This document shows positions 1 through 64,000 of a stretch of DNA of 64,000 nucleotides, in pieces. Position numbers and translations under genes: made by a program. The stretch is taken from positions 11,222,001 to 11,286,000 of the forward strand of contig JBNRSN020000029.1 of assembly GCA_051313645.2 (NCBI GenBank). The letters run 5' to 3'. Each line of letters opens with the position of its first letter. Within the stretch, counting starts at the first letter, position 1. The notes beneath the pieces were generated by a model, which had not been told where the DNA came from, ran no database searches, and was given only the letters and a program-made list of their open reading frames with translations. This DNA is from Centroscyllium fabricii (Eukaryota).

Positions 1-3000
1 GAAAACAGACCCTACACTGAACACTGACCCTACACTGAACACTGACCCTACACTGAACACTGACCCTACACTGAACACAACCCCTACAATGAACACAGCC
101 CCCACACTGAACACGGCCCCTACACTGAACACAGCCGCTACACTGAACACAGCCCCTACACTGAACACAGCCCCTACTCTGAACACAGCCCCCACGCTGA
201 ACACAGCCCCCACACTGAACACAGCCCCCACACTGAACACGGCCCCTACACTGAACACGGCCCCTACACTGAACCCAGGCCCTACACTGAACACAGACCC
301 TACACTGCACACAGCCCCCACACTGAACACAGCCCCTACACTGAACACAGCCCCTACACTGAACATGGCCCCCACACTGAACACGGCCCCTACACTGAAC
401 ACGGCCCCTGCACTGAACACGACCCCTGCACTGAACACGGCCCCCGCACTGAACACGGCCCGTACACTGAACACAGACCCTACACTGAACACAGCCCCCA
501 CACTGAACACAGGCCCTACACTGAACACAGACCTTACACTGAACACAGCCCCTACACTGAACACGGCCCCTACACTGAACACGGCCCCTACACTGAACAC
601 GGCCCCTACACTGAACACGGCCCCTACACTGAACACAGTCCCTACACTGAACACAGCCCCTACACTGAACACAGACCCTACACTGAACACAATCCCTGTA
701 CTGAACCCAGTCCCTACACTGAACACAGCACCTACACTGAACACAGCCCCTACACTGAACATGGCCCCGACACTGAACACGGCCCCTACACTGAACATAG
801 CCCCTACACTGAACACGGACTCTATACTAAACACGGCACCTACACTGAACACGGCCCCAACACTGAACTCGGCCCCTACACTGAACACGGCCCTGACACT
901 GAACACGGCCCCTAAACTGAACAAAGCCCCTACACGGAACACAGGCCCCTACACTGAACACAGCCCCTACACTGAACACAATCCCTACACTGAACACAAT
1001 CCTTACACTGAACACAGACCCTACACTGAACACAGACCCTACACTGAACACAGACCCTACACTGACCACGGACACTACACTGAACACAGACCCTACACTG
1101 AACACAGACCCTACACAGAACACAGACCCAACACCAAACACAACCCCTACACTGAACACAGACCCTACACTAAACACAACACCTACACTGAACAAAACCA
1201 CTACACTGAACACAGCCCCTACAATGAACACGGACCCTACACTAAACACGGCCCCTACTCTGAACACAGACCCTACGCTAAACACAGTCCCTACTCTGAA
1301 CACAGCCCCTACACTAAACAGAGACCCTACACTGAACACGGACCCTACACTAAACACAGTCCCTACTCTGAACACAGACCCTACGCTAAACACAGCCCTG
1401 AAACTGAACGCAGCCCGTACAGTGAACACAGCCCCAACACTGAACAAAGCCCCTACACTGAACACAGCCCCTACACTGAACACAGCCCCTACACTGAACA
1501 CAGCCCCTACACTGAACACAGCCCCTACACTGAACACAGCCCCTACGCTGAACACAGCAGCTACACTGAACACAGCACCTACACTGAACACAGCACATAC
1601 ACTGAACACAGCCCCTACACTGAACTTGGCCCCTACACTAAACACGGCCCCTACACTGAACACGGCCCCTACACTGAACCCAGGCCCTACACTGAACACA
1701 GACCCTACACTGCACACAGCCCCCACACTGAACACAGCCCCTACATTGAACACAGCCCCTACACTGAACACAGCCCCCACACTGAACACGGCCCCTACAC
1801 TGAACACGGCCCCTGCACTGAACACGGCCCCTGCACTGAACATGGCCCCCGCACTGAACACGGCCCCTACACTGAACACAGACCCTACACTGAACACAGC
1901 CCCCACACTGAACACAGGCCCTACACTGAACACAGACCTTACACTGAACACAGCCCCTACACTGAACACGGCCCCTACACTGAACACGGCCCCTGTACTG
2001 AACACAGTCCCTACACTGAACACAGCCCCTACACTGAACACAGACCCTACACTGAACACAATCCCTGTACTGAACACAGTCCCTACACTGAACACAGCAC
2101 CTACACTGAACACAGCCCCTACACTGAACATGGCCCCGACACTGAACACGGCCCCTACACTGAACATAGCCCCTACACTGAACACGGACCCTATACTAAA
2201 CACGGCACCTACACTGAACACGGCCCCAACACTGAACTCGGCCCCTACACTGAACACGGCCCTGACACTGAACACGGCCCCTAAACTGAACAAAGCCCCT
2301 ACACGGAACACAGGCCCCTACACTGAACACAGCCCCTACACTGAACACAATCCCTACACTGAACACAATCCTTACACTGAACACAGACCCTACACTGAAC
2401 ACAGACCCTACACTGAACACAGACCCTACACTGACCACGGACACTACACTGAACACAGACCCTACACTGAACACAGACCCTACACAGAACACAGACCCTA
2501 CACCAAACACAACCCCTACACTGAACACAGACCCTACACTAAACACAACAACTACACTGAACAAAACCACTACACTGAACACAGCCCCTACAATGAACAC
2601 GGACCCTACACTAAACACGGCCCCTACTCTGAACACAGACCCTACGCTAAACACAGTCCCTACTCTGAACACAGCCCCTACACTAAACAGAGACCCTACA
2701 CTGAACACGGACCCTACACTAAACACAGTCCCTACTCTGAACACAGACCCTACGCTAAACACAGCCCCGAAACTGAACACAGCCCGTACACTGAACACAG
2801 CCCCAACACTGAACACAGCCCCTACACTGAACACAGCCCCTACACTGAACACAGCCCCTACACTGAACACAGCCCCTACACTGAACACAGCCCCTACACT
2901 GAACACAGACCCTACACTGAACACAGCACCTACACTGAACACAGCCCCTACACTGAACACAGCCCCTACGCTGAACACAGCAACTACACTGAACACAGCG

Positions 3001-6000
3001 CCTACACTGAACACAGCACATACACTGAACACAGCCCCTACACTGAACTTGGCCCCTACACTGAACACGGCCCCAACACTGAACACTGCCCCTGAACTGA
3101 ACACAGACCCTACACTGAACACAGCACCTATGCTGAACACAGGCCCTACACTGAACACGGCCCCTACACTGAACACAGCCCCTGTACTGAACACAGTCCC
3201 TACACTGAACACAGCTGCTACACTGAACACAGACCCTACACTGAACACAATCCCTGTACTGAACACAGTCCCTACACTGAACACAGCACCTGCACTGAAC
3301 ACAGTCCCTACACTGAACACGGCCCCTACACTGAACACGGCCCCTACACTGAACACAGCCCCTACACTGAACACGGACCCTATACTAAACACAGCACTTA
3401 CACTGAACACGGCCCCAACACTGAACTCGGCCCCTACACTGAACACGGCCCCGACACTGAAAACGGCCCCTACACTGAACACAGCCCCTACACGGAACAC
3501 AGGCCCCTACACAGAACACAGACACTACACTTAACACAGTCCCTAAACTGAACACAGCCCCTACACTGAACACAGCCCCTACACTGAACACAGCCCCTAC
3601 ACTGAACACAGACCCTACACTGAACAAAAAACCTACACTGAACACAAAACCTACACTGAACACAGCCGCTACACTGAACACGCCCCCTACACTGAACACG
3701 GCCCCTACACTGAACACGGCCCCTACACTGAACACAGACCCTACACTGAACACAGCCCCCACACTGAACACAGCCCCTACACTGAACACAGCCCCTACAT
3801 TGAACACGGCCCCTACACTGAACACGGACCCTGCACTGAACGCGGCCCCTACACTGAACATGGCCCCTACACTGAACACCGCCCCTACACTGAACACAGC
3901 CCCTACACTGAACACAGCCCCTACAATGAACAGAGCCCCCACACTGAACACAGGCCTTACACTGAACACAGACCTTACACTGAACACAGCCCCCACACTG
4001 AACACAGCCCCCGCACTGAACACAGACACTACACTGAACACAGACACTACACTGAACACAGCTACAACACTGAACACAGCCACTACATTGAACACAGCCC
4101 CTACACTGAACACGGACCCTACACTGAACACAGACCCTACACTGAAATAAGCCCCTACACTGAAAACAGCCCCTACACTTAACACAGACCCTACACTGAA
4201 CACAGCCCCTACACTGGACACAGCCCCTACACTGAACACAGCCCCTACATTGAACACAGCCACTACACTGAACATGGCCAATAGACTGAACACGGCACCT
4301 ACACTGAACATAATCCCTACACTGAATACAGACGCTACACTGAACACAGACCCTACACTGAACACAGACCCTACACTGAACACTGACCCTACACTGAACA
4401 CAGCCCCTACAATGAACACAGCCCCCACACTGAACACGGCCCCTACACTGAACACAGCCGCTACACTGAACACAGCCCCTACACTGAACACAGCCCCTAC
4501 GCTGAACACAGCCCCCACACTGAACACAGCCCCCACACTGAACACAGCCCCCACACTGAACACGGCCCCTACACTGAACACGGCCCCTACGCTGAACACA
4601 GCCGCTACGCTGAACACAGCCCCTACGCTGAACACAGCCCCTACGCTGAACACAGCCCCCACACTGAACACAGCCCCCACACTGAACACGGCCCCCACAC
4701 TGAACACGGCCCCTACACTGAACATGGCCCCTACACTGAAACCAGGCCCTACACTGAACACAGACCCTACACTGCACACAGCCCCCACACTGAACACATC
4801 CCCTACACTGAACACAGCCCCTACACTGAACACGGCCCCTGCACTGAACACGGCCCCAGCACTGAACATGGCCCCCGCACTGAACACGGCCCCTACACTG
4901 AACACAGACCCTACACTGAACACAGACCCTACACTGAACACAGCCCCCACACTGAACACAGCCCCCACACTGAACACAGGCCCTACACTGAACACAGACC
5001 TTACACTGAACACAGCCCCTACACTGAACACAGCCCCTACACTGAACACGGCCCCTGTACTGAACACAGTCCCTACACTGAACACAGCCCCTACACTGAA
5101 CACAGACCCTACACTGAACACAATCCCTGTACTGAACACAGTCCCTACACTGAACACAGCACCTACACTGAACACAGCCCCTACACTGAACATGGCCCCG
5201 ACACTGAACACGGCCCCTACACTGAACATAGCCCCTACACTGAACACGGACCCTATACTAAACACGGCACCTACACTGAACACGGCCCCAACACTGAACT
5301 CGGCCCCTACACTGAACACGGCCCTGACACTGAACACGGCCCCTAAACTGAACAAAGCCCCTACACGGAACACAGGCCCCTACACTGAACACAGACCCTA
5401 CACTGAACACAGCCCCTACACTGAACACAGCCCCTACACTGAACACAGCCCCCACACTCAACACAGCCCCTACACTGAACACAGACCCTACACTGAACAA
5501 AAAACCTACACTGAACACAAAACCTACACTGAACACAGCCCCGACACTGAACACAGCCCCTACACTGAACACAGACCCTACACTGAACACAGCCCCTACA
5601 CTGAACACGGCCCCGACACTGAACACAGACCCTACACTGAACACAGACCCTACACTGAACACTGACCCTACACTGAACACTGACCCTACACTGAACACGG
5701 CCCCTACAATGAACACAGCCGCCACACAGAACACGGCCCCCAAAATTAACACAGCCGCTACACTGAACACAGCCCCTACGCTGAACACAGCCCCTACGAT
5801 GAACACAGCCCCCACACTGAACACAGCCCCTACACTGAACACAGCCCCCACACAGAACATGGCTCCTACACTGAACATGGCCCCTACACTGAACCCAGGA
5901 CCTACACTGAACACAGACCCAACACTGAACACAGCCCCCACACTGAACACAGGCCCTACACTGAACACTGACCCTACACTGAACACAGCCCCTACAATGA

Positions 6001-9000
6001 ACACAGCCCCCACACTGAACACGGCCCCTACACTGAACACAGCCGCTACACTGAACACAGCCCCTACACTGAACACAGCCCCTACGCTGAACACAGCCCC
6101 CACACTGAACACAGCCCCCACACTGAACACAGCCCCCACACTGAACACGGCCCCTACACTGAACACGGCCCCTACACTGAACACAGCCGCTACGCTGAAC
6201 ACAGCCCCTACGCTGAACACAGCCCCTACGCTGAACACAGCCCCCACACTGAACACAGCCCCCACACTGAACACGGCCCCCACACTGAACACGGCCCCTA
6301 CACTGAACATGGCCCCTACACTGAAACCAGGCCCTACACTGAACACAGACCCTACACTGCACACAGCCCCCACACTGAACACAGCCCCTACACTGAACAC
6401 AGCCCCTACACTGAACACGGCCCCTGCACTGAACACGGCCCCAGCACTGAACATGGCCCCCGCACTGAACACGGCCCCTACACTGAACACAGACCCTACA
6501 CTGAACACAGACCCTACACTGAACACAGCCCCCACACTGAACACAGCCCCCACACTGAACACAGGCCCTACACTGAACACAGACCTTACACTGAACACAG
6601 CCCCTACACTGAACACAGCCCCTACACTGAACACGGCCCCTGTACTGAACACAGTCCCTACACTGAACACAGCCCCTACACTGAACACAGACCCTACACT
6701 GAACACAATCCCTGTACTGAACACAGTCCCTACACTGAACACAGCACCTACACTGAACACAGCCCCTACACTGAACATGGCCCCGACACTGAACACGGCC
6801 CCTACACTGAACATAGCCCCTACACTGAACACGGACCCTATACTAAACACGGCACCTACACTGAACACGGCCCCAACACTGAACTCGGCCCCTACACTGA
6901 ACACGGCCCTGACACTGAACACGGCCCCTAAACTGAACAAAGCCCCTACACGGAACACAGGCCCCTACACTGAACACAGACCCTACACTGAACACAGCCC
7001 CTACACTGAACACAGCCCCTACACTGAACACAGCCCCCACACTCAACACAGCCCCTACACTGAACACAGACCCTACACTGAACAAAAAACCTACACTGAA
7101 CACAAAACCTACACTGAACACAGCCCCGACACTGAACACAGCCCCTACACTGAACACAGACCCTACACTGAACACAGCCCCTACACTGAACACGGCCCCG
7201 ACACTGAACACAGACCCTACACTGAACACAGACCCTACACTGAACACTGACCCTACACTGAACACTGACCCTACACTGAACACGGCCCCTACAATGAACA
7301 CAGCCGCCACACAGAACACGGCCCCCAAAATTAACACAGCCGCTACACTGAACACAGCCCCTACGCTGAACACAGCCCCTACGATGAACACAGCCCCCAC
7401 ACTGAACACAGCCCCTACACTGAACACAGCCCCCACACAGAACATGGCTCCTACACTGAACATGGCCCCTACACTGAACCCAGGACCTACACTGAACACA
7501 GACCCAACACTGAACACAGCCCCCACACTGAACACAGGCCCTACACTGAACACAGACCCTACACTGAACACAGACCCTACACTGAACACAGCCCCTGCAC
7601 TTAACACAGACCTTACACTGAACACAGCCCCTACACTGAACACAGACCCTACACTGAACACAGCCCCTGCACTTAACACAGACCCTACACTGAACACAGC
7701 CCCTACACTGGACACAGCCCCGACACTGAACACGGCCCCTACACTGAACACGACCCCTGTACTGAACACAGTCCCTACACTGAACACAGCCCCTACACTG
7801 AACACAATCCCTGTACTGAACACAATCCCTGTACTGAACACAGTCCCTACACTGAACACAGCACCTACACTGAACACAGCCCCTACACTGAACATGGCCC
7901 CGACACTGAACACGGCCCCTACACTGAACATAGCCCCTACACTGAACACGGACCCTATACTAAACATGGCACCTAAACTGAACACGGCCCCAACACTGAA
8001 CTCGGCCCCTACACGGAACACAGGCCCATACACTGAACACAGACCCTGCACTGAACAGAAAACCTACACTGAACACAAAACCTACACTGAACACAGCCCC
8101 GACACTGAACACAGCCCCTACACTGAACACAGACCCTACACTGAACACAGACCCTACACTGAACACGGCCCCGACACTGAACACAGACCCTACACTGAAC
8201 ACAGACCCTACACTGAACACTGACCCTACACTGAACACTGACCCTACACTGAACACGGCCACTACAATGAACACAGCCACCACACTGAACACGGCCCCCA
8301 AAATTAACACAGCCGCTACACTGAACAAAGCCCCTACATTGAACACAGCCCCTACGCTGAACACAGCCCCCACACTGAACACAGCCCCCACACTGAACAT
8401 GGCTCCTACACTGAACATGGCCCCTACACTGAACCCAGGACCTACACTGAACACAGAACCAACACTGAACACAGCCCCCACACTGAACACGGCCCCTACA
8501 CAGAACACGGCCCCTGCACTGAACACAGCCCCCACACTGAACACAGGCCCTACACTGAACACGGCCCCTACACTGACCATAGCCCCTACACTGAACACGG
8601 ACCCTATACTAAACACGGCACCTACACTGAACACGGCCCCAACACTGAACTCGGCCCCTACACTGAACATGGCCCTACACTGAACACAGACCTTACACTG
8701 AACACAGCCCCCACACTGAACACAGCCGCTACACTGATCACAGCCCCTACACTGAACACAGCCGCTACACTGAACACAGCCCCTACACTGAACACAGCCC
8801 CTACACTGAACACAGCCCCTACACTGAACACAGGCGCTACACTGAACACAGCCCCTACACTGAACACAGCCGCTACACTGAACACAGCCCCTACACTGAA
8901 CACAGCCGCTACACTGAACACAGCCCCTACACTGAATACAGCCCCTAAATTGAACACAGCCCCCACACTGAACACAGGCCCTACACTGAACACAGACCTT

Positions 9001-12000
9001 ACACTGAACACTGCCCCCACACTGAACACAGCCCCTACACTGAACACAGACACTACACTGAACACATTCCCTGCATTAAACACAGCCCCTACACTGAACA
9101 CAGCCACAACACTGAACACAGCCACTACATTGAACACAGCCCCTACACTGAACACGGACCCTACACTGAACACGGACCCTACACTGAAACAAGCCCCTAC
9201 ACTGAACACAGCCCCTGCACTTAACACAGACCCTACACTGAACACAGCCCCTACACTGGACACAGCCCCGACACTGAACACAGCCCCTACATTGAACACA
9301 GCCCCTACACTGAACATGGCTAATAGACTGAACACGGCCCCTACACTGAACATAATCCCTACACTGAACACAGACGCTACACTGAACACAGACCCTACAC
9401 TGAACACAGACCCTACACTGAACACTGACCCTACACTGAACACGGCCCCTACAATGAACACGGCCCCCACACTGAACACGGCCCCCACACTGAACACGGC
9501 CCCCACACTGAACAGAGCCGCTACGCTGAACACAGCCCCTACGCTGAACACAGCCCCTACGCTGAACACAGCCCCTACGCTGAACACAGCCCCTACGCTG
9601 AACACAGCCCCTACGCTGAACACAGCCCCTACACTGAACACGGCCCCCACACTGAACTCGGCCCCTACACTGAACACAGCCCCCACACTGAACACGGCCC
9701 CTACACTGAACACGGCCCCTACACTGAACACGGCCCCTACACTGAACACGGCCCCTACACTGAACACGGCCCCTACACTGAACACGGCCCCCACACTGAA
9801 CACGGCCCCCACACTGAACACGGCCCCTACACTGAACACAGACACTACACTGAACACAGCCCCCACACTGAACACAGACCTTACACTGAACACAGCCCCC
9901 ACACTGAACACAGCCGCTACACTGAACACAGCCCCTACACTGAACACAGCCCCTACAGTGAACACAGCCCCTACAGTGAATACTGGCCCTTCACTGAACA
10001 CAGACCTTACACTGAACACAGCCACCACACTGAACACAGCCACTACACTGAACACAGCCACTACATTGAACACAGCCCCTACACTGAACACGGACCCTAC
10101 ACTGAACACAGACCCTACACTATACACGGTTACTACATTGAACACAACCCCTACACTGAACATGGCCCCTAAACGGAACACATACCCGACACTGAACACA
10201 ATCCCTACACTGAACACAGACCCTACACTGAACCTAATCCCTAAACTGAATACGGCTACTACACTGAACACATCCCCTACACTGAACATGGCCCCTAAAC
10301 TGAACACATACCCTACACTGAACACAATCCCTACACTGAACACAATCACTGCACTGAACACAGCCCTTACACTGAACACGGCCCCGACACTGAACACGGC
10401 CCCTACACTGAACATAGCCCCTACACTGAACACGGACCCTATACTAAACACGGCACCTACACTGAACACGGCCCCAACACTGAACTCGGCCCCTACACTG
10501 AACACGGCCCTACACTGAACACAGACTTTACATTGAACACAGCCCCCACACTGAACACAGCCGCTGCACTGAACACAGCCCCTACACTGAACACAGCCGC
10601 TACACTGAACACAGCCCCTACACTGAACACAGCCCCTACACTGAACACAGCCCCTACACTGAACACAGACGCTACATTGAACACAGCCCCTACACTGAAC
10701 ACAGCCGCTACACTGAACACAGCCCCTACACTGAACACAGCCCCTACACTGAACACAGCCCCTACACTGAACACAGCCCCTACACTGAATACAGCCCCTA
10801 CAGTGAACACAGCCCCCACACTGAACACAGGCCCTACACTGAACACAGACCTTACACTGAACACTGCCCCCACACTGAACACAGCCCCTACACTGAACAC
10901 AGACACTACACTGAACACATTCCCTACATTAAACACAGCCCCTACACTGAACACAGCCACTACACTGAACACAGCCACAACATTGAACACAGCCCCTACA
11001 CAGAACACAGACACTACACTGAACACAGACACTAAACTGAACACAGCTACAACACTGAACACAGCCACTACATTGAACACAGCCCCTACACTGAACACGG
11101 ACCCTACACTGAACACAGACCCTACACTGAAATAAGCCCCTACACTGAAAACAGCCCCTACACTTAACACAGACCCTACACTGAACACAGCCCTACACTG
11201 GACACAGCCCCTACACTGAACACAGCCCCTACATTGAACACAGCCACTACACTGAACATGGCCAATAGACTGAACACGGCACCTACACTGAACATAATCC
11301 CTACACTGAATACAGACGCTACACTGAACACAGACCCTACACTGAACACAGACCCTACACTGAACACTGACCCTACACTGAACACAGCCCCTACAATGAA
11401 CACAGCCCCCACACTGAACACGGCCCCTACACTGAACACAGCCGCTACACTGAACACAGCCCCTACACTGAACACAGCCCCTACGCTGAACACAGTGCCC
11501 ACACTGAACACAGCCCCCACACTGAACACAGCCCCCACACTGAACACAGCCCCTACACTGAACACGGCCCCTACACTGAACACGGCCCCTACACTGAACC
11601 CAGGCCCTACACTGAACACAGACCCTACACTGCACACAGCCCCCACACTGAACACAGCCCCTACACTGAACACAGCCCCTACACTGAACACAGCCCCCAC
11701 ACTGAACACGGCCCCTACACTGAACACGGCCCCTGCACTGAACACGGCCCCTGCACTGAACACGGCCCCCGCACTGAACACGGCCCCTACACTGAACACA
11801 GACCCTACACTGAACACAGCCCCCACACTGAACACAGCCCCCACACTGAACACAGGCCCTACACTCAACACAGACCTTACACTGAACACAGCCCCTACAC
11901 TGAACACGGCCCCTACACTGAACACGGCCCCTGTACTGAACACAGTCCCTACACTGAACACAGCCCCTACACTGAACACAGACCCTACACTGAACACAAT

Positions 12001-15000
12001 CGCTGTACTGAACACAGTCCCTACACTGAACACGGCACCTACACTGAACACGGCCCCGACACTGAACACGGCCCCGACACTGAACACGGCCCCTACACTG
12101 AACATAGCCCCTACACTGAACACGGACCCTATACTAAACACGGCACCTACACTGAACACGGCCCCATCACTGAACTCGGCCCCTACACTGAACACGGCCC
12201 TGACACTGAACACGGCCCCTAAACTGAACAAAGCCCCTACACGGAACACAGGCCCCTACACTGAACACAGACCCTACACTGAACACAGCCCCTACACTGA
12301 ACACAGCCCCTACACTGAACACAGCCCCCACACTGAACACAGCCCCTACACTGAACACAGACCCTACACTGAACAAAAAACCTACACTGAACACAAAACC
12401 TACACTGAACACAGCCCCGACACTGAACACAGCCCCTACACTGAACACAGACCCTACACTGAACACAGCCCCTACACTGAACACGGCCCCGACACTGAAC
12501 ACAGACCCTACACTGAACACAGACCCTACACTGAACACTGACCCTACACTGAACACTGACCCTACACTGAACACGGCCCCTACAATGAACACAGCCGCCA
12601 CACTGAACACGGCCCCCAAAATTAACACAGCCGCTACACTGAACACAGCCCCTACACTGAACACAGCCCCTACGCTGAACACAGCCCCCACACTGAACAC
12701 AGCCCCTACACTGAACACAGCCCCCACACAGAACATGGCTCCTACACTGAACATGGCCCCTACACTGAACCCAGGACCTACACTGAACACAGACCCAACA
12801 CTGAACACAGCCCCCACACTGAACACAGGCCCTACACTGAACACAGACCTTACACTGAACACAGCCCCTACACAGAACACGGCCCCTACGCTGAACACAG
12901 CCCCCACACTGAACACAGGCCCTACACTGAACACAGACCTTACACTGAACACAGCCCCCACACTGAACACAGCCGCTACACTGAACACAGCCCCTACACT
13001 GAACACAGCCCCTACACTGAACACAGCCGCTACACTGAACACAGACCCTACACTGAATTCCGCCCCTACACTGAACACAGCCCCCACACTGAACACAGGC
13101 CCTACACTGAACACAGACCTTACACTGAACACAGCCCCTACACTGAACACAGATACTACACTGAACACAGCCCCTGCACTTAACACAGACCCTACACTGA
13201 ACACAGCCCCTACACTGGACACAGCCCCGACACTGAACACGGCCCCTACACTGAACACGACCCCTGTACTGAACACAGTCCCTACACTGAACACAGCCCC
13301 TACACTGAACACAGACCCTACACTGAACACAATCCCTGTACTGAACACAGTCCCTACACTGAACACAGCACCTACACTGAACACAGCCCCTACACTGAAC
13401 ATGGCCCCGACACTGAACACGGCCCCTACACTGAACATAGCCCCTACACTGAACACGGACCCTATACTAAACATGGCACCTAAACTGAACACGGCCCCAA
13501 CACTGAACTCGGCCCCTACACTGAACACGGCCCTGACACTGAACACGGCCCCTACACTGAACAAAGCCCCTACACGGAACACAGGCCCCTACACTGAACA
13601 CAGACCCTGCACTGAACAGAAAACCTACACTGAACACAAAACCTACACTGAACACAGCCCCGACACTGAACACAGCCCCTACACTGAACACAGACCCTAC
13701 ACTGAACACAGCCCCTAAACTGAACACGGCCCCGACACTGAACACAGACCCTACACTGAACACAGACCCTACACTGAACACTGACCCTACACTGAACACT
13801 GACCCTACACTGAACACGGCCACTACAATGAACACAGCCGCCACACTGAACACGGCCCCCAAAATTAACACAGCCGCTACACTGAACAAAGCCCCTACAT
13901 TGAACACAGCCCCTACGCTGAACACAGCCCCCACACTGAACACAGCCCCCACACTGAACATGGCTCCTACACTGAACATGGCCCCTACACTGAACCCAGG
14001 ACCTACACTGAACACAGAACCAACACTGAACACAGCCCCCACACTGAACACGGCCCCTACACAGAACACGGCCCCTGCACTGAACACAGCCCCCACACTG
14101 AACACAGGCCCTACACTGAACACAGACCCTACACTGAACACAGGCCCTACACTGAACACAGACCTTGCACTGAACACAGCCCCCACACTGAACATGGCCC
14201 CTACACAGAACACGGCCCCTACACTGAACACAGCCCCCACACTGAACACAGGCCCTACACTGAACACAGCCCCCACACTGAACATGGCCCCCACACAGAA
14301 CACGGCCTCTACACTGAACACAGCCCCCACACTGAACACAGGCCCTACACTGAACACAGGCCCTACACTGAACACAGACCTTACACTGAACACAGACCCC
14401 ACACTGAACACAGCCGCTACACTGAACACAGCCCCTACACTGAACACAGCCCCTACACTGAACACAGCCCCTACACTGAACACAGACGTACACTGAACAC
14501 AGACCTTACACTGAACACAGCCCCTACACTGAACACAGACCCTACACTGAACACAGCACCTGCACTTAACACAGACCATAAACTGAACACAGCCCCTACA
14601 CTGGACACAGCCCCGACACTGAACACGGCCCCTACACTGAACACAGCCCCTACACTGTACACAGACCCTACACTGAACACAATCCCTGTACTGAACACAG
14701 TCCCTACACTGAACACAGCACCTACACTGAACACAGCCCCTGCACTGAACACGGCCCCGACACTGAACACGGCCCCTACACTGACCATAGCCCCTACACT
14801 GAACACGGACCCTATACTAAACACGGCACCTACACTGAACACGGCCCCAACACTGAACTCGGCCCCTAAACTGAACACGGTCCTACACTGAACACAGACC
14901 TTACACTGAACACAGCCCCCACACTGAACACAGCCGCTACACTGATCACAGCCCCTACACTGAACACAGCCGCTACACTGAACACAGCCCCTACACTGAA

Positions 15001-18000
15001 CACAGCCCCTACACTGAACACAGCCCCTACACTGAACACAGGCGCTACACTGAACACAGCCCCTACACTGAACACAGCCGCTACACTGAACACAGCCCCT
15101 ACACTGAACACAGCCGCTACACTAAACACAGCCCCTACACTGAATACAGCCCCTAAATTGAACACAGCCCCCACACTGAACACAGGCCCTACACTGAACA
15201 CAGACCTTACACTGAACACTGCCCCCACACTGAACACAGCCCCTACACTGAACACAGACACTACACTGAACACATTCCCTGCATTAAACACAGCCCCTAC
15301 ACTGAACACAGCCACTACACTGAACACAGCCACTACATTGAACACAGCCCCTACACTGAACACGGACCCTACACTGAACACAAACCCTACACTGAAACAA
15401 GCCCCTACACTGAACACAGCCCCTGCACTTAACACAGACCCTACACTGAACACAGCCCCTACACTGGACACAGCCCCGACACTGAACACAGCCCCTACAT
15501 TGAACACAGCCCCTACACTGAACATGGCTAATAGACTGAACACGGCACCTACACTGAACATAATCCCTACACTGAACACAGACGCTACACTGAACACAGA
15601 CCCTACACTGAACACAGACCCTACACTGAACACTGACCCTACACTGAACACGGCCCCTACAATGAACACGGCCCCCACACTGAACACGGCCCCTACACTG
15701 AACACGGCCCCTACACTGAACACAGCCGCTACGCTGAACACAGCCCCTACGCTGAACACAGCCCCTACGCTGAACACAGCCCCTACGCTGAACACAGCCC
15801 CTACGCTGAACACAGCCCCTACGCTGAACACAGCCCCTACATTGAACACGGCCCCTACACTGAACACGGCCCCCACACTGAACTCGGCCCCTACACTGAA
15901 CACAGCCCCCACACTGAACACGGCCCCTACACTGAACACGGCCCCTACACTGAACATGGCCCCTACACTGAACACGGCCCCTACACTGAACACGGCCCCT
16001 ACACTGAACACGGCCCCCACACTGAACACGGCCCCCACACTGAACACGGCCCCTACACTGAACACAGACCCTACACTGAACACAGCCCCCACACTGAACA
16101 CAGACTTTACACTGAACACAGCCCCCACACTGAACACAGCCGCTACACTTAACACAGCCCCTACACTGAACACAGCCCCTACAGTGAACACAGCCCCTAC
16201 AGTGAACACTGGCCCTTCACTGAACACAGACCTTACACTGAACACAGCCACCACACTGAACACAGCCCCTACACTGAACACAGACCCTACATTGAACACA
16301 GCACCCACACTGAACACAGCCCCCACACTGAACACGGCCCCTACACTGAACATGGCTCCTACACTGAACATGGCCCCTACACTGAACCCAGGACCTACAC
16401 TGAACACAGAACCAACACTGAACACAGCCCCCACACTGAACACGGCCCCTACACAGAACGCGGCCCCTGCACTGAACACAGCCCCCACACTGAACACAGG
16501 CCCTACACTGAACACAGACCCTACACTGAACACAGGCCCTACACTGAACACAGACCTTGCACTGAACACAGCCCCCACACTGAACATGGCCCCTACACAG
16601 AACACGGCCCCTACACTGAACACAGCCCCCACACTGAACACAGGCCCTACACTGAACACAGCCCCCACACTGAACATGGCCCCCACACAGAACACGGCCT
16701 CTACACTGAACACAGCCCCCACACTGAACACAGGCCCTACACTGAACACAGGCCCTACACTGAACACAGACCTTACACTGAACACAGACCCCACACTGAA
16801 CACAGCCCCTACACTGAACACAGCCCCTACACTGAACACAGCCCCTACACTGAACACAGCCCCTACACTGAACACAGACGTACACTGAACACAGACCTTA
16901 CACTGAACACAGCCCCTACACTGAACACAGACCCTACACTGAACACAGCACCTGCACTTAACACAGACCATAAACTGAACACAGCCCCTACACTGGACAC
17001 AGCCCCGACACTGAACACGGCCCCTACACTGAACACAGCCCCTACACTGTACACAGACCCTACACTGAACACAATCCCTGTACTGAACACAGTCCCTACA
17101 CTGAACACAGCACCTACACTGAACACAGCCCCTGCACTGAACACGGCCCCGACACTGAACACGGCCCCTACACTGACCATAGCCCCTACACTGAACACGG
17201 ACCCTATACTAAACACGGCACCTACACTGAACACGGCCCCAACACTGAACTCGGCCCCTAAACTGAACACGGTCCTACACTGAACACAGACCTTACACTG
17301 AACACAGCCCCCACACTGAACACAGCCGCTACACTGATCACAGCCCCTACACTGAACACAGCCGCTACACTGAACACAGCCCCTACACTGAACACAGCCC
17401 CTACACTGAACACAGCCCCTACACTGAACACAGGCGCTACACTGAACACAGCCCCTACACTGAACACAGCCGCTACACTGAACACAGCCCCTACACTGAA
17501 CACAGCCGCTACACTAAACACAGCCCCTACACTGAATACAGCCCCTAAATTGAACACAGCCCCCACACTGAACACAGGCCCTACACTGAACACAGACCTT
17601 ACACTGAACACTGCCCCCACACTGAACACAGCCCCTACACTGAACACAGACACTACACTGAACACATTCCCTGCATTAAACACAGCCCCTACACTGAACA
17701 CAGCCACTACACTGAACACAGCCACTACATTGAACACAGCCCCTACACTGAACACGGACCCTACACTGAACACAAACCCTACACTGAAACAAGCCCCTAC
17801 ACTGAACACAGCCCCTGCACTTAACACAGACCCTACACTGAACACAGCCCCTACACTGGACACAGCCCCGACACTGAACACAGCCCCTACATTGAACACA
17901 GCCCCTACACTGAACATGGCTAATAGACTGAACACGGACCCCACACTGAACACGGCCCCTACACTGAACACGGCCCCTACACTGAACACAGCCGCTACGC

Positions 18001-21000
18001 TGAACACAGCCCCTACGCTGAACACAGCCCCTACGCTGAACACAGCCCCTATGCTGAACACAGCCCCTACGCTGAACACATCCCCTACGCTGAACACAGC
18101 CCCTACATTGAACACGGCCCCTACACTGAACACGGCCCCCACACTGAACTCGGCCCCTACACTGAACACAGCCCCCACACTGAACACGGCCCCTACACTG
18201 AACACGGCCCCTACACTGAACATGGCCCCTACACTGAACACGGCCCCTACACTGAACACGGCCCCTACACTGAACACGGCCCCCACACTGAACACGGCCC
18301 CCACACTGAACACGGCCCCTACACTGAACACAGACCCTACACTGAACACAGCCCCCACACTGAACACAGACCTTACACTGAACACAGCCCCCACACTGAA
18401 CACAGCCGCTACACTGAACACAGACCCTACACTGAACACAGCACCCACACTGAACACAGCCCCCACACTGAACACGGCCCCTACACTGAACACGGCCCCT
18501 ACACTGAACACGGCCCCTACACTGAACACGGCCCCTACACTGAACACGGCCCCCACACTGAAAACGGCACCTACACTGAACACAGACCCTACACTGAACA
18601 CAGCCCCCACACTGAACCCAGGCCCTGCACTGAACACAGAACTTACACTGAACTCAGCCGCCACACTGAACACAGCCGCTACACTGAACACAGCCCACAC
18701 ACCGAACACAGCCCCTACACTGAACACAGCCCCTTCACTAAACACAGCCCCTACACTGAACACAGCCACTACACTGAACACAGCCACTACATTGAACACA
18801 GCCCCTACACTGAACACGGACCCTACACTGAACACAGACCCTACACTATACACGGTTACTACATTGAACACAACCCCTACACTGAACATGGCCCCTAAAC
18901 GGAACACATACCCGACACTGAACACAATCCCTACACTGAACACAGACCCAACACTGAACCTAATCCCTAAACTGAATACGGCTACTACACTGAACACATC
19001 CCCTACACTGAACATGGCCCCTAAACTGAACACATACCCTACACTGAACACAATCCCTACACTGAACACAATCACTGCACTGAACACAGCCCCTACACTG
19101 AACACGGCCCCGATACTGAACACGGCCCCTACACTGAACATAGCCCCTACACTGAACACGGACCCTATACTAAACACGGCACCTACACTGAACACGGCCC
19201 CAACAATGAACTCGGCCCCTACACTGAACACGGCCCTACACTGAACACAGACCTTACACTGAACACAGCCCCCACACTGAACACAGCCGCTGCACTGAAC
19301 ACAGCCCCTACACTGAACACAGCCGCTACACTGAACACAGCCCCTACACTGAACACAGCCCCTACACTGAACACAGCCCCTACACTGAACACAGGCGCTA
19401 CATTGAACACAGCCCCTACACTGAACACAGCCCATACACTGAACACAGCCCCTACACTGAATACAGCCCCTACAGTGAACACAGCCCCCACACTGAACAC
19501 AGGCCCTACACTGAACACAGACCTTACACTGAACACTGCCCCCACACTGAACACAGCCCCTACACTGAACACAGACACTACACTGAACACATTCCCTACA
19601 TTAAACACAGCCCCTACACTGAACACAGCCACTACAGTGAACACAGCCACTACATTGAACACAGCCCCTACACTGAACACAGACACTACACTGAACACAG
19701 ACACTAAACTGAACACAGCTACAACACTGAACACAGCCACTACATTGAACACAGACCCTACACTGAACACGGACCCTACACTGAACACAGACCCTACACT
19801 GAAATAAGCCCCTACACTGAAAACAGCCCCTACACTTAACACAGACCCTACACTGAACACAGCCCCTACACTGGACACTGCCCCTACACTGAACACAGCC
19901 CCTACATTGAACACAGCCACTACACTGAACATGGACAATAGACTGAACACGGCACCTACACTGAACATAATCCCTACACTGAATACAGACGCTACACTGA
20001 ACACAGACCCTACACTGAACACAGACCCTACACTGAACACTGACCCTACACTGAACACAGCCCCTACAATGAACACAGCCCCTACAATGAACACAGCCCC
20101 CACACTGAACACGGCCCCTACACTGAACACAGCCGCTACACTGAACACAGCCCCTACACTGAACACAGCCCCTACGCTGAACACAGTCCCCACACTGAAC
20201 ACAGCCCCCACACTGAACACAGCCCCCACACTGAACACGGCCCCTACACTGAACACGGCCCCTACACTGAACCCAGGCCCTACACTGAACACAGACCCTA
20301 CACTGCACACAGCCCCCACACTGAACACAGCCCCTACACTGAACACAGCCCCTACACTGAACACAGCCCCCACACTGAACACGGCCCCTACACTGAACAC
20401 GGCCCCTGCACTGAACACGGCCCCTGCACTGAACACGGCCCCCGCACTGAACACGGCCCCTACACTGAACACAGACCCTACACTGAACACAGCCCCCACA
20501 CTGAACACAGCCCCCACACTGAACACAGGCCCTACACTGAACACAGACCTTACACTGAACACAGCCCCTACACTGAACACGGCCCCTACACTGAACACGG
20601 CCCCTGTACTGAACACAGTCCCTACACTGAACACAGCCCCTACACTGAACACAGACCCTACACTGAACACAATCGCTGTACTGAACACAGTCCCTACACT
20701 GAACACAGCACCTACACTGAACACGGCCCCGACACTGAACACGGCCCCGACACTGAACACGGCCCCTACACTGAACATAGCCCCTACACTGAACACGGAC
20801 CCTATACTAAACACGGCACCTACACTGAACACGGCCCCATCACTGAACTCGGCCCCTACACTGAACACGGCCCTGACACTGAACACGGCCCCTAAACTGA
20901 ACAAAGCCCCTACACGGAACACAGGCCCCTACACTGAACACAGACCCTACACTGAACACAGCCCCTACACTGAACACAGCCCCTACACTGAACACAGCCC

Positions 21001-24000
21001 CCACACTGAACACAGCCCCTACACTGAACACAGACCCTACACTGAACACAGACCCTACACTGAACAAAAAACCTACACTGAACACAAAACCTACACTGAA
21101 CACAGCCCCGACACTGAACACAGCCCCTACACTGAACACAGACCCTACACTGAACACAGCCCCTACACTGAACACGGCCCCGACACTGAACACAGACCCT
21201 ACACTGAACACAGACCCTACACTGAACACTGACCCTACACTGAACACTGACCCTACACTGAACACGGCCCCTACAATGAACACAGCCGCCACACTGAACA
21301 CGGCCCCCAAAATTAACACAGCCGCTACACTGAACACAGCCCCTACACTGAACACAGCCCCTACGCTGAACACAGCCCCCACACTGAACACAGCCCCTAC
21401 ACTGAACACAGCCCCCACACAGAACATGGCTCCTACACTGAACATGGCCCCTACACTGAACACAGGACCTACACTGAACACAGTCCCAACATTGAACACA
21501 GCCCCCACACTGAACACAGGCCCTACACTGAACACAGACCTTACACTGAACACAGCCCCCACACTGAACACAGCCGCTACACTGAACACAGCCCTTACAC
21601 TGAACACAGCCCCTACACAGAACACGGCCCCTACGCTGAACACAGCCCCCACACTGAACACAGGCCCTACACTGAACACAGACCTTACACTGAACACAGC
21701 CCCCACACTGAACACAGCCGCTACACTGAACACAGCCGCTACACTGAACACAGCCCCTACACTGAACACAGCCGCTACACTGAACACAGACCCTACACTG
21801 AATTCCGCCCCTACACTGAACACAGCCCCCACACTGAACACAGGCCCTACACTTAACACAGACCTTACACTGAACACAGCCCCTACACTGAACACAGATC
21901 CTACACTGAACACAGCCCCTGCACTTAACACAGACCCTACACTGAACACAGCCCCTACACTGGACACAGCCCCGACACTGAACACGGCCCCTACACTGAA
22001 CACGACCCCTGTACTGAACACAGTCCCTACACTGAACACAGCCCCTACACTGAACACAGACCCTACACTGAACACAATCCCTGTACTGAACACAGTCCCT
22101 ACACTGAACACAGCACCTACACTGAACACAGCCCCTACACTGAACATGGCCCCGACACTGAACACGGCCCCTACACTGAACATAGCCCCTACACTGAACA
22201 CGGACCCTATACTAAACATGGCACCTAAACTGAACACGGCCCCAACACTGAACTCGGCCCCTACACTGAACACGGCCCTGACACTGAACACGGCCCCTAC
22301 ACTGAACAAAGCCCCTACACGGAACACAGGCCCCTACACTGAACACAGACCCTGCACTGAACAAAAAACCTACACTGAACACAAAACCTACACTGAACAC
22401 AGCCCCGACACTGAACACAGCCCCTACACTGAACACAGACCCTACACTGAACACAGCCCCTACACTGAACACGGCCCCGACACTGAACACAGACCCTACA
22501 CTGAACACAGACCCTACACTGAACACAGCCGCCACACTGAACACGGCCCCCAAAATAAACACAGCCGCTACACTGAACAAAGCCCCTACATTGAACACAG
22601 CCCCTACGCTGAACACAGCCCCCACACTGAACACAGCCCCTACACTGAACACAGCCCCCACACTGAACATGGCTCCTACACTGAACATGGCCCCTACACT
22701 GAACCCAGGACCTACACTGAACACAGAACCAACACTGAACACAGCCCCCACACTGAACACGGCCCCTACACAGAACACGGCCACTGCACTGAACACAGCC
22801 CCCACACTGAACACAGGCCCTACACTGAACACAGACCCTACACTGAACACAGGCCCTACACTGAACACAGACCTTGCACTGAACACAGCCCCCACACTGA
22901 ACATGGCCCCTACACAGAACACGGCCCCTACACTGAACACAGCCCCCACACTGAACACAGGCCCTACACTGAACACAGCCCCCACACTGAACACGGCCCC
23001 TACACAGAACACGGCCTCTACACTGAACACAGCCCCCACACTGAACACAGCCCCCACACTGAACACAGGCCCTACACTGAACACAGACCTTACACTGAAC
23101 ACAGACCCCACACTGAACACAGCCGCTACACTGAACACAGCCCCTACACTGAACACAGCCCCTACACTGAACACAGCCCCTACACTGAACACAGACGTAC
23201 ACTGAACACAGACCTTACACTGAACACAGCCCCTACACTGAACACAGACCCTACACTGAACACAGCCCCTGCACTTAACACAGACCATACACTGAACACA
23301 GCCCCTACACTGGACATAGCCCCGACACTGAACACGGCCCCTACACTGAACACAGCCCCTACACTGTACACAGACCCTACACTGAACACAATCCCTGTAC
23401 TGAACACAGTCCCTACACTGAACACAGCACCTACACTGAACACAGCCCCTGCACTGAACACGGCCCCGACACTGAACACGGCCCCTACACTGAACATAGC
23501 CACTACACTGAACACGGACCCTATACTAAACACGGCACCTACACTGAACACGGCCCCAACACTGAACTCAGCCCCTACACTGAACATGGCCCTACACTGA
23601 ACACAGACCTTACACTGAACACAGCCCCCACACTGAACACAGCCGCTACACTGAACACAGCCCCTACACTGAACACAGCCGCTACACTGAACACAGCCCC
23701 TACACTGAACACAGCCCCTACACTGAACACAGCCCCTACACTGAACACAGGCGCTACACTGAACACAGCCCCTACACTGAACACAGCCGCTACACTGAAC
23801 ACAGCCCCTACACTGAACACAGCCGCTACACTGAACACAGCCCCTACACTGAATACAGCCCCTAAATTGAACACAGCCCCCACACTGAACACAGGCCCTA
23901 CACTGAACACAGACCTTACACTGAACACTGCCACCACACTGAACACAGCCCCTACACTGAACACAGACACTACACTGAACACATTCCTTGCATTAAACAC

Positions 24001-27000
24001 AGCCCCTACACTGAACACAGCCACTACACTGAACACAGCCACTACATTGAACACAGCCCCTACACTGAACACGGACCCTACACTGAACACAGACCCTACA
24101 CTGAAACAAGCCCCTACACTGAACACAGCCCCTGCACTTAACACAGACCCTACACTGAACACAGCCCCTACACTGGACACAGCCCCGACACTGAACACAG
24201 CCACTACATTGAACACAGCCCCTACACTGAACATGGCTAATAGACTGAACACGGCACCTACACTGAACATAATCCCTACACTGAACACAGACGCTACACT
24301 GAACACAGACCCTACACTGAACACAGACCCTACACTGAACACTGACCCTACACTGAACACGGCCCCTACAATGAACACGGCCCCCACACTGAACACGGCC
24401 CCTACACTGAACACAGCCGCTACACTGAACACAGCCCCTACACTGAACACAGCCCCTACACTGAACACAGCCCCTACGCTGAACACAGCCCCTACATTGA
24501 ACACAGCCCCTACACTGAACATGGCCCCCACACTGAACTCGGCCCCTACACTGAACACAGCCCCCACACTGAACACGGCCCCTACACTGAACACGGCCCC
24601 TACACTGAACATGGCCCCTACACTGAACACAGCCCCTACACTGAACACGGCCCCTACACTGAACACGGCCCCCACACTGAACACGGCCCCTACACTGAAC
24701 ACAGACCCTACACTGAACACAGCCCCCACACTGAACACAGACCTTACACTGAACACAGCCCCCACACTGAACACAGCCGCTACACTGAACACAGCCCCTA
24801 CACTGAACACAGCCCCTACAGTGAACACAGGCCCTAAACTGAACACTGGCCCTACACTGAACACAGACCTTACACTGAACACAGCCACCACACTGAACAC
24901 AGCCCCTACACTGAACACAGACCCTACACTGAACACAGCCCCCACACTGAACACAGCCCCCACACTGAACACGGCCCCTACACTGAACACGGCCCCTACA
25001 CTGAACACGGCCCCTACACTGAACACGGCCCCCACACTGAACACGGCACCTACACTGAACACAGACCCTACACTGAACACAGCCCCCACACTGAACCCAG
25101 GCCCTGCACTGAACACAGACCTTACACTGAACTCAGCCGCCACACTGAACACAGCCGCTACACTGAACACAGCCCCCACACCGAACACAGCCCCTACACT
25201 GAACACAGGCCCTACACTGAACACAGCCCCCACACTGAACACAGGCCCTACACTGAACACAGACCTTACACTGAACACAGCCCCCACACTGAACACAGCC
25301 CCTACACTGAACACAGCCCCTTCACTAAACACAGCCCCTACACTGAACACAGCCACTACACTGAACACAGCCACTACATTGAACACAGCCCCTACACTGA
25401 ACACGGACCCTACACTGAACACAGACCCTACACTATACACGGTTACTACATTGAACACAACCCCTACACTGAACATGGCCCCTAAACGGAACACATACCC
25501 GACACTGAACACAATCCCTACACTGAACACAGACCCTACACTGAACCTAATCCCTAAACTGAATACGGCTACTACACTGAACACATCCCCTACACTGAAC
25601 ATGGCCCCTAAACTGAACACATACCCTACACTGAACACAATCCCTACACTGAACACAATCACTGCACTGAACACAGCCCCTACACTGAACACGGCCCCGA
25701 CACTGAACACGGCCCCTACACTGAACATAGCCCCTACACTGAACACGGACCCTATACTAAACACGGCACCTACACTGAACACGGCCCCAACACTGAACTC
25801 GGCCCCTACACTGAACACGGCCCTACACTGAACACAGACCTTACACTGAACACAGCCCCCACACTGAACACAGCCGCTGCACTGAACACAGCCCCTACAC
25901 TGAACACAGCCGCTACACTGAACACAGCCGCTACACTGAACACAGCCCCTACACTGAACACAGCCCCTACACTGAACACAGGTGCTACATTGAACACAGC
26001 CCCTACACTGAACACAGCCCCTACACTGAACACAGCCCCTACACTGAATACAGCCCCTACACTGAACACAGCCCCCACACTGAACACAGGCCCTACACTG
26101 AACACAGGCCTTACACTGAACACTGCCCCCACACTGAACACAGCCCCTACACTGAACACAGACACTACACTGAACACATTCCCTACATTAAACACAGCCC
26201 CTACACTGAACACAGCCACTACACTGAACACAGCCACTACATTGAACACAGCCCCTACACTGAACACGGACCCTACACTGAACACAGACCCTACACTGAA
26301 ACAAGCCCCTACACTGAACACAGCCCCTGCACTTAACACAGACCCTACACTGAACACAGCCCCTACACTGGACACAGCCCCGACACTGAACACAGCCCCT
26401 ACATTGAACACAGCCCCTACACTGAACATGGCCAATAGACTGAACACGGCACCTACACTGAACATAATCCCTACACTGAACACAGACGCTACACTGAACA
26501 CAGACCCTACACTGAACACAGACCCTACACTGAACACTGACCCTACACTGAACACGGCCCCTACAATGAACACGGCCCCCACACTGAACACGGCCCCTAC
26601 ACTGAACACAGCCGCTACGCTGAACACAGCCCCTACGCTGAACACAGCCCCTACGCTGAACACAGCCCCTACGCTGAACACAGCCCCTACATTGAACACA
26701 GCTCCTACATTGAACACGGCCCCCACACTGAACACGGCTCCTACACTGAACACAGCCCCCACACTGAACACGGCCCCTACACTGAACACGGCCCCTACAC
26801 TGAACACGGCCCCTACACTGAACATGGCCCCTACACTGAACACAGCCCCTACACTGAACACGGCCCCTACACTGAACACGGCCCCTACACTGAACACAGC
26901 CCCTACAGTGAACACAGGCCCTACACTGAACACTGGCCCTACACTGAACACAGACCTTACACTGAACACAGACCCCACACTGAACACAGCCCCTACACTG

Positions 27001-28239
27001 AACACAGACCCTACACTGAACACAGCCCCCACACTGAACACAGCCTCCACACTGAACACGGCCCCTACACTGAACACGGCCCCTACACTGAACACGGCCC
27101 CTACACTGAACACGGCCCCTACACTGAACACGGCCCCCACACTGAACACGGCACCTACACTGAACACAGACCCTACACTGAACACAGCCCCCACACTGAA
27201 CCCAGGCCCTGCACTGAACACAGACCTTACACTGAACTCAGCCGCCACACTGAACACAGCCGCTACACTGAACACAGCCCCCACACTGAACACAGCCCCT
27301 ACACTGAACACAGGCCCTACACTGAACACAGACCTTACACTAAACACAGCCGCTACACTGAACACAGCCCCTGCACTGAACACAGTCCCTACACTGAACA
27401 CAGCCCCCACACTGAACACAGGCCCTACACTGAACACAGACCTTACACTGAACACAGCCCCCACACTGAACACAGCCCCTACACTGAACACAGCCCCTTC
27501 ACTAAACACAGCCCCTACACTGAACACAGCCACTACTCTGAACACAGCCACTACATTGAACACAGCCCCTACACTGAACACGGACCCTACACTGAACACA
27601 GACCCTACACTGTACATGGCTACTACATTGAACACAACCCCTACACTGAACATGGCCCCTAAACTGAACACATACCCGACACTGAACACAATCCCTACAC
27701 TGAACACAGACCCTAAACTGAACCTAATCCCTAAACTGAATACGGCTACTACACTGAACACAACCCCTACACTGAACATGGCCCCTAAACTGAACACATA
27801 CCCTACACTGAACACAATCCCAACACTGAACACAATCACTGCACTGAACACAGCCCCTACAGTGAACACAGCCCCTACATTGAACACAGCCCCTACACTG
27901 AACACAGCCCCTACATTGAACACAGCCCCTACACTGAACATGGCCAATAGACTGAACACGGCACCTACACTGAACATAATCTCTACACTGAACACAGACG
28001 CTACACTGAACACAGACCCTACACTGAACACAGACCCTACACTGAACACAGACCCTACAATGACCACAGCCCCTACACTGAACACAGCACCTACACTGAA
28101 CACAGTCCCTACACTGAACACAGACCCTGCACTGAACACAGACCCTGCACTGAACACAGCCCCTACACTGAACACAGCCCCTACACTGAACACAGTCCCT
28201 ACACTGAGCACAGGCCCCTACACTGAACACAACCCCTGT
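1..28239. repeat. 18-bp minisatellite array, left domain (consensus TACACTGAACACAGCCCC); continues beyond the window start
   Basis: About 1570 consecutive units (28239/18) with a conserved ACACTGAAC core and a variable ACAGCCCCT half. Occasional 17- and 19-bp units shift the register. Variant strings recur as multi-kb blocks. Confidence 0.99.
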
Positions 28240-28637
28240 GGGCGGCACGGTGGCACAGTGGTTAGCATTGTTGTCTCACAGCACTGGAGATCCGGGTTCA
28301 AATCCAGCCTCAGGTACTATCTGTGTGGAGTTTGCACATTCTCCCCGTGTCTGCGTGGGTTTCATCCGGGTGCTCCGGTTTCCTCCCACAGTCCAAAGAT
28401 GTGCGGGTTAGGTTGATTGGCCATGATAAATTGACCCTTAGTGTTCGGGGGATTAAATGTGTGGGGATACAGGGATAGGGTGGGATATGTGCAGGCTCGA
28501 TAGGGATATGGGGAGAGGGCAGCGGAGGAGTACAGGGTTTAGATGATCAGCCGTGATCTCATTGAATGGCGGAGCAGGCTCGAAGGGCCGAATGGCCTAC
28601 TCCTGCTCCTAGTTTCTATGTTTCTATGTTTCAATGT
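28240..28637 (+). mobile_element. tRNA-derived V-SINE (HE1-like) with a CR1-derived 3' tail
   Basis: The GGGCGGCACGGTGGCACAGTGG head carries Pol III A and B boxes. The V-domain TGTGTGGAGTTTGCACATTCTCCCCGTGTCTGCGTGGGTTT...GGTTTCCTCCCACAGTCCAAAGA follows. The element ends in (TTTCTATG)n. Its flanks rejoin into a normal array string. Confidence 0.92.
28251..28305 (+). promoter_or_regulatory. RNA polymerase III type 2 internal promoter of the SINE (A box and B box)
   Basis: A box TGGCACAGTGG at 28251-28261 and B box GGTTCAAATCC at 28295-28305, at tRNA-like spacing. Confidence 0.85.
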
Positions 28638-31600
28638 ACAGAACACGGCCCCTACACTGAACACGGACCCTACACTGACAACGGCCTCTACACTGCCCAC
28701 GGACCCTACACTGAAAACAGCCCCTACAGTGAACACAGACCCTATACTGAACACAGCCCCCACACTGAGCACAGATCTACACTGAACACAGCCCCTAAAC
28801 TGAACACAGCCACTACACTGAACACATCCACTACACTGAACACAGCCCCTGCACTGAACACAATGCCTACACTGAACACAGCCCCTACACTGAACACAGC
28901 CCCTACACTGAACACAATCCCTAAACTGAACGCAATCCCTACACTGAACACAATCACTACACTGAACACAATCACTACACTGAACACAATCACTACATAG
29001 AAGACAGTCCCTACACTGTACACCGCCCCTACACTGAACACAGCCCCTACACTGACCACAGACCCTACACTGAACATGGCCACTTGACTGAACACAGCCC
29101 CTACACTGAACACAGCCCCTGCACTGAACACGGTCCCTAAACTCAACACAGACCCTACACTTAACACGGTCCCTACACTCAACACAGCCCCTACACTGAA
29201 CACAGACCCTACACTGAACACAGGCCACTAAACTGAACACAGTCCCTACACTGAACACGGCCCCTACACTGAACACGGCACCTACACTGAACACGGTCCC
29301 AACACTGAACAGAGACCCTACACTGAACACAGGCCCTACACGGAACACAGCCCCTACCCTTAACACATCCCCTACACTGAACACAGCCCCTACACTGGAC
29401 ACAGCCCCTACACTGTACACTGCTACTACACTGAACACAACCCCTACACTGACCATGGCCCCTACACTGACCATGGCCCCTACACTGAACCTAATCCCTA
29501 CACTGTACACGGCTACTACATTGAACACAACCCCTACACAGAACATGGCCCCTAAACTGAACACATACCCTGCTCTGAACACAATCCCTGCACTGAACAC
29601 AATCCCTACATTGAACACAGCCCCCACACTGAACATGGCCACTAGACTGAACACGGCCCCTGCACTGAACACTGTCCCTACACTGAACACAATCCCTAAA
29701 CTGAACACAATGCCTACACTGAACACAATCCCTACACTGAACAAAATTCCTACACTGAACACAGCCCCTACACTGAACACAGCCCCTACACTGAACACAG
29801 CCCCTGCATTGAACAGAGCCCCTACACTGAACATGGCCACTAGACTGAACACAGGCCCCTACACTGAACACAGCCCCTGCACTGAACACAGCCCCTACAC
29901 TGAACACAGCCCCTACATTGAACACAGCCCCTACACTGAACAGGGCCCCGACACTGAACACTTTCCCTACACTGAACACGGCCCCTACAGTGAACTTGGC
30001 CCCTACACTGACCACGGATCCTACACTGACCACGGACCCTGCACACTACAGCCCTTACAATGAACACGGCCCCTACACTGAACACAGCCCCTACATTGAA
30101 CACAGCCGCTACACTGAACACAGCCCCTACACTGAACACGGCCCCTACACTGAACACAGACCCTACACTGAACACAGCCCCTACACTTAACACAGACCCT
30201 ATACTGAACACAGACCCTACATTGAACACAGCCCCTACACTGAACACAGCCCCTATATTGAACACAGACACTACACTGAATACAGACCCTACACTGAACA
30301 CAGACCCTACACTGAACACAGACCCTACACTGAACACAGCCCCAACACTGAACATGGCCCCAACACTGAACACGGCCCCTACAGTGAACACAGACCATAT
30401 ACTGAACCTAATTCCTACACTGAACACAGCCCCCACACTGAGCACAGATCTACACTGAACACAGCCCCTGCACTGAACACAATCCCTACATTGAACACCA
30501 ACCCTACACTGAACAGAGCCCGTACACTGAACACTATCCCTAAACTGAACACAATCACTACACTGAACACAATCCCTACACTGAACACAATCCCTAAACT
30601 GAACACAATGCCTACACTGAACACAATCCCTACACTGAACAAAATTCCTACACTGAACACAGCCCCTACACTGAACACAGCCCCTACACTGAACACAGCC
30701 CCTGCATTGAACAGAGCCCCTACACTGAACATGGCCACTAGACTGAACACAGGCCCCTACACTGAACACAGCCCCTGCACTGAACACAGCCCCTACACTG
30801 AACACAGCCCCTACATTGAACACAGCCCCTACACTGAACAGGGCCCCGACACTGAACACTTTCCCTACACTGAACACGGCCCCTACAGTGAACTTGGCCC
30901 CTACACTGACCACGGATCCTACACTGACCACGGACCCTGCACACTACAGCCCTTACAATGAACACGGCCCCTACACTGAACACAGCCCCTACATTGAACA
31001 CAGCCGCTACACTGAACACAGCCCCTACACTGAACACGGCCCCTACACTGAACACAGACCCTACACTGAACACAGCCCCTACACTTAACACAGACCCTAT
31101 ACTGAACACAGACCCTACATTGAACACAGCCCCTACACTGAACACAGCCCCTATACTGAACACAGACACTACACTGAATACAGACCCTACACTGAACACA
31201 GACCCTACACTGAACACAGACCCTACACTGAACACAGCCCCAACACTGAACATGGCCCCAACACTGAACACGGCCCCTACAGTGAACACAGACCATATGC
31301 TGAACCTAATTCCTACACTGAACACAGCCCCCACACTGAGCACAGATCTACACTGAACACAGCCCCTGCACTGAACACAATCCCTACACTGAACACCAAC
31401 CCTACACTGAACAGAGCCCGTACACTGAACACTATCCCTAAACTGAACACAATCACTACACTGAACACAATCCCTACACTGAACACAATCCCTACACTGA
31501 ACACAATCCCTATATAGAAGACAGTCCCTACACTCAACACAGCCCCTACACTCAACACAGCCCCTACACTCAACACAGCCCCTACACTCAACACAGCCCC

Positions 31601-34600
31601 TACACTCAACACAGCCCCTACACTGAACACCGCCGATACACTGTACACCGCCCCTACACTCAACACAGCCCCTGCACTCAACACAGCCCCTACACTCAAC
31701 ACAGCCCCTACACTGAACACAGCCCCTACACTCAACACAGCCCCTACACTGAACACAGCCACTAAACTGAACACAGCCCCTACACTGAACACAGCCCCTA
31801 CACTGAACACAGCCCCTTCACTCAACACAGCCCCTACACTGAACACTGTCCCTACACTCAACACAGCCCCTACACTGAACACAGACCCTACATTGAACAC
31901 AGGCCCCTGCACTGAACATGGCAACTTGACTGAACACAGCCCCTACACTGAACAGGGCCCCTACACTGAACACAGCCCCCACATTGAACACAGCCACTAC
32001 ACTGAACAGGGCCCCGACACTGACAACATCCCCTACACTAAACTCTGCCCCTACACTGTACACGGCCCCTACAGTGAACTTGGCCCCGACACTGACCACG
32101 GACCCTACACTGACCACGGACCCTACACACTACAGCCCCTACAATGAACATGGCCCCTACACTGAACACAGCCCCTACACTGAACACAGCCCCTACATTG
32201 AACACAGCCGCTACACTGAACACAGCCCCTACACTGAACATGTCCCTCACACTGAACACAGACCCTACACTGAACACAGCCCCTACACTGAACACAGACC
32301 CTACACTGAACACAGACCCTCCATTGAACACAGACCCTATATTGAACACAGACCCTACACTGAACACAGACCCTACACTGAAAACAGACCCTACACTGAA
32401 CACAGACCCTACAATGAACACAGACGCTACACTGAACACAGACCCTACACTGAACACAGACCCTACACTGAACACAGCACCTACACTGAACACAATCCCA
32501 ACACTGAACACAGACCCTGCACTGAACACAGACCCTACACTGAACACAGACCCTACACTGAACACAGCCCCTACACTGAACACAGTCCCTACACTGAGCA
32601 CAGGCCCCTATACTGAACACAACCCCTTTACTGAACACGGCCCCTACACTGAACACGGCCTCTGCACTGACAACGGCCTCTACACTGCTCACGGACACTA
32701 CACTGAAAACAGCCCCTACAGTGAACACAGACCCTATACTGAACCTAATCCCTACACTGAACACAGCCCCCACACTGAGCACAGATCTACACTGAACACA
32801 GCCACTACACTGAACACATCCCCTACACTGAACACAGCCCCTGCACTGAACACAATCCCTACACTGAACACAAACCCAACACTGAACACAGCCCCTACAC
32901 TGAACACAATCACTAAACTGAACACAATCCCTACGCTGAACAAAATCCCTACACTGAACACAATCCCTACATTGAACACAATCCCTACATAGAAGACAGT
33001 CCCTACACTGAACACCGCCGCTACACTGTACACAGCCGATACACTGTACACTGCCCCTACTAAACACAGCCCCTACACTGAACAAAGCCCCTACACTGAA
33101 CATGGCCACTTGACTGAACACAGCCCCTACACTGAACACCGCCGATACACTGTACACAACCCCTACACTCAACACAGCCACTACACTGAACACAGCCCCT
33201 ACACTGAACACAGCCCCTACACTGAACACGGTCCCTACACTCAACACAGCCCCTACACTGAACACGGTCCCTACACTCAACACAGCCCCTACACTGCACA
33301 CAGACCCGACACTGAACACAGGCCCCTATACTGAACACGGCCCCTACACTGAACACGGCCCCTACACTGAACACGGTCCCTACACTGAACACGGACCCTA
33401 CACTGAACACAGGCCCCTACACTGAACACACACCCTACACTGAACACAGCCCCTACACTGAACACAGCCCCTACTCTGAACACAGCCCCTACACTTAGCA
33501 CAGACCCTACACTGAACAGAGACTCGACACTGAACACAGGCCCCTACACTGAACACAGCCCCTTCACTGAACACAGCCCCTACACTGAACACAGCCCCTA
33601 CACTGAACACAGCCCCTACACTGAACACAGCCCCTACATTGAACACAGCCCCAACACTGAACATGGCCCCAACACTGAACACGGCCCCTACACTGAACAC
33701 GGCCCCTACACTGACAACGGCCTCTACACTGCCCACGGACCCTACACTGAAAACAGCCCCTACAGTGAACACAGACTCTATACTGAACCTAATTCCTACA
33801 CTGAACACAGCCCCCACACTGAGCACAGATCTACACTGAACACAGCCCCTGCACTGCACACAGCCCCTGCACTGAACACAATCCCTACACTGAACACCAA
33901 CCCTACACTGAACAGAGCCCCTACACTGAACACAATCCCTAAACTGAACACAATCCCTACACTGAACACAATCCCTACACTGAACACAATCCCTACATAG
34001 AAGACAGTCCCTACACTGAACACCGCTGCTACACTGAACACCGCCGATACACTGTACACCGCCCCTGCACTCAACACAGCCACTAAACTGAACACAGCCC
34101 CTACACTGAACACAGCCCCTACACTGAACACGGTCCCTTCACTCAATACAGCCCCTACACTGAACACTGTCCCTACACTCAACACAGCCCCTACACTGAA
34201 CACAGACCCTACATTGAACACAGGCCCCTACACTGAACACAGACCCTACACTGATCACAGGCCCCTACACTGAACACGGTCCCTACACTGAACATGGCCC
34301 CTACACTGAACACGGCTCCTACACTGAACATGGCAACTTGACTGAACACAGCCCCTACACTGAACAGAGCCCCTACACTGAACACAGCCCCCACATTGAA
34401 CACAGCCACTACACTGAACAGGGCCCCGACACTGACAACATCCCCTACATTAAACTCTGCCCCTACACTGTACACGGTCCCTACAGTGAACTTGGCCCCT
34501 ACACTGACCACGGACCCTACACTGAACACGGACCCTACACACTAAAGCCCCTACAATGAACACGGCCCCTACACTGAACACAGCCCCTACACTGAACACA

Positions 34601-37600
34601 GCCCCTACATTGAACACAGCCGCTACACTGAACACAGCCCCTACACTGAACATGGCCCCCACACTGAACACAGACCCAACACTGAACACAGCCCCTTCAC
34701 TGAACACAGACCCTGCACTGAACACAGACCCTCCATTGAACACAGACCCTACACTGAACACAGACCCTACACTGAACACAGACCCTACAATGAACACAGA
34801 CGCTACACTGAACACAGACCCTACACTGAACACACACCCTACACTGAACACAGCACCTACACTGAACACAATCCCAAAACTGAACACAGACCCTGCACTG
34901 AACACAGACCCAACACTGAACACAGCCCCTACACTGAACACAGCCCCTACACTGAGCACAGGCCCCTATACTGAATACAACCCCTGTACTGAACACGGCC
35001 CCTACACTGAACACGGCCCCTGCACTGACAACGGCCTCTACACTGCCCATGGACACTACACTGAAAACAGCCCCTACAGTGAACACAGACCCTATACTGA
35101 ACCTAATCCCTACACTGAACACAGCCCCCACACTGAGCACAGATCTACACTGAACACAGCCACTACACTGAACACATCCCCTACACTGAACACAGCCCCT
35201 GCACTGAACACAATCCCTACACTGAACACAAACCCTACACTGAACACAGCCCCTACACTGAACACAATCCCTAAACTGAACACAATCCCTACGCTGAACA
35301 CAATCCCTACACTCTACACAATCCCTAAACTGAACACAATCCCTACATAGAAGACAGTCCCTACACTGAACACCGCCGATACATTGTACACTGCCCCTAC
35401 TAAACACAGCCCCTACACTGAACACAGCCCCTACACTGAACATGGCCACTTGACTGAACGCAGCCCCTACACTGAACACCGCCGATACACTGTACACCGC
35501 CCCTACACTCAACACAGCCACTACACTGAACACAGCCCCTACACTGAACACATCCCCTACACTGAACACGGTCCCTGCACTCAACACAGCCCCTACACTG
35601 AACACGGTCCCTACACTCAACACAGCCCCTACACTGAACACAGACCCTACACTGAACACAGGCCCCTACACTGAACATGGTCCCTACACTGAACACGGCC
35701 CCTACACTTAGCACAGACCCTACACTGAACAGAGACTCGACACTGAACACAGACCCCTACACTGAACACAGCCCCTTCACTGAACACAGCCCCTACACTG
35801 AACACAGCCCCTACACTGTACACAGCCCCTACACTGAACACAGCCCCTACACTGAACACAGCCCCAACACTGAACATGGCCCCAACACTGAACACGGCCC
35901 CTACACTGAACACGGCCCCTACACTGACAACGGCCTCTACACTGCCCATGGACCCTACACTGAAAACAGCCCCTACAGTGAACACAGACCCTATACTGAA
36001 CCTAATTCCTACACTGAACACAGCCCCCACACTGAGCACAGATCTACACTGAACACAGCCCCTGCACTGCACACAGCCCCTGCACTGAACACAATCCCTA
36101 CACTGAACACCAACCCTACACTGAACAGAGCCCCTACACTGAACACAATCCCTACACTGAACACAGACCCTCCATTGAACACAGCCCCTATATTGAACAC
36201 AGACCCTACACTGAACACAGACCCTACACTGAACACAGACCCTACACTGAACACAGACCCTACACTGAACACAGCCCCAACACTGAACACGGCCCCAACA
36301 CTGAACACGGCCCCTACACTGAACATAATCCCTACACTGAACACAGACCCTACACTGAACACAGACCCTACACTGAACACAGACCCTACAATGAACACAG
36401 ACGCTACACTGAACACAGACCCTACACTGAACACACACCCTACACTGAACACAGCACCTACACTGAACACAATCCCAACACTGAACACAGACCCTGCACT
36501 GAACACAGACCCAACACTGAACACAGCCCCTACACTGAACACAGCCCCTACACTGAACACAGTCCCTACACTGAGCACAGGCCCCTATACTGAATACAAC
36601 CCCTGTACTGAACACGGCCCCTACACTGAACACGGCCCCTGCACTGACAACGGCCTCTACACTGCCCATGGACACTACACTGAAAACAGCCCCTACAGTG
36701 AACACAGACCCTATACTGAACCTAATCCCTACACTGAACACAGCCCCCACACTGAGCACAGATCTACACTGAACACAGCCACTACACTGAACACATCCCC
36801 TGCACTGAACACAGCCCCTGCACTGAACACAATCCCTACACTGAACACAAACCCTACACTGAACACAGCCCCTACACTGAACACAATCCCTAAACTGAAC
36901 ACAATCCCTACGCTGAACACAATCCCTACATAGAAGACAGTCCCTACACTGAACACCGCCGCTACACTGTACACAGCCGATACACTGTACACTGCCCCTA
37001 CTAAACACAGCCCCTACACTGAACACAGCCCCTACACTGAACATGGCCACTTGACTGAACACAGCCCCTACACTGAACACCGCCGATACACTGTACACCG
37101 CCCCTACACTCAACACAGCCACTACACTGAACACAGCCCCTACACTGAACACAGCCCCTACACTGAACACAGCCCCTACACTCAACACAGCCCCTACACT
37201 GAACACGGTCCCTACACTCAATACAGCCACTACACTGCACACAGACCCTACACTGAACACAGGCCCCTACACTGAACACGGTCCCTACACTGAACACGGC
37301 CCCTACACTGAACACGGCCCCTACACTGAACACGGGCCCTACACTGAACACAGACCCTACACTTAACACAGGCCCCTACACTGAACACAGACCCTACACT
37401 GAACACAGCCCCTACACTGAACACAGCCCCTACTCTGAACACAGCCCCTACACTTAGCACAGACCCTACACTGAACAGAGACTCGACACTGAACACAGAC
37501 CCCTACACTGAACACAGCCCCTTCACTGAACACAGCCCCTACACTGAACACAGCCCCTACACTGAACACAGCCCCTACACTGAACACAGCCCCTACACTG

Positions 37601-40600
37601 AACACAGCCCCCCCACTGAACACAGCCCCAACACTGAACATGGCCCCAACACTGAACACGGCCCCTACACTGAACATGGCCCCTACACTGACAACGGCCT
37701 CTACACTGCCCACGGACCCTACACTGAAAACAGCCCCTACAGTGAACACAGACCCTATACTGAACCTAATTCCTACACTGAACACAGCCCCCACAATGAG
37801 CACAGATCTACACTGAACACAACCCCTGCACTGCACACAGCCCCTGCACTGAACACAATCCCTACACTGAACACCAACCCTACACTGAACAGAGCCCCTA
37901 CACTGAACACAATCCCTAAACTGAACACAATCTCTACACTGAACACAATCCCTACACTGAACACAATCCCTACACTGAACACAATCCCTACATAGAAGAC
38001 AGTCCCTACACTCAACACAGCCCCTACACTCAACACAGCCCCTACACTGTACACAGCCAGTAAACTGAACACAGCCCCTACACTGAACACAGCCCCTACA
38101 CTGAACACAGCCCCTACACTGAACACGGTCCCTTCACTCAATACAGCCCCTACACTGAACACTGTCCCTACACTCAACACAGCCCCTACACTGAACACAG
38201 ACCCTACATTGAACACAGGCCCCTACACTGAACACAGACTCTACACTGATCACAGGCCCCTACACTGAACACGGTCCCTACACTGAACATGGCCCCTACA
38301 CTGAACACGGCTCCTACACTGAACATGGCAACTTGACTGAACACAGCCCCTACACTGAACAGAGCCCCTACACTGAACACAGCCCCCACATTGAACACAG
38401 CCACTACACTGAACAGGGCCCCGACACTGACAACATCCCCTACACTAAACTCTGCCCCTAAACTGTACACGGCCCCTACAGTGAACTTGGCCCCTACACT
38501 GACAACGGACCCTACACTGACCACGGACCCTACACACTACAGCCCCTACAATGAACACAGCCCCTACACTGAACACAGCCCCTACACTGAACACAGCCCC
38601 TACATTGAACACAGCCGCTACACTGAACACAGCCCCTACACTGAACATGGCCCCCACACTGAACACAGACCCTACACTGAACACAGCCCCTACACTGAAC
38701 ACAGACCCTACACTGAACACAGACCCTCCATTGAACACAGCCCCTATATTGAACACAGACCCTACACTGAACACAGACCCTACACTGAACACAGACCCTA
38801 CACTGAACACAGACCCTACACTGAACACAGCCCCAACACTGAACACGGCCCCAACACTGAACACGGCCCCAACACTGAACATAATCCCTACACTGAACAC
38901 AGACCCTACACTGAACACAGACCCTACACTGAACACAGACCCTACACTGAACACAGCACCTACACTGAACACAATCCCAACACTGAACACAGACCCTGCA
39001 CTGAACACAGACCCTACACTGAACACAGCCCCTACACTGAACACAGCCCCTACACTGAACACAGTCCCTACACTGAGCACAGGCCACTATACTGAACACA
39101 ACCCCTGTACTGAACACGGCCCCTACACTGAACACGGCCCCTGCACTGACAACGGCCTCTACACTGCCCACGGACACTACACGAAACACAGCCCCTACTC
39201 TGAACACAGCCCCTACACTTAGCACAGAACCTACACTGAACAGAGAATCGACACTGAACACATACCCCTACACTGAACACAGCCCCTTCACTGAACACAG
39301 CCCCTAAACTGAACACAGCCCCTACACTGAACACAGCCCCTACACTGAACACCGCCCCTACACTGAACATGGCCCCAACACTGAACACGGCCCCTACACT
39401 GAACACGGCCCCTACACTGACAACGGCCTCTACACTGCCCACGGACCCTACACTGAAAACAGCCCCTACAGTGAACACAGACCCTATACTGAACCTAATT
39501 CCTACACTGAACACAGCCCCCACACTGAGCACAGATCTACACTGAACACAGCCCCTGCACTGCACACAGCCCCTGCACTGAACACAATCCCTACACTGAA
39601 CACCAACCCTACACTGAACAGAGCCCCTACACTGAACACAATCCCTAAACTGAACACAATCTCTACACTGAACACAATCCCTACACTGAACACAATCCCT
39701 ACACTGAACACAATCCCTACATAGAAGACAGTCCCTACACTGAACACCGCTGCTACACTGAACACCGCTGATACACTGTACACCGCCCCTACACTGAACA
39801 CAGCCCCTACAATCAACACAGTCCCTACACTGTACACAGCCACTAAACTGAACACAGCCCCTACACTGAACACAGCCCCTACACTGAACACGGTCCCTTC
39901 ACTCAATACAGCCCCGACACTGAACACTGTCCCTACACTCAACACAGCCCCTACACTTAACACAGACCCTACATTGAACACAGGCCCCTACACTGAACAC
40001 AGACCCTACACTGATCACAGGCCCCTACACTGAACACGGTCCCTACACTGAACATGGCCCCTAAACTGAACACGGCTCCTACACTGAACATGGCAACTTG
40101 ACTGAACACAGCCCCTACACTGAACAGAGCCCCTACACTGAACACAGCCCCCACATTGAACACAGCCACTACACTGAACAGGGCCCCGACACTGACAACA
40201 TCCCCTACACTAAACTCTGCCCCTAAACTGTACACGGCCCCTACAGTGAACTTGGCCCCTACACTGACAACGGACCCTACACTGACCACGGACCCTACAC
40301 ACTACAGCCCCTACAATGAACACAGCCCCTACACTGAACACAGCCCCTACACTGAACACAGCCCCTACATTGAACACAGCCGCTACACTGAACACAGCCC
40401 CTACACTGAACATGGCCCCCACACTGAACACAGACCCTACACTGAACACAGCCCCTACACTGAACACAGACCCTACACTGAACACAGACCCTCCATTGAA
40501 CACAGCCCCTATATTGAACACAGACCCTACACTGAACACAGACCCTACACTGAACACAGACCCTACACTGAACACAGACCCTACACTGAACACAGCCCCA

Positions 40601-43600
40601 ACACTGAACACGGCCCCAACACTGAACACGGCCCCTACACTGAACACGGCCCCTACACTGAACATAATCCCTACACTGAACACAGACCCTACACTGAACA
40701 CAGACCCTACACTGAACACAGACCCTACACTGAACACAATCCCAACACTGAACACAATCCCAACACTGAACACAGACCCTGCACTGAACACAGACCCTAC
40801 ACTGAACACAGCCCCTACACTGAACACAGCCCCTACACTGAACACAGTCCCTACACTGAGCACAGGCCCCTATACTGAACACAACCCCTGTACTGAACAC
40901 GGCCCCTACACTGAACACGGCCCCTGCACTGACAACGGCCTCTACACTGCCCACGGAAACTACACTGAAAACAGCCCCTACACTGAACACAGCCCCTGCA
41001 CTGAACACAATCCCTACACTGAACACAAACCCTACACTGAACACAGCCCCTACACTGAACACAATCCCTAAACTGAACACAATCCCTACGCTGAACACTA
41101 TCCCTACACTGAACACAATCCCTACACTGAACACAATCCCTACATAGAAGACAGTCCCTACACTGAACACCGCCGCTACACTGTACGCAGCCGATACACT
41201 GTACACCGCCCCTACACTCAACACAGCCACTACACTGAACACAGACCCTACACTGAACACAGACCCTACACTGAACACAGCCCCTACACTGAACACGGTC
41301 CCTACACTCAACACAGCCCCTACACTGAACACGGTCCCTACACTCAACACAGCCCCTACACTGCACACAGACCCTACACTGAACACAGGCCCCTACACTG
41401 AACACGGTCCCTACACTGAACACGGCCCCTACACTGAACACGGCCCCTACACTGAACACGGTCCCTACACTGAACACAGACCCAACACTGAACACAGGCC
41501 CCTAGACTGAACACAGACCCTACGCTGAACACAGCCCCTACACTGAAAACAGCCCCTACTCTGAACACAGCCCCTACACTTAGCACAGACCCTACACTGA
41601 ACAGAGACTCGACACTGAACACAGGCCCCTACACTGAACACAGCCCCTTCACTGAACACAGCCCCTACACTGAACACAGCCCCTACACTGAACACAGCCC
41701 CTACACTGAACACAGCCCCTACACTGAACACAACCCCTACACTGAACACAATCCCTAAACTGAACACAATCCCTACACTGAACACAATCCGTACACTGAA
41801 CACAATCCCTACACTGAACGCAATCCCTACATAGAATACAGTCCCTACACTGAACACCACCGCTACACTGTACACAGCCGATACACTGTACACCGCCCCT
41901 ACACTCAAAACAGCCCCTATACTGAACACAATCCCTACACTGAACACAATCCCTACATAGAAGACAGTCTCTAAACTCAACACAGCTCCTACACTGAACA
42001 CAGCCCCTACACTGAACATGGCCACTTGACTGAACACAGCCCCTACACTGTACACAGCCACTACACTAAACACGGCCCCCACACTGAACACGGCCCCTAC
42101 ACTGAACACGGACCATACACTGAACACGGCCCCTACACTGAACACAGCCCCTACACTGAACACGGCCCCTACACTGAACACAGCCCATACACTGAACACG
42201 GCCCCTACACTGAACACGGCCCCTACACTGAACACGGCCCCTACACTGAACACGGCCCCTACACTGAACACAGCCCCTACACTGAACATGGACCCTACAC
42301 TGAATACGGACCCTACACTGAACACAGCCCCTACTCTGAACACAGCCCCTACACTGAACACAGCCCCTAAACTGAACACAGCCCCTACACTGAACCCAAT
42401 CCCTACACTGAACACAATCCCTGCACTGAACACAATCCCTACACTGAACCCTGTCCCTACACTGAACACTGTCCCTACACTGAACACTGTCCCTACACTG
42501 AACCCAATCCCTACACTGAACACAGGCCCTATACCGAACACAGCCACTAAATTGAACACAGCCCCTACACTGGAAACTGAACCTACACGGAAACCAGCCA
42601 GCCACTGAACACAGACGATACACCAAACACAATCCCTGAACTGAATACTGCCCATACACAAAACACAGTCCCTACACAAAACACGGCCCCTACACTGAAC
42701 ATGGCCCCAAGCGTGAACACAATCGCTACACTCACCTCAGCCCCTAGACTGAACACAGCCCTTAGACTGAACACAGCCCCTAGACTGAAAACAGCCCCTC
42801 CACCGAACACGGCCCCTCCACCGAACACGGCCCCTCCACCGAACACGGCCCCTACACCGAACACAGTCCCTACACTGAACATGTTCCCTACACTGAACAC
42901 AGCCCCTACACTGAACACAGCCCCTACACTGAACACAGTCCCTACACTGAAAATGTTCCCTACACTGAACACAGCCCCTACACTGAACACAGCCCCTACA
43001 CTGAACACAGCCCCTACACTGAACACAGCCCCTACACTGAACACAGTCCCTACACTGAACACAGTCCCTACACTGAACACAGTCCCTACACTGAACATGG
43101 CCCCTACACTGAACACGGCTCCTACACTGAACATGGCAACTTGACTGAACACAGCCCCTACACTGAACAGAGCCCCTACACTGAACACAGCCCCCACATT
43201 GAACACAGCCACTACACTGAACAGGGCCCCGACACTGACAACATCCCCTACACTAAACTCTGCCCCTAAACTGTACATGGCCCCTACAGTGAACTTGGCC
43301 CCTACACTGACAACGGACCCTACACTGACCATGGACCCTACACACTACAGCCCCTACAATGAACACAGCCCCTACACTGAACACAGCCCCTACACTGAAC
43401 ACAGCCCCTACATTGAACACAGCCGCTACACTGAACACAGCCCCTACACTGAACATGGCCCCCACACTGAACACAGACCCTACACTGAACACAGCCCCTA
43501 CACTGAACACAGACCCTACACTGAACACAGACCCTCCATTGAACACAGACCCTACACTGAACACAGACCCTACACTGAACACAGACCCTACACTGAACAC

Positions 43601-46600
43601 AGACCCTACACTGAACACAGACCCTACACTGAACACAGCCCCAACACTGAACACGGCCCCAACACTGAACACGGCCCCTACACTGAACACAGTCCCTACA
43701 CTGAGCACAGGCCCCTATACTGAACACAACCCCTGTACTGAACACGGCCCCTACACTGAACACGGCCACTGCACTGACAACGGCCTCTACACTGCCCACG
43801 GACACTACACTGAAAACAGCCCCTACACTGAACACAGCCCCTGCACTGAACACAATCCCTACACTGAACACAAACCCTACACTGAACACAGCCCCTACAC
43901 TGAACACAATCCCTAAACTGAACACAATCCCTACGCTGAACACTATCCCTACACTGAACACAATCCCTACACTGAACACAATCCCTACATAGAAGACAGT
44001 CCCTACACTGAACACCGCCGCTACACTGTACGCAGCCGATACACTGTACACTGCCCCTACTAAACACAGCCCCTACACTGAACACAGCCCCTACACTGAA
44101 CATGGCCACTTGACTGAACACAGCCCCTACACTGAACACCGCCGATACACTGTACACCGCCCCTTCACTCAACACAGCCACTACACTGAACACAGACCCT
44201 ACACTGAACACAGCCCCTACACTGAACACGGTCCCTACACTCAACACAGCCCCTACACTGAACACGGTCCCTACACTCAACACAGCCCCTACACTGCACA
44301 CAGACCCTACACTGAACACAGGCCCCTACACTGAACACGGTCCCTACACTGAACACGGACCATACACTGAACATGGCCCCTACACTGAACACAGCCCCTA
44401 CACTGAACACGGCCCCTACACTGAACACAGCCCATACACTGAACACGGCCCCTACACTGAACACGGCCCCTACACTGAACATGGCCCCTACACTGAACAC
44501 GGCCCCTACACTGAACACGGCCCCTACACTGAACATGGACCCTACACTGAATACGGACCCTACACTGAACACAGCCCCTACTCTGAACACAGCCCCTACA
44601 CTGAACACAGCCCCTAAACTGAACACAGCCCCTACACTGAACCCAATCCCTACACTGAACACAATCCCTGCACTGAACACAATCCCTACACTGAACCCTG
44701 TCCCTACACTGAACACTGTCCCTACACTGAACACTGTCCCTACACTGAACCCAATCCCTACACTGAACACAGGCCCTATACCGAACACAGCCACTAAATT
44801 GAACACAGCCCCTACACTGGAAACTGAACCTACACGGAAACCAGCCAGCCACTGAACACAGACGATACACCGAACACAATCCCTGAACTGAATACTGCCC
44901 ATACACAAAACACAGTCCCTACACAAAACACGGCCCCTACACTGAACATGGCCCCAAGCGTGAACACAATCGCTACACTCACCTCAGCCCCTAGACTGAA
45001 CACAGCCCTTAGACTGAACACAGCCCCTAGACTGAAAACAGCCCCTCCACCGAACACGGCCCCTCCACCGAACACGGCCCCTCCACCGAACACGGCCCCT
45101 ACACCGAACACAGTCCCTACACTGAACATGTTCCCTACACTGAACACAGCCCCTACACTGAACACAGCCCCTACACTGAACACAGTCCCTACACTGAACA
45201 TGTTCCCTACACTGAACACAGCCCCTACACTGAACACAGCCCCTACACTGAACACAGCCCCTACACTGAACACAGCCCCTACACTGAACACAGTCCCTAC
45301 ACTGAACACAGTCCCTACACTGAACACAGTCCCTACACTGAACACAGCCCCTACACTGAACACAGTCCCTACACTGAACACAGTCCCTACACTGAACATG
45401 ACCCCTACACTGAACACAGCCCCTGCACTGAACACGACCCCTACACTGAACACGACTCCGACACTGAACACGTCCCCTACACTGAAAATGGCCCTTACAC
45501 TGAACAGGTTCCCTACACTGAACACCGCCCCGACACTGAACATGGCCCCGACACTGAAAACGGCCCCTACACTGAGCACCATCCCTACACTGTGCACAGC
45601 CCCTGCACTGAACACAATCTATACACTGAAAACATTCCCCACACTGAACACGTCCTCTACACTGAAAATGGTCCCTACACTGAACAGGTTCTCTACACTG
45701 AACAGGTTCCCTACACTGAACAGGTTCTCTACACTGAACAGGTTCACTACACTGAACAGGTTCTCTACACTGAACACCGCCCCGACACTGAACATGGCCC
45801 CGACACTGAAAACGGCCCTATACACTGAAGAGGGCCCCTACACTGAACACAATCCCTGCACTGAACACAATCCCTACACTGAACCCTGTCCCTACACTGA
45901 ACACTGTCCCTACACTGAACACTGTCCCTACCCTGAACACTGAACACTGAACACTGTCCCTACACTGAACCCAATCCCTACACTGAACACAGGCCCTATA
46001 CCGAACACAGCCACTAAATTGAACACAGTCCCTACACTGAACACAGCCCCTACACTGAACACAGCCCCTACACTGAACACAGCCCCTACACTGAACACAG
46101 CCCCTACACTGAACACAGTCCCTACACTGAACACAGTCCCTACACTGAACACAGCCCCTACACTGAACACAGTCCCTACACTGAACATGACCCCTACACT
46201 GAACACGACTCCGACACTGAACACGTCCCCTACTCTGAAAATGGCCCTTACACTGAACAGGTTCCCTACACTGAACACCGCCCCGACACTGAACATGGCC
46301 CCGACACTGAAAACGGCCCCTACACTGAGCACAATCCCTACACTGTGCACAGCCCCTGCACTGAACACAATCTATACACTGAAAACATTCCCCACACTGA
46401 ACACGTCCCCTACACTGAAAATGGCCCCTACACTGAACAGGTTCTCTACACTGAACAGGTTCCCGACACTGAACAGGTTCTCTACACTGAACAGGTTCCC
46501 TACACTGAACAGGTTCCCTACACTGAACAGGTTCTCTACACTGAATAGGTTCCCGACACTGAACAGGTTCTCTACACTGAACAGGTTCTCTACACTGAAC

Positions 46601-47313
46601 AGGTTCCCTACACTGAACAGGTTCTCTACACTGAACACTGCCCTGACACTGAACATGGCCCCGACACTGAAAACGGCCCTATACACTGAAGAGGGCCCGT
46701 ACACTGAACACAATCTCTACACTGCACACAATCCCTGCACTGAACACAATCTCTACACTGCACACAATCTCTACACTGCACACAATCCCTACACTGAAAA
46801 CAATCTGCACACTGAAAACATTCCCCACACTGAACACCGCCCCTACACTGAACACAGCCCCTACTCTGAACACAGCCCCTACACTGAAAACATTCCCCAC
46901 ACTGAACACAGCCCCTACAAGAACACAGCCCCTTCACTGAACACAGCCCCTTCACTGAACACAGCCCCTTCACTGAACACAACCCCGACACTGAAGACGG
47001 CCCCTACACTGAACACAATCTATACACTGAAAGCATTCCCCACACTGAACACAGCCCCTACACTGAACACAGCCCCTACACTGAACACAGCCCCTTCACT
47101 GAACACAGCCCCTACACAGAACACAGCCCCTTCACTGAACACAGCCCCTACACTGAACACAGCCCCTACACTGAACACAGCCCCTACACTGAGCACAGCC
47201 GCTACACTGAACACAGCACCTACACTGAACACAGCCCCTACACTAAAAACAGCCCCTACACTGAACACAGCCCCTACACTGAACAGGGCCACTCCACAGA
47301 ACACAGCCCCTAC
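28638..47313. repeat. 18-bp minisatellite array, right domain (more diverged, with its own variant units)
   Basis: Same consensus unit. Diagnostic variants include TACATAGAAGACAGTCCC, GAGCACAGATC, CATGGC(C/A)ACTTGACTG, CTGACAACGGCCTC and GAACAGGTTCTC. The array ends abruptly at a CR1 3' tail near 47313. Confidence 0.98.
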
Positions 47314-48249
47314 ATAGAAACATAGAAGATAGGAGCAGGAGTAGACCATTCGGCCCCTCGAACCTGCTTTGCCATTCAATGAGATCATGGCTGATCATCC
47401 AAATTCAGTACCCGGTCCCTGCCTTCTCCCCATATCCCTTGATCCCTTTAGCCTTAAGAAATACATCCAACTCTTTCTTTAGTATGTTTAATGAACTGTC
47501 CTCCACCGCCCTCTGTGGCAGAGTACTCCACAGGTTCACCACTCTCTGGGTGAAGAAATTCCTCCTCATCTCTGTGGCTTACCCCTTATCCTTAGACTAT
47601 GACCCCCGGTTCTGGACTCCCCAGCCATCGGGAACATCCTTCCTGCATCTAGTCTGTCCAGGCCTGACAGAACTTTATAGGTTTCGATGAGATCCCCTCT
47701 CAATCGTCTGAACTCCAGTGAGTATAAGCCCAATCGACACAATCTACCCTCATACGTCATTCCTGTCATCCCAGGTATCAGCCTGGTGAATCTTCGCTGC
47801 ACTCCTTGCATGGCAAGTACTTTCTTCCGCAGATGAGGCAACCAAAACTGCACACAATACTCAAGATGTGATCTCACCAAGGTCCTGTAGAGCTGCAGCA
47901 AAACATCCTTGTTCTTATATTAGAACCCTCTTGCTACGAAGGCCAACATACCATTTGCCTTCTTAACCGCCTGTTGCACCTGCATGCTTAACTTCAGCGA
48001 CTGGTGCACAAGAACACCCAGGTCTCTTTGCACTTCCCCTTCTCCCAATCTATTGCCATTCAAACAATAATCTGCCCTCCTGTTTTTGCCACCAAAGTGG
48101 ATAACCTCACATTTATCCACATTATAGTGCATTTGCCATGTTTCTGCCCAATCCCCCAACCTGTCCAAATCATACTGGAGTTTAACGAAATCCTCCTCAC
48201 AGCACACCTTCCCACCCAGCTTTGTGTCGTCTGCAAATTTGGAGATATT
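47312..48249 (-). mobile_element. CR1 LINE copy a, 3' part (RT C-terminus, 3' UTR, tail); decayed
   Basis: Minus-strand peptides NISKFADDTKLGG...HLEYCVQFW...QRRFTRLIPG...LEFRRLRGDLIETYK are typical CR1 ORF2. There is an in-frame TAA at 47920-47922 and a small deletion near 47575. The tail TTCTATGTTTCTATGT lies at the array junction. Confidence 0.95.
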
Positions 48250-49364
48250 GGGCCCTGTCTTCCTGTGGCCTGATTGCTGCGGGTGCGTGCAGATTTGCAC
48301 CCGTCCGAGATTTTTTATTTTTTTATCTGCTGGACTTCCTGTGTGAAATGTCGATTTTTTTTCGTGGGCAGGGGTCTGTTTTTTTTTGGTGCGTAGTGCT
48401 TTGTGCGTTGGTCGGGTGCAGGACACGCCCCCTGAGGTCGGCTTTTTGAGACCACGCCCCCACAGAACGCACAGATCAAAGAAAATCAAGTGTTCAACTA
48501 AAGAAAAGAACAGGTAGGGAAGAAGTTTTTCTTTGTTTTTTTTCAGTTTGTAGGAAGCTGGTCTTACAGCTTGTAAAGCTGATGGTTTTTATATTTTTTG
48601 TGATAGGTCAAAAATCGGCGATTTCAACCCCTGGCAGCTCTCAGCTGAAACAGCTCAGCTCTCAGCTGGAATCGCGTAGAAATCGCTGATTTTTTAACTA
48701 TCACCCAAAAATATATAAAGCTTCATGTTTGTGGTCTTACAGCTTGTAAATCTGCTGGTTTATATATTTTTTTGTGAAAGTTTAAAAAATCGGGAATTTG
48801 AACAGCTCAAATTCCCGATTTTTTAAACTTTCACAAAAAAATATATAAACCAGCAGATTTACAAGCTGTAAGACCACAAACATGAAGCTTTATATATTTT
48901 TGGGTGATAGTTAAAAAATCAGCGATTTCTACGCGATTCCAGCTGACAGCTGAGCTGTTTCAGCTGAGAGCTGCCAGGGGTTGAAATCGCCGATTTTTGA
49001 CCTATCACAAAAAATATAAAAACCATCAGATTTACAAGCTGTAAGACCACAAACAAATATCTCCAAAGGAATATTTTTTTTTAACACTTTAAACCTGTTT
49101 TTTTCACTTCTCAAACCTGCCTGCACTCTCTTAAGACTGGTATTTACGTGGGCAGAAAAATGGAGGCTTCCCCACGTTGTACACCTGAATTTTGAGCATC
49201 AGAGTACAGGAAGTCTGCAGCTCAAAGTGCTTCGTGGGGAGGAAGCTGAAGCCCCTTGCCCATCAGCACAGGAAGTTCACGTTTCTGGTAAGCACCTGAG
49301 CTGCCTCCCCATGAAGCATTTTCGTGGGGGGGCAGCTCTTCTGGAGCACAGGAAGACAGGGCCC
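48250..49364. mobile_element. Non-autonomous DNA transposon (MITE, 1115 bp) with 18-bp TIRs, possibly PIF/Harbinger-like
   Basis: Perfect TIRs GGGCCCTGTCTTCCTGTG (48250-48267) and CACAGGAAGACAGGGCCC (49347-49364), with ATT on both sides. The ACAGGAAG motif recurs subterminally (about 48335 reversed, 49206, 49268). It interrupts CR1-a and has no transposase ORF. The superfamily call is an inference from the GGGCCC ends and 3-bp flanks. Confidence 0.82.
48559..49049. repeat. Long inverted repeat (palindrome): 243-bp arms, 5-nt loop
   Basis: Arm 48559-48801 is the reverse complement of 48807-49049 around the loop ACAGC. Two mismatches were seen by eye. Confidence 0.95.
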
Positions 49365-49449
49365 ATTGTGAACAGCTGGGGTCCTAGGACCGATCCTTGC
49401 GATACCCCACTAGTCACTGCCTGCCACTCGGAAAATGACCCGTTTATTC
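49365..49449 (-). mobile_element. CR1 LINE copy a, continuation upstream of the MITE
   Basis: Minus-strand translation INGSFSEWQAVTSGVSQGSVLGPQLFT is the RT motif just upstream of the NISKFADD segment on the other side of the MITE. Confidence 0.9.
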
Positions 49450-50012
49450 TGTCGAAGTCTCGACTCCCTAGTAAGACTCTTTGAACATAAAGTATCGTCT
49501 AAGGCAGACTTTTATTATTTTACTTGCAGCAAGGGGAGGGCATGTAGTCAATGGCTACGCAAACCACTCCAAAGAACATAAGCGAAATGTAACATATTTA
49601 TACACTAAAAAAGGAGCAGGCTTTCTATATCACATGACATGGTATTGAATCATAGTTAACTGCAAAAGTACAGAGTTTGCAAAATACAAAGGAATTTGTT
49701 CAAGGTTAAATAAAAGGTCAGCAGAACAGGAATACTTTAAGATAAGACTAGCTAATCTCTCGACATGGAGTCTGTTTTTCTCCTTACTCATACCAGGCCA
49801 TCTTGATTCTAAGGCCGGTGTTTACCTTACTATGTCCTTGGCTATCTTAAGTTGATTAGGTAAGACTCTTTGTTCTGCACATCTAAGCTATCTGTTGGGG
49901 AACAACATGGTCTGCAAACTGAAGTTCCCTCATCATATCGAAACTTTAAACAACTGCTAATTCTTTCTAGGCAAGTCATAGTTTTTAGATATTTTATATC
50001 TTTTGTTCTGTG
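49450..50012 (-). mobile_element. ERV 3' LTR, R/U5-side part (split by CR1-b)
   Basis: The terminus TGTCGAAGT is an 8/9 inverted match to ACTTCTACA at 53185-53193. Minus-strand AATAAA lies at 49511-49516 and TATAAATA at about 49595-49602. Confidence 0.8.
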
Positions 50013-53000
50013 TCATAGAGTCATAGAATCATACAGCACAGAAAGAGGCCCTTCGGCCCATCACGTCCGTGCCGCCCATCCAAACCTAGTCTATTCTAAT
50101 CCCACTTTCCTGCATTTGGACCGTAGCCTTGTATGTTGTAACCTTTCAAGTGTACATCCAAATGCTTCTTGAACGTTGTGACTGTTCCCGCCTCTACCGT
50201 TCTTTCAGGCAGTGAGTTCCAGACTCCAACCACCCTCTGGGTGAAAAAGTTCTTCCTCACATCCCCCCAAAACCTCCTGCCTCTCACCCTGTATCTATGC
50301 CCCCTCGTTATTGACCCTTCCACCAATGGAAAAAATTCCCCGCCATCTACCTTATCTATGCCCCTCATGATTTTGTACACCTCAATCATGTCCCCTCTCA
50401 GCCTCCTCTGCTCCAAGGAAAACAACCCCAGCCTGTCCAGTCTCTCCTCATAGCTGAGGCTCTCCATCCCAGGCAGCATCCTGGTGAATCTCCTCTGCAC
50501 TCTCTCCAAAGCTATCACATCCTTCCTATAGTGTGGCGACCAGAACTGCACACAATACCCCAGCTGTGGCCTCACCAGTGTTTTGTACAGCTCCATCATC
50601 ACCTCCTTACTTTTATATTCTATGCCCCTGCTAATGAAGGCAAGTATCCCATATGCCTTCTTGACCACCCTACCCACCTGCCCTGCTGCCTTCAAGGACT
50701 TGTGTACCTGTACATCAAGGTCCCTCTGATCATCTGTCTTCCCTAGAGTGCTACCATTCATGGTGTATTCCCACTCCATGTTAGTCCTGCCAAAATTCAT
50801 CACTTCGCACTTTTCAGGGTTAAATTCCATTTGCCACTGTTCCGCCCATCTGACCAGCTCATCTATATCCCCCTGCAGCCTGCAGATCTCTTCCTCACTA
50901 TTTACCACCCCTCCTATCTTCGTGTCGTCTGCAAACTTGCTGATCATGCCTTTTACGTTGATATCCAAATCATTAATATAGATTACAAACAGCAAGGGAC
51001 CCAAAACTGATCCCTGCGGTACCCCACTGGACACCGGCCTCCAGTCACAAAAGCAACCTTCGACCATCACCCTCTGCCTTCTGTCACCAAGCCAGTTTTG
51101 GATCCATTGTGCCAAGGTGCCCTGGATCCCATGGGCTCTTACCTTCTTGAGTAGTCTCCGATGCGGGACCTTATCAAAATCCTTACTAAAATCCATGTAG
51201 ACCACATCCACTGCACTACCCCCATCCACATACTTGGTCACCCCTTCAAAAAATTCAATCAAATTAGTCAGACATGATCTTCCCTTGACAAAGCCATGTT
51301 GACTATCCTTAATTAATCCCTGACTCTCCAAGTGAAGACTGATTTTGTCCCTCAGAATTTTTTCCAGTAGCTTCCCCACCACCGATGTCAGGCTCACTGG
51401 CCTGTAGTTCCCTGGTTTTTCCCTACTGCCTTTCTTAAATAATGGTACCACATTGGCCATCCCCCAGTCCTCCGGCACATCCCCTGTTGCAAGAGAGGTT
51501 CTGAAAATTTGTGTCAAAGCCCCCGCAATCTCTTCCCTTGCCTCCCTCAGCATCTTGGGATACATCTCATCAGGACCTGGGGACTTATCTACTTTTAAGC
51601 CCGCTAGAACCGCTAGTACCTCCTCCCCGTCAATACTAATACGATCAAGTATATCACATCTCTCCTGTCCTATTTCTATGTCTGCATCGCCCCTCTCCAT
51701 CGTAAAAACAGATGCAAAAAATTCATTCAAAACCCCACCTACATCTTCTGGCTCCACACACAGCTTCCCGCTTTGGTCCCTGATGGGCCCCACTCTTTCC
51801 CTTGTTATCCTTTTACCCTTAATATACTTATAGAACACCTTGTGATTATCTTTTATTTTGCCCGCTAGTGTTATCTCATGGCCCCTCTTTGCTCTCGTAA
51901 TTTCTTTTTTAAGAACCCCCCTACACCTTCTGTATTCCTCTAAACTCACCTGTGACTTTAGTTCTTTATGCCTTCCAAAAGCCCCCTTTTTTTCCGAATC
52001 AATTTTAATATGTCGCTCGACATCCAAAGCTCCCTGGGCTTATTTGTCCCACCCGTGACCTTTTGGGGAACATGTTTCCTTTGTACTTTTTCAATTTCTT
52101 CTTTGAACGCCCCCCACTGTTCTGAAGCGGTCTTTCCTACGAGTAGCTGATCCCACTCCACTTTGGCCAATTTCTCCCTTATCAAATTAAAATCGGCCTT
52201 GCCCCAATTTAGAACTTTTACTTTTGGTCCATCTTTGTCCTTTTCCATTACCACCTTAAATATCACTGAATTGTGATCACTCTCACCAAAGTGCTCCACT
52301 ACTGACACTTCAACCACCTGCCTGTCCTCGTTCCCCAGGATTAAGTCCAATACCGCCCCCTCCCTTGTTGGACTTTCAACATATTGGCTCAAAAAGCCCC
52401 CCTGAACGACCTTTAGGAATTCTGCACCCTCTAAGCCCTTCCCACTTTGGCTATCCCAATCAATATTGGGGAAGTTGAAATCCCCTACTATTACTACCCC
52501 ATTGTTTCCACACACCTCCGAGATTTGCCTGCAAATCTGTTCCTCTATTTCCCTCTGACTGTTTGGGGGTCTGTAGTATACTCCCAGTAATGTGCTTGTC
52601 CCCTTTTTATTTCTAAGTTCCACTCAAATGGCCTCGTTAGAGGACCCAGTCAATATGTCATCCCTTCTTACAGCAGTAATTGATTCTTTGATTAATACTG
52701 CAACACCCCCTCCTCTTTTTCCCTCCACTCTGTCTCTCCTGAAGATTCTATACCCCAGAATATTGAGCTGCCAGTCCTGCCCCTCTCTCAGTCATGTTTC
52801 TGTAATGGCAACAATGTCGTTCTCCCATGTGTTTAACAACACCTTCAATTCATCCCCCTTGTTTGCAAGACTCCTTGCATTAAAATAAATGCCATCTAAC
52901 CTTGCCCTGCTCCCTTGTGTCGAGCCACTTTTGTTCTGCCTTCCAATCTGACTTGTTTTTTCCTCAATATTTGCCTTTTCGTCATCCCCTATTTTTGCTC

Positions 53001-53086
53001 CACTCTGTATCCCAGCCCCCTGCCAAGTTAGTTTAAACCCTCCCCAACAGTGCTAGCAAACCTCCCCGCCAGGATATTGGTCCCCC
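50013..53086 (-). mobile_element. CR1 LINE copy b, 5'-truncated inside the end of ORF1
   Basis: 3' tail reads CATAGAGTCATAGAATCAT on the + strand. The whole ORF2 span (APE + RT) is present. The last ORF1 codons read RGTNILAGRFASTVGEGLN* (stop 53028-53030). Probable TSD TCTGTG (50007-50012) / TCTGCG (53087-53092). Confidence 0.95.
50096..53020 (-). pseudogene. CR1 ORF2 (AP endonuclease + reverse transcriptase), disrupted; RT portion open at 50096-52027
   Basis: APE motifs YFNARSL, GVYYRPP, GDFNFP and SDHN. RT motifs NYRPVSLTS, QHGF, GVPQGSVLGP and FADD. TGG-to-TGA stops at 52792-52794 and 52624-52626, a frameshift near 51990, and KAFD changed to KDFD. Confidence 0.93.
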
Positions 53087-53193
53087 TCTGCGAAGCCATT
53101 TTGTATCCAAGTTATCTGGTCCTGTAGGAGTTCCAGGCTCCATTCTGTGTTGCCTGACTGTGCTCCATAATAATAAGGAAATACACTTCTACA
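53087..53193 (-). mobile_element. ERV 3' LTR, U3 start
   Basis: The minus strand starts TGTAGAAGT directly after a polypurine tract. Joined to 49450-50012 it gives an LTR of about 665 bp. Confidence 0.8.
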
Positions 53194-53205
53194 TTCCCCC
53201 CTTTT
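53194..53205 (-). promoter_or_regulatory. Polypurine tract of the ERV
   Basis: Minus-strand AAAAGGGGGGAA abuts the TG of the LTR, about 60 nt downstream of the env stop. Confidence 0.85.
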
Positions 53206-53267
53206 GTCCTTACTAGGACAATCTAATCCTTAAAATTTTATCTCATTCAATCGCCTTAGTTCTTCCC

Positions 53268-53587
53268 CTAGGGGACCGTTCTTCTCCTCTTCTTCATCAT
53301 GTCCCTTTGCACCATCATACTTCCTTCAGGTATAACTGCCTCACCTAACATATTACAACAGCACTTCATCATTGTAACAAACAGAATGATACATACAATC
53401 ATGGCTACTACTACTACTCCATGCAATAATGTCTGTCCTATTGATCCCAGCCATCCTTCCAGTATCCAGTTAAACCATCCTTGGCTCTTTGGATTCTCAT
53501 ACTGACTCATTGCATCTCTTATATGTTTAGCAATGTTAGTTATATTTTCTGAACTGTCTGGGATATAGGTACAACATTCTGCCCCCT
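53268..53587 (-). pseudogene. env: Retroviral envelope TM subunit, C-terminal remnant (class I, gamma/epsilon-like ERV)
   Basis: GAECCTYIPDSSENIT is the second half of the CX6CC motif. It is followed by a heptad region, the Trp-rich GWFNWILEGWLG, a hydrophobic TM (LLHGVVVVAMIVCIILFV) and a CCC tail. It lies just upstream of PPT+LTR. The first Cys, ISD and SU are missing. Confidence 0.85.
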
Positions 53588-53890
53588 TACTCAAATTCAA
53601 TTCACTGTTCCGGTGTTCCAATTCTGTCCCGCCTGGGGTATCCCCTGTTTCTTTTATCTTTCCTGATGTTACCCCACCTGGGGTCTCCTCTACATTGCTT
53701 CGGATCTTCTCTTTCGGTGTGCTCAGTTCATTTGTTGGTGCTGGTTAGTCATGGGCATGAGTACCCAATTGGCTTATGTATCAAAGTCTTACTACATAGC
53801 TTACATATATCAAATACACTATTATTACAAGTTGGATAACTACCAGAGCATGTGTGTTGTGTATGTATATAGTGTTCCAGTTAACATGGC
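53588..53890 (-). mobile_element. Probable ERV internal sequence upstream of the env deletion junction
   Basis: Contiguous with env. The env frame stays open for about 50 low-complexity codons and has no recognisable domain. Assigned by position only. Confidence 0.45.
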
Positions 53891-54894
53891 TGTAACGGTT
53901 GGGTGTATTCGGATTGAAGGCGGGGCCCAAATGCAGAGACACTGAAACGTTTATAATACTAAACAACTTTATTACTTAAACCCCTTATACTACCCTAAAC
54001 ATACAATTATAAATAGAATAGAAACACATCTACGACACAAGTCTTAATAAACAGACCGGCACAAACTTCCAAACAGCGAGCAATGAATTAGAGGGAGGCC
54101 ACGCAATCAAGCGCGACTTACTCCCACAAAATACCAGTCCTGGCATAACTGTCCAAACCCACAAGAGAACCGAGCAAGTCCTCCTCAACGAGCATGACAT
54201 CTCATTACACCCTCTGCTTAGAGGATGTGGGAACAGCTATGCTTCCAAATGACCAATGTCCAAACCAAGGTTCGGATGATGAAAAGAATGTCCATGTAGT
54301 GGAAATGGGTCCGACCTACTTCTTCTGCTCTTGCACAGAGACTTAACCCCATGGACGTCAGGCAGTAGCGCACCAGATCACACCGGCAGGGGGACTCCCT
54401 TACCAAACAGATGAATATCCATAGCTGAGTTCTCAATCGCAGGGAGCACTGTTAAGGCAGAGGAAAATGCGTTCCACCCCAGCTGCCCCTGTTGGGTAAC
54501 TCAGTCTGAGCACCAGAAATAGCAACGAACAAGTACCAGCTGAGTCCATCGATCTGCAACTTCCTTGATCTGTCACGGCCACTCAGCACAGCAGAAAACC
54601 ACCTCCTTCTAGTGGCCTGAAGAATGAATAATGGCAGTCCAGTCCCATGACGCATTACTCTCCAATGAACCAGCATCTGACCTCAGCCAACCTCCTGATT
54701 ATATGCTAACCCCAGTAAGTACCCTATTGGGTGATAGCCAATAATCCTGAGGGGCATGAGACCAGAGCACAACTTCCACACACATAGATAATAGAACAAT
54801 TAATCACTTAACTAGGGAACCTATTCCTTAAAACAGCTGTGGAAGCACAGCAAAAACAGCTTCTAATATTTAAAGGAACAGGCCCCCTGTGACA
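53891..54894 (-). mobile_element. 3' LTR (1004 bp) of a non-autonomous Tf1/sushi-type Gypsy element
   Basis: TGTAAC...GTGACA termini. Repeated 1182 bp away at 55073 with about 4 mismatches. Minus-strand ATATAA at 54699-54704 and AATAAA at 53968-53973. Confidence 0.9.
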
Positions 54895-55072
54895 GGACCC
54901 CCCCCTTAAAGGGCCGACAGTGACGGCCCAAATACCCAATAAGCCAAAATAGGGTGGGCGGAGGGTACAAAGAGGAGAACAACAGTCTACACAAAAAAAA
55001 AATCTTTTTTTTTTTTTTACCGAGTGCTTAAACGCAACAGTGTCTGCTGGGCCCCATCTGGCTGGTTCATTC
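54895..55072 (-). mobile_element. 178-bp non-coding interior of the LTR element (PBS and PPT only)
   Basis: PBS AATGAACCAGC (minus strand, 55061-55071) lies 1 nt after the 5' LTR. PPT AAGGGGGGGGTCC (54895-54907) lies before the 3' LTR. No ORF. Confidence 0.85.
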
Positions 55073-56025
55073 TGTAACGGTTGGGTGTATTCGGATTGAA
55101 GGCGGGGCCCAAATGCAGAGTCACTGAAACGTTTATAATACTAAACAACTTTATTACTTAAACCCCTTATACTACCCTAAACATACAATTATAAATAGAA
55201 TAGAAACACATCTACGACACAAGTCTTAATAAACAGACCGGCACAAACTTCCAAACAGCGAGCAATGAATTAGAGGGAGGCCACGCAATCAAGCGCGACT
55301 TACTCCCACAAAATACCAGTCCTGGCATAACTGTCCAAACCCACAAGAGAACCGAGCAAGTCCTCCTCAACGAGCATGACATCTCATTACACCCTCTGCT
55401 TAGAGGATGTGGGAACAGCTATGCTTCCAAATGACCAATGTCCAAACCAAGGTTCGGATGATGAAAAGAATGTCCATGTAGTGGAAATGGGTCCGACCTA
55501 CTTCTTCTGCTCTTGCACAGAGACTTAACCCCATGGACGTCAGGCAGTAGCGCACCAGATCACACCGGCAGGGGGACTCCCTTACCAAACAGATGAATAT
55601 CCATAGCTGAGTTCTCAATCGCAGGGAGCACTGTTAAGGCAGAGGGCAATGCGTTCCACCCCAGCTGCCCCTGTTGGGTAACTCGGTCTGAGCACCAGAA
55701 ATAGCAACGAACAAGTACCAGCTGAGTCCATCGATCTGCAACTTCCTTGATCTGTCACGGCCACTCAGCACAGCAGAAAACCACCTCCTTCTAGTGGCCT
55801 GAAGAATGAATAATGGCAGTCCAGTCCCATGACGCATTACTCTCCAATGAACCAGCATCTGACCTCAGCCAACCTCCTGATTATATGCTAACCCCAGTAA
55901 GTACCCTATTGGGTGATAGCCAATAATCCTGAGGGGCATGAGACCAGAGCACAACTTCCACACACATAGATAATAGAACAATTAATCACTTAACTAGGGA
56001 ACCTATTCCTTAAAACAGCTGTGGA
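55073..56025 (-). mobile_element. 5' LTR of the same element, interrupted in U3 by the Tx1 LINE
   Basis: Near-identical to 53891-54843. It stops at ...AACAGCTGTGGA, where the LINE 3' end begins. Confidence 0.92.
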
Positions 56026-56081
56026 TCTCTTTTGATACACGGATTATCTGTAACCAAAAATTTTACTTAACTTTTAACAAA

Positions 56082-59000
56082 TTAAATTAAAATTTGATTG
56101 ACCGGGGTGACGATGCACTCCAATCCCCCCGGCGCCCAACGGTCGCGAAAAGCCTCAAGCGTACCGTCGGACACCGCGTGCTCCATCTCCAGGGCCACCC
56201 GGGCGCAAACCTGGCCGCGAAAGAGAGGCAGGCAATCTGGTTGGACGGCCCCCTCAATGGCCCGCTGCCTGGACGAGTAGATGGACCTTTTCGCAAGTCC
56301 CAGGAGCAGACCGACGAGGAGATCCTCCAACCTGCCCGCTCCCCTCCGCACCGGATGGCCGTAGATCAGGAGCGTGGGACTGAAGTGCAACCAAAATTTG
56401 AGGAGCAGCCCCTTCAAATAATGATAGAGGGGCTGCAACCTCCCACATTCTACGTAAACATGGAACACGGACTCTTCCAGGCCGCAGAAATGACAGGTGG
56501 CCTGGGAGTCCGTGAACCGACTTAAAACTTTGTTGCACGGGGCTACTCCGTGCAACACTCTCCAGGCCAAGTCCCCAATATAACAGGGGAAGACTCCCGC
56601 GTAGAGAGCCCCCCATTGGGGACCTCCACCTCCGCCGGACGGCAAGATGGCACGCCAGGGCGTGTCCGGACGGCAGGCGAAGATGACAAAGTGGAGAGTG
56701 TGCAGGAGCAGCCCGTACAGGAAACGCCTCCGTGCGGTGTCAAAAGGCACGGAGGGCATCTCACCGAGACGGCTCAAGTTGTGAGGCGCCGGTCCCCGAG
56801 AGGGGTTTTGGGGCCGGGCGCCGATGAGGAATTCCGTCCGAACGGGGGTCAGCTCGGACGGGAGCACCCCACTTCTTTGAGCCGCCTCAATTCTTTTAGT
56901 GTAGCCAAGGCCCAACGCCACTTTCAGCGACTCGATGGCTTTGGCCGCGAGCCGGCCATTATCATGACCCAGACGCTGCGCCAGCTCCTCTGGCGCCATC
57001 CAGCCCGCTCCTCCGCCATCAAGCAGGTCCCTGACTATAGTCACCCTGCCAAGCACAGCTCTGTGTTCCGCCAGCCACCCGAACCCTCGGTCGCGGAGGT
57101 GCGGATTCCTGAGCAGCGGCTCTCGAAGGAGAGCCGCCACTCCTGACGGGAGAGAGGTGCGCCTGGAGGCGACGCTGTTCCAAACCCAAAGCAGTTCCTG
57201 GTAAAAGACAGGCAGCTCCCGAAAGCTGGCACGTGTAACGCCCACTTTCACAAACAGGAGCTGCGTGTCATAGTTGAGGCCGTGCAACTGGCGGAAGAAA
57301 TACGTCGCCATCGCACACCATCTAGGAGGATCCTCAACGTACAGGTATCTCTGCAGCGTCTGTAGACGGAAAGTCGCCGCCTGGGTGCGGAGGCACACCA
57401 GCGCCTGACCGCCCTCCCTAAGCGGGAGACACAGAACCGCGGCAGAGACCCAGTGCTTCCTTTTGTCCCAGAAGAAGTCGATGAGCTTCTTCTGTATCCT
57501 GGTGACAAAACCAGGGGGAGGGATCAAAGTGACCAACCGGTACCACAACATGGCGGCCACCAGCTGGTTTATGACTAGCGCTCGACCCCTGTAGGACAAC
57601 ACTCGGAGCAGTCCTGTCCAGCGCCCTAGGCGAACGGTGACTTTGGCCTCCAGCTCTTGCCAGTTCGCCGGCCAGGCTTCCTCGGCTGGGCTGAGGTGGA
57701 CTCCCAAGTAGAGGAGGTGCGTGGTGCTCCAGGCGAAAGGCCTGAACTCCTCCGGCAGGGAGTCCACCTGCCACTGACCCACCAGGAGTCCGGAACATTT
57801 CTCCCAGTTGATCCTGGCGGAGGATGCGTCCGAGTAAATCTGCTGGCATTCTCGCATCCTCCGCAGGTCAGCGGGATCCGTGACCATGAGGAGCACGTCA
57901 TCGGCGTAAGCCGAGAGGACAACCTCCACGCCCGGCCCTTGCAGAGCCAGTCCCGTCAACCTCTTCCGCAAGAGGCGCAGGAAAGGCTCCACGCAAACAG
58001 CATATAACTGACCGGACATGGGGCATCCCTGACGTACCCCCCTCCCAAAGCGAAGGGGCGCCGTTAAAGACCCGTTAACTTTAATCAGACACTCCGCGGC
58101 AGCGTACAAAAGTCGGATCCGGGCGACGAAATGCGTCCCGAACCCGAATGCGCGCAGAGTCCCGAAAAGGTACTCGTGATCCACCCTGTCGAACGCCTTC
58201 TCCTGATCCAGGGAAAGGAAGGCGACCGACATGCCAGCCCTCTGGGAATGGTGGAGCAGGGCCCGGACCAGATGGACGTTGTCGTGGATTGACCGGCCCG
58301 GGACCGTGTAGGACTGGTCGGGATGGATCATGTGGGCCAGCACGGTGCCAAGGCGGGCAGACATGGCCCTGGCAAAAATTTTGTAATCCGTGCTGAGGAG
58401 GGAGACCGGGCGCCAGTTTTTAAGGAGGCGGAGATCACCCTTCTTTGGCAACAGGACAATGACGGCCCTGCGCCACGAGAGGGGCATCTCCCCGGTCGCC
58501 ATACTTTCCCCCAGGACCCGCTGGTAATCGCCCCCCAGGACGTCCCAGAACGCCCTGTGGAACTCCACGGTCAGCCCGTCCAGCCCCGGGGACTTTCCCC
58601 TCGAGAGCTTGCCGAGGGCACCGGTCAGCTCCGCCTGACTTAGCGGAGCGTCCAATTGTTCGGCGCCCTCCGGACTGACCCTTGGCAGGTCCTCCCACAA
58701 AACTCTACGCGCATCCTCGCTGGACGGATCCGGAGAGAACAGAGACCCGTAAAAGGACCGGGTCTCCGCACTGATCCCCTCCGGATCCGAGACCAGAGAT
58801 CCGTCGTCGGCCAGCAGCATCAAGAGCTGCTTAAGGACCCCTCGCCTTTTTTCCAGCGAGTAGAAGAAGGGGGAGCCGCGGTCCAGATCCCGCAGGAACT
58901 GGATACGCGACCTCACGAACGCGCCTCGGGACCCGACGAGCTGCAGGTCCTTCAGCGCGGCCTTCTTTTCTTCGTACACCGTCCGCAGGGCCGGGTCCCC

Positions 59001-59981
59001 AACGACCTGACCAAGGCGGGACTCTAGGTCGAGCACTTCCTTCTCTACTCGCTCGACCTGAGCTTTCCGCCCCTTGGTCGACCCCCTCGCGTACTCCTGA
59101 CAGAAGAGACGGACGTGAGCCTTGCCCACGTCCCACCATAGCCTCAAGGAGGGGAAGCCCCCCTGCTTCCTTCTCCAGTCGGCCCAGAACCGACGGAACG
59201 AATCCCGGAATCGCGCGTCCTCCAGCAGCAGGTTGTTAAAATGCCAGTACGCGGACCCCCCCCGCGCGCGCAACAGAGCGAGCTCTGTCCACACCAGGTG
59301 GTGGTCCGTGCACGGCACCGGCCGCATGGAAGCCGCCCGAACACAGGAGACGTACGCCCGAGAAATGTAAAGGCGGTCGATTCGGGAGCCTCCTCCTCCA
59401 GACCTCACATAGGTGAAGGCGCTCGAGTCGGGATGGAGATTCCGCCAGACGTCCACCAAGTCGAAGGACCCGACCAGGTCCCTCAACTTCTCTGTCGATG
59501 CCGAGCTGTACGGATGACCCGAATGGTCCCTCGCCTCGAGGGTACAATTGAAATCCCCCCCGAGGATGATGCGCTCGCCGCCATCGATAGAGCTCAGAAG
59601 AGCGGACACTTCTTCAAAGAAGCCAACTTGCTGCGCACCGTACTTAGGGGCGTACATGTTCAAAAGATGGAGCGGCACGCCCCCGTGACGAACAGTGACC
59701 TGGAGCAAGCGGCCCGGCACGTGCTCCTTGACCCTCAAGATCTCCGGCTGAAAATGTGGGGCCAGCAAGATAGCCACCCCGCTGGACAAGTTGGAGAGGT
59801 GACTCATGCTGACCCCTCCTTGCCACTCCAGGAGCCACGTGGCCTCGTCTCCCGGAACGGTGTGGGTTTCTTGCAGGAAGCACACCGCATACTTCCCGTC
59901 CCGGAGGACCGAGAAATTGTTAAATCTACGGCGTGCCTCCCTGCTGCCATTGATGTTGAGGCTAGCTATAGTTATCTTCAT
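56082..59981 (-). CDS. Tx1-type ORF2: AP endonuclease, reverse transcriptase and C-terminal CCHC finger (1299 aa)
   Basis: APE motifs SLNING, FLQETH, GGDFN, SRIDR and TDH. RT motifs KSPGLDG, NWRPVSLL, LDQEKAFDRV, GVRQGCP and YADD. C-terminal CHFC..ESVFHVYVEC. Uninterrupted, with the architecture of Xenopus Tx1 ORF2. Confidence 0.97.
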   Translation of the reverse strand: MKITIASLNINGSREARRRFNNFSVLRDGKYAVCFLQETHTVPGDEATWLLEWQGGVSMSHLSNLSSGVAILLAPHFQPEILRVKEHVPGRLLQVTVRHGGVPLHLLNMYAPKYGAQQVGFFEEVSALLSSIDGGERIILGGDFNCTLEARDHSGHPYSSASTEKLRDLVGSFDLVDVWRNLHPDSSAFTYVRSGGGGSRIDRLYISRAYVSCVRAASMRPVPCTDHHLVWTELALLRARGGSAYWHFNNLLLEDARFRDSFRRFWADWRRKQGGFPSLRLWWDVGKAHVRLFCQEYARGSTKGRKAQVERVEKEVLDLESRLGQVVGDPALRTVYEEKKAALKDLQLVGSRGAFVRSRIQFLRDLDRGSPFFYSLEKRRGVLKQLLMLLADDGSLVSDPEGISAETRSFYGSLFSPDPSSEDARRVLWEDLPRVSPEGAEQLDAPLSQAELTGALGKLSRGKSPGLDGLTVEFHRAFWDVLGGDYQRVLGESMATGEMPLSWRRAVIVLLPKKGDLRLLKNWRPVSLLSTDYKIFARAMSARLGTVLAHMIHPDQSYTVPGRSIHDNVHLVRALLHHSQRAGMSVAFLSLDQEKAFDRVDHEYLFGTLRAFGFGTHFVARIRLLYAAAECLIKVNGSLTAPLRFGRGVRQGCPMSGQLYAVCVEPFLRLLRKRLTGLALQGPGVEVVLSAYADDVLLMVTDPADLRRMRECQQIYSDASSARINWEKCSGLLVGQWQVDSLPEEFRPFAWSTTHLLYLGVHLSPAEEAWPANWQELEAKVTVRLGRWTGLLRVLSYRGRALVINQLVAAMLWYRLVTLIPPPGFVTRIQKKLIDFFWDKRKHWVSAAVLCLPLREGGQALVCLRTQAATFRLQTLQRYLYVEDPPRWCAMATYFFRQLHGLNYDTQLLFVKVGVTRASFRELPVFYQELLWVWNSVASRRTSLPSGVAALLREPLLRNPHLRDRGFGWLAEHRAVLGRVTIVRDLLDGGGAGWMAPEELAQRLGHDNGRLAAKAIESLKVALGLGYTKRIEAAQRSGVLPSELTPVRTEFLIGARPQNPSRGPAPHNLSRLGEMPSVPFDTARRRFLYGLLLHTLHFVIFACRPDTPWRAILPSGGGGGPQWGALYAGVFPCYIGDLAWRVLHGVAPCNKVLSRFTDSQATCHFCGLEESVFHVYVECGRLQPLYHYLKGLLLKFWLHFSPTLLIYGHPVRRGAGRLEDLLVGLLLGLAKRSIYSSRQRAIEGAVQPDCLPLFRGQVCARVALEMEHAVSDGTLEAFRDRWAPGGLECIVTPVNQILI

Positions 59982-60009
59982 ATCAGCAGCACAATACTAA
60001 TTTTTTTTC

Positions 60010-62162
60010 TTATCGGGGGGGAAGAGCGCAGTCCGTGGACTTACGCCCCTTTTTCCGCAGCCCAGTGAGGAACTTTTGGAGCTGGCGCAGCTCGAGGTCA
60101 TTATCGCCCCTGTCCGCGGCCAAGGTTTTAATGGCGACGCGGACGGACAAAATGAGCGGCGCCAGCTCCGGCCACTTTTCGATGGCCTGACGGACCATTT
60201 TTGGGCGAACCGGGTGCGCGGCCACATATTTCCGGAGCTCTGCCACGGGGACGAGAGGAGACTCAGCGGGGGGCTCGGGGTCGTCCACCGCCTCATCGGC
60301 GATGGACTCTAGCTCATCGTCCTCGCCCAGCTCCGAGTCCCCGTCGCCCTCCGGAAGGTCACCACCGGCGTCCACTCCATCAGCCGCGCAAAACGCGACT
60401 GACGGCCCGGCCGCACCGTCCGACCCTGCCTCTGTCTCGATCCCACCCCCAGGATCGATGGCAGAGGAGTCCTCCCTGGGCTCCACCCGGGATGCCGGGC
60501 CAGAGGGAGGCAGCAGTTCGGGGCTCCCCTCCTCCTCAGGCGCCGGAGAGCACGGAGAGACGGGGACATAAACAAATGTTATGCTCTCCTGTGCGTCCGA
60601 CGCCAATGTCGAGGGAGGGGTGAGTGAGCCGTCACCTTCCCCGCCACCAACCACTGACCCAGCTTGTAGGGTACCCTGGTTAAAATCCTCGATGATGTCG
60701 AGCATAAACTGGGAAACCACGGTGCTGTCTTGGGCGAGGTCTATCCCTTCGACCTCGCCCTCCTCCGTCTCCAGTACGCTCGACCCACCGGGGCAAATTT
60801 TTTCCCCTTGAAGGTCTTGACGTTGCCGAGGTTGATCCGCGTCCCCCCCTCGGGCAGGGCCAGATCCCCATCCCCGGGAGACACGGGCAGGACATTCTCC
60901 TCCGCCCCACTCTCCCGCAAGACAGGCGACCCCTGCCCGTCTTTAGCAACTATAATGATTTTGGGAGGGGGCGCGGAGCACGACGACTCTGCTCCCTCGG
61001 GGGGACCGTTCTCGTGATCACGGCCCCCCTGCTGATCCTGGGAGTCGAAGTCCTGTTTTCTTTTTACGCTGAGGGGACCCTGAGGGGGGGCGACCTCCAT
61101 CTCTCCTAAGGCCACCCCCTCCTCCGTTCCCCCCGGCTGAATAGTTATTTCGGGCCCCTTTTTTCCGAGCCCTGCCGCAGGTGTTAAGTTTTCTGCCATA
61201 GCAGTGGCGGCCGCAGGCTCAGACTCGGGGCCCTCCTTGCTCCCATATTGTTCCCGCAGATTCTCAAGGTACTCGGGAGTCAGGACTGGCAGGTCTGGCT
61301 GTTGGGCATCCCCAGCTAGGGGACCCTCCCTCCTTTGTTTAGCCCTACTCCGCGTCCTCTTTTTGTCCGGACACGTTTCCTCCCCCCCGCCGGAGGCCGT
61401 GATGACATTGGCCTCCGACGACCCCCGCGCACCCGACTTCCGAGACGCGCGGTCTGGCTCTGGGGGAGGAGCGGCGCCGGTGCCCTTTTTGGCCGCACTA
61501 TTATTGGCGGCCTTGGAGGCGGGGCAGTTCCTCCTGATATGCCCCACCTCCTTACATACATGGCACCGCACGCCGTCCGTCGTCCAGAAGACGCGGTAGG
61601 CGGTCCCCTGGTGCAGCACGAGGAACGCGCCATCAGTGTCCTCCTCCTGCGCCAGCTGCATGTATAGCTGACGCCGGAAGGAGAAGACGTGGCGAAGGCT
61701 GGCCTCCCGGAACCCGAGCGGGATGGGCGTTATCCCCGACCTCACCTCCCCAAGTTTGCGTAGGTGGGGGAGAAGGAGCTCACCGGGAATATAGGGCGGG
61801 ATGTTCGAGAGGACCACCCTCTGCCCGGCGGCCTCAAGAGGGTCCACCGACAAGAAGGTGCCGCCCACGGTGAGCCCTTGTTCAATGGCCAGGGCCGCCG
61901 CCCGCTCGGATTTGAGGAAGAACACAGCCTTCCCATACATTTTAGAGGCCGCGACGATGGCTGAGGGGCCGACCACCCCAGCCATGGCCTTAACGCAAGC
62001 CTCTATTGTCATGGATGGGTGAGCGTAGCTCCTCACCCCCAGTTTCCTTGTCAGCAGCCGGAATGGTGACGGGGCATCAGGGGCAGCCGTGGTCTTGGCA
62101 GTGGATGCCACGGTTGCGTATGTTCCTGATGTCCCCGCCACCGGCGAAGGTAGTGTCGCCAT
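60010..62162 (-). CDS. Tx1-type ORF1 (nucleic-acid-binding protein with CCHC knuckle), split by one -1 frameshift near 60845
   Basis: ATG at 62162 (MATLPSP). Conserved N-terminal region (IVAASKMYGKAVFFL, VVLSNIPPYI, LRHVFSFRRQLYM) and knuckle CHVCKEVGHIRRNC. ORFs 60741-62198 and 60010-60720 join into about 717 aa if one base is added, for example in the C7 run at 60843-60849. Confidence 0.85.
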
Positions 62163-62399
62163 GCTACCAGGTGGGGGGGTTTTTGGAGCCACGCTCACCC
62201 CAAGTCACAGGCCTTAAGATGGAAAGTGGCCTCAGGTTTTGATTTTCCTCTTGAGCAGAGGGGGGTGGGGAGTGATTAGATAAAGACACACCCCTCCCCT
62301 TGATGACAGAAGGGGGAGGGGCCTTCTCCCCTCTGCTCAATTGGCAATAGAACAAAATAAATGAAAAGAAATAATTGAGGTGCCTCTATGGAAAGAGGC

Positions 62400-62421
62400 A
62401 GAGAGAGAGAGAGAGAGAGAG
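62400..62421. repeat. (GA)n microsatellite in the Tx1 5' UTR
   Basis: About 11 AG units, read directly. Confidence 0.9.
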
Positions 62422-62741
62422 GGGTGGTGGGAAGGAGGGAGACCACAAGGGTTGGGTCACCACTCAGGATGGATGGGTGGGTGGGTGTTGACAGGTAGGG
62501 GTACACTCTCTGATGGAAAGTTACAAAGTCTGTTGATGATGGTCTTCTGGTGGGGGGAGAAGATGTCTTCACCTGGGATAGCTGGAGATGCCCAGGCTCA
62601 GTCCTCAGTCCTCACCAGGTCTTTAACGATAATCAATTAAACAAATCAAAAGACTTCACCTAGGCAGCTCCAGCCGTCCCAGGCCAGGCAAATAGAAGGG
62701 GTGCTTTTAAGTGGTGTGCGTGGCCTAGTTTAAATAGGAAC

Positions 62742-62760
62742 CACACACACACACACACAC
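62742..62760. repeat. (CA)n microsatellite in the Tx1 5' UTR
   Basis: About 9-10 CA units, read directly. Confidence 0.9.
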
Positions 62761-63108
62761 CCCTTGATGGTCCGGCCTTCTGGTCCTCTTTTCTCCCCCC
62801 TCCTACAAATAAACACAGTCTTTGCGAGAGTGCACCCAATGAAACCACACCCACCTCAGATGGTTATTCTCCCTCCTTCTAAGCAGTTGGTGGTGATAAT
62901 GTCTTTCTCACCACTCTCTCCCTCTCCCGAAATGGAGGCCAATCTGGAAGGCAATGATGGGAAGGCCTCGATGTTGATGTTGGTTTCTTGGCCTTCCTTT
63001 CCTCTCCTCTCCTCCGTCCTCTCTCCCGAAGCACCTCTGCTTGACCAAATAATCTGGCAGCACTGGAGCTCCCCACACAAGCCTGCCTCCACGCAGCTAG
63101 GACTGCAC

Positions 63109-63434
63109 ACCAGCTGAGTTCATCGATCTGCAACTTCCTTGATCTGTCACGGCCACTCAGCACAGCAGAAAACCACCTCCTTCTAGTGGCCTGAAGAATG
63201 AATAATGGCAGTCCAGTCCCATGACGCATTACTCTCCAATGAACCAGCATCTGACCTCAGCCAACCTCCTGATTATATGCTAACCCCAGTAAGTACCCTA
63301 TTGGGTGATAGCCAATAATCCTGAGGGGCATGAGACCAGAGCACAACTTCCACACACATAGATAATAGAACAATTAATCACTTAACTAGGGAACCTATTC
63401 CTTAAAACAGCTGTGGAAGCACAGCAAAAACAGC
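63109..63434 (-). mobile_element. Resumed 5' LTR: a 309-bp duplicate of 55717-56025 plus 17 further LTR bases, then truncated
   Basis: 63109-63417 equals 55717-56025 except C55728/T63120. 63418-63434 continues the LTR as in 54844-54860. The last 34 LTR bases are absent. Confidence 0.93.
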
Positions 63435-63611
63435 ACTATTTTGTAAAGCGTAATGATACTGCAGTACCACTTCTGACCTCCGATGTATATAAGGTTCTGA
63501 GTGGAGTGATTTACTTAGTTCCATGCTCTGTTATCGATTAGTAAACACCTGTTTGTATTAACTCTGGAGTTGAGTCTTATTATCATACCATAAGATAGTA
63601 CGGACATAACA
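63435..63611 (+). mobile_element. Short or 5'-clipped LTR of a different Gypsy element
   Basis: TATATAA at about 63486, AGTAAA at about 63540, and an AACA end directly before a tRNA PBS. The start is uncertain (63435, or the TGT at 63442). Confidence 0.7.
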
Positions 63612-63612
63612 T

Positions 63613-63623
63613 TGGCGACGAGG
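63613..63623 (+). promoter_or_regulatory. Primer-binding site complementary to the 3' end of tRNA-Ser(GCU)
   Basis: TGGCGACGAGG lies 1 nt after the LTR CA. It is complementary to ...CCUCGUCGCCA, a PBS common in Mag-clade Gypsy elements. Confidence 0.8.
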
Positions 63624-64000
63624 TCGGTTGGACCCATGGTATTGGAAACAACAAGGAAGAAAAACAAAGGTTTTTTCTAAAGCCAAGAAGAAAAGAAAAA
63701 TTTTGCAGCGGCGACGGTCGAGTTCAAGGACCCACCCTGCACTCCAACAGTGGCAGCAGTTTCCAGAGTGGAACAAAAATAACGGAGACAGCCAGCACTC
63801 CAACATCGGGGAGTAGCGTTGGCAGCAAACGGAACGGCCAGCACTCCAACATCGGGGAGTGGCGTTGGCAACAGCGGCGGGAAATTAGCCACAGGATCAG
63901 GAGACGTCGAGCTGAGGACTCGACCAGCATCGGTTAGCGACGCCGACGGTGAAAAACACCGCGAACAAAGGCGGGAAGGCTACAGAAGCCAGCCGACAAT
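63624..64000 (+). mobile_element. 5' internal region of the Gypsy element (runs off the window)
   Basis: Follows the PBS and is CpG-rich. A 34-bp direct repeat lies at 63791-63824 and 63837-63870. No recognisable gag yet. Confidence 0.55.

Follow-up and report, generated by a model that had tools for sequence, protein, structure and literature searches.

A target-specific Tx1 LINE of Centroscyllium fabricii quite likely borrows the promoter of the LTR into which it inserts, and forms its 5' junction through homology that lies downstream of the nick. In the window analyzed here (64,000 nucleotides of one contig, to which all positions refer), the LINE is enclosed by a 309-bp repeat that is real and family-wide. 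The 3' copy of this repeat tracks the local target, as does the 5' copy over its first ~150 bp, while the end of the 5' copy that adjoins Tx1 tracks the Tx1 lineage, and this includes the single mismatch in the window. A borrowed promoter is probably acquired by each new copy, with copies stacking into long arrays.

The LINE, its repeats and the host LTR

The two repeat copies, 55717-56025 and 63109-63417, each measure 309 bp, with a single difference between them (55728 C, 63120 T). The repeat can be extended at neither end. Between them lies a full-length Tx1-clade LINE of 7083 bp on the minus strand (56026-63108), which has no poly(A) and shares 96-99% identity with dozens of other full-length copies in the genome. 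ORF2 (56082-59981, minus strand) is open and encodes 1299 aa with an APE endonuclease and RT. Its best named full-length match is the Xenopus TX1 149 kDa protein (Tx1L ORF2, P0004), with 49% pairwise identity over 100%. ORF1 (60010-62162, minus strand) contains a zinc knuckle and is frameshifted in the window copy, while most other copies have 707-724 aa. The presence of two ORFs, with an N-terminal APE and RT in ORF2 and the zinc knuckle in ORF1, agrees with Tx1 membership. The family has at least 419 3' ends in the genome; ORF2 is open in 42 of 54 full-length stretches and both ORFs are open in 33, and many copies look young, judging by sequence. For each sequence pattern, the places considered were the first 100 among the matches listed, with later contigs under-sampled. 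One tally of 188/188 was left out of the evidence, as it contained repeated loci, many of them picked by junction patterns.

The interrupted host is a miniature LTR element, which we take to be sushi-like. Its uninterrupted sister (3') LTR (53891-54894, minus strand, 1004 bp, TG...CA) matches 55072-56025 at 99.6% identity along 954 bp and contains the 309-bp stretch once, and thus provides an empty site within the window. The original prediction had described this one-mismatch repeat bracketing Tx1 and the sister LTR with a single copy of the stretch, and the comparison confirms both. The non-coding interior (54895-55072, minus strand, 178 bp; the copies examined elsewhere are likewise non-coding) contains a self-priming-type PBS at 55061-55071 and a polypurine tract at 54895-54910, and the rest of the interrupted 5' LTR lies at 55073-55716 (minus strand). 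The element is nested inside a larger Gypsy-type element on the plus strand, the 5' LTR of which has its left part at 53855-53890 and its right part at 63435-63611. The right-hand piece of the interrupted LTR ends at 63434, where it lacks ~33 bp of LTR end as well as a TSD of its own.

All features of the repeats described here are on the minus strand. The 3' repeat (55717-56025) corresponds to the original target, LTR nt 52-360, being identical to the sister LTR across these nucleotides, and the putative nick and priming site lies at 56025/56026. The 5' repeat (63109-63417) covers the same LTR nucleotides and, from allele sharing, its proximal part comes from the target while the part adjoining Tx1 was carried by the element. 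Indeed, of 11 solo loci of class II, 8 share 63120 T (A at LTR nt 349) in the 5' copy, where their 3' copies have G. An intact, regenerated target site precedes the 5' repeat in the form of LTR nt 35-51 (63418-63434). Within the 5' repeat, a TATA-like box, a predicted promoter motif, occupies LTR nt 192-196 (63273-63277; second copy 55881-55885). The putative LTR transcript start follows at nt 221-231 (63238-63248; second copy 55846-55856). The PBS is complementary to the 11 nt of this start, which lie 25 nt past the TATA box. A compensatory change was found, and of 37 readable rows, some loci being entered twice, 36 show start and PBS covarying. Self-priming (Tf1/sushi-like) elements are defined, in the accessible text of PMC4600332, by a PBS that can pair with the beginning of the LTR transcript, and the putative start and PBS here conform to this.

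Target site and repeat length across loci

A 20-mer of the host LTR has 2800 exact genome-wide matches. Among the matches listed, 189 of 193 family junctions join the 3' end at nt 52 of the 1-kb LTR, as do 30 of 30 in a smaller sample, so that, as in target-specific Tx1 members, a multicopy target is hit at a single site. These 30 + 193 junctions include no 3' end at LTR nt 336 or 360, and the 18 inspected non-canonical junctions lie elsewhere. The antisense subfamily uses a second insertion site, at LTR nt 121. The geometry originally proposed, TPRT of a minus-strand element primed at 56025, is borne out. A family trait and LTR targeting, which had been offered as alternatives, both hold, as ~300-bp repeats recur and nearly all 3' ends fall at one LTR position.

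Full-length sense copies are flanked by repeats of 285, 309 or 351 bp, the length following the sub-lineage, and antisense copies by repeats of 120-121 bp; there are at least four sense and at least three antisense junction types. As the same arrangement is found at many other genomic loci, and full-length copies elsewhere carry these long repeats rather than short TSDs, a one-off event was rejected. Many unlinked loci share the structure with locus-specific variants, which excludes chance and assembly artefact as general explanations. At the window locus itself, the sequences of four contig runs from one study were fragmented over 62300-63800, and none crossed this stretch.

APE LINEs make TSDs of 10-20 bp, according to the accessible text of PMC6895275. 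Such target-copied duplications were found only at two 5'-truncated events, with 14 bp at L078 and 15 bp at L201, and not at full-length copies, with their 120-351-bp chimeric repeats. L201 consists of eight units truncated at one base, with three different 3'-end variants. No 5'-truncated copy was found at the canonical nt 52 site among the 200 listed 3' ends (with misses sampled), and the short-TSD control is thus limited to these two events at other sites. The nearest upstream feature is a class I/II junction for 151 of the 200. Of the others, those sampled turned out to be arrays of class III/IV or a variant junction, copies with an insertion or internal deletion (L064, L092, L116, L122), a locus at an assembly gap (L090), a junction to unrelated DNA (L097) and truncated L078. 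L190/L192, considered as a short TSD plus leader, was rejected as a microhomology deletion, and the L218 sequence lies wholly inside the element, without a junction.

Target and donor bases in the repeats

To locate target and donor bases, we compared the 5' and 3' copies at 30 solo full-length loci, leaving out arrays L064, L065, L076, L083, L134 and L135 and truncated L078. Over nt 54-200, the two copies differ by a mean of 0.20 within a locus versus 2.94 between loci, with any difference present in 5 of the 30 solos. Over nt 261-336, the within-locus mean is 1.57, and same-class 5' copies converge (0.85 versus 2.38 for 3' copies). Seven of the 30 solos show no difference at all. At the informative sites of 27 solos, target-like alleles outnumber lineage-like ones by 47 to 1 in nt 52-201, while in nt 252-360 the counts are 12 and 39. 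The intervening nt 202-251, where the modal-allele proxy is poor, gave 64 target-like and 9 lineage-like alleles, so that most switch points lie well downstream of the putative start. The switch point itself is variable. At 14 of 17 loci the 3' copy is identical to a sister LTR, and at the remaining three it is one substitution apart.

Some 5' copies contain sequence that the target lacks. At L219/L220, a 21-bp triplication is found in the 5' copy alone, without a template in the target; it has 135 genome matches and is missing from the terminal LTRs of L148 and L163. Among the antisense 5'/3' pairs, three of four 5' copies contain 41 bp of LTR-element interior and the fourth a 33-bp foreign piece. 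Foreign alleles upstream of the putative start, at L069, L073 and the L102-to-L103 array step, call for longer read-through RNAs or later recombination.

Full-length copies also form directional arrays, which reach ~375 kb, one array having 43 leader matches. In nine mixed arrays, 14 of 15 lineage switches are one-way. Spacers change stepwise, almost always distally, and array-specific proximal haplotypes are kept through the spacers in 6 of 7 arrays shown, save single private substitutions. The alternating units of L201 indicate that later tandem duplication happens too. L098 carries a doubled 3' junction.

The original prediction had also offered a plain TSD, with the second strand cut ~309 bp from the first nick, and a fixed cut of this kind is not supported. 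In a fuller version, the second strand would be cut ~285-310 bp away, the repeat would be all target, and the lineage-like alleles would have arisen later, when the homogenised Tx1 body acted as donor in gene conversion. This would fit the target-derived proximal ~150 bp and the seven solos without differences; each new junction class does need one original distant joining event, and long TSDs are known for R9 and Dualen (see below). Conversion should, however, also have hit the 3' copy beside the Tx1 3' end, which is target-like. Template-less sequence in 5' copies, a length set per sub-lineage and not per target, and the 14-15 bp of the truncated events likewise oppose a true long TSD, and the duplication, unlike that of R9, is not wholly derived from the target. 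We thus regard this explanation as improbable.

A still smaller chance is given to an RNA that would span the entire LTR, beginning upstream of the nick, and anneal, as in R2, to the upstream target, making the 5' repeat wholly donor. The proximal bases contradict it as a general route: of the 48 informative sites in nt 52-201, 47 carry the target-like allele, and proximal haplotypes persist through array spacers. The leader, moreover, is homologous to nt ~220-360, on the downstream side of nt 52, and not, as in R2, to the target upstream of the nick. Nonetheless, the R2 precedent (PMC6895275), the far-upstream foreign alleles of L069 and L073 and the entire spacers that array read-through RNA would include are in its favor, and it may explain a minority of loci.

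Spread at the DNA level, which we rate marginally lower, would involve a Tx1-plus-repeat circle excised and integrated in another LTR by homologous recombination, or arrays made by unequal crossover alone. Such spread yields a donor-distal 5' copy, and near-identical unit blocks and the alternating L201 units reflect some tandem duplication. Yet it predicts a donor-derived proximal 3' copy, while the observed one matches the sister LTR and the proximal part of the 5' copy, and it leaves unexplained the one-way lineage order, the off-target 15-bp TSD of L201 and the doubled junction of L098. It is largely refuted at solo loci, and crossover may add units within arrays. Finally, recombination of two independent insertions (LTR nt 52 and nt 336/360), a possibility raised originally for 3' ends at the equivalent of 55717, or passive hitchhiking in the LTR element, has many substrates in the 2800 LTR matches but is very improbable, as no 3' end lies at nt 336/360 among the junctions examined, host-LTR TSDs are intact at 9/9 solo hosts and in 9/10 of a separate check (mismatch: C613), sister LTRs are usually empty of Tx1, and identity to the window's copies is 88-99% for host LTRs against 96-99% for Tx1 bodies.

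Proposed route and related systems

In the promoter-borrowing reading, the endonuclease, by analogy with its clade, would nick the LTR at nt 51/52 in U3, the site at which the 3' ends join, and TPRT would start there. The element RNA would start near nt 211-221, under the promoter of the LTR piece that precedes the donor copy, as the allele gradient and TATA/PBS geometry suggest, and would thus carry 115-140 nt of LTR as a leader, with its end at nt 336 or 360; the donor-derived distal 5' repeat demonstrates that a leader is carried. The cDNA 3' end may then pair with the matching top strand of the target, 170-310 bp downstream of the nick, and extend back along the target, while the top strand would be cut inside the homology or where it ends, and would prime the second strand. 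Homology-guided joining of this kind would leave a 3' repeat of pure target and a 5' repeat that is target proximally and donor distally, as observed. Each copy would gain a complete U3-R upstream with the target site intact. With promoter and target site rebuilt upstream, later copies would insert 5' and arrays would grow at the 5' end, a polarity that the arrays display. The antisense subfamily would follow the same route at LTR nt 121, with 120-bp repeats, and L201 suggests that an earlier insertion downstream of the regenerated site can supply the homology. Against this route stand the five solos with differences in nt 54-200, the foreign alleles upstream of the putative start, the position of most switch points well downstream of it, the limited short-TSD control, the C613 mismatch and the tandem duplication at L201.

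On balance, we favor a joint reading in which the LTR serves as the LINE's renewable pseudo-LTR. It combines LTR-promoter dependence, homology-guided downstream strand transfer and second-strand cleavage led by the branch point rather than by a fixed distance, in a trait that has arisen repeatedly, with arrays as an ordered lineage record.

In Drosophila HeT-A and the pseudo-LTRs of Penelope, non-LTR elements form head-to-tail arrays, each copy being transcribed from a promoter in the upstream repeat. Those repeats are the element's own 3' end, whereas the present ones are a foreign LTR, and every insertion renews them from its target. Xenopus Tx1L (in Tx1D) and crocodilian Tx1-8_Crp/Tx1-4_AMi likewise belong to the Tx1 clade, have APE and RT and insert into another transposon, the crocodilian families preferring LTR retrotransposons (PMC4494074), but the accessible parts of their descriptions mention neither a carried LTR leader nor a ~300-bp repeat. 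Tandem SINEU-3 copies are described, in similarly partial text, as enclosing a 16-bp TSD.

The following comparisons also draw on the accessible parts of the sources. R9Av of bdelloid rotifers, a site-specific non-LTR element, makes a fixed 126-bp duplication (via PMC6895275, bioRxiv 10.1101/2022.05.23.493040); it has an RLE endonuclease and an rDNA target, and a distant second cut is invoked, in contrast to the APE and LTR target here. Apparent TSDs of the Chlamydomonas LINE Dualen-4b_cRei have a median of 900 bp (bioRxiv 10.1101/2022.05.23.493040), and 309 bp is thus no length record; their length is variable and credited to two endonucleases, whereas the present repeat is fixed per lineage and chimeric. 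R2 is co-transcribed from the target promoter, and its retained 28S leader (27 nt in R2Bm) forms the 5' junction by strand invasion (PMC6895275). That leader matches the target upstream of the nick, without duplication, while the present leader matches 170-310 bp downstream and the promoter is duplicated. In the literature outside subscription journals, Repbase and supplements (where TSDs of LTR-targeting Tx1 families may be recorded), we found no prior report of this mechanism.

LINE 5' joining and the second-strand cut site are, according to PMC6895275, still poorly understood. In the present family, hundreds of insertions that occurred naturally in a polymorphic target log donor versus target bases, and point to homology-guided joining as setting duplication length; the same route may lie behind other unexplained long TSDs, such as that of R9. 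The LINE would keep its transcription after inserting upstream of a promoter, while the host promoter would be spared. The mechanism accounts for the directional arrays and suggests a rule by which site-specific insertion of full-length copies might be designed. If the joint reading is true, the arrays would be an ordered record of lineage succession in the family.

The window locus and its nested hosts

The Tx1-clade LINE of the window (56026-63108, minus strand) contains an open ORF2 reading frame of 1299 aa with APE and RT domains, which in protein comparison shares 49% identity with Xenopus Tx1L ORF2 over its whole length; its ORF1 is frameshifted. Sequence comparison bore out the original prediction that two 309-bp stretches differing by one base (55717-56025, the 3' copy, and 63109-63417, the 5' copy) end exactly at the Tx1 termini, and that the sister LTR (53891-54894) carries this stretch once. 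The host is a miniature non-coding LTR element (53891-56025, minus strand) comprising two 1-kb LTRs and a 178-bp interior, with Tx1 in its 5' LTR. The miniature element in turn lies inside the 5' LTR of a Gypsy-type element of ~6.8 kb (window 53855-53890 and 63435-63611; fetched locus L085, 1-8220), which with Tx1 makes the nesting triple. The Gypsy-type element encodes RNase H followed by integrase and has its primer-binding site (PBS) at 63612; a further element that encodes an RT and is probably CR1-like interrupts its 3' LTR.

The miniature element is abundant, with 2800 exact genome-wide matches to an LTR 20-mer (7.2-Gb assembly); partial hits of 70-71% suggest that the genome is probably that of a cartilaginous fish. 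Copies have 1-kb LTRs, 160-185-bp interiors, 5-6-bp TSDs and a covarying self-priming signal, and some form tandem LTR-interior chains. Elsewhere in the window, a satellite array (1-47314; 18-bp period, ~2628 copies, 85% matches) accounts for many spurious long ORFs. A LINE fragment holds, at 48559-49055, nested 68-78-bp inverted repeats that may be the remains of a MITE-like element, and a minus-strand LINE at 50096-52623, which we take to be probably CR1-like, has split endonuclease and RT frames, with another insertion interrupting near 53090.

Target site and junction types of the family

Two disjoint exact patterns recovered 193 and 226 Tx1 3' ends genome-wide. Counting LTR positions from window 54894 downwards, the 3' end was joined to LTR nt 52 at 30/30 loci in a first search and in 189/193 cases in the exact count. 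At the 5' end, full-length copies carry a piece of LTR, or leader, which in class I runs to nt 336 plus 39 nt (169 matches) and in class II, including the window copy, to nt 360 (171 matches); a leader with a repeated 21-bp unit gave 135 matches, and a fourth junction type is also present. As these totals are close to the 3'-end count, most copies are full length. Among the matches listed, 200 3' ends form 55 clusters, 23 of them single. Among the loci compared (L101-L130 vs L002-L030), the 3'-end lineages follow a C/G variant at nt 53, suggesting that target preference differs between lineages. At L098 (1-100), the 3' junction is doubled, a short stretch of the Tx1 tail being present a second time, which resembles aborted and restarted priming.

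By every structural test of membership the family belongs to the Tx1 clade, and its integration product is neither a short TSD nor a pure long one. That these are recombinants between loci was ruled out, because host-LTR TSDs agree across the insertion in 9/9 solo-LTR hosts and in 9/10 further cases, mostly arrays. The duplication had earlier been read as a long TSD, reflecting a family trait or LTR targeting; the trait (at least 419 3' ends over both patterns) and the targeting (nt 52) stand, but a plain long TSD does not, as the repeat is chimeric.

Target and donor alleles in the repeats

The 5' and 3' copies were compared at 30 loci with a single full-length Tx1. They differed within nt 54-200 at 5/30 loci (6 events) and beyond nt 200 at 22/30 (83 events, a number inflated by one indel being counted several times). 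Mean within-locus differences, as against between-locus differences for 3' copies, were 0.20 vs 2.94 (nt 54-200), 0.83 vs 4.02 (nt 201-260) and 1.57 vs 2.38 (nt 261-336), with only 0.85 among same-class 5' copies in the last interval. Informative sites, scored at 27 of the 30 loci, showed the 5' copy matching the local LTR rather than the Tx1 lineage by 47 to 1 over nt 52-201 and 64 to 9 over nt 202-251, and the lineage by 39 to 12 over nt 252-360. The 3' copy was identical to the uninterrupted sister LTR at 14/17 loci. The window's sole mismatch (nt 349) recurs in 8/11 class II 5' copies and is therefore an inherited allele rather than decay. Some carried sequence lacks a template at the target. 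A 21-bp triplication at a solo locus (L219/L220) occurs in the 5' copy only; it is absent from two array-terminal LTRs and present in the 5' flanks of those same arrays.

Among 18 non-canonical 3' junctions, 10 newly fetched ones are antisense insertions at nt 121. In four 5'/3' pairs whose two end junctions are separated by the length of a complete element, the repeat measures 120-121 bp and reaches the LTR edge; beyond it lie 41 bp of LTR-element interior (3/4) or a 33-bp foreign piece (1/4) on the 5' side, and unrelated flank on the 3' side. This subfamily (L203-L217) has three different carried leaders, one making tandem spacers of ~160 bp; its expression possibly comes from divergent LTR transcription. 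Truncated controls comprise two events, neither at nt 52: L078, which is 125 bp long, occupies the antisense site and has a 14-bp TSD, and L201, which occupies a non-LTR site and has a 15-bp TSD. L201 has 8 units with the same start base and three 3'-end variants, consistent with successive insertions that each used homology to the copy before them and with duplication at a later stage.

Proposed leader-guided joining and array growth

The chimeric products are observed directly, and we consider it quite probable that they arise by leader-guided 5' joining through homology downstream of the nick. A nick at nt 51/52 would prime TPRT; the leader-complementary cDNA end would then invade the target top strand downstream and extend back over nt 220-52; and the top strand, once cut in or after the homology, would act as primer for second-strand synthesis across the element and the displaced target strand. 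Against this scheme, L069, L073 and one array step have foreign alleles upstream of the transcript start proposed below.

LTR nt 221-231, 25 nt past a TATA box, are complementary to the host PBS, and the two covary through compensatory change (concordant in 36/37 readable rows). As the PBS of self-priming LTR elements pairs with the transcript 5' end, according to PMC4600332, the LTR transcript would start near nt 221. First donor alleles lie at nt 215-226 in L061, L066 and L137. The additional 39 nt of class I begin with sequence resembling nt 211-228 of one LTR variant and are perhaps a relic of an older leader.

Arrays have a 7.4-kb period; one of ~375 kb (G000:C224:101.52-101.91 Mb; L152-L159, L189-L200) holds 43 leader matches and at least 43 units, with lineages in ordered succession. 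In nine mixed arrays, 14/15 switches among four 3'-end lineages run in the same direction. Each array has its own proximal spacer haplotypes, and changes in the distal part build up stepwise without reversion (C613, C1:397.5 Mb); this pattern speaks for arrays growing at their 5' end.

Tx1 families preferring LTR retrotransposons (PMC4494074), site-specific nicking by Tx1L (PMC1950540) and long duplications in R9 (126 bp; cited in PMC6895275) and Dualen-4b (median 900 bp, variable; bioRxiv 10.1101/2022.05.23.493040) have been described. Leader-guided joining is proposed for R2 (PMC6895275), whose leader, however, is homologous to target upstream, rather than downstream, of the nick. A search of literature listings that excluded subscription papers, Repbase and supplements found no report of a downstream-homologous leader giving fixed chimeric repeats.

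Under leader-guided joining, the 3' repeat would be pure target and the 5' repeat target and then donor, repeat length would be lineage-specific and truncated copies few, and the upstream promoter and target site would be left intact.
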